Source: Chiloscyllium plagiosum
Taxonomy: Eukaryota
Length of the DNA stretch: 64,000 bases
Direction: 5' to 3'
Assembly (NCBI RefSeq): GCF_004010195.1
Contig: NC_057719.1
Location: forward strand, 12,625,969 to 12,689,968
This document shows positions 1 through 64,000 of the stretch, one piece after another. Under the pieces are notes generated by a model that saw nothing but the letters and a program-made list of their open reading frames with translations, was not told the DNA's origin and searched no databases. Every line of letters begins with the position of its first letter. Within the stretch, counting starts at the first letter, position 1. Both the position numbers and the translations under genes were made by a program.

Positions 1-2580
1 ACTCCACATTCAAGGAGCTATGAACCTGCACGCCAAGGTCTCTTTGTTCAGCAACACTCCCTAGGACCTTACCATTAAGTGTATAAATCCTGCTAAAATT
101 TGCTTTCCCAAAATGCAACACCTCATATTTTTCTGAATTAAACTCCATCTATAGACAATAGGTGCAGGAGTAGGCCATTCTGCCCTTCGCGCCTGCACCA
201 CCATTCAATATGATCATGGCTGATCATCCTTAATCAGTATCCTGTTCCTGCGTTGATTCCACTATCCTTGAAAGCTCTATCCAATTCTTTCTTAAATGAA
301 TCCAGAGACTGGGCCTCCACTGCCCTCTGGGGCAGAGCATTCCACACAGCCACCACTCTCTGGGTGAAGAGGTTTCTCCTCATCTCTGTCCTAAATGGTC
401 TACCCCGTATTTTTAAGCTGTGTCCTCTGGTTCGGCACTCACCCATCAGCGGAAACATGTTTCCTGCCTCCAGAGTGTCCAATCCTTTAATAATCTTATA
501 TGTCTCAATCAGATCCCCTCTCAGTCTTCTAAACTCAAGGGTATACAAGCCCAGTCGCTCCAGTCTTTCAGCGTAAGGTAGTCCTGCCATTCCAGGAATT
601 GATCTCGTGAATCTACGCTGCACTCCCTCAATAGCCAGAATGTCTTTCCTCAAATTTGGAGACCAGAACTCCATCTGTCACCTCTCAGCCCATTGGCCCA
701 TCTGGTCAAGATCCTGTTGTAATCTGAAGTAACCCTCTTTGCTGTCCACTACACCTCCAATTTTGATGTCATCTGCAAACTTACTAACTGTACCTCTTAT
801 GCTCGCATCCAAATCATTTATGTAAATGACGAAAAGTAGAGGACCCAGCACCGATCCTTGTGGCACTCCACTGGTCACAGGCCTCCAGTCTGAAAAACAA
901 CCCTCCACCACCACCCTCTGCCTTCTACTTTTGAGCCAGTTCTGTATCCAAATGGCTAGTTCTCCCTGTATTCCGTGAGATCTAACCTTGCTAATCAATC
1001 TCCCATGGGGAACCTTGTCGAATGCCTTACCGAAGACTATATAGATCACATCTACTGCTCTGCCCTCATCAATCCTCTTTTGTTACTTCCTCAAAAAACT
1101 TAATCAAGCTTGTGAGACATGATTTCCCACGCACAAAGCCACGTTGACTATCCTTAATCAGTCCTTGCCTTTCCAAATACGTGTAACTCCTGTCCCTCAG
1201 GATTCCCTCCAACAACTTGCCCACCACCAATGTCAGGCTCACTGGTCTATAATTCTCTGGCTTGTCCTTACCACCCTTCTTAAACAGTGGCACCACATTA
1301 GCCAACTTCCAGTTTCCAGCACCTCACCTGTGACTATCGATGATACAAATATTTCAGCAAGAGGCCCAGCAATCACTTCTCTGGCTTCCCACAGAGTTCT
1401 AGGGTACACCTGATCAGATCCTGGGGATTTATCCACCTTTACCCGTTTCAAGTAATCCAGCACTTCCTCCTCTGTAATCTGGACATTTTGCAAGATGTCA
1501 CCATCTATTTCCCTGCGGTCTATATCTTCCATATCCTTTTCCACAGTAAATACTGATGCAAAAAACTAATTTAGTATCTTCCCCATTTTCTGTGGCCCAC
1601 ACAAAGGCTGCCTTGCTGATCTTTGAGGGGCCCTATTCTCTTCCTAGTTACCCTTTTGTCCTTAATGTATTTGTAAAAACTCTTTGGATTCTCCTTAATT
1701 CTATTTGCCAGAGTTATTTCATGTCCCCTTTTTTCCCCTCCTGAATTCTCTCTTAAGTATGCTCCTACTTCTTTTGTACTCTTCTAAAGATTCCTGAATC
1801 TATCCTGTCTATACCTTGCATGTGCTTCCTTCTTTTTCTTAACCAAACCCTCAATTTCTTTAGTCATCCAGCATTCCCTATACCTATCACCCTGACAGGA
1901 ATATACTTTCTCTGGATTCTTGTTGTCTCATTTCTGAAGGCTTCCCTTTACCTGCGAACATCTGCCCCCAAGCAGCTTTTGAAAGTTCTTGCCTAATACC
2001 GTCAAAATTGGCCTTTCTCCAATTTAGAACTTCAACTTTTAGATCTGGTCTACCTTTTCCATCATTATTTTAAATCTAATAGAATTATGGTCGCTGGCCC
2101 CAAAGTGCTCCCCCACTGACACCCCAGTCACCTGCCCTGCCTTATTTCCCAAGAGTAGGTCAAGTTTTGTGCCTTCTCTAGTAAGTACATCCACATTCTG
2201 AATCAGAAAATTGTCTTGTACACACTTAACAAATTCCTCTCCATCTAAACCCTTAACAGTATGGCAGTCCCAGTCTATGTTTGGAAGGTTAAAATCCCCT
2301 ACCATAACCACCCTATTATTCTTACAGATAGCTGAGATCTCCTTAAAAGTTTGTTTCTCAATTTCCTTCCGACTATTAGGGAGTCTATAATACAATCTCA
2401 TTAAGGTTATCCTCCCTTCATTATTTCTCAGTTTCACCCAAATAACTTCCCCGGATGTATTTCCAAGAATATCCTCCCTCAGCACAGCTGTAATCCTATC
2501 CCTTATCAAAAATGCCACTCCCCCTCCTCTCTTGCCTCCCTTTTTATCCTTCCTGTAGCATTTGTATCCTGGAACATTAC
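1..2580 (-). mobile_element. CR1-clade LINE ORF2 fossil (APE endonuclease + RT), frameshifted
   Basis: ORFs 2039-2518 (MVGDFNLPNIDW, ASDHN endonuclease motifs), 1069-1544 (NYRPVSLT) and 678-1049 (KAFDKVPH, GVPQGSVLGPLLF, KFADD). Confidence 0.95.
151..666 (-). mobile_element. Second CR1 3' fragment nested in the first, with 10-nt target duplication AACTCCATCT (141-150 / 667-676)
   Basis: ORF 234-674 is a CR1 ORF2 C-terminus (RRLRGDLIETYKI, TRGHSLK, WNALP). The host sequence resumes after the duplicated 10-mer. Confidence 0.88.
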
Positions 2581-3430
2581 CTCCTCAGATACTGAAGAAG
2601 TGCATGTTCAAATGCAACAAGATCTGGACATATCCAGGTTTGGGCTGGCCAGTGGCAAGTAACAACTGTGCCACATGGACAGAATGGGCAAGTTGGGCCA
2701 AAGGGCCTATTTTCATACAGTAGGCCTCTACGACTCTACATAAATGCCAGGCAATGACCATCTCCAATAAAACACAATGTCAGCAATGCCCCTTGACATT
2801 CACTGAATCACTGACTCATCCATTATCAACATTCTTGGGGTTACCAATCGACCAGAACTCAATTTGACTTGCAACATAAAAACAGTGACGACAAGAGCAA
2901 GCCAGATGCTATAAATATTGCTGTGGATAACTCACTCCGAGTTCCCAAAGCATGTCCACCATTTACAAGGCACAAATCAGGAGTGTAATGGAATACTCCC
3001 CACTTTCCAGGATGGGTGCAGCTCCAACAATAGGGGAGAAGTGTGAAATTATTCACAACAAAAGCAGCCCACTTGATTGGCAGCACATCCACAAGCATCC
3101 ATGCCCTTCACCGTGGATGCTCAGTAGCAGTAATGTGTGCTACTTACAAGATAGAATGCATAAATCACCTAAGATCCTTAGACAACACCTTCCAAACCCA
3201 TGATCACTTCTATCTGGAAGGACAGGAGCAGCAGATACATGGGCACTCCACCATCTGCAAGCCCTCAGCAAGTCATTCACCATCCTGACTTGGAAAAATA
3301 TCACCGTTCCTTCACTGTTGCTGTGTCAAAATTCTGAAATTCCTTTCCGAGCAACCTGTAGCACATAGACTGTGGCTGTTCAAGAAGGTAGCTTACCACC
3401 GTCTCCTCAAGGGCAAGTAAAGATTGGCTA
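2581..3430 (+). mobile_element. Older CR1-like LINE 3' fragment (family also at ~20920-22710 -, ~47790-48520 -, ~54212-54780 +, ~62680-64000 +)
   Basis: Copies share text such as caagatctggac..tatccaggcttgg, ccaggcaatgaccatctccaa and YKAQIRSVMEYSPL-like coding remnants. Confidence 0.8.
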
Positions 3431-4573
3431 GCCACTAGTGCCTACTAAGTTATTATGAATATCAATATGATATATATTTACATGTAAAATGGAAACTGCA
3501 TGGTAAATATGCCATAGCTTGCTGAAGATTCTAAATATAGGTTTCGAATATTAATAATTCATTGCAAGACTTTTCAAATGCATATTGACTCATATCTGCA
3601 GACCTCGTCCACTTAAAAGTTGCTTGAAGATGAAGGGTGATATATAGTAGTTCACATGAAGGATCATGGAAATCTCTTCCCCAAACAGCTGGTCATTTGG
3701 AGGCGAATTGAAAATTTCAAAACCAAGATTGGTAGATCTCTTTTGCTAGGCAAGAATATCAAGCAATTTGGAGTTAAGGCAGGTAAATTCACGAAGATGC
3801 ACTAAAGCCAAGTTCCAATTAAATGATGAAAGAGACTCAAGTGGCTGAATGATCTTCTTTGTTGTATTTTCCTGTAATCTTTGACTTTTTACTAGCTGAT
3901 TGGTTAGTACAGTATTACAATAAAACAGGTGATGTACACATCATTGTTTCCATGCATTAGTAGTCCTTTTATGTTAACCTTTAACATTGAACCTGCTTAT
4001 TTAAACATATAAAATAGCTATTGACTATGTAGTAATAGGTGTTATATAGCAGTTTGTGGTGAGGGGCCAAGTTTCTGAAGTCTGTCACCATTTCGTGTTT
4101 AAAAAGAAGCCTTACTAATTTATTATTTTGAATTAAAATCCTTGAGTTGGTAACACTGACTTTTTGGTAGTATGTTAAACTGAATGGGTATAATGCTGCG
4201 AGGTGCTTTCTGTCATTGTATTTCACTCCAGAGGTGATGCTGTATCCTCTACAAATAGTTACAAAACAGCAAGACTCAGAAATTTGCGTGTTTGCCAGTA
4301 CCTAAACCGTTAAACTATGTTTACAGTGCTCAGACATTCCTACATAAATTCAGTATCAAAGTTCTGAAAATTGGATATGGAATTCTGAAAGCATTCTCAT
4401 GATTCAAATGCTGCACGTAACAGTTAGAATATATTATTTCCTTCTAATTTTACTCCTTTCTGGATCTTGTTGTTATATATTAAGACCATTCAGCCACAAA
4501 TATTTTTTGTTCTAAAATATATGATCGGAGTCATTCTGGCCACTTATCGAATATTTTGGTTCTATACTGTCAG

Positions 4574-4648
4574 GTGCAGATTTAGAGCAGTCTTTGCTGA
4601 GCTTCGAGAAGTTGGACAGAGCTTCACCAGATTTATGGCCAGAACAAA
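4574..4648 (+). CDS. LIN52: LIN52 internal coding exon (equivalent to human exon 2), phase 1-1, 75 nt: (G)ADLEQSLLSFEKLDRASPDLWPEQ
   Basis: Acceptor ctgtcag| and donor |gtaag. The translation carries the LIN52 LxSxExL pocket-protein-binding motif (LLSFEKL) and the DYRK1A-type RASP site, recognised from the known protein. Confidence 0.96.
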
Positions 4649-5018
4649 GTAAGATATTTTTATTATAATTTGAAATCTTGCATAATACTGTCAATGAATA
4701 TGATATCAAATGATTAGCTTAAACTGAACAATTCAATGTAGAAGGCAATGAAAGTTATCATATAGGAGGCCCATTTGGTTTAAAAGTATGAGATCTCATG
4801 AGCACCACATGATGCAAATTGTGCATCTATGAAGTAAACCAAACATTTCATAGAGAGAGTCCACAGTGAGTGAACACATCCGACTGCCCAATGCAGGGAG
4901 TGGATTGGATGCCACTTTTGCATAGTGTTTCACAGCAAAACCATGGGCTGAAAAGCCACAGGCAACTGGTGGGCTGAACATCTCACAGTAGCAAAAGATG
5001 TTTCTTAAACTGCTGTAA

Positions 5019-5370
5019 ATCATAGAATTTCTACAGTATGGGAGTAGGCCATTTGGCCCATATAGTCCACACCAACCCTCCAAAGAACAGCCCACCCATA
5101 GCCACCATCCTACCCGATTCCTATAACCCATTATTTCCCATGGCTAACCCACCTAGCCTGCACATCCCTGGACACTGTGGGCAATTTAGTGGAGCCAGTC
5201 CACCTAACCTACATATCTTTGGACTGAGGGAGGAAACTGAAGCACCCGGAGGAAACCCAAGCAGTCACGGGGAGAATGTGCAAACTCCACGCAGTTGCCC
5301 AAGGGTTTAATTGAACCCAGGTCCATGGTGCTGTGAGGCATCAGTACTAACCACTGAGCCATCGTGCTGC
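5019..5370 (-). mobile_element. HE1-type tRNA-derived shark SINE
   Basis: Reverse complement shows a tRNA-like head (tggctcagtggttag...gggttcaat), the conserved core (ttctccccgtg...gggtttcctccggg) and a CR1-like tail. Confidence 0.88.
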
Positions 5371-5597
5371 TCCAAATTACATTAAAGATTTGTAAAAATT
5401 AACAGACCTATGAAAATATGAAAGATGGTATAAGCAGAACAGTTCGTATTATGCAATATCGGAGATGACTGAAATAAACTCAGTGTGTTACGTACATTGC
5501 TGTCAAGTGTAGTTTCCTAAAATGGATGTGTAAAAGATAGTACACTATTCTTGCAGAGATTTAAGCTTAGACTATTGATAATATAAAGCTCCCTTAT

Positions 5598-5884
5598 TCT
5601 GGCCCAAGTCCACATCGACCCTCCAAAGAGTAACTAACCCAAACCCATTCATACCCTATTACTCTACATTTCCCCTACTAATGCACCTAACCTACACATC
5701 CCTGGACACTATGGGCAATTTAGTATGGCCAATTCACCTGTCCTGCACACCTTTGGACTGTGGGAGGAAACCCACACAGATATGGGGAGAATGTGCAAAC
5801 TCCACACACAGTTGCCCAAGGCTGGAATCGAACCTGTGTCCCTGCGCTGTGAGGCAGCAATGCTAACCACTGAGCCACCACCAT
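5598..5884 (-). mobile_element. HE1-type SINE
   Basis: Same head and core as the other copies. Confidence 0.85.
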
Positions 5885-6215
5885 TCCTGTCTGAGCTTGT
5901 TTTAAGACTCCTATGTGAAATACATTTGAGAGGCCCAAATCCAGTTTCTAGTGCGTAAGAACTGTTTCAAATTTGGCAGTTTTATTCCAAGGTGAGATAT
6001 CTGGTATGAGAATCTCTCAACAGTTCTGAAAGTGTGTCCTATTTCTGGGGCATAATGTTAGGACAGAGCAAAGAGAGATTTCCTGTCTATGCCCTAAGTT
6101 GGAACTGCCATGACGTCTCCAAAGAGAAACAGTATTCTGTAATTCAGTACTGACATTTTTTGCATTGATAGTAGTTTTACAAAAAAAAATCACACAATCT
6201 CCTTGTATCTTTCAG

Positions 6216-6253
6216 TGCCAGGGGTAGCGGAATTTGCAGCATCTTTCAAAAGT
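6216..6253 (+). CDS. LIN52: LIN52 internal coding exon (exon 3 equivalent), phase 1-0, 38 nt: (M)PGVAEFAASFKS
   Basis: Acceptor tatctttcag| and donor |gtaagt. Phase matches the previous exon and the peptide matches LIN52. Confidence 0.96.
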
Positions 6254-6497
6254 GTAAGTATTTTTGTGCAACTTGATGTCCTGATAAATTATTAGTTATA
6301 TTGTGGTTGCTATTTCAGTCTCTATTATTATTATTATGTTCCACCTTATTAGTGCAGGCCAAAAATTCAAGAAATTCCTCAAATATTCAAGAAATAGTAA
6401 GTAATTTTGTGCAAAATTGAAATTCCTATTGGGAAGAAGAAAGCCTGCAAAAGTTATTACAAGAGAAATGTCATTTCAATTATTGTAGATAGTTTAT

Positions 6498-6836
6498 AGA
6501 GTCAGGGAGGTCTGCAGTACCGAAAAAGGTCTTCTGGCTCATCAAGTCTGTGCTGGTCAAAAAAGAAACACCTAATTATTCTAACCCAATCTTCTAGCAC
6601 TTGACCCATGGTATTGTAAATCTTAGCATTGCAAGTTTACATCCAAGTACTATTAATGTTACGAGGGTTTTTGTCTCTATCACCCTTACGGGCAGTGAAT
6701 TCCAAATTCCCACCAGGTGGAGAGGAGAAAAAAGGTTTCCTCACATCCCCACTAAACCTCCTGCCATTACTTTAAATCTATGTCGCCCTGGTCATTGATC
6801 CCTCTACCAAGGGGAAAAGTTTCTTTCCATCTACCT
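6498..6836 (-). mobile_element. Decayed CR1 3' end
   Basis: Reverse-strand CR1 3' text (cctctaccaaggggaaaag, gggcagtgaattccaaattcccacc). Confidence 0.7.
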
Positions 6837-6874
6837 TTGTATAATGATTGGCTCCAAGTCAAATTAAAGCTTAG

Positions 6875-9095
6875 ACTTGACTGAATATTTTTGAAGAAGT
6901 AACAAAAATGATTGAGGGCGGAGTGGTGGATATATCCATAAGGACTTCAGTAAGGCATTTGATAAAGTTTCTCATGGTAGACTGGCTAGCAAGGAAAATT
7001 GGGAGAACTAGCCATTTGGACACAGAACTGGTTCAAAGGTAGAAGACAGACAGTGGTGGTAGAGGGTTACTTTTCAGACTGGAGGTCTATGACCAGCGGT
7101 GCACCACAAGGATTGGTTCAGGGTCCACTATTTATTGTCAATTATATAAATGATTTCAATATGAACATAGAAGGAGGTACAGTTCGTAAGTTTGCAGATA
7201 ACACCAAAATTGGCAGTGTAGTGGGTAGCGAAGAAGGTTATCTTCTTGATCAGATGGACCAAGGAGTGGCAGATGGAGTTTAATTTAGATAAATGAGGTG
7301 CTGCATTTTGGAAAGGCAAATCAGAGCAGAACTTATACACTTAATGGAAAGGTCCTGGGGAGTATTGCTGAACACAGAAATTTTAGAGTGCGGGTTCATA
7401 ATTTCTTGAAAGTGGAGTCACAGGTTAATAGGATAGTGAAGAAGGCGTTTAGTATGCTTACCTTTATTGGTCAGTGAGTTGAGTATAGGAGTTGGGAGGT
7501 CATGTTGCGGCTGTACAGGACATTGGTTAGGCCACTTTTGGAATACTGCATGCAGTCCTGGTCTCCCTGCTATCGGAAGGCTGTTGTGAAACTCGAAATG
7601 TTTCAGAGAGGATTTCTAAGGATGTTGCCAGGATAGAGGTTTTGAGCTAAAGGCAGAGGCTTTTTAGGCTGGGTGGGCGTCGGAGGCTGAGGAATGATCT
7701 TATGGACGTTTACAAAATAATGAGGGGTGTGGATAAGGTGAATAGATAAGGACTTTTCCCAGTGTGTGGGAGTCTAAAACTAGAGAGCAAAAGTTAAGGT
7801 GAGAGGGGAAAGATTTAAAGGGGATTTAAAGGGCAACATTTTCACACAGAGGGTGGTGCATGTATGGAATGGGCTGCCAGAAGAAGTGGGGGAGGCTGGA
7901 GCAATTACAACATGTAAAAGGCATCTGAATGGGTATATGAATAGGACCAATGCTGGCAAATGGGACTCTATAGTTAAATATGTGGACGACACAAAAATAG
8001 GCCTAACGGTAAGTTGCAATGAGGAAATAAGAACCTTACAAATGGATATAAATAGGTTAGGAGAGTGGGCCAAAATGTGACAGATGGAGTTTAACATGGA
8101 TAAGTGCAAGGTCGAAAAAATGGGAAGGCAACGTATTATCTTAAAATACAGGAAATCTCTCTTTGGTCTGTCCTAACATTATGCCCCAGAAATGCCTTTC
8201 AGAACTGTTGAGAGATTTTTTTAGTTTCTCATACCAGCTATCACTTTGGAATAGTTTTTACCTCTCAAATGCATTTCACAAAAGGAGTCTTAAAACAAGC
8301 TCAGACTTGGGATGCTCCAGTGCAGAAGGATCTAGGTGCACCTGTTCATGAGTCACAGAAAACTGGCATGCAGGTACAGCAGACAATAAAGAATGTTTCT
8401 TTTATATCTAAAGGAATAGAATATAGTGGTAAGGAAGTATTTTTGCAACTATACAAACTATTGATGAGACCACAGCTGTAGTATTATGTGCAGTTTTGGT
8501 CCTCTTATTTGAGAAAAGATGAAGTGGCATTGGATGCAGTTCAGAGGAGGTTCACTAGATTGATCGCAGAGATGAGGGGTTTGTTGTATGAAGAGAGATT
8601 GAACAGTTTAGGCCTATACATTCTGGAATTTAAAGGAATGAGGGGAGATCAAATTGAGGTATTCAAGATGATAAAAGATGTGGATAAAATAGATGTGGAG
8701 CAGATGCTTCCTCTTATGGGGCATTCAAGGATGAGAGGTCACAGTCTTAGGATAAAGGGCAGCAAATTTAAAACCCTTGAGGAGAAACTACTTCTCCCAA
8801 AGGGTTGTGAATCTGTGGAATTTGCTACCCCATAGTGCGGTGGATGCTGGGACAGTGAGTAAATTTAAGGAGGAGTTAGACGTTTTTAATTGGTAATGGG
8901 TTGAAGGGATGTGGAGAGAAGGTGGGAAAATGGGGGTGAGGAGCATATCAGCCATGATCGAATAGTGGTGCAGACCTGATGGACCGAATGACCTAATTCT
9001 GCTCCTATATTTTATGAACATATTAATTTAGGATATGTGGTTGGCATGCATGAGTTGGTCTGAAGGATCTGTTTCCATGCTGTATGACTCTAAGA
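6875..9095 (+). mobile_element. Two nested or adjacent CR1 RT/3' fragments
   Basis: ORFs 6999-7283, 7799-8080, 8269-8481 and 8488-8835 carry CR1 RT and C-terminal motifs, with many stops and frameshifts. Confidence 0.9.
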
Positions 9096-9693
9096 TTTTA
9101 TTCTTTGCATCTCTCAGCTGACTTTCTTGCCAAACTCAATCGTTAGCAGACTTGGCCTTCTCAACTAAACTGCTGATAAATGTTATCAGAAGGTGAGGCT
9201 CTAGTGCTGATCCTTTTCATTGCTCTGCTAAGTTATAGTCTATCAACCAAAAAATAGCCAGTTCAAGCTTACTCAGTTAAAGTTTCCCGTCCATTAATCA
9301 TTTGTCAATCCATACTGAATAGCTCTGCAACACAATTTCCATTCCTTTTCCTCCTATTAAGTTTGACAGTTGAAATCACTTCAGGGGCTGGTATCCCATC
9401 ACCAAGTCATCCTTTATTTTCATGTGCACAGTACATTGGCTCTGACCAGCCAGCTCAGAGCCAGTCCCTACAATGAGGAGACACTCTGAATCTCCTGTTT
9501 ATATTTTATTAACCAGTACAAATTACACATAAAGTTAACATTAACAGCAATATACAAGAAACAGTAATTTACAGGGGAAAGGAGCAGCAAAGCCAGACCC
9601 CTAACCCCACTGTACAATCAGTTCACAGGGAAATGAGGACAAACCTCGAATCCCACCTTACAGTAAATGCAAACCAGGCAGTCCAATAAACCG

Positions 9694-11173
9694 CTGAAAA
9701 TGTGTTGCTGGAAATGCGCAGCAGGTCAGGCAGCATCCAAGGAACAGGAGAATCGACATTTCAGGCATAAGCCCTTCTTCAGGAATGAGGAAAGTGTGTC
9801 GAGCAGGCTAAGATAAAAGGTAGGGAGGAGGGACTTGGGGGAGGGGCATTGGAAATGCGATAGGTCGAAGGAGGTCAAGGTGAGGGTGATAGGCCGGAGT
9901 GGGGTGGGGGCGGAGAGGTCAGGAAGAAGATTNNNNNNNNNNNNNNNNNNNNNNNNNNNNNNNNNNNNNNNNNNNNNNNNNNNNNNNNNNNNNNNNNNNN
10001 NNNNNNNNNNNNNNNNNNNNNNNNNNNNNNNNNNNNNNNNNNNNNNNNNNNNNNNNNNNNNNNNNNNNNNNNNNNNNNNNNNNNNNNNNNNNNNNNNNNN
10101 NNNNNNNNNNNNNNNNNNNNNNNNNNNNNNNNNNNNNNNNNNNNNNNNNNNNNNNNNNNNNNNNNNNNNNNNNNNNNNNNNNNNNNNNNNNNNNNNNNNN
10201 NNNNNNNNNNNNNNNNNNNNNNNNNNNNNNNNNNNNNNNNNNNNNNNNNNNNNNNNNNNNNNNNNNNNNNNNNNNNNNNNNNNNNNNNNNNNNNNNNNNN
10301 NNNNNNNNNNNNNNNNNNNNNNNNNNNNNNNNNNNNNNNNNNNNNNNNNNNNNNNNNNNNNNNNNNNNNNNNNNNNNNNNNNNNNNNNNNNNNNNNNNNN
10401 NNNNNNNNNNNNNNNNNNNNNNNNNNNNNNNNNNNNNNNNNNNNNNNNNNNNNNNNNNNNNNNNNNNNNNNNNNNNNNNNNNNNNNNNNNNNNNNNNNNN
10501 NNNNNNNNNNNNNNNNNNNNNNNNNNNNNNNNNNNNNNNNNNNNNNNNNNNNNNNNNNNNNNNNNNNNNNNNNNNNNNNNNNNNNNNNNNNNNNNNNNNN
10601 NNNNNNNNNNNNNNNNNNNNNNNNNNNNNNNNNNNNNNNNNNNNNNNNNNNNNNNNNNNNNNNNNNNNNNNNNNNNNNNNNNNNNNNNNNNNNNNNNNNN
10701 NNNNNNNNNNNNNNAGGTCGGGGTGGAAGGTGTTAGTAAAGTGGATGAACTGTTCAACCTCCTCGTGGGAGCACGAGGTAGCGCTGATACAGTCATCGAT
10801 GTAGCAGAGGAAAAGGTGGGGGGTGTTGCCAGTGTAGCTGCAGAAGATGGACTGTTCCACATATCCTACGAAGAGTCAGGCATAGCTGGGGCCCATGCGG
10901 GTGCCCATGGCTACTCCTTTGGTTTGGAGGAAGTGGGAGGATTGGAAAGAGAAGTTGTTCAGTGTGAGGACCAGTTCAGTCAGTCGAAGGAGGGTGTCAG
11001 TGGAAGGGTACTGGTTTGTACAGCGGGAAAGGAAGAAGCGGAGGGCTTTGAATCCTTAGTGATGGGGGATGGAGGTGTACAGGGACTAGATGTCCATGGT
11101 GAAGATAAGGCGTTGGGGACTGGGGAAGCGCAAATCATGGAGGAGGTGGAGGGCGTGGGTGGTGTCCCGAACT
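9694..11173 (-). mobile_element. Penelope-like element, 5'-truncated, RT with stop codons, spanning the gap; 14-nt flanking duplication
   Basis: Minus-strand translation FTMDI*SLYTSIP...KGVAMGTRMGPSYA...FLCYIDD. Flanks agtccaataaaccg (9680-9693) and agtccgataaaccg (11174-11187). Confidence 0.9.
9933..10714. other. Assembly gap (782 N)
   Basis: Run of N. Confidence 1.
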
Positions 11174-11502
11174 AGTCCGATAAACCGAACAATAAAACAG
11201 TGCATATATCATAGACACCCCTGGCAACCAGCAAACCATCCGTCTCTCCCACCTTCCAGCCACGCAAAGGCAGCAAACCCCTCCGCCCGTTCTGGTTCTC
11301 GGTCCACCCCCAAGTCCCTTCCGGCTCTCAGTCTGCCCTGACACCTTCTGGCCACCTCTAGGACAGCCTGTCCTTTGTCCAGCCCCGCCCCCCAGGATGA
11401 CAGTTACCAGGACAGCCTACCCACCTTCCAGCTTCCCAACCACCCTCTCACGCCTTCGGGCCACCTCTAGAACAGCCTGCCCTGGTACTTGCCCGGGGTG
11501 AC

Positions 11503-12080
11503 TGTGAAGGGGTCTCCTGGTTCCACGATCGGCCAAATCATCAACAGGAATGCGGTCTGCTTCAGCAAGGTTTCACAGTTTATTACGACGCCAAGCACAA
11601 GTTTGTCCAGCAACACAGAAGTTAAAAGCTTCTGTGTTCCTTGGAGAAACTGCACAATTTCACTTGGAACAAAGGCAATTTTTATATATTTCTTAAGAAA
11701 TAGTACAGCCTTAATTGCAGAGTAAATTCAATGAAGTGTAATAAAATGACATAATGGACAGCAAGTTAACCCAATGATATTTTCTGGGAAACAAAGTTGT
11801 TTACTACACATTATCTCTTCGCACTTGCATTTCAAGGTTAGCTGGATGGTTAGTAATGTCCTATCTAGCTTAGTTAATTCTATACTGTGAAGGCTCTATT
11901 TTCTGCTTTATCTTTTGATTCACTTAGCTCAGCAAGGCAGGAATGCAGCTTTTAGCAGGGTGAGAAACCATTTTAAACATAATGTTAATTTGCAGCCTGA
12001 AGCCATTTTGTTATGTTACTTTGCATTAAGAAGCCATTTTGTGGTTAATAAAAGCATGCATAAAATGGTTGCTCCTGACA
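11503..12080 (-). mobile_element. AT-rich LTR-like insert interrupting a GC-rich tandem repeat
   Basis: Starts TG and ends CA, with an abrupt composition change. Minus-strand TATA (11682-11690) and AATAAA (11580-11585). Host repeat resumes afterwards. TSD is ambiguous. Confidence 0.55.
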
Positions 12081-13855
12081 ACAGCCTAAATCCAGCTTTT
12101 AGATCCTCAACTGCTCTGAGGAAGGCCTACCCACCATCCAGCTCTCGGTCTGCCCCTACATACTATCTGGCTCTTGCCTACCCTGACGTGCCATTTGGCT
12201 GGTGGACTGCCCTGACACACATTCTAGCCACCTCTAGGACAGCCCGTCCCCCTCCCTGGGATGACTGTGCACAGGACAGATCACAGCCTTCTGGATCTCT
12301 GCATGCCCCTACACAATGTCTGACTCTTGGCTGCTCTGACACACCTTCCGATCACCTCTAGGACAGCCTGTCCCAATTACCCCTTCTTGGGATGACAGCG
12401 CTCAGAACAGTTTACTCACCTTCCAGCTCTCAGGGCGATTGGTATCAGGGCGGCCTACCTACCTTCCAGCCTTCAGAGCAGCCTACCCACCTTCTGGTTC
12501 ACAGGATGTCCTACCCACCCTCCGATCTCAGGGTGACAGCTTTCAGGATGATCTAGGAGCCTCCCAGCTCACAGTGAGTCCTGCCAGATGCAGGGACACA
12601 CAAGACAGTGCAGGTGATAAATGCAACAACAGGACAGAGTCAATTACCAACAAACAGAGTCCTCTCTGGTACACAGCATCCATTACCATAAACAGTTCTC
12701 TTCAAAATGCAAAGTCCATTCCCAGAAACAGAGTTTACTTCAGTATGCAGAATGCATTGTCAGAGATAGAGTCCACAACCAAAGGCAGAGTCCACTCCTG
12801 AAAGTAGCATATACACACTCCACAGCACACACACGTGTTCAATCTCCATATAGGCCTCGTTTATCCACAATGAACCAGGCTGACTCACAGGAATGCAGTA
12901 GATTGTGAAGGTGCAGTTAACTCTCAGGGATTTGGTCCTCTCCCAAAGACAGAGGCCACTCCTGAACTCCAGGTTACAGCAACCTCTCAGCACACACATA
13001 GGTGTTCAGCCTTTACAGAGGCCTAGTCCACTAACAAAGGGCCAGACCTACCCAGGAACAGCTCATCTAGAAAGGTGCATTTTCTCACAGGGGCTCAACC
13101 CAAACACCAAAAAAAGGTGAAAACACAGACAAAAAGGAAAGAAAACCAGAGTGCATGGGCTAAGCTTTGGCGCAAAATCAGTATCATCCTTTTCTCAAAG
13201 TAAAAGAAAAGAGTAACATACAGACTGTAACCAGCCAGTGAAATGACAGTTCCCTAATGAGAACTGAAACACATTGACTACATAGATCAGGCAGTTTAGA
13301 AATCAGTCCTCCATAGAATAGGAATACCAGTTAACAAAACTGGCTTTGTGGACCAGCCAGTTTAGGAATCCAGTTCTCCCGAAAAAAACAGAAACCAGCA
13401 GCAGAAATACACTGACTGTGGGCCAGCCAGCATAGAGTCAGTTCCCTAAACTGGTATATCTCCTGGTAATATCAGTCAGCCAGAGCTTTCCTGATTGCTC
13501 CAAGTCCTGTCAGGGGTCTATGATTGGCCCAGGTTAACAGCCCCAATCAAGGATCTCCTAGTCAGTGAGCTCTACCTGGCCCTTGTTCCAATCACGGCAA
13601 CAGTATTTTCTCAACAGTTGATTCTCCCACAATAGTACATGGAATGAAGTTGTTTTCATTTGTTAATCCCATGTGGGTATGAGTATCAATGGGAGTAAGT
13701 ATCAGTCTGTATGGTGAAAAGGCAGTATTAATAATTTACTGTGCCACCCATTCTGTCAAACCTGTAATAAAAACAAAGTATGCAATTTAGTTAAACAGGA
13801 ATTGTAAGGTCCTTTTGCAATTAAGACTTCCCATTTTTCTATTTTTGTTTTGTAG

Positions 13856-13922
13856 CCTATTACCAGCTCTCCACCCAAATGGATGGCAGAACTTGAAAAA
13901 GATGATATTGACATGCTGAAAG
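13856..13922 (+). CDS. LIN52: LIN52 internal coding exon (exon 4 equivalent), phase 0-1, 67 nt: PITSSPPKWMAELEKDDIDMLK
   Basis: Long polypyrimidine tract ending ttttgtag| and donor |gtattt. The peptide matches LIN52. Confidence 0.96.
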
Positions 13923-14516
13923 GTATTTACTGTGTTTAATTTCTGTCTTAATTAACTGCTGTAAAATTCAGGATTGCTCTGAGCAATAAAACTAGGAGTA
14001 CAAAACCATGGTGCTATAGATGGGACCTGTGAAGAAGGAATAAGTTACATTTATATAGCACCTTTCAGAACCGTAGACTATTCTTGATCACTTTATAAAG
14101 GAGATGTATTGTGCAGTTATGCCTAACAATACTAAGGAGAATCACAAAGAACAGAATGTGTCGTATGGAGGTGAAAAGGATGACCAGTGCTGAGAAATAA
14201 TATGTTTAAAAAATTTAGTAGATAATTTAAACAAACAAGGAAAGGTTCATAAAAGAGAGAGTTGGGTTACGATAAAGAAAGGATTTGAAATTTTAAGAGT
14301 GGTTGTATAACAGTGATATTCAGATTTAGTATTAGTTTTCAGAATGAGAACATTGATGTACTTGAGAAGAATGGTTAATCAATCAATTTGGTTCTTTTTC
14401 AAATTAGCATAATCAAGGTGGCTAATTCTTTAATCCCTGGTTATGTAAACTCCATGCTGGAAGGATGTGAGAGGAGAGATAGGAGAAGAATTTATCACCA
14501 TTTTCCAATCGTCCTT

Positions 14517-15136
14517 TGTTATGGACTAGGCTAGACCCCTCAAAACATTTTTAAGCAGGTAGACCAGACCATAACTTTGCTATTTTTCTAGCTAAATGTA
14601 TAGTGGATATTCCCAGAGTGAAATAGCTGGTTCGGTTACCGAATTTTAAACAGACAGAATTTATTTACAAAATTGTGGGTGAAACATAAAGAACAGAAAA
14701 CAGAATAACGGATAACATATTCTATCCAAACCCTAATTAGTGATGCTTGTCCGAAAATACTTGCAACAGTCCCAATACACACATCCCTTAGCACAAATGC
14801 TAAAAATGACACAGGCAGCTTACAGTTTGCTGTAAGAGAGGTAAGCAACACATCTCCTGCTGCAACTGAACTCACTAAAGTTCTGAACTGAATAAAAGAA
14901 AACTCTAATCTAAATGAAAGCTAGCTATGCAGCTAGCTGGCCACTCCCCTTTGATTATACCGTGTTTTTATAAAACATGAAAGTCTTAGGCTGGAGGTAT
15001 TATCTGTTAGGGATAAACAAAGGGCTTCAATAAACCAGTCAAACTTCAGGCATGGTGGAACCTTAGGTCGTTAGAACCTCTCTGAAAAAAAACTCAAGAG
15101 TATCATAACCTTGTAAAAAGAACCAGTATTATGACA
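14517..15136 (-). mobile_element. Solo LTR, 620 bp, TG...CA, 4-bp TSD CCTT
   Basis: CCTT at 14513-14516 and 15137-15140. A related copy lies at 17446-18599. Strand inferred from TATA and polyA-like signals. Confidence 0.85.
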
Positions 15137-15518
15137 CCTTAAATATGCAAGTTTTATAATATCATCTAAACTCTGTTTTAAAATTCGGACATTAACAATT
15201 TTCTTCAAATATATTTGTCATCATTTTGGTATCTCTGTCTCAGTTGTGAAGTCTTGCATTTTTTTTATATAGGAAGCTTGTAAAAATAAACGGAAATACA
15301 TGGTTTCATTGTGTTTTGCATAATTTTATTTTCAGAATGCTTCTTGTTCTGCAGTGAAAAATGTGTCATGCATATTTGATGTGGAGTTTAAATGAAAGTT
15401 CGCTTTAGACAATTTGTAAAGTTGTAAATTTGCACTTATTCTCACTCGCCTCTTTGAATATAAATTTAATTTATAAGTTTTGATGATCATTTCTATTCAC
15501 TATCCTAATTAAATGTTT

Positions 15519-15653
15519 AAAATCCCACAACCACCTGATGAAGGAGCAGTGCTTTGAAAGATTGTGCTTCCAAATAAACCTGTTGGACTATAACCTGGTG
15601 TTACGTGATTTTTGACTTTGTATACCCTAGTCCAACACTGGCATCTCCAAACT
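15519..15653 (+). mobile_element. Short PLE-derived element with a hammerhead-like core, inserted just upstream of the LIN52 acceptor
   Basis: Aligns by eye with 60039-60149. ATGTTT is duplicated at 15513-15518 and 15654-15659. Confidence 0.8.
15532..15566 (+). ncRNA. Minimal type I hammerhead-ribozyme-like motif
   Basis: cac-CTGATGA-a-ggagc(agt)gcttt-GAAA-ga-TT-gtg: intact core boxes, stem II with G-U pairs, 3-bp stem I. Activity untested. Confidence 0.55.
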
Positions 15654-15667
15654 ATGTTTGCTCACAG

Positions 15668-15751
15668 AGTTGGGAAGTCTTACTACTGCTAACTTAATGG
15701 AGAAGGTACGAGGCCTACAAAATCTCGCTTACCAGTTGGGATTGGATGAAT
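15668..15751 (+). CDS. LIN52: LIN52 internal coding exon (exon 5 equivalent), phase 1-1, 84 nt: (E)LGSLTTANLMEKVRGLQNLAYQLGLDE(S)
   Basis: Acceptor ctcacag| and donor |gtaagt. The peptide matches the conserved LIN52 C-terminal helical region. Confidence 0.96.
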
Positions 15752-17226
15752 GTAAGTGCTTGTTTTCAATTGGAAATCATTGTATGTAACTATATTAATT
15801 TAAGCTTGGAGTAGAAGAAAAATAATCATGGTTATAAATGCAGATGACAGACCATGCACTGCTTGGAGAACATAGTTGTTATTGACTCATGTTGAAGTTT
15901 CTTATAACAGCATTTTCTTCTACTCTCAGCCCTGTTCTCTTTTTGTTTGCCATACTGTCTCTGCATGTTCATGTTGATGAATTGGGTATGGCAGTTCCAA
16001 ATTCACTATTTTTAATTTGACGTAAAGATGGCAGCAAAATTAAGGTGTAGCCAAACCCTCCTTCAAATCTTGCTTAAAGCAGAGAAATGAAGATTATTTA
16101 TTTTTCATAATAAACCTGTGTTTGTGTTCACAAGGCTTGGCTCAAAATAGTTTAAATCCAGAAGACAGGTATCACTGACGTGTAGGTATTCTGCTTACAA
16201 ATGGAATTTAGGTCTTTGTATGCTCATGGGGTGAGGGGACTGTGAAGACTAGATATTAAGTCTGCTTTCTGAAGCCAAACTGTGGTAAGAGTGCAATGTA
16301 ATATGGATTAAGATTGTAACTATAGTATTAATATATTAATAATACTGCGTATGCCTAATACATTCAAGAACAGGTATTATTAGCTGAGAAGGTTTCCACG
16401 TACTGATGGGGGATGAGGTCAGGAACCAGTTCTTCCATATGTATGTTGCAAATTTTATGTCTGGTAGGCCCTGGCAATTATGATACCACAGGGACAAGCT
16501 AACACATAGTACAACTCAGGCATTGGGATGGAGTTGAGGATGGATAGTTAGAGTGATAAAAAAGGTGTGGGAGCTAAGTTTTTCAGTATGTTTGTGAATC
16601 TTGCATATGAGTATTTTGTATTGTGAAGAGCAGTCCTGGATTATGACTCCCATAAAAGATATTATTGGGGTGAGTGGCAGATATGGAAAAGGTTGTGTTG
16701 GTTAAAGAAAGATAAATTAAAAACCAGACAAACATAAACTTGACAGTGAGAGAGAAAATATTGACCTGATTGGGTCTTTTTATTAAATAGAATTTGTAAT
16801 TTCACCATAATTAAATAGAACTAATGATATTTAATGGTAATGCTGATGTGAGACCAATTGAAGATTACACAAAATTAGATATTGTCTTAATTGCAGAGTA
16901 ATATGTATCATGACTCACAGGAGGGTATGATCATATGGAGAGTATTGGATCCTGGGGATTGATTACAAGGCAGTAATTTAATTGAGCAGTTAGTTGATTT
17001 CCTAAGTTGTCAGAGCAGTGCTTACATGTGTTCAAATGGTACAAGAATCAAAATTAGATTACTGTGTTGACACTGTTTGCAGCAGCTTTACTAATGTGAT
17101 CAGTGACAGAAGATGTATTCCCTGTCAATTTGTGATGTGTTCACAATTAAGGAATTGAAGCGATTAGTAGATGTTAAGCAGGAAGTTGTATGACTAAATT
17201 CTGAGATGAGGCTAAAAGTTAAATTG

Positions 17227-17434
17227 GGAGAAAGTGAGGACTGCAGATGCTGGAGATCAGAGCTGAAAATGTGTTGCTGGAAAAGCACAGCAGGTCAGGC
17301 AGCATCCAAGGAGCAGGAGAATCAACTTTTCGGGCATGAGCCTTTCTTCAGGCTCATGCCCAAAACGTCGATTCTCCTGCTCCTTGGATGCTGCCTGACC
17401 TGCTGCGCTTTTCCAGCAACACATTTTCAGCTCT
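17227..17434. mobile_element. PLE-derived element with inverted terminal duplication (long hairpin 17259-17434)
   Basis: Arms of about 85 nt, near-perfect reverse complements. Flanking duplication ctaaaagttaaattg (17212-17226) / ctaaaggttaaattg (17433-17447). Confidence 0.85.
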
Positions 17435-17445
17435 AAAGGTTAAAT

Positions 17446-18599
17446 TGCATGGATTAGGCCAGATCACTCAAAACATTCTTAAGCAGGCAGCCCAGGCCAT
17501 AACTTTGCAATTTGTTTTGATAAGTGTACAGTGAAAATTACCTAGAGTAAGTTAGCTAGGTTGACTACAGGTCATAGAGTCATTGAGATATACAGCACGG
17601 AAACAGACCCTTCGGTCGAACTCGTTCATGCCGACCAGTTATCCCAACCCAATCTAGTCCCATCTGTCAGCACCCGGCCCATACCCCTCCAAACCCTTCC
17701 TATTCATATACCCATCCAAATGCCTCTTAAATGTTGCAATTGTACCAGCCTCCACCACATCCTCTGGCAGTTCATTCCATACACGTACCACCCTCTGCGT
17801 GAAAAAGTTGCCCCTTAGGTTTCTTTTATATCTTTCCCCTCTCATCCTGAACCTATGCCCTCTAATTCTGGAGTCCCCCAACCCAGGGAAAAGACTTTGT
17901 CTGTTTATCCTATCCATGCCCCTCCTGATTTTATAAACCTCTGAGGTCACGTCTCAGCCAGCGACGCTTCAGGGAAAACAGCCCCAGCCTCTTTAATCTC
18001 TCCCTTTAGCTCATATCCTCCAACCCTGGCAACATCCTTGCAAATCTTTTCTGAACCCTTTCAAGTTTCAGAACATCCTTCCAATAGGAAGGAGACCAGA
18101 ATTACAGGTAATATTTCAAGGTTTGAAAACAGACAAAAGTTTATTCACAAAATTGTGGAATGAAGCACAAAGAACAGAATAAAAAACACCTACAGAACTC
18201 AGTCTATCCAAACAAGACTTAATTATGCTGTTCCGAATATGCACAACAGTCCCAATAAACAAACTTCCATAACCACAGTAACAATGAAACAAAGGCTTAC
18301 AGGTCAAAGTTAGAAGGGTAGAAGGAGATAGAGTCTAGCAGCCTGTTTTCACACAGCCCACTCCTGCACCGACCAACTCAAACTTCAGTTTCTAGGACTG
18401 ACCACTCCCCTTGCATTATACAGATCACTTCTAAAACATGACCACTTTGTAAACAGAAAGCCTGTCAATAAACTCTTTCATCTCTATACCAAACCAGTCT
18501 AATTGGAGCCTGAGTTGTTTACGACCCCTCTAAGAAAAAAGGACACAGCATCCTTGAGAAAAGGAACAGCTTTCAGAAAAAAGGACCAGCTTTGTGACA
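17446..18599 (-). mobile_element. Solo LTR related to 14517-15136, interrupted by a CR1 fragment
   Basis: Shares caaaacatt..taagcagg, cataactttgc, aacagaca..tttatt.acaaaattgtgg and cagtcccaata with the first copy. Ends ...tgaca. Confidence 0.75.
17573..18108 (-). mobile_element. CR1 3' fragment
   Basis: ORF 17654-17950 (RGHRFRMRGER...WNELPE) and a CR1 tail. Confidence 0.9.
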
Positions 18600-18819
18600 G
18601 TCATAGAATCAGTTTGCATGGCAACAAACCCTTTGATCCAACTCATCCATGCTGACCAAGTTTCCCAAAAAAAGCTGGTCTGTGATTTGCATCATTTCCA
18701 GTAGAGGCAAGCAATACTTGATTTTCATTCTGCCATCTCGCGTACATGATTTAGTGTAGGGCTGAGCATTTGCTACATAGCTGATTCCCTATGAATTCAG
18801 TGGGACTCAGGCAGCATTG

Positions 18820-18935
18820 CAGAGTTCTGAAGAAGGGACACTCGACCCAAAACATTAATCCTGCTTTTTGTCCACAGATGCTGTCAGTCCTGATGAGTTT
18901 TTCCAGCAACTTCTGTTTTTTCTGATTTCCAGAAT
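18820..18935 (+). mobile_element. PLE-derived short element (third family; also ~59190-59295) with a degenerate hammerhead core
   Basis: gttCTGAAGAagggacactcgacccAAAAcaTTaatc followed by ccacagatgctg...ttccagcaa. Confidence 0.7.
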
Positions 18936-19397
18936 CTGTAATTTATTTTGTTTTGTTTAGTGTTACAGAGAGCGTGTCCTTCAGATAGCCTTTTCTTCTT
19001 TAAGATAATCTCTTTTTTAAAAGCATTGAATAACAGGAGATTGTTGCTGAATACTGTTCTGATAATGCTAAAGAAGATCAACAATTCTTGGAAAATGCAG
19101 ACTCACAAAAGTATGAACTATTTTGTTGATAGAAGTGACAAGACGATTTACAGTTTTATGGCATGATAATAAGCTTTTTTCTGTGATTTCTTTGTCAATA
19201 GCTCAATGTGCGCACAGGAGGAATGGGTGTTCAGTGCTTACAAGTTCTGTTAGTGATACTTCAAAAGTTTTGGTTGATTGGCACTTTTATAAGTTTTGTA
19301 GTAATGGTAGTTTTTTTTAAAACAGAAAATTATGAATGGGTATTGTTAAGAAGTTCCACACATTAGTTCTGCACAGTATGGGTACTTGTTTGGAATA

Positions 19398-19535
19398 GGC
19401 AAAAGTGAGGAGTGCAGATTCTGGAGATCAGAGTCTAGATTAGAGTGGTGCTAGAAAAGCACAGCAGGTCAGGCAGCATCCGAGGAGTAGGAAAATTGAC
19501 GTTTTGGGCAAAGGCCCTTTCCTGATGAAGGGCTA
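19398..19535 (-). mobile_element. PLE-derived short element with a small inversion at the hammerhead region
   Basis: aaagtgagga.tgcagat.ctggagatcagag...gcaggtcaggcagcatcc family; junction gccctttcctgatgaagggc. Confidence 0.8.
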
Positions 19536-19704
19536 GACACTGGTTTGGAATGTTGATATAGAGGATTTAAGAGGCAATGGGTTTGATAGGAGCTCATAAG
19601 TTACAATGTCAGGTATGGCGGTGGGTAGGAGGGCATGAGCTCCTAGGAGGATGCTGAAGAGACATGAGGGGAAACATTTTTTACACAGATAGTGGATCAT
19701 GTAA

Positions 19705-20018
19705 GTGGCATGGTGGCACAGTGGTTAGCACTGCTGCCTCACAGTGCCAGAGACCCGGGTTCAATTTCCGCCTCAGGCAACTGTGGAATTTGCACATTCT
19801 CCCATGTCTGCATGGGTTTCCTCCGCGTGCTCCAGTTTCCTCCCACATCCAAAAATGTGTAGGTTAGGTGAATTGGCCATGCTAAATTGCCTGTAGTGTT
19901 AGGTGAAGGGGTAAATGTAGGGGAGTGAGTCTGGGTGGGTTGCGCTTCGGTGGGTCGGTGTGGACTTGTTGGGCCGAAGGGCCTGTTTCCACGCTGTAAG
20001 TAATCTAATCTAATCTAA
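19705..20018 (+). mobile_element. HE1-type SINE inserted in a CR1 3' fragment (~19660-20225)
   Basis: tggcacagtggttagcactgctgcctcacag...gggttcaat head and (taatc)n tail. Confidence 0.92.
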
Positions 20019-20669
20019 TGTGTGAAATGAACTTCCAGAGGAAGTGGTGGATACAGGTATAGTTACAACATTTAAAAAACGTTTGGGTAAGTACATCAAT
20101 AAGAAATGTTTGGAGGGATATCGGCCAAATGCAGACAGGTGGGAGTAGTTTATTTTGGCATTAGAGTTGGCATGGACTGGTTAGGTTGAAGGTCGGTTTC
20201 CCCGCTGTATACTCCGTGACCCTATAACTGGGTGAGGAGTATTAGTTGGTATGCAGAGTATTTGGAGGGAGGTGACTGTGAGCAGTGAGGCCTAGTTAAG
20301 CACAAAAGATAAGCAAACAACTAGGATGAAGTCCCAGAGAATCAAAGTGGGACTTTTAAACAGCCCACTAACAGGTGGCCATCACTGTGTCCATTTCTGA
20401 ATTGTCAGACAGGGCCGAGTCCACAGTACTGCAGGAACTAATTGATAATGGCTCCCGGCCTGGCTAATTCATGGAACTAGAAGATTTATACTTGTTAATA
20501 TGTTGGAGAGAGAGGGTGATTTAATTCTTCTGATTCTATATAATCCTATGGTTAATTCCTTAGTGATTAGGAAATTCATAGTTGACTTTCCAACTAAGTG
20601 TATGAGTAATCTACCGTAATTCTAGTTAATTAATTTTTAACAATAAAATAACATAATACAGCCATAGCC

Positions 20670-20840
20670 CCAATAGAGGAAGACAACTGTTTGTGAGTTT
20701 ATACTGAGGGTCACCATGCCTCAGAGGGGAGAGGTTGAGGAGGAAGAACTTTCAGGGTGACCTCAGCTGGTGAGGGAATTGAATCCATGCTGTTGGCATC
20801 ATTCTGAATCAGAAACCAACGTCCAGCCAACTAAGCTAAA
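20670..20840 (-). mobile_element. Older tRNA-derived SINE (second copy ~28870-29060)
   Basis: Both copies share cctcagctggtg..gaattgaa.ccatgctgtt.gcatcat. The reverse complement has A-box and B-box-like motifs. Confidence 0.65.
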
Positions 20841-20919
20841 TACCTCATATACGCTTGTAGATCCCAAATTTTAAATTCTGTCATTTTGCACTGGTATTAG
20901 AATTTTTAAAAATTCTCTC

Positions 20920-22710
20920 TCTGGATGTGAGCATCACAAGCTATGTCAGCATTTATTGCACATGCCTACTTGATCTTGAGGAGGTTCTGGTGAGCTGCAT
21001 TCTTGAATCGCTGCAGTCCATGTGTTATAGATGCATCAGTAGTGTTGGTAGGAAGGAAGTTCAGCATTTTGACCCAGTGATAGTGAAGGAGTGGTGATAC
21101 TGTTCGAAGTCCAGATAGTATGGAGGGAAACATGCATTTGCTGTTTGAAACATGCATTTGACTGTTTGGAAGGTGCTGGCAAAGGAGCCTTGGCAAATTT
21201 CTTCTTGTAGATGATATGCACTACTACCACTTTTATTCAGTTGTGATGAGAGTAAATATTGGTGCCACTTAAGTGGGATGCTTTGTGTTTCTGGAATGTT
21301 GCTGGAGCTGCACTCATCCAGAAAGTGTAGAATCTTCTTTCAAAATACTGGCTTCTGCCTTGTAGATAGAAAAATGGCTTTTGGAGTGAGAAGGGAAGTT
21401 AATTACTGTGTAATTCTAGACTCTAACTTGCTGTTGTCTAACTTGCTGTTGGAGCCGATTGTATTTGTATGCCTGATCCGGTTTAGTTTCTGGTCAATGG
21501 TAACTGCCTAGATGTTGATTTTAGGAAATTTAGTGATGCTAATGCTATTGTGTGTAAAGATAGTGGGATTCCTTTTTTCACTACCTGGCACTTATGTGAC
21601 ATGAATGTATCTTGTAACATGTCATTCCAAGCCTGAGTGATGTCCGGGTCTTGTTGGACACAGACTTTGAATCATGAATGGCACTGAACATTGTGCAATC
21701 ATCAGTAGGTATCCTCACTGCTGACCTTCTGATGGAGCGAAAGTCATTGATGAAGCATTTGCAGACATTTCGACCTAGGACATTACACCTAGAAAATGCT
21801 ACAATGATGTCCTAAAATTGAGATGATCAACCACTTGGCTGCCATACTTAGTCAAATGCTATCAAGGGTGGTCACTGTTCCCTCACTTCTGGAATTCAAC
21901 TGTTTTGTCATACATGGACCAAGACTCTCGTAAGGTCAGCAGTTGAGTGTACCTAGTGGAATCCAAACTGAGTGTCCTGAACAGTTATACTTAAATAAGT
22001 GCTACTTGGTCGTACTGACAACAATGCCTTCCCTCACTGTGCTGATGATTGAGTGGCTATTGACCTGTTTGGAATTGTCATGCTTATTGTGGACAGGACA
22101 TATGTGGGAAGAATGAATGAATGAATGAATGAATGAATAAATCTGACATCGGTAATGCTGGTGATCTTCGGAGAAGTTTAAGACATATCATCCATCAGGT
22201 CCATCTGGCTGTAGATGGTTGCATGTGCTCATCTTTTGCACTGTTTTTCTGGGCTCCCTTATCATTGAGGATGGTAATGCTTATGGAACCTCCTCTTCCA
22301 GTGAGTTTTTTTAAATTGATCACTACCAGTCATGATTAGATCTGATCAGTTGGTAGTGGGTTTGGTAAGCCTGTCAGTCTCCTGCTACATTTGAGATTTG
22401 GCATGCAAACAGTCCTGTGTTGTAGCCTCACCAGATTAACAGCTTATTTTTAGGTCTGATGCTGCAGTTGGAGTTCCTTCCTATATTCATCTCTTAAGTA
22501 GAGTTGATCCCCTGGCTTGATGGTAATGGTAGAGTGGAGAATATGTTGAGCTATGAAGTCAGAGAGTATAATTGAATATCGTTCTACTGCGTTGATGGCC
22601 CACAGCACTGCGTGGATGCCAAGTTTACAGTTACCCAGCTATGTTTAAAATCTATTCCTGTTTAACAAGGTGGTTGTGCCACACAACAAAAAAGACGATA
22701 TCCTCAGTGT
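20920..22710 (-). mobile_element. Old CR1-like LINE fragment
   Basis: Reverse complement of the 2581-3430 / 62680-64000 family, heavily decayed. Confidence 0.7.
22111..22138. repeat. (GAAT)n microsatellite
   Basis: Seven GAAT units. Confidence 0.95.
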
Positions 22711-23689
22711 GAAGACAATATCTTAGTCTGGCCTTGAATAATGTGGGAGAACTTGCACATTCAATATTGGGTAGGTGGAATCCTGATGGAGACTATCAAG
22801 CTTGATAATAGAGCTTCATGTGTGCAATTTCAAAAACTCTAAACTGGATGAAATTGATTGCTGCAGTGCAAGTTATCACCACAAGGTGATACCATGACCT
22901 CAAACTTGCAGCTCAAGTGTTTTCTGAACTTCTATTTGACTGGCTTGTGGAAATGTATCAGCAAAGTGAAATAAGAAAGACCGTTTTTTCAAAATACTAT
23001 TCATTTGTTTGAGCCGGAACATAAATTTGACCTTGCCTTCATGGTGAATGAAACAAAATATTCTTTATTTTGAAAAAGAATGTAGTGTTTGGAGAATAGG
23101 AGAAACTGGATGTTTTTGCAACACATCATTGGACCTAATGGACATATTAAGGAAAATAATTTGTACAAAGCAGATCAATTTGTGATGTAATTGTAGCTAT
23201 AATTTAGTTTGTAATTTAAACTATCTCGCAATTTCAATGATGTATTTAGAGTTAGACTTATGTAGGCCTCCCACCTTAAATGCTCCTTTAAACTTGAGCT
23301 GATCGTAATTAACTTGCACCAATTCATATTCAACCATCACACCCCTGTTTGCTGACCTACATTAGCACTGACCTTGGTTTTGAAGCTCTTTGCTTGTAAA
23401 ACTTTCCATCATTTTGTATCAATCTGTCTCGATGATATTGTCTAGCTCTTTTTAGCCTTTTGAGATCTTGCAATCTTCCAAATCTGGTATTTTGCATATT
23501 TCCATTTCATCATTTCCACATTGCTACGTTCTTTGCTAAGTTCTGCAATTCTGTCTGTAACTTTCTGCCCCGCTTTCTCCTTCTATAAGATGATTCTTCA
23601 AAACAACTACATGACAAATCCTATCCTAATATCTCCTTTTATGGCTTGATGCCTTGCTTTGTCAAACAATGAGATTATGCTAATTACAT

Positions 23690-24580
23690 GTAGCAGAAGA
23701 GGCAAATAAGTGGCAGATGGAATTTAATATAGGAAGCATAAACTGATGTATTTTGATAAAAGGGATAAGGAGAGGCAATATAGTCTAAATGATACAGTTC
23801 ATAATAGTGTGCAGAGATACATGATCCAGGATGCATGTGCATAAATACTTAAAAGTGGCAGAGCATATTTGCAAAGTATACATCGACATAGAGCAGGAGT
23901 AGGCCATTCAGCCTGCTCCGCCATTCAGTATGATCATAGCTGATCCTCTATCTCAATGTTATATTTCTGCTTTACTCCCATACCCCTTGATGCCTTTAAA
24001 ATCAGAAAAAAACAAAAAAATTTGTCTATGGATCTTGTGTTTTATAATTGAAGCATTGAGTACAAAAGTGCTGAATCTTTGTAAAATTCTGTTAGGCCAG
24101 ATCTAAAATTATGAGTAACTTTGATTATCACATTTGAGGATGAAAGTTCTTAAGAGGGTGCAGAAGAGATTTACCAAAATGATTCTGGGAATGGGGGGGG
24201 GTTTTAGCTACAAGGTTATATTGGAGAAGCCAGACTTCTCCTTGGAGCAAAGGATATTGAGAAGAGATTTGACAGAAATCTACAAGATTGTGACAGGTTG
24301 GATAAGACAGATGAGAAGAAGCTATTTCCATTAGTTGATGATACAAGGGCAGATTTAAAGTTTTGACCAGTGGCAAAGGAAATATGTGAGAAAGAACGTT
24401 GCTACGCTAATAATGACTCAGAACGTGCTGGTTCGTCGAAGCAGGAACAATGAATGATTAGTAAAGGAAATTGGAAGAGAAAAACAGGGCTATGAGTGTA
24501 GAACTGGGGAATGTTCCACAGTGTTGACAAGGGCTCAGCAGGCTGAATGGCCTCCTTCTTCATCATAAATGACTCTCTGA
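23690..24580 (+). mobile_element. Decayed CR1 3' fragment
   Basis: ORF 24134-24334 (RVQKRFTKMI...RRDLTEIYKI) and tail ggctgaatggcctcct. Confidence 0.8.
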
Positions 24581-25939
24581 TTTCAGGGCATTGATGAGGA
24601 CTCCAGCCTTTGCTTGGAATTCCTGGTGAATATGGTTGTTTGACTGATCTCCACTGCTAGGCAATGGAACCCTTCCCACTTTTACCTCCAAGTATTTGCA
24701 TCAAGTGGTTAGAGTCAGTGATTGAATGGGAGCAAATGCTGGATTACTATTTGATATATATTTCAGTTTTGCTAAATAGGCACTCTTGCACCCTCTTTGA
24801 GTAAGATGGAAATGTAGCAGCATGTGATAGAATTTTATTGTAAATTGGTGAGGATTAGGAAATGGATTCTGACTGTCCGATTTCAGTAAAAGATCCAACT
24901 GAACTTTCTTTACAAAAAGAGTTCATGAATAAAGATAAAGCATCCAGAGAAGTCAGGACCTTTAGCAATATTCCTTATCTAGGTTCAGTAAAAATATGGT
25001 TATTTATTCATAGCCCTACCATGGAGCCATTTTCACTAGTCAGTGAGTTGGTAACTAGAAGACATTATTTTAAGGATATCAACAAAAGACTAAGGCATAA
25101 GTCAGGAAATGTTATAGTGTAAAAAGGTAATGGTGTTTGAGAATCATAATCATTTTTAAAAGAGAATTGGATGAACACTTTAAAAATTTAAAATTTTTAA
25201 ATTGACACCATTCTACTTTTATTCTGAGGCAGTGGAGAAACAGCAAATGTTGTAAATGTTTTGCATTTAGTTTTACTCCTGTTATTTAGTATTAATGACC
25301 TCCTAGATATAAGTGGTTTTCATGGTTTTCACGACTGTTTCTGGGTCACATCTTTAATGTGGTAAACTCAACCAGTGTTCAGTATGATAAGTTTTTGTCT
25401 GACATCATATAGAATTGTCTAGCACAGAAGGAGACCATTTATACCTACATTGATTCTTTGAGGGAGCTCCCTAGTTTGTCCACATCCCCATTCTGTCTCT
25501 ATAGTTCTGCAGATTTTCCCCTTTGAATATCTATCCAATTCCCTTCTGAAAGTTTTATTACTGACTCTGCTTTAACCACCCTCTCAGGCAGTGCAGTCCA
25601 GATCATAACAGTTCACTGTCAGAATTCCCCTAACTTCTCTCAATCTTTTGCCAAACATTGGTATAATGAAGAAGGTGCTGATGTTTTGATCTTCATGTAA
25701 TCTCACCATTTGGTTTTGTATTTGTACTTGTCTTTCTGATGAAAGAGGGTCTTTTAGATTAATAGAACCCACTGAAGTTTAATCAAAATAGACAGAATTG
25801 CAGAGAAATTACATTGTGGAAATTATCAACTCAGCCATAGACTTGTGTTGGTATTTGTCACACAATAGGAGGCCTAAACCCAGATGCCTCCCTGCTTCAA
25901 ATTTCCTTTATTCCCCATTTCCTGCAGCTACCAATCTAA

Positions 25940-26450
25940 TTTCCAGAAGGCATTTGATGTCACGTCAAAGGTTCTATTGCAAGGTAGGAGCTCATGGTTT
26001 GGGAGGAATATATTAGCATGGAGTGAGGATTAGTTGACACACAGAAGACAGAAAGGTGGAATAAATGGGTCATTTTCAGGTTAGAAAGACATAAATAGTT
26101 AGAAAGACAAAAATTGTGGAATCCCACAAGGGTCAGTCCAGGATCTGAAAGTATTTACTGTTTATGTTAATGACTTGGACAAGAGGACAGAGCGTAATGT
26201 ATCCAAATTTGCTGCTGGTATAAACATAAATAGAAGGGGCATTTTGTAATGAGGACACAAGGAATCTGCAAAGGGATACAGATAGGTGAGTAAGTGGGTA
26301 AAACGTGGCAGATAGTTTAATCTGGGGTAGTATGTGAGCTTACATTTTCGTCGGAAGGACCAAAGGGCAGATTATTATTTAAATTGAGAGAGACTTTAAA
26401 TAGTGCAGTGCAGAGGGATCTGGTTGTTTTTGTGCATAAAACACAATGTT
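25940..26450 (+). mobile_element. Decayed CR1 RT fragment
   Basis: Remnants of GIPQGSV and SKFA(D)D codons (tccaaatttgctgctggta). Confidence 0.7.
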
Positions 26451-29400
26451 AGTATGAACTAATCCCCAAAGACTTTAGGAGGTGAAATTCCTCCTGCCTT
26501 TAATTTTAATAAAGTATCAAATGGTCATGCAAAATATAAAATTCTATTTTGTATTCACACTAACCATTTTGATGTAGCTATTGAAAAGCGTGTGTCCCCT
26601 GACCTGTCAGTTCGTTCTTGTGTTTAAAAGAGGATTGGAAGGCTAATAGAACATTAGAAAATGCTGTTGCTTGTCATAAAATGTGTATTCTGTTAGCAAC
26701 AGGCAAGTAGGCAGAACAGATAATCTTCCTGTAATGTCAGTTGTCATCTCTGTTTATTGGAACAAGGGAGGGGCACTTCAGAATTATGTCAGGAACTGAA
26801 TACATATTCTCCCTCTTTTCCAACAGAACAACACCATTTAACTTGTATTTATGCTGACAATGCTGTTTCCCAGTAATGGATACAGATTATGATTTATAGC
26901 AATTTCATCACAATCCTTGTGAAATCATCTATTATCTACATAATGTGCATTGTACATTGTCATTTTCTATGACAGTCCTTTGTGAAGTGAAGGGAGGGGT
27001 AACAACATAATAATCTTCCATCTTACCATCTCCAATGAAACAAGGAAAATATCTTTCTAAGATTTTTTGTGTCTTTAGATTTCCTGTTGTCCTTTTACGG
27101 AACAAAGATGGGGCTTACTCCATTATCCCCATGGGTGATAGTTTTCTGCAGCCACGGTCCCAGAATAGAATGCAGTGAAAGAATAGAACTATTTAAAATC
27201 AAAACTTGTCTAATGCCTGTCTATAGTGAGACTAATTTATGACAATAGCACCTTGCATTTGTATAGCCCCTTAGTGCAATATTGGGCCAGATAGGCAAAA
27301 GGCACATCAGCAAGGTAAGTTTCAGGAGTTTCTTAAAAGGGGGAGGCGGGGAAAAGCAGAGGGACAAAGGGATGGAATTTCACACTTGAGGGCCTATGCA
27401 GCTGAGGGCACCTCTCCTCACCTGCCACCCCAATGATAGAATGCTTAAAATTCTGAATGAAGGCATAAATGAGGGATTTTGTGGAAGATAATGTGAAGTA
27501 AAGTCAAATCCAGGAGTTGTTATGGAGTTAGGAGTAGGTGATCTTAATGCTTAGTTAAATTTGGCATGTGCTGTAACTGGTTTCAGAGTGGCAGCAGCAG
27601 AGGTCTGTGAATAGATTCCTCTTTTATCCAGTATTGCCAAAATGGAAAACTGAGAATAAGTAGTATAGAAATCTAGATTTATTGGGTAGTAACTGATGCG
27701 CTTTCTTGTCTTAATTAATCTAACAATTCATAGCATTCCATCAAGGTGGTAGAGTTATTCTTGCTTTTATTAGTCTCAGTTACAAATTTGCTCATGCAGA
27801 CACGCATGGGCATCATGCTAGTGAATTCTTGCAGATATCACTTAAAGTGATCGAGATTGTAGTTACTTGTACCATCAGCTCAGATTTGCACTTGACTGCA
27901 TATCAAGCTAGCGTCAAGTGCACTGAGGGCCCATTTAAGTGATGCTGATTAAAACATGAGGGTCCCCTGTGCCTGCGCAGCTGCTGTGCCGCTGGTGGCT
28001 CCTGCCACTCGAAACTCAAATAATTACATGAATCCCCAGTAGGATTGATGGGTTTCAGTGAGCACGTGGCACATCTGTTACGCTCTGCCTAATGAATTGT
28101 TCTGCAGGAAGAGGTTGCAGCTTGTCATCACAGCTCCTTGTCCCTCAGGGGCCTTCTGCTTGTTTTCTAACTAATGTTATTTATAGTAATTGAATTCAGA
28201 TTACTCTCCTGGGTCTTGTGAATACATTGATAGTTAAACACTTGTTGGTTTTGGCTAGATTCTGTTTTAAGAAATTCTGAGAAGGTTTTAATAGAGCCAA
28301 GTGGCAATTGGCTTGAGCTGTCAGACCACAGGTTTTGAATAATTGTGACCTGCAACATTAAAATATTTTTAAATCAAGCAATTTATCATTTATATTGGAT
28401 CCAAATTGCTTGTGTGAAATTTTCAGCCAAGTATTTTGTATGCTGAAACCGCCATCTTGAGATGGGATGTGGATGCTGCAACATGCGAGGAATCATAAAG
28501 TTATTTCAAGATAATTAATTGAATAGTAATATTGCAAAACCACCCTTTCTCCTCTCTCCTTATGTTTTCAAAAATAGGACAGAATAGCATACAATTGAAT
28601 TCTAAGCCTTTCCATGACTGGATGAGAAGACTACATTGTGCTTCTGTATACATCTGCTATTTAAAAAAACAACACTCTTGGTTATGGTTCATTAATTCTT
28701 CATTCCAAAATTCTGAGAGTGGCCACCTCAGTTATGCTGGTTAGTTTAGCCTGAACTGGTGTCTGAAGATGTATGGAAGAGACAAAGTATTGAAGAAATA
28801 AGAATGAGTGGATTCCTTGCATAAAAACTAAACATTTGAAGTTCAGAATTGAAGAGACTAGAAGTAAAAGGTAAAGTTACCATAATCCTACTGGACTCAT
28901 AGGGCCACTCCTGTCATTAAAGACATCTGACGGTCACCATGGAGATTAGGAGAGAGACTGAGAAAGAGAGTCTTTCATGGTAACCTCAGCTGGTGCAAGA
29001 ATTGAACCCATGCTGTTAGCATCATGCTGCATCGCAGACCAGCCATTCCACTAAGCGAGATAACTGATCTTTGACCAAAAATAGGGAGTCTCCCATTCAG
29101 AAATGAGATGAGGATTTGTTTCTGAAGGTGATGAATATTTGGGACACTCCTCCCCAGAGAGCGGTGGAGGTAGGGTTATTTAATATATTTAAGGCAGAGG
29201 TAGATATATTCTTGACTTATAAAAAAGTCTGTAATTTCTGGAGCTAGGCAGAATGTGGAGTTATGTCCAGGATCGGATCAGCCACGATCATCAGTTCTAC
29301 TGGCCTGACCCTGCTCTTAATTCAAGTTTGTAAATTTAAGTTCAGCGCTGCTGCAGACATAATTCTGAATCACAATAGGGTACTTCAAGTAACACAATAG

Positions 29401-31084
29401 AGTCAGTCAGGGGTTAGAAAGATCAGGTGATTTTTTTTTCAAACACTGGTTATCAGTGCAGTCTATAAAGAACTAATCCTAGTGTTGTGGTTGTTCATCT
29501 CTACAACAGTGTCTTTCTCCAGCTGACACTTTAAGTGCATGGATATATTTTGCTGATGGCTGAATCAAATCTGAATAAAAGTTGAAAAAGTTATTTGTAT
29601 AGTGGAAGACTTTTTCTCACACACAAGCCTTCTGATACTACATGCACCAATGAAAGGGATGTCAGTCCAGGAAATATGGGAAAGTGGAGACTGACATGCC
29701 AATCACAAGCATATAATGCTGCAAAATGCTGGAATTCACAATAGAGTTCATTAACTTTTCTGTTTATATCTATGGAATTAACTGAAACTGCATTATATGG
29801 AAGATAATACAGACAGGAGAGGATAACAAATGCTGAATTGTTTGTGTTACATGGAAGATAATATACCAGCTGGATGTTGTCCTGGACTATTATGATAAGG
29901 AGTGAGATGGTAGCATAAACCATAAGAATTTTGAGCAGCTTATTTGTGCCATCTGAACTTCAAAGAATGTTACCTTCTTCACCATTTTATGTAGGAATGT
30001 AACACATTTTGCACTCCTTTTATCTGATTACAATGTGCCTTCTGCAACCTTTCATCTCAAAGTTGCAACTTTAGATCAGAATTGTTTTTGAGATGCAATA
30101 TAGACAACAGAATTTAGGAAGTCAAAGTTTTTGGCATGGAATGGTGCATCTTGCAGTGAACAGTCATCCTTCAGATTGTGTTGCAAATTACAGGAAATGT
30201 AAATGAGTAATGGTTCAATGTTGTCACTAATGACATCTGGGACCTTGCAAATATTATGCCCAATAGTCAATGTCCTTAACCAATAAAACCAAAGTATAGA
30301 GAACAAAATAGAGCAATGAATGGAGAGAGGTATATGTCAAATTAGGTGCAGAAAGGAATGGATTATTACATATAAACAAAACACATCAAGAAGGTAAAGT
30401 AGGAATATTTTTACAAAATTACCAAAAATGTTGCATGATTGGGAATTTTAGTAAGTGAGAACTGCATATCAGATAGATACGTGTAATGTACTAACATAAT
30501 GTGGAGAACCAATGGCCCTGTTCATCATTTTGCGAACAGTGCAACTGCTTTCATAAGCACATAGCAATTGTTAGATGAAAAAAGACTATGGTATGTGAGG
30601 TTGAACTTCCACTATCTTAGTGATCACATGACACAATGATAATGATTTTATTTACTAATCTATCAATTGGTCTGGAAGTGAAAAGAGCAAAACACCAGTA
30701 GTAGAATGTTTTGGGAATTATAGATTGCAAATCATCCTTTTTATTTCCAACTACATTGTACAAACCACGACATGTCCCAAATTGCACAAACTGTATCTTC
30801 TATAGATTTATTTCTGAAAATAAATTTAATTTCCATTTCTGAATATTGAAACCACTTTGCATCCTGAAATTTATTGCTACACAATGTTAACAAGATTGGC
30901 AAGACTGGAACAAAAATACCACTAAGTCAGATGAAAAAGCCTTGAAAACCTGAAGGAACAATTCATTATTTGCTAGATTGAGACACTAGTGCTTCATTGT
31001 TCCCTTCTGGACTGCCTAATTTCAGTGTCATTCCTGGGACATAAATCATGACATTTACTGGGGTCCTAGGACATAATATACCAG

Positions 31085-31260
31085 CTAGAAAAAAGTGAGG
31101 ACTGCAGATGCTGGAGAGTCAGAGTTGAAAATGGCGCTGGAAAAGCACAGCAGTCAGCAGCATCCAAGGAGCGGAAGAGTTGATGTTTCAGGCATAAGCC
31201 CTTCATCAGGTATATGGAGGGGGAAGGGGCCTGAGAGATAAAAAGGGGGGTAGGGATGGG
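31085..31260 (-). mobile_element. PLE-derived short element with minus-strand hammerhead-like core
   Basis: Reverse complement of 31178-31210 reads cCTGATGAagggcttatgcctGAAAcaTCaac. Confidence 0.8.
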
Positions 31261-32799
31261 GCAAGATTATTACCTTGTCACTCATTTGGATGTGGGCAAA
31301 GCCCGGCCCATCCCTAATCTGCTCTTAAGGAGGTGGTACTGTCTCCTTGAACCACTGCAATCCATATTGGGTAGGTACATGTCCAGTGCTGTTAGGGAAG
31401 CAGTTGCCTGGATTTTGATTCATTTTGACATTACTTTGTGTTAATAATGCAAGTTCGACAGTTTCATGACACACTATGTATTTCAGCGAAGAGGCTCACA
31501 GCACAGTTACAATTTCCCCATTTTTTGAGGTTCATGGCACGACCATTCTGTTTATGGAGGCTCAGAAATTGTGGGGTTTTTTTGTTGTCACACATTGCTG
31601 GATTAGTTGCAAACCAATAATGATACTATTTTCCTATTCTGTGAATTTCTCCAAAGTTTATTATACACATTCCTCTAATTGTTTTTTAGAAATTGGTTAG
31701 AAACCTGTGTGGACATGTTGTGTCTGTCTTGCTACTGTACTCTTGAGTTTGACCTCCAGTTAGAGGAAGTGGTCAATGAGCAGATTTCATGATTTTAAGT
31801 CACCCAGAATGCAAATTAAATGGCTAAGAGGATCAGCTATTTGTGAGGATTTTATCTACTCTGCTTAACTTTCCACCACAAGCATTTAACAGTTTGTCAT
31901 ATATTTTAAAAAATCCTTTTTATTTTTCTGTAGAGAATCAGATTAGAAAAAGGAGAAGCTGATAGTTAAGAGGATTAACTGAGGAATGAATGTGGTTTGA
32001 TCTGAAATGGGTTCATTAGATTCCTGATTTCTTTTTGTGAATTTGTGTCTCTGGCTTCCTAATGAAGCTGTTTAGAAATAAATCACCTATTTGAATGTCG
32101 GTCAGCCTGCTAGGCATTATAACATAGAGGGAATTCAGTGCTGTTATTTAGTGAAGTCCTTTGTTTGATCAATTTTATCTCAGTTTTAGCTGATTTGGAC
32201 TGTGTTTTTTGATTATAATTTCTATCTACAGTTGTAGGAGGGACCTAATAATGAGCTCGTGCAAACACGTGCACACAAATGATTATTTTTGAACTCCTAG
32301 CCTTTTCTCTGCTCATTTCATGTTGGAGATGTATTTTGTAAGCATGGACATTTCTACAATCTCAATATTTGTAATTATTATATAAACAAATGTAAGTAAC
32401 CTGGTTGTACCTCAAAACAGTATGATAAGCTGTAATTGTTTTAGAAGATGAATAAAAGTTAAGATATTTGAATCATCTATTTGTTTGCATCTGATTGAGA
32501 ACCCCAGATTGTTATTTTATGACAGTTACGTATAGGTACAGCAGAGCAAAACAATGGAGATGGTTCTATCTATGTTGTTTTTAAACAAAACTTGCATTTC
32601 TTAATCTACTTTATTTTATTTAGGTATGCCTGTGCTATGAAATGAAATGCCTTTCTATGCAGTATCAGTATTTCCAGAACTCTCTATACTGAATGAAGAG
32701 TAAAGATTGAGACTAATGCTCCTTTCCCTTGGCCTTCTGGCACATAAGAGCAACATAAAAATGCCAACCTCTGTAATTTACTTTTTCAATTTCTCACAC

Positions 32800-33787
32800 T
32801 AGGCACCAAATTGACTCTTCTGCCAATTGGCCCACTTTTGTTTGTCATTTATATAAACAACTTGGATGACAAAAGAAGAAGCATGGTTAGTAATTTTGCA
32901 AATGACACCAAAATTGGTGCTATAATGGACAGGGGAGAAGGTCTTATTGAAGAGTACAGCGGGATCTTGGATCAGCTGGACCACTTAGCCAAGAAGTGGC
33001 CGACGGAGTTTAACTTAGATAAATGCAAGGTATTGCATTTTGGTAAGTCAGCCAGGCAGGAATTGGACAGTTATTGTTATGATCATGGTGAGTGTTATCG
33101 AACAGAGAGACCTAGGAATTCAGGTACATAATTCCTTGCAAGTGGCGTCACAGGTAGACAGGCTTCATTGGTCAGAGCATTGAGTATCAGAATTGGAAAG
33201 TGCTGTTGCGCCTGTATAGGACATTGGTGAGGCCACATTTGGAGTACTGTGTACGGTTTTGGTTGCCCTTTATTGGAAGGATATTATTAAATTGGAAAGG
33301 ATGCAGTAAAGATTGACAAGAATGTTACTCACACTGGAGGGTCTGAGTTATAAGGAGAGGCTGGATATGCTGGTACCTTTTTCCCCTGGAGTGTCGGCGA
33401 TTGAGCGGTGATCTTATAGATGTTTATAAAATCATGAGGGGTCAGGTGAATATCAAAGTTTTTTTTCACCCCAAAATAGAGGAGTCCAGAACTAGAGGGC
33501 ATAAGTTTAAGGTGAGAGGAGAAATATCTAAGGGGCAACTTGAGGGGCAACCTTTTACACAGAGGGTGATGCATATATGGAATGAACTGCCAGAAGAAGT
33601 GGTAGATGAGGTACAATTATAATATTTAAAAGACATTTTGACAGATACATAAAAAGGAAAGGTTTAGAGGGATATGGGACAAAGTCAGGCGAATGGAATA
33701 GTTTGGTTTGGGGAAGACTAGTCAGCATGACAAGTTGGACTGAACGATCTGTTTCCGTGCTGTATGACCCTATGGCTATATGACTCT
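32800..33787 (+). mobile_element. CR1 RT/3' fragment
   Basis: ORFs 32811-33131 and 33401-33622; (tatgac/tatggc)-type tail. Confidence 0.9.
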
Positions 33788-33829
33788 AGCATTAAATAGT
33801 GGGTGGCTGAATCCACTGAATAGTGTCAA

Positions 33830-34225
33830 TGATGGCATAGTTAGTAGCACTATGCTTCTGAACCAAATGGTTGCTGGTTCAAGGCATTCTCCAATGAACT
33901 GAACACAAATGTTTGAATTTATATTTCAATGCAGTACTGAAGGAGATATCATGAAGAGAGTTTCATCGGTCCATTTGGGGAGGTGCAAAAGATCTAATGC
34001 TATTTTGAAGTAGAGCAAGTGATAATCTCCCAGTACCTCATCCAGTATTTATTTCTTAATTAATATTATTAGAACTTTATCTGACAATGATCTTATTGAT
34101 GTTTATAAGTGCTACCTGTGTGCTAACTGACTACCATGTTTTCTATGTGTCTGCACTTCAAAAACACTTCATTAGCTTCAAAACACTTTACATCCACTGA
34201 AGTTGTGAAAGATGCAATATAAGTG
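33830..34225 (+). mobile_element. Ancient tRNA-headed SINE with Deu-like core and L2-like tail (SacSINE1/DeuSINE-like)
   Basis: Head tggcatagttagtagcac...ggttcaag, then gcagtactgaaggag, core aaaagatctaatgctattttgaagtagagca, and tail gttgtgaaagatgcaatataag. Family assignment is from memory. Confidence 0.55.
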
Positions 34226-34450
34226 ATTACCTTCTCCCATTCTTTGATGCAGGGTGCCTATAGACATGAGAAAGAGAGTTTTATTTCACCAGTCTCAGTA
34301 AATTTAAAATCATATCTAAGAAGTGAAAAGGTAGAATATGAACTCATTTGATCGGCTTTCCCAAAACACTTCAAATGATAACTGCTGCTTATTATTGTTT
34401 TCCCAAAATAAGCAGCTGTACACTCAGACCAGATAAGTTCAGTATTTTCC

Positions 34451-34622
34451 TTGTTGGAGTGGTATTAGAATCACCATAATTGAAATTGGTTAGTTTGAGG
34501 GAGGGTGGAATGGAGTGGGGCTCCTGTCCCCAGTTGTTGTTGGAGTGGTATTAGAATCACCATAATTGAAATTGGTTAGTTTGAGGGAGGGTGGAATGGA
34601 GTGGGGCTCCTGTCCCCAGTTG
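34451..34622. repeat. Perfect 86-bp tandem duplication
   Basis: 34451-34536 and 34537-34622 read identically. Confidence 0.95.
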
Positions 34623-34944
34623 CAGTTTAGATGCCTATTGGAAATGATTTTTTGTATGCCAGGTTCAGACAGGACTAGGTTTCAAGAAAGTGGCTTTCAG
34701 TGATCAAATTTCTTACCATCATTTAAGAATGACGAGCATTCTAATAGCCAGGCGGATAAGATATCTGAGCCTTATTGGCACCTAGAGAATATAACCTGAC
34801 AAGGATTCACTGTTTTGGGGGTGAATGGATGGGATTCTGTTCACCCCCAAAACTGTGGAGAGGTTGCAAGCTGTTGGAGAAGTACCTACATCCTAATGAA
34901 ATTTAGGATCTTCTATAAAAATGCTCACCCACATTCTATTTCTA

Positions 34945-35930
34945 CAAGAACTGGCTGAAGGTAGAAGACAGAGGGTGGTGGTGGAGGGTTGTTTTTCAGA
35001 CTGGAGGTCTGTGACCAATGGAGTGCACAAAGATTGGTGCTGGGTCCATTACTTTTCATCATTTATATAAATGATTTGGATGTGAGCATAAGAGGTATAG
35101 TTAATAAATTTGCAGATGACACCAAAATTGGAGGTGCAGTGGACAGCAAAGAAGGTTACCTCAGATTACAACGGGATCTTGATCAGATGGGCCATTGGGC
35201 TGAGGAGTGGCAGATGGAGTTAATTTAGATAAAGGTAAGCTGCTGCATTTTGGGAAAGCAAACCTTAGCAGAATTTATACACTTAATGGTAAGGTCCTAG
35301 GGAGTGTTGTTGAACAAAGAGACCTTGGAGTGCAGGTTCATAGCTCCTTGAAAGTAGAGTCGCAGGTAGATAGATAGTGAAGAAGGCATTTGGTATGCTT
35401 TCCTTTATTGGTCAGAGTATTGAGTACAGGAGTTGGGAGGTCATCTTGCGGCTGTACAGGACATTGGTTAGGCCACTGTTGGAATATTGTGTGCAATTCT
35501 GGTCTCCCTCCTATCAGAATAATGTTGCGAAACTTGAAAGGGTTCAGAAAAGATTTGCAGGGATGTTGCCAGTGTTGGAGGATTTGACCTGTACGGAGAG
35601 GTTGAATAGGCTGGAGCTATTTTCCCTGGAATGTTGGAGGCTGAGGGGTGACCTCATAGAGATTTATAAAATCATGAGGAGCATGGATAGGATAAATAGC
35701 CAAAGTATTTTCCCTGGGGTGGGGGAGTCCAGAATTAGAGGGCATAGGTTTAGGATGAGAGGGGAAAGATATCTAGACGGGTATATGAATAGGAATGGCT
35801 TGGAGGGATATGGGCCAACTGCTGGCAAGTAGATCTAGATTAGGTTGGGATATCTGGTTAGTGTGGACAAGTTGGACAAAAGGGTCTGTTTCAGTGCTGT
35901 ACATCTCTGTTTCTATGTCTCTATGACCCT
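34945..35930 (+). mobile_element. CR1 RT/3' fragment
   Basis: ORFs 34989-35228 (KFADDTKIGG) and 35377-35832. Confidence 0.92.
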
Positions 35931-36749
35931 AAGCAGAAAGGCACTATCACTGGAATGGGCTAGTGCTGAACATAATGTGATCCTGAATGTCAAGATTGCT
36001 ATGCAGGAATGGAAATGACAATATGGTGGAGAGGGACTCATTAAATCCAAGTAAATTCTTGCTGTCCGACAAACCCACAACACACCCAGATGGTCTTTTT
36101 GCTTGGATAAACAGTAATAGCTTGTCGCAGGAGTTTTCTTTATTAATATTTTACAGGGCGATTTAGGTTGAAAGTGTTAACACATTGCTGAAGGTTCAGC
36201 TGACAATTTTTTTGCCATTGTGTTCGAGCTCAGCTCATGTTGGTGGAGGATTAAAAATGATCACTGTGTCAATGAGCTATGCTGGGAAGTGCATGTTTGT
36301 TTGGGCTCAGCCGTGAGTTCATCCTCAGTGACAGTTATGATATCTAAAGTGTGACTTGTGCTAGAAGAAATTTATCCTCACATCATCAACATCTTCAGCT
36401 GAACTTCTTTTTAACACTCCTGTTAAAAACATTCGGCCAAAGTTATAAACTCTTAGCATAAGAGCTGGGATTAAAGAGTTAAGTTAGGAAAAACTTCTTT
36501 CACTTGTGAGGAAGAAGTGTGGAACCTAAAGCAGTAGATTCTCACTCAGTAAATAATTTGAAGTCTGGGAACAATACTTTTTTTTGCTAATTAAAGATGT
36601 TAAAGGATATTAAGCCAAGCCAGGTGGAAGGAACTACAAATCAGGTAACATTGCAATGAATGGTTAAATAAGCTTAGGGGAAAGTGGAAGAATACAGTAT
36701 TCCTAATCCTATGTTGCTATAATAGCGATGCATAAAAAGAGTCATACAA

Positions 36750-37545
36750 TTAGATATAGATAAGCTGCAGAACTGGGCAGAAAGGTGGCAAATGGAGTTC
36801 AATGTAGCTAAGTGTGAGGTGATTCACTTTGGTAAGAGTAATAAAAAGATGGGGTACTGGGCTAACGGTCGGATACTTGGTAGTGTGGATGAGCAGAGGG
36901 ATCTTGGTGTCCATGTACACAAATCTTTGAAAGTTGCCACCCAGGTAAATAGTGCGGTGAAGAAGGCATATGGCGTACTGGCTTTTATTGGTAGAGGAAT
37001 TGAGTTCCGGAGTACTGAGGTCATGTTGCAGTTGTATAAGACTCTGGTGCGGCCACATCTGGAGTATTGTGTGCAGTTTTGGTCGCCATACTATAGGAAA
37101 GATGTGGAGGCACTGGAACGGGTGCAGAGGAGGTTTACCAGGATGTTGCCTGGTATAGTAGAAAGATCGTATGAGGAAAGGCACAGGCACCTGGGGTTGT
37201 TCTCATTGGAGAAAAGAAGGTTTAGGGGTGACTTGATAGAGGTGTATAAGATGATTAGGGGTTTAGATAGGGTCGACAGTGAGAATCTTTTTCCACGTAT
37301 GGAGTCAGCTATTACAAGGGGGCATAGCTTTAAATTAAGGGGGGGTAGGTATAGGACAGATGTTAGGCGTAGATTCTTTACTCAGCGAGTCGTGAGTTCA
37401 TGGAATGCCCTGCCAGTAGCAGGGCATTGGATAGGCATATGGAGGATAGTGGGCTAGTGTAGGTTAGGTGGGCTTGGATCGGCGCAACATCGGGGGCCGA
37501 AGGGCCTGTACTGCGCTGTATTCTTCTATGTTCTATGTTCTATGT
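36750..37545 (+). mobile_element. Relatively young CR1 3' fragment (221-aa open remnant)
   Basis: ORF 36792-37457 is an uninterrupted CR1 ORF2 C-terminus; (ttctatg)3 tail; CpGs retained. Confidence 0.95.
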
Positions 37546-38074
37546 AATACAAAGAATGCAAAAATAATCAGTACAGTAGTGTTAAATTTGGGAAGCACTA
37601 CGTGACATGTGTACTGTCCATCAGTCACACTCTGTATGACTGTACTGAGTTTATTTAAAAGACAGAAAGCTCAATCTTCCATTAATCATAAATATGAATG
37701 AGCCAAGGTCACTTATCCATTAGTGAGTTTTACTTTGAATCCAGATGGACAAAGCTCTTGGAACTGAAATTGCATTAATTTTGTTCCTGATTGTAAGGCG
37801 TATAGCAGTATTGCTTTATCATAAAACTTTGCGTGATTTTTCTAGATATGTAATGTATCTTGTTTTTGCCCGAAAATACAATTTTTCAAAAAAATCTTTG
37901 TTTTCTTTAATACAAAATGCCAGAAATATTCAACAGATCAGGCAGCATCTGGCAAGATGAGCATCATTGACATTTCACATTGATGACATTGAATGACCAC
38001 CCTATCATGATAGGCCAAAGAGCATGGTAATGGAACAAGTGAAGAAACTGTCTAGGGAACCTGCACCTGAAAAC

Positions 38075-41000
38075 AAAAATATCAGAACAGAATTAGGCCA
38101 TTTGACCCATTGAGTCTGCTCTACCATTTGATTATGGCTAATATGTTCTAAACCCCATTCTCCTGCCTTCTCCATGTTACTTTTGATCCCCTTACCAATC
38201 CAGAACCTATCTAACTCTATGGGGAATACGTTCTAAGACCTACCGCAGAAGACCGAAACCGCGGATAGTAGCGAACCCATTCATTTAAATGGGAAATTTA
38301 CCTCCACGGCAGCCCCCTGTTTCTGGAATATTCTATATAATATGTTCAAGCTGCAGGTAACTGAAACAGTGGAAACCGACTTCGTGGATACGGCGGTCGC
38401 CCTATAGACTCAATCTCCTTCTATGGCAATGAGTTCCACAGATTCACCTTCCTCTGGCTGAAGATATTCCTTCTTGTCTCTATTCTAAAGGGTCATCCCT
38501 TCACTCTGAAACTGTGCCTTTGGGCCCTAGTTTCTCTTACTAGTAAAAATATCTTTTCCACATCCATGCTATCTGGGGTTTCTCAAATTCTGTAAGTTTT
38601 AATCAGTTCCTCCCCTCATCCTTCTAAACTCCATCGATTACAGTTCTTAACCGCTCTTCATATAACAAGCCATTCATCCTGAGATCATTCTTGTAACCTC
38701 CTCTGGACCCCCTCCAATGCCAGCACATCCTTTCTTAGATAAGGGGCCCAGAACTGCTCTCAATATTCCCAATACAGTATGACCAGAACCTCGTACGTCA
38801 GTATACAGCAGTACATCTCTGTTTTTGTATTCTAGCCCACTTGAAATGAATGCTGACATTGCGTTTGCCTTACTAACTACCAATTGAACCTACATGTTAA
38901 CAGTCAGAGCATCCTGAACTAGGACTCCAAAGTCTCTTAGTGCTTCAGATTTCTGAAATCTTTCCCCCTGTTTAGAAATTAGTCTACTCTATTCCTCCAA
39001 CCGAAGTGCATAACTTCACACTTGCCCACATTGTATTCCACTGCCACTTCTTTGCCCACTCACCTACCCTAGCTATGTCCTTCTGCAGGCTCCCTGCCTT
39101 TCAATACTACCCGCTCCTATCTACCACCTATCTATGTGTCATCTGAAATTTAGTAGCGATGCCCTCGTTCCTGCATCCAGATTGCTAATATATAATGTGA
39201 ATAGATGTGGTCCCAATACTGACCCCTGTGGAACTCCAATAGTCACTAGTTGCCATCCTCAAAAAAAACCCTTTATCCCCACTCACTGCCTTCTGTCAGT
39301 CAATCCTCTCGCCATCCCAGTTCCTTGCCCCTAACACCATGGACTTTTAGTTTATTTAGCAGTGTCCTGAGCTGCAGACTGCTGCCTTTAGGAAATCCAA
39401 ATAGATCACATCTACTAGCTCTTTTTTTTGTCTGATTTGTTTGTTATGTCCTCAAAGAATTCTGACAGATTTGTAAGACATGACATCCCCCTCTTGATGA
39501 AGCACAATCAGCTGCACTCCATCTGGTTTGTGTGATTTATCTACCTTCAGATTTTTCAGCTTTCTTAGTGATGTCCCCTAGACTCACCTCTGCCCTCTCA
39601 TTCTCTCAAAGTTCTGATATGCTACTGGTACCTTCCACCATGAATACTGATGCAAAGTACCTATTTAGTTCCTTAGCCATTTATTTGCTCCCCATTACTA
39701 TGTCTCCAGCCTCATTGTCTAGTGTTCAGTGTCCAGTCTTGCCTCTTCCTTACCTTGCAATTTTCTTTTATATTACAAGCTAGCTTACATTTCATATTTC
39801 ATCTTCTCCTCCTGGTACTTTTTTTAGTTATCCTCTGCTGTTTTTAATGGCTTCCCAATCCTCTGACTTCCCATTAATCTTCACCACATTGTATGCTTTT
39901 CATTTGCTTTTGTGCTGTCCCTGACTTTTGTCAGCCATAATCACTTCATTCTCCCCTTAGTATGTTTCTTCTACCTTGAGTTCACCTCTGCTGTGCTTCC
40001 CCAGTTACCCCCAGAAATTCCTGCCATTGCTGTTGCACTGTCTTCCCTGCAATTTGCTTCCCCTTCCAATCAAATCTGGCCAGCTCCTCCCTCATGTCTT
40101 TGAAGTCACCTTCACTCAATTTTAATGCCATTACATCGGATTCGAGCTTCTCCCTGTCAAACTGCAGAGTGAATTCTATCATATTGTGGTCACTGCCCTC
40201 TTAGAGGTCCTTCACCTTAAATTCCCTAATCAAGTCTGCCTATTACTTGTCACCAAATCTTCCTTAGTGGCTCTACCACAGACGACTTCAAAATGCCAAC
40301 TATCGACATTCCACAAATTCTTTTAGAGTCACAGAAACAGAGATGTATAGCATGGAAATGGATCCCACAGTCCAACTCATCCATGCGGCCCAGATATCCT
40401 ACATTAACCTAGTCCCATTTGCTAGTATTTGGCCCATATCCTTCTAAATATTTCCTATTCATGTACCCATCCAGATGCCTTCTAAATGATGCAATTGTAT
40501 CAGCCTCTACCACCTCCTCTGGCAGCTCATTCAAGATACGCACCACCCTTTACGTGAAAAAGTTGCTCCTTAAGTCCCTTTTAAATCACTCGCCTCTCAT
40601 CTTAAACCTATGCGCTCCAGTTTCGGACACCCCTATCTGGAGAAAACACCTTGGCTGTTCACCCTATCCATACCGCTCATGATTTTATAAACCTCTATAA
40701 AGTTTGTAAACTTCTGTCACCCCTCAGCCTCCAAAGCTCCAGGGAAAACAGCCCCAGCCCAATCAGCCTCTCCCTCTCGCTCAAACCCTCCAACTCTGGC
40801 AACATCCTTGTAAATCTTTTCTGAACCCTTGTAAGTTTCACAATATCTTTCCTAGAACAGGGAAACCAGAACTGAATGCAGTATTCCAAAATTGCCTAAC
40901 CAATGTCTTGTACAGCTACAACATGACCTCTCAACTCCGATATTCAATGCACTGACCAATAAGGACAAGCATACCAAAAGTCGTCTTCACTACCCAGTCC

Positions 41001-41500
41001 ATCTGTGACTCCTCCACGTTCAAGGAAGCATGAACCTGCATTCAAAAGTCTCTTTGTTCAGTAACCTACCTTAGGACCTTACCATTATATAAGTCCTACC
41101 TTAATTTGTTTTACCAAAATGTAGCACCTCACATTTGTCTAATTTTCTTGGGATCCGATACCAACCTGATTTTCCCAGTTGATCTGCATATTGAAATCCT
41201 CCATGGTTCTTGCCTGCCTTTTCTATCTTGCAATTTATTTTCTGCTCCAAATCCTAACTACTGCCTGGAGGCCTGTCCACAACTCCCATCAGGGTCTTTT
41301 TTTCTTTTGTGGTTCCTCAATTCTGCCCCCACATATTCTATGTCTTCTTGCTATCGATTTTAATTTCATTTCTTACTAACAATGTAACCCTATCTCCTCT
41401 GCCCATTGCCTTTCCTTTTGATAGGATGCATATTCTTAGATATTTAGTTCCCAGCCCTGATCCCCTTGCAGCCATGTCTCTGATACCGACAACATCAAGG
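38075..41500 (-). mobile_element. Long decayed CR1 with a nested CR1 3' fragment (~40325-41137) and a MITE
   Basis: ORFs 38674-38883, 39982-40182, 40695-40889 and 41338-41532 are CR1 ORF2 pieces. Confidence 0.85.
38220..38403. mobile_element. Tigger/pogo-like MITE, one end truncated
   Basis: ggggaatacgttctaagacc...gaaaccgcggatagta and ...ggaaaccgac..gtggatacggcgg resemble Tigger-type subterminal motifs. It is CpG-rich, interrupts a CR1 and is flanked by ctat. Confidence 0.6.
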
Positions 41501-41745
41501 GGATAGTATGTGAAAATGATTTTGAGATACACGATGTGGCATATTGAGAGGGCTCAAAAGCCTGAATAGCCTACTTCTATTTCCAGTGTACTCTGTCCCT
41601 CATTTTGGACAGCTCACGCTTCCATCTCCCTTATTATTGTCTTCATGCCCTGGCCTACCAACTGCTTTGATGTCTGCACACCTACTCCCAGTTGACTTTG
41701 TTCCCACTTCTTTCAGAATTGCACCCTTTATGTCTTCAAATAAAA

Positions 41746-42067
41746 TTAGATTAGATTAGATTATATTAGATTACTTACAGTGTGGAAACAGGCCCTTCGG
41801 CCCAACAAGTCCACACCGCCCCGCCGAAGCGCAACCCACCCATACATTTATCCCTTACCTGACACTACGGGCAATTTAGCATGGCCAATTCACCTGACCT
41901 GCACATCTTTGGACTGTGGGAGGAAACCGGAGCACCCAGAGGAAACCCACGTAGACACGGGGAGAACGTGCAAACTACACACAGTCAGTCGCCTGAGGCG
42001 GGAATTGAACCCGGGTCTCTGGCGCTGTGAGGCAGCAGTGCTAACCACTGTGCCACCATGCCGCCCA
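41746..42067 (-). mobile_element. HE1-type SINE (young)
   Basis: (ttaga)n tail, full core, tRNA head; ataaaat duplicated in the flanks. Confidence 0.93.
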
Positions 42068-42156
42068 CTATAAAATGTATCACTTTATAAATTCCTGCAT
42101 TAAATTGAACCTGCCACAGGTTTGTCCATTGCATCACCCTGTCAATGTCCTCTTGA

Positions 42157-42510
42157 AGGAAGTGAGGACTGTAGATGCTGGAGATCAGAGTCGAGAATGT
42201 GCTGGAAAAGCACAGCAAGTCAGGCAGCAGGAGAATCGACGTTTCAGGAATAAGCCCTTCATCAGGAATGGGGCTTGTGGGGCGGGGGACTGAGAGGTAC
42301 CTGGGGGGTGCAATGAGAGAGAGACTCACTGAGATCCTTGCAGAGGGAGGAGGAGAACTTCTTCAAGGTAGGCATCTTTGGAAGAGGCTTCGCAGTAAGG
42401 TTAAAATTAACTAGGAGAAAGTGAGGACTGCAGATGCTGGAGATCAGAGTTGCATTCAAGGAACAGCAGAATCTACATCTCAGGCATAAGCCCTTCTTCA
42501 TCTGACCCGC
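42157..42510 (-). mobile_element. PLE-derived tandem (head-to-tail) terminal repeats with hammerhead-like core
   Basis: Two aagtgaggactg.agatgctggagatcagagt units. Reverse complement of 42233-42270 reads cattcCTGATGAagggcttattcctGAAAcgTCgattc. Confidence 0.8.
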
Positions 42511-42879
42511 CTGACCTGTGATGCTTTTGAAGTCCATCACTATCTCCCTCAAAGTTTACAATACTTCCAAGTGTTATGCAATCTGAAAATTTTGAAATTG
42601 TGCACTGCACACTCAAGCCTGCATAATCATAGATCTGGAATAGAAAATCCTAATAGTGATTCTTGAGGGAACCCCACAGTATACCTTACTGTGGTATGAA
42701 AAATACCAACTCACCACTGTCCTCTGTTTCTTATCACTTGGCCAACTTCACAACTGTGCTGTCACTGTACTTTTTATTCAAATGCATTAACTTTGTTGTC
42801 ATTTCTGTTAAGTAATGCCTCATCAAATGCTTCTATGTAAAGGTATTCTAGGATAGGAAAAGAGAGAGAGAAAGAAAGA

Positions 42880-43290
42880 GGTGAAGGAGCAGGTGTTTGC
42901 ACCTTTCCATACAAGCACAGGGACTATAACATCTCCCATCCTCACGATTCTAGGCACCAAATTTCAAGACAAACAGCAATTTACTGGTCTTTCTTTAAAT
43001 TTGGTATACTGTATTCATTGTTCACAGTTTATTCTCTTTTACTATGGGGAGACCCAGTCTACTTTGGGTAAATGTTTTACAGAGCATCTCTGTTGAGTTT
43101 GGAAGCATGAACCTGAGCTTCCAGTTGCCTGTTAATGTAATTTCTCACCTCCATTCTGGCATTTCTGTCCTTGATCTGCAGTACTGTTCTGATGATGTTC
43201 ATGAAAGCTTGAAGAACAATACCTCATCTTTTGACTGGACGCTTTACTGCCTTCTGGACTCTCCTGGGAGAGTAACTTCAGGTCATTACC
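42880..43290 (+). mobile_element. PLE GIY-YIG endonuclease remnant
   Basis: ORF 42881-43096 ends NLVYCIHCSQFILFYYGETQSTLGKCFTEHL, matching the PLE VYCIxC..YIGET..L..RF.EH pattern. Confidence 0.8.
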
Positions 43291-43724
43291 CTTGCCTCCA
43301 TCTCATTTTGTTTCTCTTTGCTGGTCAGCTTTTTCTCTGGCACATTTATCGTGCATAGTTTAGCAACCAGTGTACAGCTGCAGGAACACATTGAAGTAGC
43401 CAGCTGACATCATTAGCCCTCTCTACAATTGCTTCAGTGGCCAATTTGGCACCTGAACAAGGAGGAGGAACCATTCTCCTTTGATAGAGAGGGACAGCCA
43501 CCAGGTGGAAGGGAACAGATGTAGCAGCATTGCTGGGCCTATAGCACAACCTTCTGGTATCAGGAATGACACCTCTTGATCAGTGGGGTGCCTGGAGAGT
43601 GCCAGCAGACATGGTGAGCATGGCAAAGGAGCAATGGCAAAAGGAGACGTACTCCACTCTGCTTTGTCAGCTTAACCTCCACTTCTGCCTCCAGACTTCC
43701 AGTCTCAAGATGGTGAGAAAAGCA

Positions 43725-44150
43725 AGGCGAAAGTGAGGACTGCAGATGCTGGAGATCAGAGTCAAGATTAGTGCTGCTAAAAAAGCACAGCAGGTCAGGC
43801 AGCATCTGAAGAGCAGGAAAACCGACATTTCAGGCAAAAGCCCTTCATCAGGAATGAGGCTGGGAGTCTCTGGGGTGGAGAGATCAGTGGGAGTAGGGTG
43901 GGGTTGGGGAGAAGGTAGCTAAGAGTGCAATAGGTGGATGGAGATAGGGATGAAGGTGATAGGTCAGAGGGGAGGGTGGACTGAATAGGTAGGAAGGAAG
44001 ATTGGCAGGTAGGACAGGTCATAAGGATGGTGCTGAGCTGGCAGGTTGGAACTGGAGTAAGGTGGGGGGAGGGGAAATGAAGAAACTGGTGAAGTCCACA
44101 TTGATGCGCTGGGGTTGAAGTGGTCCGAGGCGGAAGATGAGGTGTTCCAT
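43725..44150 (-). mobile_element. PLE 3' end (ORF tail EHLIFRLGPLQPQRINVDF, purine-rich UTR, hammerhead-like core)
   Basis: Same family as the end of the 9694 element. Reverse complement of 43821-43856 reads cattcCTGATGAagggcttttgcctGAAAtgTCggt. Confidence 0.85.
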
Positions 44151-44547
44151 GATAAAAGCAATGCAGGCTCATGCCCAGTTGCTTCCTGCAGCCTGTTTCG
44201 GCCAGCTGATGACATGGGCCACAACAAGGCATGTTTGGGTGCCATTTTGGCAGTATGGTTTATCACTTCATTGTTTCTCTCACTTCTCTTTTAGTCCCTT
44301 GATTTTGCTTTTGGATGGCATCTCTACTGGATCCTGCCATTTGCACCTCTTCTAGAGGCATCTTTTGTTTCTTTACTTGTCAGATTAGCAATCACTTTGG
44401 CCCTGCACCATTATTTTCATTCAATCTATCCTGCCCTACACCTAATCACAGACCTATCCTTTTATTTTTCTCTCCACTCTCAGACTTTGATTTACTCAAA
44501 CCTTATTATTATTTTTCTTACAGTTCCCAGTTCTTATGAAAGGCTGC

Positions 44548-44587
44548 AGATTCCTGAAGAAGGGCTTATGCCCGAAACGTCGATTCT
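44548..44587 (+). ncRNA. Minimal type I hammerhead-ribozyme-like motif (best-preserved copy)
   Basis: agattc-CTGAAGA-a-gggc(ttat)gccc-GAAA-cg-TC-gattct: stem I 5 of 6 bp, palindromic ACGT at stem III. Activity untested. Confidence 0.6.
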
Positions 44588-46307
44588 CCTGTTCCTTGGA
44601 TGCTGTCTGACCTGCTGCGCTTTTCCAGCAACACATTTTCAGCTGCAGACCTGAAATGTTAACTTTATTTCTGTACCCACAAATGCTGCCATCGCGTTCC
44701 AGTTTACTTGAAGTACTATTCTATTAACTACCAGTTTCATTGTGACATGACAGCCTCATCATATCTATAACTTTGTGCATGAGCTTTGAAATTTCATTTT
44801 CATTTCTGGTGCTATTATTTCTTAGTGATCAACAATGATTAGCATTATATCTGCAGAGTTTGTTTGAATCCTCTGTGATTATCATATTCACTCATCAGTT
44901 ACTTTGGAGCAATTACAAACTCAAAACTTTAAACTATTGTCTTAACATTCATATCATATAATTTTGTAAAGAAACATACTGAGAGTGAACTTTGAGTCTC
45001 ACATTTCTATCTTAGAAGCTTGTAGCAAACTATAAAGTATTAACATCATTGTGAATATGTCAGCATTACAAGACAATGTCCTGAATGGCCTTTTGCTGTG
45101 CACTGTGTTGTAGGCAGTCATGATGATTGTCTGTAACTAAACTTGAGGTATCTACTGTGTAAGCTATCTCAGCCCTCAATTACCATTCAGTATTCACTCT
45201 TATGCATTCTCTCTGTGCTAAAAGCACTATTCTGCTGGCAATGTAAGTATTCTTTTCATATAGGATTCAATTATATAATCTGCACTATTTTGAATTCTGG
45301 TGTATAAAATTAACTGAAGTCCTGAAGAAAGTTAAAAGTAGCAAATAAAATATTACATACAGCCTAAGTTGGAAAGAAAATTATAGTTAATAAGAAAAAG
45401 ATTAGCTGCTCATTTCTAGGGGTGAGATGGATGGGGAACAAAAAGAATTAAAATCTTCTAGTTGTCTAGTTTGAGAGCTATCTGGATGAGCCTGGAGCAT
45501 ATTTTTTTCAGGCAATTCAAGGAAAAACTTACATTTGCATAAGTAAATTGAGATTCAAGGGCTTGTTGGCTAATAATCATAGCATCATAAACCTTGCAGA
45601 GTGTTTAATGAATGAATCCAGACTGAAGACCCATTAATATGGACGCCTCAGGAATTCACTTAGGGACGTTGGCATTGAAATAAAGAGGAGCAGGCCCAAG
45701 GGAAATCAGGCTTCACGTCTGCATTTTAAATATCGTTGTGAGGTATCAATAACTATGTAATTGAATCCTGAACACAAACTTCAGAATAAGGTGGCAAGGG
45801 AGAGGAAAAGGCTGTCTATTCCTCTCCACTGTGCACACTCTGTGATCAGCCCTGAGAGAATGGGCTTTAAATCCATTAAGTAAAGATTACACACTGTAGA
45901 ATTTCAAAATGGCATTTTAACTACATATTCAATACAGCCTTTTTCTGCATTGAGACTTAACCTGTTTACTGCCAATGAAAACTTTGAATGGTTAGCCATA
46001 TAGCTAATTTATATCACATTTGCTATTTTACTATCACATTTGCCTACTGTATCACAAAATGGCAAGCTCACATATTCTACATATATATCACAGCACATGT
46101 TTTGTTTTGTATTTAACCTTTTCTTTGCCCTTATTTTCTGCTATTCCATACACCTTGATTTGAAAGTGTTTGAAAATGAAGTAGATGATTATTTTATCTG
46201 TCAGTGGGGTTAATGCCACTTCATGAGCAATAAGAGCCAGTTGTACTTCAGACAGTGCAAGGATAGATACCTTGTTCTTAGGTAAATGGCTTACCATCGC
46301 ATGGCAT

Positions 46308-46710
46308 TTTGAATTAGCTTTATTGTCACATGCACTGAAAAGAGTATACAATTCACCATTACAGCACCGTCTTAGATACCAGGTATCTAGGTAAAGATTC
46401 TTCAGCTCAAGTTCCTAGGAAAACATAAATTAGAAAAATAAAGAAATATAAAGTCCAGCATTACAGATCATAGGAATAAATTAGAAAATAGAGAAATAAA
46501 AAGTTCAGGTCAACAGTCCTTCCAACCCAATCTAAATTGACACCTAGCCTCCAGACCATGCTGGGCCTTGACTCCAGACCATCCCAGGCTTCACCACAAG
46601 GCTCTCGACACTGGGAGACCACTCTGGAATCACCTTGAAAGTTCATGCTGATGCTACGCCAGGCTGAAAAACCGCCACGCTAGACAAAGAGACTGCCACG
46701 CAGGGCAGAT
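46308..46710 (-). mobile_element. Unclassified short retroposon with internal direct repeats
   Basis: Minus-strand 3' end gtgacaataaagctaattca; internal repeats taaattagaaaa(a)ta.agaaata (x2) and ctccagaccat (x2). Confidence 0.5.
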
Positions 46711-49334
46711 CTGATTCAACAAACTCAGCTGTGGCATTGAGGTCAAAAAAATGAGTTGGCCAATTTATTTGAGAGCCAAGAGCACCACCTATATAAAAAA
46801 ACAAAGATTACTCCATGGCCCTTCGGTCCTGAAGCCTGCACTGATACATGATGGCTTTCTAAATTAAAAACTATTTGCCTTTAAATATCTCTCTCTATTC
46901 CCTGCCTGTTCAAGATGCTTCTTAAACGTTGCTATTATATCAGCTTCTCCCACCACCTCTGACAGTGCCTTCCAGGACCACCCCCTGTGTAAAAAAGCTT
47001 GCCTCTCCCATTTCCTTTAAACTGTCTCCCTTATTGAGCATGCATATACATTTTCCCATGGTGTACAACTGCTATTATTCTTGCTGCAAACTGTTGTGTA
47101 TCTGACAATGATACCTTGTTATGAGCTGGTTAGGAATAAGTAACTTCAGGTATATTGAATTTGAAATCCACTTATTTATTAAGAGAATTAAAGGCACAAT
47201 ATTCCATGATTTCAAACAAACCGAGTAGATGTTAATATGTAAGCAACAATAAAACAAACAGTAAATATTTTCTACATTATGCTCTAACATCCAGAATTAA
47301 TGAAGTAAATATGAATTAACGGGCAAATTTTGGTTGAACATACCATAAACTACACATTAAATGGCAGACACAACTAAATTTCTCAGGAAATTTACCACCC
47401 AAACTTAAGTCATTACTGTGAGTCATAAAGATTATTTAAATTCCATCCTCTTCTTGAAGAGTTTCACCTTCTCTCCTTTAAAGATCTAGCCTGATCCCCA
47501 GCTGACAACAGATCTTTTTTTATCCAAGCTCCACAAATTCAGTTATCACCCAAAGACACATCATTCGAGATATCTGTCAGATCGTTTGGTCTTCTTTTCT
47601 AACGGAGGTGATCTACTATCTAGACTGTTTCCCCCTGCAATAGCCAGGCTGCCCTCAGCATTTTAACAGAGGTCCCAACATCTTAGGCAGGCTGCTACCA
47701 ACAAGAGATTTTAGGCTTCCCGAAGTCCCAATCTCAACAGCTGCACTAAGCAAAATTATTTTACTGCACTGTCTTTTTAATTAATGAGATGTGGATTTTG
47801 CTGGCTATGCCAATATTTCTTATCCATCCTTAGCTGTCCCGAGAACGAGATGGTAAGCTGTATTTGTGTAGTTGCACCACTGTGCTGTTAGGAAGAGAGT
47901 TCTGAATTTTGACTCAATGCCACTGAAGATACAGTGATATAATTCCAAGTCAGGATAGCGAGTGCTTTGGGGTGAATTTTGAGGGTGGTGGTGTTCACTT
48001 GTATCCGCTGCTCTAAACCTTCTTAATTGTAATAGTTGTGTTTTTGGAGTGTTAGTGAGCAAGTAATTGCTAAAATAGTGCTGCCTTATAGCGCTGTTGA
48101 TGACCACTTCCATGTTGATCGAGAGTAGACTGGTGATAACTGATTGGATTTGATTTTTGAGCATAGGACAAAGTTGAGCAATTTCAGACATGTCATTTAG
48201 GTGATACCTGTTGGAACAGGTTGGCTATGGACGCGGCAAGTCTAGAGTATAAGTCTTCAGTGCTATTATCAGAATGTTGTCAGGGCCTGTAGACTTTCTA
48301 AAACCAGTACCTTCAGCCATTCCTTGAGATTATATGGAGTGAGTCACGTTAGCTGAAGACCGGCATCTTTGATGCTGTGGTCCTCTGTAGGAGACCAAAG
48401 TGGATCATTCACTTTCCACTTATGGCCAAAAATTGTTACAAATGCTGCATCCTTATGTTTTGCACTGATGTCTTGGACTTTGCCATCATTGAGAATTGTG
48501 ATACTCACAAGACCACCTTGAGTCACAACACTCAGCTACATAGAGCAAGTACAATTCTTGGACTTTCCGCAGTCCCAAACACAGCAGCACAATGCTACCA
48601 ACAGCTTCTATAGCTTTCCTGTACAACACTTCAGTTCATGGAGCCAGCATCGCTTTCTATTTGCTCCTGACTGACCTTGTTACATAGGTTCCTTCTTGTG
48701 CTACCAATTCCGATCCTTTCAGCTTCTGTCTGTTGGTTGTCTCTGCACTCTGCCTTCTGCCACTGTCTGTGCTTGCACTGGACTTTTGGGTATGTCAGGA
48801 ATTTTAGGAGATCCCCAACCCAACTTTGAAATCCTTCTGAAAGGGCTGTGTAACTGTTAAATCAAAACAGAAAGTGCTTGAAAGTTCAGAAGGTATAGCA
48901 GCAGCTGTGGAGAGAAAGAGTTAATGTTTCAAGTTAATATGATGCTTCATTGGAACTGTTGAAGGAAAGCAGCGAGTTAGATGAATCAAAAGGGAGAACC
49001 AGGGTAGGTTACAGGCTTTAGTAGCAAAGATGTCAGAACAGGAAACAAAGTAATGGTTGGAAAAAGAAACAAAATAGTGGTTCAGAGGAGATATCAACAG
49101 CAAATGTCTACTCTATCTCTATCCCTTTGGAATGGTGATGGGAGGAAAGGGAAAGATTTGTTTGGTGGAATCATCATGTTGGAGGTGGTAGAAATTGTGG
49201 AGGATGATCCTTTGAATGCATAATAGCAGAAACAAGTTTTAGAATCAATAAGGGTTAAATGACAGGATAGTGTTCAAAAGATAGAATTAGATGCAGTATC
49301 TGAAATCACACAGCATTTGCAGGAGAGTGAGTGA

Positions 49335-49636
49335 TTTAGATTAGATTAGATTCCCTACAGTATGGAAGAAAGCCCTTCGGCCTAACAAGTCCACACCGAC
49401 CCTCCGAAGAGTAACCCAGCTAGACCTATTTCCCTCTGCCTAATGCACCTAACACTATGGGCAATTTAGCATGGCCAATTCATCTGACCTGCACATCTTT
49501 GGATTGTGGGAGGAAACCCACGCAGACATGGGGAGAATGTGCAAACTCCACACAGACAGTTGCCCAAGGCTGGAATTGAACCTGGGAGTCTGGGTGCTGT
49601 GAGGTAGCAGTGCTAACCATTGAGCCACGGTGCTGC
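49335..49636 (-). mobile_element. HE1-type SINE
   Basis: (ttaga)n tail, core and tRNA head. Confidence 0.9.
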
Positions 49637-50049
49637 TGGAACAAGTAACAGTAAATGTTTATGATTTATTTGCTATCACTGAGGCATAACTTCAAATCGA
49701 TCAAGATTGAAAACTGAACATTACAGGATATTTAACATTTAGAAAGGACAGGGAAAAAGACAACAGACTTGGAAAAGTGCTGATAATAAAGAGTTGTGAT
49801 CAGTGCAATAGTGATAGTGATAAAGGACCTTTGATCAGGAAAACATGATTTCAAATCTGTTTGGATGGAGCTAATAAACAACACTGGACAACAAATATTG
49901 GTAGGAATGACTTAAAGCCACCAAATAGTAATAGTAATCTAGGACATGGTATAAATCAGGAAATTAGGAGGTACATGTAACAAGAGAAATCTAATAATCG
50001 TAGGTGACTTCAATCTAAGTGAAAACTGGATAAACCACAGGACTGGGTT

Positions 50050-51191
50050 TTTTTCTTACATTCAGAAGTGTTCTTACATACAACTGAATGCTTTTTCTAC
50101 CCCATCACCAAATCATTGACTTTTTTTGTTTTTAACCATTAACTGCCACCAGTAAATCACACATGTAACTAATTGGATACTTACATGCAAAGCTGCCTGT
50201 TAAGGGCAAGAACAGGTAGTTTATTTTGAATTTTTCTTTCCTTTTAAATCCAGAGGTGCTCTTACACACAACTGAATGCTTTTCTCCCAACATCAAATCC
50301 TCATTACTTTTTTTAAAAACTATTAACAGTCAGCAGAAACTCACCTGTGTCGCCAATTGGATATTTACAATCAAAGCCCATTACAGGCAATGCATTGGAT
50401 TTTTTTGTTTAAAATCAATCTGTTCAAGGATATTCTTACACATCTCTGGAGTCAGTGTGATTTGAACCCAGGCCTTTTGACTCAGGGGTTGTATCACTAC
50501 CACTGTGCCACAGGAGCCTGGGTCTGTTTTGTCTATTTAATATCTATAAGTGCTCTTATGCACAGCTGAATGACTTTGCAGCCACTAAATCACCATGACT
50601 TTTTTTTTTAAAAAGAACCATTAACCACTTAAATCCAAATTCCACCATCTGCCATGTTGGAATTCAAACCTGGGACCTAGAACATTACCTGAGACTCCAG
50701 ATTAACAGTTCAGTGATTATATTACTGAGCCATCACCTTCCTACGGGAAAGTTTTATAGATTTTATTTTAGAAACAAATTGCTCAGAGATATTATGACAC
50801 ACCTCTGGGGCAGGTCAGACTTGAACCTGGGTGTCCTGGTCCAGACATAGGGACACTACCCCTGAATCACAAGAGCCCTTTGGGGGTCTGTTTTAGATGT
50901 TTCCTAATTACCTTGCTCAGTAATGATATTACACACTTATAAAACAGGTGGGATTTGAACCTGGACCTCCTGGTTCGGAGTTAGGCACATTACCGTGTGT
51001 GACACGAGCCCCCTTAGGGGTCTGTTCTTTTTTAAATTTTTTTCCTTTTAAATCCAGAAGTGTTCTCACACATGACTGTGTGACTTTCCTCCCAAAGTCA
51101 CTGTTACTTTTTTTTGTAAACTAAGCACCGCCACTAACCACTTTTGTAGCCAATTAAATATTTATATGCAAAGCCCACTAAGGGCAATGCA
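50050..51191 (-). repeat. Modular array of diverged A-type (~150 nt) and tRNA-like B-type (~105 nt) units
   Basis: A units start near 50066, 50253, 50548 (partial) and 51057. B units start near 50428, 50787 and 50924. Confidence 0.75.
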
Positions 51192-51559
51192 AACCATCAA
51201 AAGTAGGGTGGAGGTAGGGAGAGAGGGAAAAGACTAAATCAAAATAAAGCACCATATCTTTATGGTGCTCAAGGCATCCACATAGACTCTGTTTTATCAA
51301 GGGCTCAGGTGAGGAGTTTATCTGGGCAGGCCATTGCCTGTTACCAAGGAAATTCATACTCAATGAGCTCACAAGGAGATTAGTTAGCAATTCCCCATGG
51401 GCCTTGTAGGCATTATCACGCAGCCACCAACTCTACAAAGGGCTTCATTGAGTTGGCCAAGGCTTTTCGCTCAGTTAGTTGGAAAGTACTGTGGATGACC
51501 CTGTCAAAGGCTGGCTGTTGAGTGAAATTTATCGACATCCTCCCATCTCCTCCACAACA

Positions 51560-52760
51560 AGGCGGTCAGTGACGGTCTTCACTGGTAATATGCTGAATCC
51601 TTAATGTCAACACAGAGGTCAAACATGGATGTGCATTGCCCCACTCTTTTCTCCAATTCATCGCCACCATTCTTCATTTTGTCAAGAACAAGCTTTTCAG
51701 TAGTGTGGACATACAGAATGGATGAAAAACTTCAACTGGTTGAAATCCAGAAAGAAAATTACACAGACTGCAGTGTGCGGATGACAATGTCATCTCGGTG
51801 CTCTCAGTAGAGAATCTTAAAGTCTTGCTTAATGCTTTCATGGAAGGATACCAAAGAATTGGTTCAGGCTCAACTATAACCTCAAGAAGCTCAAATCCTT
51901 GACCAAATTGTTCCAGGTCAAGTTCCAGTCCATTCCTTCATTCAGATCAACGGAGAAATCTTCCCATGCGTCATGCATTTCCATCATTTGGGAAGCTACT
52001 TCTTAATGTTGACATTGATTTGGAAATTCAACTTCACATTCAATCTGCAAGTACTGCTTTTGGATGCCTGTGGTTGAGAGTTTTCAAATAACATGACATC
52101 CACGCTGAATAAGGTACTCATCCTTTCATCTCTTGTATATGATTCCAAAACCTGGGGGCTATATATAGATACCACCTCAAGACCCTTGAAAAAACCCATC
52201 ACTACCGTTTAAGACAGATTGTACACGAACTGGAAGAAAGAAATATTAACATCAGTGTCCTTGAAGCAGCTATTGGCATCAGCATTGAAGCAGAGATTCT
52301 CCAAAACCAATTCTGCTGGTCCAGACACTTGCTTCGGGATGCCTAAGTTCTGACTACCAAAGCAAATCTTCTTTGCTCAGTTCAAGGAAAACATTCAAAC
52401 AAGAGGAGAAAAGAAAGTGTTTCAAAGACTCCCTGAAGGCTTCTGTCATGAAATCCAACATAGATGTCAACATATGGGAGACCCTCATTCAGAAGAAACC
52501 AACCTGTAGAAAACTGCGGTATGATGGGAAACAATTCCTTGAGAACGTCCGTTGGCAAGAGGAAGAGTGGAATATGAACAAAGAGAGAATGCCAACAATT
52601 TCGAGGCTAAGGAATGCTTCCACCTCCTGAAAAACCTGCCAAATGTGTGGTTGGAGTTGCAGCTGTATGATTGGCTCATCAGCCATGCAATGACCCACAG
52701 AGCCCATGACCAGAGTCGCAGAATTTCTTAGGTGGATAGTCATACTCCTCAACGAGTCCT
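51560..52760 (+). mobile_element. RTE-clade LINE fossil (RT to 3' end)
   Basis: Remnants of VKQGCVIAPTLF (ggtcaaacatggatgtgcattgccccactctttt), LLYGSETW-like (cttgtatatgattccaaaacctgg) and LPKQIFF...RKCFKDSLK. Confidence 0.75.
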
Positions 52761-52769
52761 TTCCGCCAT

Positions 52770-53515
52770 CAATGACTGCAGGGATCAGTGCTTGGGTCTC
52801 AGCAGTTCACAATCTATACCAACTGATTGGATTTGAATAATTTAAAAGTGGGGGCCAATTGTAATATTTCCAAGCTTGCAGATATTTCAAACCTTGGTGG
52901 AATTGAGAGTTGTGAAGAGAATGCAAAGAATCTTCAAGGGGATTTGGACAGGGTGAGATAATGCAAGAGCATGGCAGATAGAATAGAATGTGGATAAATG
53001 AGGTTATCCACTTTGTTAGGAGGAACAGAAGTGCAATGTCTTTCTTAAAGGTGAGAGATTGGAAAGTGTTGATGTCCAAAGTGACCTAGGTATCCTTGTT
53101 CACAAGTCACTGAAAGTAATTCAGAAGGCAAACCCTATGAAGGCCTTTATCCCAAGACAATTTGAGCACAGGAGTGAAGAAGTCTTGCTTCAACTTAATT
53201 TAATGTTAGTGAGACTGGGCCTGGAAAGGATGTATTTGGGAGGACGTGGAGTGCAGAAGAGGTTTTCCAAGACATTCCTCGGGTGATGGGACTTTCCAAT
53301 CAGGAGAGGTATAGATGACTGGGCCTGTATTCTGTGGAATCTAAAAGAAGAGACATAATTTCATAGAAATCTGCATAGTTTTTAAAGGGTGCACAATAGA
53401 TGCAGAAAGAATGTTTCCCCGATGGGATCTAACATCAGGGCATGCACTCTGAATAAAACACAAGCCATTTAGAACAATGACGAGGAGAAATTTCTTCATC
53501 CATAGAATGGTTGGA
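52770..53515 (+). mobile_element. Decayed CR1 RT/3' fragment
   Basis: gggatcagtgcttgggtctcag (QGSVLG-like) and ORF 53059-53286. Confidence 0.8.
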
Positions 53516-53861
53516 CTGAGGGTCAGTCCTTGGTTGCAGTGTAAGGAAAACTTGTTGGAAATGTCAAGTGAAAGGTAGCAAAATCAGGACAGATATGGTT
53601 GAGAAACTGGGAGAAATAAATGGAGTTCTAACAAGAAGCACGGGGAAAGGGAAACATAGTGAGGAAGCTGCAGAGTTGGTGAACCTGTCAGCTTGAAATG
53701 AATATTATTAGACAGAAGTGGAGACAAAGAAATCAAGGAAGGGAGGGAAAGAGTTGGGAGATGGACACGTAAGGGTATCGTTCCACAGACCTCGTTTTTA
53801 GGCTCCTAGCTTGTGTGTTGTATATATTAATGGTTTGTGCTTAAATGAGAGACAATTCATG

Positions 53862-54209
53862 ACTAGAATCATACAATCCCTGCAGTGCGGAAATAGACTA
53901 TTCAGCCCATTAAATCCACAGCAACCCTCCAAAGAACATCCTCCGAGACCAACCCCTCTACTGTATCCTATAAACTTGCATTTCCCATCCTAACTGACCT
54001 AGCCTGCATGCCCTGGATCATGGCCAATCCAACTAACCTGCACATCTTTGGACTGTCGGAGAAAACTAGAGAACCTGGAGGAAACCCACTCAGACATGGG
54101 GAGAATGTGCAAACTCCACACAGACAGTCAGTCGTCTGAGGGTGAAATTGAGCCAGGTTCCCTGGCACAATGAGGCAGTGGTGCTAACTGTTGAGCCATT
54201 CTGCCAGCC
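53862..54209 (-). mobile_element. HE1-type SINE
   Basis: Core and head match the other copies. Confidence 0.85.
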
Positions 54210-57094
54210 CTCAGACATTGAAGCAAACCAGGTTCAAATGTAACAAGATCTGGATCATATCCAGGCTTGGACTGATAAGTGGCAAGAAACATTCACACCA
54301 CACATTACCAGGCAACGACCATCTCCAATAAGAGACAATCTCAGCACCACCCCTTGACATTCAGTGGTCACCATTGAATCCCTCACAATCAAAATCCTTG
54401 GGGTTACCATTGGCCAGAAGCCACTGGACTGTCAACATAAATACAGCAGCTACAAGAGCTGGTCAGAGGCTAGGAAAAGTGCAGTCAGTAACTCAACTCC
54501 TGCCTCTCAATACCTGTCCACCATCTAAAAGGCAGAAGTGAAGAGTGTAATGGAATGCTACCCACTTACCTGGGTGGGTGCACCTCCAACAACATTCAAG
54601 AAGCTTAACACCATCGAACACAAAGAGCGTATGTGTTACCAACACTGATTAGCAGTGGTGCATACTATTACAAGATGCACTGCAGAAATTCACTAAAGAT
54701 CCTTAGACAGACTATCAAACCCACAACCACTTCCACCTAGAAGGACAAGGGCAGTAGATACATGGGAACACTACTACTTGGATAAAGGGAGTTGTGAGTT
54801 GAGGCCTGAGTAGGACTGGAACAAGAAATGTTCCACACACATCCCACAAAATGAAAGGCAAAAATAGGCCCAATGTTGGTACCCATCTTTTATTTGTAGG
54901 AAGTGAGCAAAGTTAACTTGTCTTCTTTGATGAGGTGGTGAAATACTTCACATTCCTGCTTATGATTGATGGCAACATTTGAACATCCATTAAATATATG
55001 TTAAATATCTATTAATAAATAGAAAATCAACTGAATTTCTCAATAAATGAGTTTCCTAGTAGTTTCCATTAATTTAAAAAGGTAAACATATTAACCTGTA
55101 AACTATCCGAATCATTATAATCAACCCTGGATAATCTTTGTTCTTTATGCATTTTCATACATGAAGTGTAGTAATTATACCTTCAGTTAGGTTGGCGCCA
55201 TCTTAAAGCTATATGCCCTTTGAATGAGTATTGGTTCTTGACTTAAGCCTGTGAAGTGAGCAGTGTAGGAGCTTTTAATGATATGAAAACTAGCCATTGA
55301 CAAGCCAACTCATTTCACGTTTCAGTGTTCACCACATTCTGCCTATATTTAGCTTTATGCTTATGGGTTACTTCTCCAGATTAAATGAGGCAACAGCAAC
55401 AGTGGGGAAAATCCACTCTTGGCACATTTTAATTCTTTAACACTTCCGTTTGTCCCTATCTTTGCTTCTTTAGCCAGCTATTAGAAGTGCAAAATTAGTC
55501 TGATGAGTGTGTCAATTTATTTTTTCTTCTTCTTTACTCATTACCCTAGCTGTAAGCTTCAAGTCTGAATGGTCTATCGTAACATGACTGAGAATGAGAT
55601 CAAATGCTTACTGAAAGGAGTGTGTTTATTTGGAAGCAGAAGTGAAGCACCATCTCTTTACTCCTCAGGCAACGCACATTAGCACTGCATTGCTTTGGTG
55701 CCACAATGCTACTTAATATAGAGTGTTTAAGGTATTAATTGAAATTTATAGATTAATTTGCTCCCTGGCACTTTTATGTAATCAAAATAGGGCAATATTC
55801 ATGAAGTAGGGAAATATTTTCTCTCCATATTGAAGTACATGGCTTCCAATCTGCTTTTCCTTGGGAATTTGTAGATATTATTAATTAAACTGTTCAAATG
55901 TGTGATGACATACTTCTGGAGCAGTTAAACTGGAATCTGGATTTTCAGTCTCAGAGGTAGGAACACCAATACCAGTGTGCTGCAAGAGCTGCTACCCCAG
56001 AAATCTATATGTTGATGACGTGTCCAAGTTTATGACTCCCATTTCTTTGTATATCAAGCTAATATTCCAGGAACTATTTTCAATCTAATAAATCTGCTCA
56101 AAGGTAGTAGAATTTAATTTTTGTAAACATAAGATTATTAACAATAACTTTTTCTGAACTATTGTATTTATATCTGAGCTGAATATTTGCATCTGTTTAA
56201 CCATTGGTAAATTGTACTTAAGTACCAGTCCAGCATCTTGTTGACGTTATTCTCATCAAGCCTCCAATTTGTGGAGCTTAAATACATTTCAGTGTTCATT
56301 ATTAAATCCAATGTTAGCATCATTCCTTCTAATGATGAGATGAGCTGTCTATCTGATGCTGTAAAATAACAGCTGGCTTGATGACAAGAAGCTTAGTAGC
56401 TGTTTAATTTCCTGTTGATTAAAATGTTTAATTGATGATATGCGAATTTGCATCACTGCTGTACAAGATAATACTGGATCCCATTAATCCTGCCGTTTTC
56501 ATGAGAAATAGAACTGCAGTGCCCCTGCAAAATATTGTAATTACGACTTACTTAAAACTTTCCCTCTAAATTGTAAGGAAATTGCCTAGTAGTTTCTCAT
56601 TAGGTACATGGAAATTCTTGAATTCTTCAGATAAAGTAATGGATGGTTGATATTCATGTCCTTTATAGCCCCCCACAAGACTGACCCATCGTGCCTTGAA
56701 ATTATGTCTAATTATGTGCACCTTGCACTTCTGACAGTAAACCTCTGTTCCTACTCTCCATTACTGTACATCTGCTAGCTGATCTAACATGTCGCTTCTT
56801 TCAACTGGTATCATATATTTACCACTGGCAACTTTCCTTCAGTCATTATTTGCCATGGTAGCTCCATCCTTTGCAAATTCTACTTACAGTTTCTTAAATT
56901 GGTTAATTCTTTCTCTCTGAATGCCTTCTTTTTTTCTACTGCTTTCAAAGGGTTCTTAGAACTCTTAATATATAATGAGTGCTGCGTAAATACAACTCAT
57001 ATCGTTGGCATAACATTACATTACCAGGGCCCAGATTCTGACATTTTAAAAAAGCAATTTTTTAATAAGTTACATGTTTACAGATGGCTGACTT

Positions 57095-57780
57095 ATAGAG
57101 TCCCTGAGTCATACAACACTGAAACAAATCCTTTGGTCCAACTCATCATGCTGACCAGTTTTCCTAAACTAGCTACTCCCATTTGCCTGCATTTGGCCCA
57201 TATCCCTCTAAACTTTTTCCGTCCATGTACCTAACCAAATGTCTTCTAAAAGTTGTAATTGTACCACGTCTCCTTGCAGCTCACTGCATGTGTGCAACAG
57301 CCTCTATGTGAAAAGATCCCTTTTTAATCTTTTCCTCTCATCTTAAATGTAAATATACTGAGTATTTGGAACTGAAAAGTTAGTGGAAATAGAGTCCTGA
57401 AGTATTTTGAAGACAGAGGTAAATAGATTCTTGCTAAACCAGAAGGGTGAAAGGTTATCAGAAGTCAGCTGGAATGTGGATTGGACAGATCAGACATGAT
57501 CTTAGTAAATGGTGGAGGAGGCTCAAAGTGCTAAAAGGCGTACTTCTACTATTAGTTTGTATGGTTGTAAGGTAGCAACACAGCATCCTGACTTAGAACT
57601 TTACCACCGTTCCATCACTGTTACTGGATTGAAATTTTGGATCTGTCTTCCTAACAGCACTGAGGGTGTACCCACACCAAATGGACTGCAGTGGTTCAGG
57701 AAGTTGGTTCAGCACTTCTCCAGTGCAATTAGCAGTGATGAACAAATGCTGGCCTTATGAGCAATGCTTGCACACCATGA
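57095..57780. mobile_element. Cluster of short CR1-type 3' fragments on both strands
   Basis: atttggcccatatccctctaaac (minus), gacagaggtaaatagattcttg (plus), and old-family tail ccacaccaaatggactgcagtggttcagg. Confidence 0.7.
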
Positions 57781-58769
57781 AAGAATAATTAAATAAAAGG
57801 TTAGTTCCTGCTCAACCCCTTTCCCCAGAACACTCATGGGAAATTCCTCTGCCATTTCCAAATGCTGAATTAATTAAAGTTCCACAAGTATTCAAGATTA
57901 ATTAGCTAGTTGAATTACCTCTACTAGCATACCTTCTAACAGCTCTTTCTGACAGCAACATTTTCTGTATGTTTTAAATATGATACTATCATACAATGAC
58001 CAATTTAAAGATCATAGACGGCAGCAAATGCCAGTAGCCTTATCAGATGATACCTGCAAATTCTAATACCTGCAATGGAAATTTTCTCAGGTTTTCCCCA
58101 TATCAGAACTTGTTGAGAAAATAAGTGAAACCCCGAGAGCCATCCCTATTTAGGTATCTCTAAGTCATAGGTTGTCATAAAATATTATTGAACAATTCAC
58201 ATAACTCTGAGGATAGAATTGAATTCCTGAAAATAAAATGCAGCAAGTACATAGCTTGAACTTGGACCTTTGACTACAGCCTGTTCTGTATACCGCAGTC
58301 CCCATCAGTCCAACTCTCTAATCCACACCAACTACTGCAATTCTTCACCCACTAACCTAACTTCCAACTTAACATCCTTACCAGAAGCGTGAGTCCCTAA
58401 CATTTGTTTCATCCCTAATATAAGATACTGTGTCCTCACTTTCTCTTGCACTGTCCTCTAAGCTCCACCACAATCCCAGTCAATCACTAGATGCTGTCCC
58501 ATTACTCTTCATCCAGGTTCTGAGCTGGCAGGCTTCGGTCTTCAGAAGTTGTTGTGACTAAAAGCTGATTGCTGGTGTGAACAGGAACTATGTTACGATT
58601 AAGTGCTTTGAATGCTTGAAAAAAAATCTTTGACAAAGGTACTTATGAATTTTTAAGCTCTCAGCAAGGAGCAATGGAAGTATCGTGGTATGTCATGGCC
58701 TGCTGTGGGAAGGTGGGAAGACTTCAAGGTAAGTATGTGGGAAATAGACGGACATAATAGTGTTAGAAG

Positions 58770-59190
58770 CAATTCAGAGAAAGGTCACTCGCCTCATTCC
58801 TGAAAATGGTTGAATAGGTTGGCCCTGTATCTAGTGGAGTTTGGAAAAATAAGAAGTGATCCTGAAACACCTAAAATCATGAAACGAATTGATAAGGTAG
58901 ATGCGGAAAGGAAATTTTTCCTTGTGGGAGAGGATAGAACTAGGGGACACAGCTTAAAAGTAACAGCACTTAAGGCAGAATTTTTTTTTCCTGCCTGAGT
59001 TGTTGGTCCATAGAAATTTCTTCCTTAGAATGTTGGGAAGCAATGAATATTTTGAAGGTAGATTCTTGATTGACAAGGAAGTCAAATGGTGTAAGGAGTA
59101 GATAGGAAAGTGAAGCTAAGATCACAGTCAGTTCACCCATGATCTTATCCAGTGGCAGACAAGGCTTCACAAGTGGATGGCCTTTACTAC
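58770..59190 (+). mobile_element. Decayed CR1 3' fragment
   Basis: ORF 58810-58998 (RTRGHSLK). Confidence 0.75.
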
Positions 59191-59945
59191 CTGGTTCTGT
59201 GGAAGGGTCACTTGACCAGAAACGTTGACTGATTTCTCTCCACAGATGCTGCCAGACCTGCTGAGCTTTTCCAGCAAATTCTGTTTTTGTTTGGGCCTTC
59301 TCTTACTCTCATTTTCACACACCTCACCAATTTATGAAAAATGTATTCTCACAAGCTTTAAGTAAGGCATTTAAGCAAATATTTATCTGTTAAATGGAAG
59401 TTTTTTCCTACAAAGATTAAGCCATGAGTGATTGCTTAGCTTGTCCTAAGTAAAGCAACATCATAACAGTGTTGGGAAACTGTTGACTCCTGACTGTCTG
59501 AAGAGGGATCTAAAAAGGAGAGAGATATTTTATCAATAGGTATGCTGTGGAGATAATCATGGTTGATAAAGGAAAACTGTGAGACCATTCACTGAAACAA
59601 AGGAATTACAAGTCAGCATCCACTTAAATAAATTAAATTTACTTCTTGATATGGCCTAGTGGAATGTTTTATCTTATATTATTACACAGGTTAATTTTCA
59701 TGGATTGAATGAACGAAGTCTGCTCTTAATAGCTATTCTGTGCATGCCATTGATGTGAAATTAATGGCTTTTATCAAGCCTCTTTTCATCAAGTTTGCAC
59801 TCCGTGTTCCTTTATTGAGATGGGCAGAAACATGCAAAAGAGGTGAGTTTTCAGTCCATATCACATGAGGATGTTAATGTCATAGTCTCAGCAAGAATAT
59901 GTCAAAGAGGTATAGGTGAGTATGCATGAACTCCCATAAGAGGTC

Positions 59946-60149
59946 AAAGTTAAAAATCACACAACACCAGGTTATAGTCCAACAGGTTTAATTGGAAGCA
60001 CTAGCTTTTGGAGCGCTGCTTCTTCATCAGGTGGTTGTGCAGTGCTCCGAAAGCCAGTGCTTCCAACTAAACCTGTTGGACTATAACCCGGTGTTGTGTG
60101 ATTTTTAAACTTTGTACACCCCAGTCCAACACCGGCATCTCCAAATCAT
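59946..60149. mobile_element. PLE-derived element with inverted duplication (hairpin 59946-60113)
   Basis: Arms of about 74 nt are near reverse complements; same family as 15519-15653; gaggtca repeated in the flanks. Confidence 0.85.
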
Positions 60150-60495
60150 AGGGAGGTCAGGCAGCCTATGAGGAGCCTCTGAGGCCACATAACCAGCAAG
60201 GATCAGCACTGGACCTGAATTCGTAATATCGGTTTAAACTTCATGAACAGATGTAGATTAAATTTGTGATTTTTATCTTCTTAATCACATGTGCCTTCCT
60301 CAGATCAGCTGAAACCCTCACTAAGGCCTTTGTTGTCTCCAGACCTGACTGTTCCAGTGCATTTCAAGCTTGTGTCCCACATTTTACTTGTGTAAATTTG
60401 ATCTGTTGAAACTCTGCTGCCCTAACTTATCAAAAATCTTATTACCCATCACTTATGCTCAATGACACACATTGGCTCATAATTAAACAATTCCA

Positions 60496-60810
60496 GAATC
60501 CTGACAGCGTGGAAGCAGGCCATCAGCCCATCATGTCCACACCGAAGAGCATCCCACTAGACCTACCCTCCTTCCCTTTCTCCGTAAACCTGCATTCTCA
60601 CTGGCTAATCCACCTAAACTACACATCCATCGTCACTATTGGCAATTTAACATGGCTAATCCACCTGACCTGCATATCTTTGGACTGTGGGAGGAATTTG
60701 GAGCACCTGAGGAAACCCACGCAGACATAGGGAAAATGTGCAAATGCCAAGGGTGGAATCAAGCTCTGATCCCTAGCACTAGGAGGCAACAGTGCTAACC
60801 ACTGAGCCAT
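60496..60810 (-). mobile_element. HE1-type SINE inserted in an L2-like fragment (~60280-60960, +)
   Basis: SINE core and head; host text gaaaccctcact..gcctttgttgtctccagacctgact is L2-like. Confidence 0.8.
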
Positions 60811-61049
60811 TATCTTGCTGTTAGAATCTACATTCTTTGAAATCCCTCTGTGGCCTTGTCTTTAGCCATCTCTGTAACCTCTAAACTACTTAACCTTCTG
60901 AGGTAGTTGCTGTCTTCCACTTCTAGTCTTTTGCATATCCCAGATTTTAATTACTTCATTGATATAGGCTTTAAGTTTTTCTCTCCACCTCTCTTTCAGC
61001 GTCAACTTATATTTACGTACCACTTCCTCAGTAATAAAGCATTCCAACA

Positions 61050-61950
61050 CACAGCATTACAAAACAAAATATGACACTGGGCCATGTAAGGATATATTGG
61101 ATCAGAAGATAGAATGCTTGATGAAAGAGGCAGCTTTTAATGAGTTTCTTAAAGGAGGATAGTGAAGTAGAGCAGTGAAGAAGTTAGAAAGGGAATTCTA
61201 AATCCTGGGATTGGGTCTTAGACATTTTGCAGCATTACCATCAATCCAAATTAGAGGTGCTGAAAAGGTCAGAATTGCATAGCACAGAGATTTTGACTGG
61301 TTGTGGAGAAAATTACAGAGATTGGATGGGGCAAGTCCATGGAGAAATTAGAAATGAGGATGGGAATTTTAAAATTAATCCATTGCTTGACCAAGAGCAA
61401 ACACAGGGGTGATAGGTGAATGTATCTTGCTATGAATGAAAGCACTGGCAACAGAGATGTGGACAATCTAAAGTTATTGGAGGATATAATATGGGAGGCT
61501 AGGCAGGGGTCCATTGTGACCCCAATCAAGTCTAGTCTTAACAAAACATGAATGAGTGCTTCAACGGCAATTAACATGAGATCAGGACAAAGTTGGATGA
61601 CTTTGAAAGTTGAAATAGGCAGACTTAGTGATGGTGCAAACATATGGTTCAAAGTTCATCTCAGGAATAAGTATAACTTCAAAATTTCAAACCGACTATT
61701 GCCAAAGAGAGGGATGAAGTCATCAGCAAGGGAACAGATTTGAAGCCAGGTCCAAAAATAGTGACTAATATTTAGGGGAGGAAATTTCTGCTCATCCTTT
61801 GCTGGATGATTGGATATTATTTATCAGCAGTGGAGGAGATGAGAGACATCGTGGTGAAGTATGATGAGTGTAGTGAGTGTACATGTGAAAATTAATATTG
61901 TGTTTTCAGATAATATCCTCAAATAACAACATGTAGATGAGAAATAAGAG
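61050..61950 (-). mobile_element. L2-clade LINE fossil
   Basis: Reverse-strand ALIHVLLRLD and QWINFKIPIL remnants in ORF 61269-61652. Confidence 0.65.
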
Positions 61951-62679
61951 AGATCTCCTTTTCAGGAGTTCCCCATCCCTTGATTCCATGTGAGATCAAA
62001 AATCTCTACTTTTTTTTTAAATTCATTCATGGGATAAAGGTGTCGCTGGCAAGGCAACATTTATTGCCCCAAGGGCAGTCAAGAGTCACCCATATTGCTG
62101 TGGTTCTAGAGTCACATGTAGGCCAGATCAGTTAAGGATGGCAGTTTCCTTCCCTAAAGGACATTTGCAAACCAGATGGTTTTTTCTGACAAGCAGTGGA
62201 TTCATGGTCATCATTAGATTCTTAATTTCAGATATTTTATTGAGTTCAAATCCCGCCATAGCAGGTGGTCGAATTCGAATCCAGATCCCCAGAACTTTAT
62301 CTGGGTCTCTGGATAAACAGTCCAGCAATACATCACTAGGCCAATGCCTCCCCCCTATCGATTCCAGCCTTTAATATATTCATAATGACTTACTGGATAG
62401 AACATTGTAAACATTTACAACCCTCTGAGTGGAAAGGTTTCTCTTCATGTCAGTCCTAAATCTTTGCCCATTATATTTGCTAACCTGAGGAGACAACCTC
62501 TCAGTGCCTACCTTATCAAGCCCATGTGAATACTTTATGTTTCAAATAGATCACCCTTTATTCTTCTAAACTCCAGAATATATAGGGCCAATTTAGTAAA
62601 TCTGTCAAAGTACAACCCTCTTACCTCAAGAAATGATCTTCATCTTGGATTGTTTACTCAGGGACATATTATGGTGAAA

Positions 62680-64000
62680 GTTTAATTTGCTGTTACCAAA
62701 TGAAAAATGTTGCAAATGTAAGCAGTCTGCTGTTTGGACAGTACCCCTATCAAAAAAGATGGTTATTGTTGTTGAGTGTCAATTATCTCAGACCCAGGAC
62801 ATCCCCACAGGAGTTCTTCTGCGTAGTATCCTAGGTCCAGCAATTTTCAAATACTTAATTTGTTACCTTCCTTCCATCATAAGGCCAGATGTCAGGATGT
62901 TTTGCTTATGATTGCATAATGTCCAGTACCGCTCAACTCCTCAGATACTGATTAGATTCCTTGATTAGATTAGATTCCGTATAGTGTGGAAACAGACCCT
63001 TCGGCCCAACAAGTCCACACCGACTCTCCGAAGAGTAACCCACCCAGACCTATTCCCTCTGACTAACGTACCGAATACTATGGACAATTTAGCATGGCCA
63101 ATTCACCTGACCTGCACATCTTTGGACTGTGGGAGGAAACCGGAGCACCCGGAGGAAACCCACGCAGACACAGAGAGAATGTACAAACTCTACATAAACA
63201 GTTGCCCGAGGCTGGAATCAAACCTGGGACCCTGGTGCTGTGAGACAGCAGTGCTAACCACTGAGCCACCGTGGAGCAGACAGTGACCATAGTAGCACGA
63301 CCTGGACAATATTCAGGCTTCAGCTGATGGGTGGCAAGTAAGTTTGCCACACAAGTCCTAGGCAATGACCATCTCCAACAAGGCAGAAATTAAACCATCT
63401 CCCCTGCATGTTGAATGTCATTACAATTGCTGAAACCCCCATTCACAACATCCTGAAGAGTTCCATTGACCAGAAACTGAACTGGACCGATCTTATAAAT
63501 ACTGTGGCTACAAAAGCAGGTCAGAGACTAGGAATTTTGTGGCAAGTCACTTATCTCTTGCCTCCTTAGTGCCTGTGTGTTACCTACAAGGCACAAGTCA
63601 AGAACGTGCTGGAATACTCCACTTGCTTGGATAAGTGCAGCTCCAACAATATTCAAGAAACTGGACAAAGCAGTCTACTTGATTGCCACTGATTTGACCA
63701 CGTTCAACATCCATCATTCCCTTCCACACTGGTGCAGTCGCAGCAGTATGTACCATGTGCAAGACGCACTCTGTTGCCTGATCAAGGCTCCTCTGACAGC
63801 ACCCAAACCTGTGACCTCTACCACCCATGGAGGAAGAGGCAATAGATGTATGGGAAAATCACTATCTTGCAATTCTCCTTTCAAGCCATAAGTATTCCTG
63901 ACTTGCACTAGATCATTGTTCCTTCACAGTCATTGGGTCAAAATCAATTTTCCCTAAACACCAAAGACTGCAGTAGTTCAAGAAGGCAAGCTCACTAGTG
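62680..64000 (+). mobile_element. Old CR1-like LINE fragment interrupted by a SINE
   Basis: PTGVLLRSILGPAIF remnant; same family as 2581-3430. Confidence 0.8.
62963..63272 (-). mobile_element. HE1-type SINE
   Basis: (gatta)n tail, core and tRNA head. Confidence 0.92.

Follow-up and report, generated by a model that had tools for sequence, protein, structure and literature searches.

A probable Penelope-like repeat fragment 14 nt upstream of a conserved, normally spliced LIN52 exon in Chiloscyllium plagiosum

The LIN52 exon and its neighborhood

The window, the whole 64,000-nt stretch of Chiloscyllium plagiosum DNA analyzed here, contains part of LIN52, a core cell-cycle gene, on the plus strand. 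An 84-nt exon at 15668-15751 (+, phase 1-1) is identified as LIN52 coding sequence by homology, by GT-AG borders, and by spliced evidence. The LIN52 chain in PDB entry 6c48_B has 68 residues, and the exon aligns with residues 24-50 of it (E 3e-12); Pfam PF10044 is matched as well. Of 27 residues compared with human LIN52, 26 agree, and in organism C the exon has one substitution. Entry 6C48 is the structure of the LIN9-LIN52 helices binding B-Myb, and the exon encodes part of the LIN52 C-terminal region solved there (10.1101/788265).

Upstream of 15668 the window has three further exons, whose products match LIN52 proteins of sharks and rays at 96-100%. The one spliced to the 84-nt exon, 13856-13922 (+, 100%, donor GT at 13923), has ends set by spliced contigs, and its numbering as exon 4 assumes one unlocated first coding exon. 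The next and last exon, exon 6, lies outside the window, about 62 kb further (G000:C10:12703605). Because exon 6 starts with CA, the reading frame would be preserved if the 84-nt exon were skipped, which bears out a claim of an earlier note on this DNA and fits the 1-1 phase. The last LIN52 exon (L034) adds two further residues after KK before the stop. Annotated shark and ray isoforms retrieved with the 84-nt exon as query (P0006, P0041, P0058, P0064, P0074, and P0088) diverge after it; thus, LIN52 variation seems to be located at the following intron. A run of 782 N fills 9933-10714 in the preceding LIN52 intron. Elsewhere, locus L033 (G000:C87927:4533-4748) gives a weak LIN52 profile match (E 5.4) with two stops, either a chance match or an old pseudogene.

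Anatomy of the insertion

The hexamer ATGTTT occurs twice in front of the exon, at 15513-15518 and 15654-15659 (both +), and brackets a 135-nt repeat copy at 15519-15653 (+). It is a piece of the terminal repeat (pLTR type) of a family that is abundant and probably Penelope-like. The right hexamer is followed by 8 host nt that end in AG at 15666-15667, the insert stopping 14 nt before the exon, and this segment (15654-15667, +, ending CAG) is the acceptor used in every spliced contig seen. The coordinates agree with those of the earlier note, which had described an insert of about 135 nt between duplicated ATGTTT at this distance from the LIN52 exon.

The note had also claimed homology to 60039-60149. 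This holds for 15546-15651 (87%, extending to 60145), whereas the 5' part of the insert instead matches the opposite strand, 60039-59945, at 88%. The segment 59945-60145 is a second insertion of the same family, in the next LIN52 intron; it is an inverted pair whose complete hammerhead half is on the minus strand only, antisense to LIN52. At the insert, 15513-15531 matches 59947-59965, the start of this natural inverted piece, at 16 of 19 positions, and 15515-15531 (-) is probably a very short inverted piece joined to the direct copy via CACAAC.

The ATGTTT duplication is present as claimed, but its reading as a target duplication is qualified on two counts. It is only 6 nt long, whereas 11 of 29 other copies, chosen for likeness to the insert, have flanking duplications of 11-17 nt in a search from 7 nt upward. 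In addition, both halves overlap element-like letters, because the family ends ATG-like (at the equivalents of 15654-15656, A in 25, T in 22, and G in 16 of 29 copies; copies end YCAT) and 15513-15531 resembles the inverted start, with which the left hexamer shares partial microhomology.

With the insert removed, the adenosine of CTAAT (15505-15509, +; A15508) stands at -19 from the acceptor. This empty site, reconstructed in the earlier note, would still be the simplest. A15508, the probable pre-insertion branch point, is now at -160, again as that note had it. CTRAY occurs in 6% of 18-nt windows of the same intron, and any yUnAy in 32%.

Identity of the repeat family

The genome contains 37,545 exact matches to a 27-mer from the insert, against 0 for the reversed control, which puts the family at 37,545 copies at least. 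The insert deviates from the majority of its 29 best copies at 12 of 131 positions; those copies deviate at 3-14. The intact family hammerhead motif has 3,374 exact genome occurrences, and the motif in the insert is not among them. In 12 of 12 longer loci, the terminal repeat with its minimal hammerhead has the motif behind an upstream body, in some with substitutions. Two longer copies (L043 and L047) contain broken frames resembling reverse transcriptase, then GIY-YIG nuclease. The YIDD of a frame in L043, upstream of the endonuclease-like frame, is presumably a reverse transcriptase motif. For the endonuclease-like frame, the Atlas placed 16 of 30 matches in a set with PF01541 on 40% of its members (score 0.95, 187 shared features), which serves as a lead; Pfam gave no match for 5 of 5 ORF pieces of longer copies, and the PDB gave no relevant match.

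Copies of Penelope-like elements are truncated at the 5' end, and an inverted partial repeat often accompanies them. The present family shows this hallmark: an opposite-strand match adjoins 14 of 39 other scored copies, and the 59945-60145 pair has the same arrangement. Opposite-strand pairs have been reported for Penelope-like copies (PMC4209133). Given its hammerhead-bearing terminal repeat and frequent inverted neighbors, the family is likely Penelope-like. The retroelement origin proposed in the earlier note is supported.

The LIN52 introns also carry a second hammerhead-bearing repeat family, at 44554 (+), at 9782, 17351, 31209, 42265, and 43851 (-), and at L037 5573 (-). The copy at 44554 is in the sense orientation; its core, stem II, and ACGT palindrome all look intact, and it would be a better candidate for activity than the 15532-15566 motif of the insert. 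Upstream of the window (L037 4810, +; 1280, -) there is yet another hammerhead-like repeat type, the third, in which stem II is longer.

Presence in related species

Contigs of organism B (X10 and X16) span 15150-15552 and reach 34 nt into the element; they differ at 13 letters and have a 3-nt gap. A contig of organism C (X11) spans 15615-16000 and contains 39 nt of the element, with 6 differing letters and one gap. X5, another run of organism A, shows no difference across 15150-15552. The comparison drew on 8 of 24 runs; repeat depth masked differences within the element in organisms B and C, where the hammerhead region was not readable.

The earlier note had proposed a search for the empty site in relatives. 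None was found among the species compared, organisms B and C both carrying the insert at the same site. A metagenome scan for the LIN52 exon gave 0 matches. Three species that differ from one another by about 2-3% in this intron share the insert; the insertion thus predates their split and is old and tolerated, not a fresh lesion.

At 15505, the first base of CTAAT, organism B reads A (X10 and X16; one contig per run, at depth 9.3 of 17.2 and 14.4 of 30.9), and organism C retains C. The remaining depth in organism B possibly comes from repeat contigs or a second allele. Upstream of the insert, 15371-15439 has no cover in organism C while one contig appears to run on at both sides, suggesting a probable deletion of about 70 nt.

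The hammerhead motif

The insert carries a decayed minimal type I hammerhead at 15532-15566 (+). The core boxes are intact (CTGATGA, 15535-15541; GAAA, 15556-15559), and the predicted cut is after 15563, position 17, as in the earlier note. Cleavage triplets of hammerheads follow the NUH rule. In the insert, U16.1 is kept with an H at position 17, the triplet being AUU here versus CUA in the family.

The helices have fared less well than the core. T at 15554 and 15555 creates two G-U pairs (10.1-11.1 and 10.2-11.2) at the base of stem II, which is predicted at -1.4 versus -5.8 kcal/mol in intact copies, with a probability of 0.00 alone and 0.000-0.004 in context. Position 11.1 (15555), a CpG site, is C in 12 and T in 16 of 28 other copies. 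The G10.1-C11.1 pair, described as highly conserved (PMC4209133), and a stable helix II are thus both missing from the insert. Two further changes lie nearby: 15561 is A (C in 28 of 29 copies), which turns the AGCT palindrome into AGAT, and 15563 is T (A in 25 of 29 copies). The helix III duplex is predicted at +0.8 kcal/mol with itself and +0.2 with a family partner, versus -4.5 for the family. The earlier note had suggested that the broken stem III palindrome might leave the motif inactive; this is supported, and stem II is predicted to be lost as well.

Stem I is 3 bp, and the motif has neither a palindromic helix III nor a dimer partner. No second complete sense copy of the family was found in 93,032 bases around LIN52: the 59945-60039 and L037 copies are antisense, 60039-60145 is without the 5' half, and a weak 73% match (L036) fails the descriptor. 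An Rfam scan of the window gave 5 matches at E up to 10, none to a hammerhead family, a result that is uninformative for minimal motifs. Intact single minimal Penelope-like hammerheads did not cleave in vitro, and dimers cleaved weakly (PMC4209133). The anole motif requires its protein for cleavage (PMC11167929), and 1 of 9 frog retrozyme dimers cleaved (10.64898/2026.07.22.740005). Activity of 15532-15566 is very unlikely because stem II and helix III are predicted to be lost and there is no sense partner, and such motifs need dimers or protein.

Splicing of the exon

The joint 13922>15668 (GT..AG) is present in contigs of X17 and X9 (organism A) and X19 (organism B), at depths of 4.7, 21.9, and 15.8. 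These are three studies of two species, whose RNA origin is guessed or not on record and whose contigs are spliced. On its short side, the X17 joint extends over just 28 letters. X9 and X19 each have one contig (4,024 nt and 511 nt) that joins the end of exon 3, both exons, and the start of exon 6 and is unbranched through the 84-nt exon. The stretch 15262-15477 is covered by no RNA-like contig. No joint from a cryptic AG or from skipping was found in the three contig sets, in which rare forms would drop out, and no loose end behind 13922 appeared among the rows listed (18 of 31). Of the junctions singled out in the earlier note, these contigs show the normal one, and its suggestion of partial skipping or cryptic AG use is not supported. 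The only other row of the two-row joint table, 14960>15078 (CG..AC, X17 only), is not a splice.

That note had also pointed to new AGs behind the displaced adenosine, for example at 15626-15630. There are indeed five between A15508 and the acceptor (G at 15543, 15546, 15549, 15560, and 15630; 124, 121, 118, 107, and 37 nt from the acceptor), and use of any of them would shift the frame into stops. The nearest, at 37 nt, is comparable to the nearest upstream AGs of three other LIN52 acceptors (41, 30, and 32). The pyrimidine tract is poor, as the note had said, with 10 of 17 versus 12-14 of 17 at other LIN52 acceptors. Because the count with the insert removed is 9 of 17, this weakness is a property of the host sequence, not an effect of the insert.

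Two further possibilities were rejected. The CAG of the acceptor and the following AG are 2 nt apart, not 3, and do not form a NAGNAG acceptor. A U12 intron, suggested by TCCTAAT, was rejected on the donor GTATTTA, which is taken not to be the U12 consensus.

Branch-point candidates and a hairpin in the element

All intronic bases from -15 to -149 are derived from the element. The usual branch-point zone is 18-35 nt from the acceptor (PMC5378181), and any branch point in that zone must therefore be element sequence. A branch point supplied by the transposon, one of the options raised in the earlier note, is supported to this extent, through candidate adenosines. No clean yUnAy lies between -15 and -45. 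Of the nine adenosines there, the A15649-A15651 cluster (15646-15652, +; -19 to -17), which is without a U at -2, has the top score (4 of 6) in a ranking by a crude count of U2 pairing. On this count A15508 and A15499 score 4.5, and A15615, A15444, A15651, and A15464 score 4; only A15651 of these lies in the usual zone. A15649-A15651 would be the main branch point at somewhat better than even chances. An adenosine further inside the element, A15615 of TTGAC (15612-15616, +; -53), is a distinctly less probable choice; in 28 of 29 family copies the neighboring position 15614 is A, and a TAG 15 nt downstream is borderline in distance. AGs within 12-15 nt of a branch point can be bypassed (PMC1431707, PMC9284458). 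Mixed use of branch points is possible, and an upstream site as the main one is improbable.

This TAG (15628-15630) is buried in a predicted hairpin at 15581-15637 (+) with 10-bp arms, 15581-15590 and 15628-15637. The pairs have probabilities of 0.80-1.00 in 5 of 5 window sizes, and the TAG is unpaired with a probability of 0.00-0.01. The fold has a z of -1.97, and 6 of 200 shuffles are equally good. Nine of the ten pairs are family-wide and near invariant, without covariation, and T at 15628 (6 of 29 copies) adds the tenth; thus, the hairpin came with the element.

The distant branch point that the earlier note had offered as another option is not supported. In verified cases, a distant branch point is accompanied by an AG-free zone and by a pyrimidine tract next to it (PMC1431707); A15508 is followed by the five AGs and by just 11 pyrimidines in 20 nt, and the base at -3 from it (15505) is changed in organism B.

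Comparison with known systems

Penelope-like repeats with minimal hammerheads are already known and widespread (PMC4209133). The family resembles the terminal-repeat hammerheads described there and in the anole Poseidon PAc (PMC11167929) in its core boxes, an extra nucleotide after A9, a 5-bp helix II, a palindromic helix III, solitary truncated copies, opposite-strand pairs, and an AT-rich target. The 15532-15566 copy differs from them in its G-U pairs at 10.1-11.1 and 10.2-11.2 and in having no palindrome. Like the RECK and DTNB hammerheads (PMC6155905) and the CPEB3 ribozyme (PMC10919898), the motif lies on the sense strand of an intron. Unlike these, which are conserved across amniotes or mammals and, for CPEB3, active, it is decayed and shows no sign of constraint.

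As in transposons that supply splice signals (PMC7951965), the element fills the branch-point zone of an exon. The cases in that paper are mostly new pseudoexons activated by mutation, whereas the LIN52 exon is old and conserved and has kept its own AG and last 14 nt. With exons that use distant branch points (PMC1431707, PMC5378181), the locus shares a good branch consensus more than 100 nt from the acceptor; it differs from them in lacking the AG-free zone and adjacent tract and in that CTAAT is not conserved in organism B.

Closest in position are fixed elements near acceptors (PMC3088655), which are likewise short, truncated, fixed, and less than 20 nt from the acceptor, but the data there come from SINE, LINE, LTR, and DNA elements of human and mouse and do not concern Penelope-like repeats of a cartilaginous fish. 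Mammalian acceptors have fewer elements than expected in the adjoining 20 nt (of 30 full-length Alus located within 20 bp of an exon, 3 were near the acceptor), and elements close to exons more often become part of chimeric transcripts (PMC3088655). In the present genome, family 3' ends precede an acceptor-like YYYNCAGG at 58 places; none of the 30 inspected is an evident coding exon, and of 23 peptides one gave a weak Pfam match (E 0.033, below the cut-off), the LIN52 control being matched. This search misses short exons and other acceptors and carries no claim of uniqueness, but such placements appear uncommon. Among the papers listed in the literature searches, none concerned the LIN52 insertion locus; the family may appear in the supplements of PMC4209133 or the retrozyme preprint.

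Interpretation

Together, the findings quite probably describe a tolerated, old 135-nt Penelope-like fragment 14 nt before a normally spliced LIN52 exon, with a hammerhead predicted to be dead and with the 3' end of the element as the likely source of the branch point. The element would have inserted at an AT(G) target, sparing the last 14 nt of the host intron. Branch formation would then have moved from A15508 to an adenosine of the element, perhaps helped by the hairpin, which could hide the competing TAG at 15628-15630. The allele would have been tolerated and fixed, and the ribozyme would have decayed as in other copies.

The hairpin could also be read as a bridge that loops out 57 nt and hides the TAG at 15630, leaving A15508 or an adenosine at about 15577-15593 to serve as the branch point. 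Its robustness in all five folds, the tenth pair given by 15628, and the consensus of A15508, the best match, favor such an arrangement, and RNA structure is known to bridge branch point and AG (PMC5378181, PMC3239191). But four of the AGs (15543-15560) lie outside the hairpin, the tract behind A15508 is poor, A15508 itself is predicted to be paired (unpaired 0.07-0.09), 15505 is A in organism B, and the hairpin is a trait of the family that was not selected at LIN52, which together make the bridge improbable. Only slightly less so is a weakened acceptor that regularly yields a minor isoform, by in-frame skipping of 28 codons or by use of the frameshifting AG at 15630. The weak tract, the five new AGs, the in-frame skip, and the enrichment of near-exon elements in chimeric transcripts (PMC3088655) would fit such an isoform, and decay could hide products that run into stops; the contig sets hold solely the normal joint, two contigs pass unbranched through the exon, and its peptide is nearly that of human LIN52.

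Least probable by far is an active or co-opted hammerhead that cuts LIN52 pre-mRNA after 15563 in competition with splicing, as the earlier note had envisaged and as the CPEB3 ribozyme might suggest (PMC10919898). The intact sense-strand core with U16.1 and possible help from cellular factors (PMC4209133) speak for it, but stem II is not predicted to form and the palindrome is lost in a copy whose stem I is 3 bp and which has no complete sense partner in 93,032 bases, while 3,374 copies elsewhere keep the motif intact. The preferred reading, a tolerated fragment with a dead hammerhead, might be extended to an element that survived at the most hazardous place of an intron because it is splice-neutral by design, its hairpin hiding an AG, shortening the path, and bringing or bridging the branch point, with the LIN52 exon now dependent on element structure. 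This extension is speculative and unlikely, though a shade less so than the bridge or the minor isoform, and no such co-option was found in the literature searched. Survival so near the acceptor might reflect more than drift, because such elements are depleted in mammals (PMC3088655).

The insert is uncommon in position and ordinary in kind, and it offers no sign that a ribozyme regulates LIN52. It amounts to a natural experiment in which the whole branch-point zone of a conserved exon has been replaced while the old AG is still used, which points to loose branch-point requirements.
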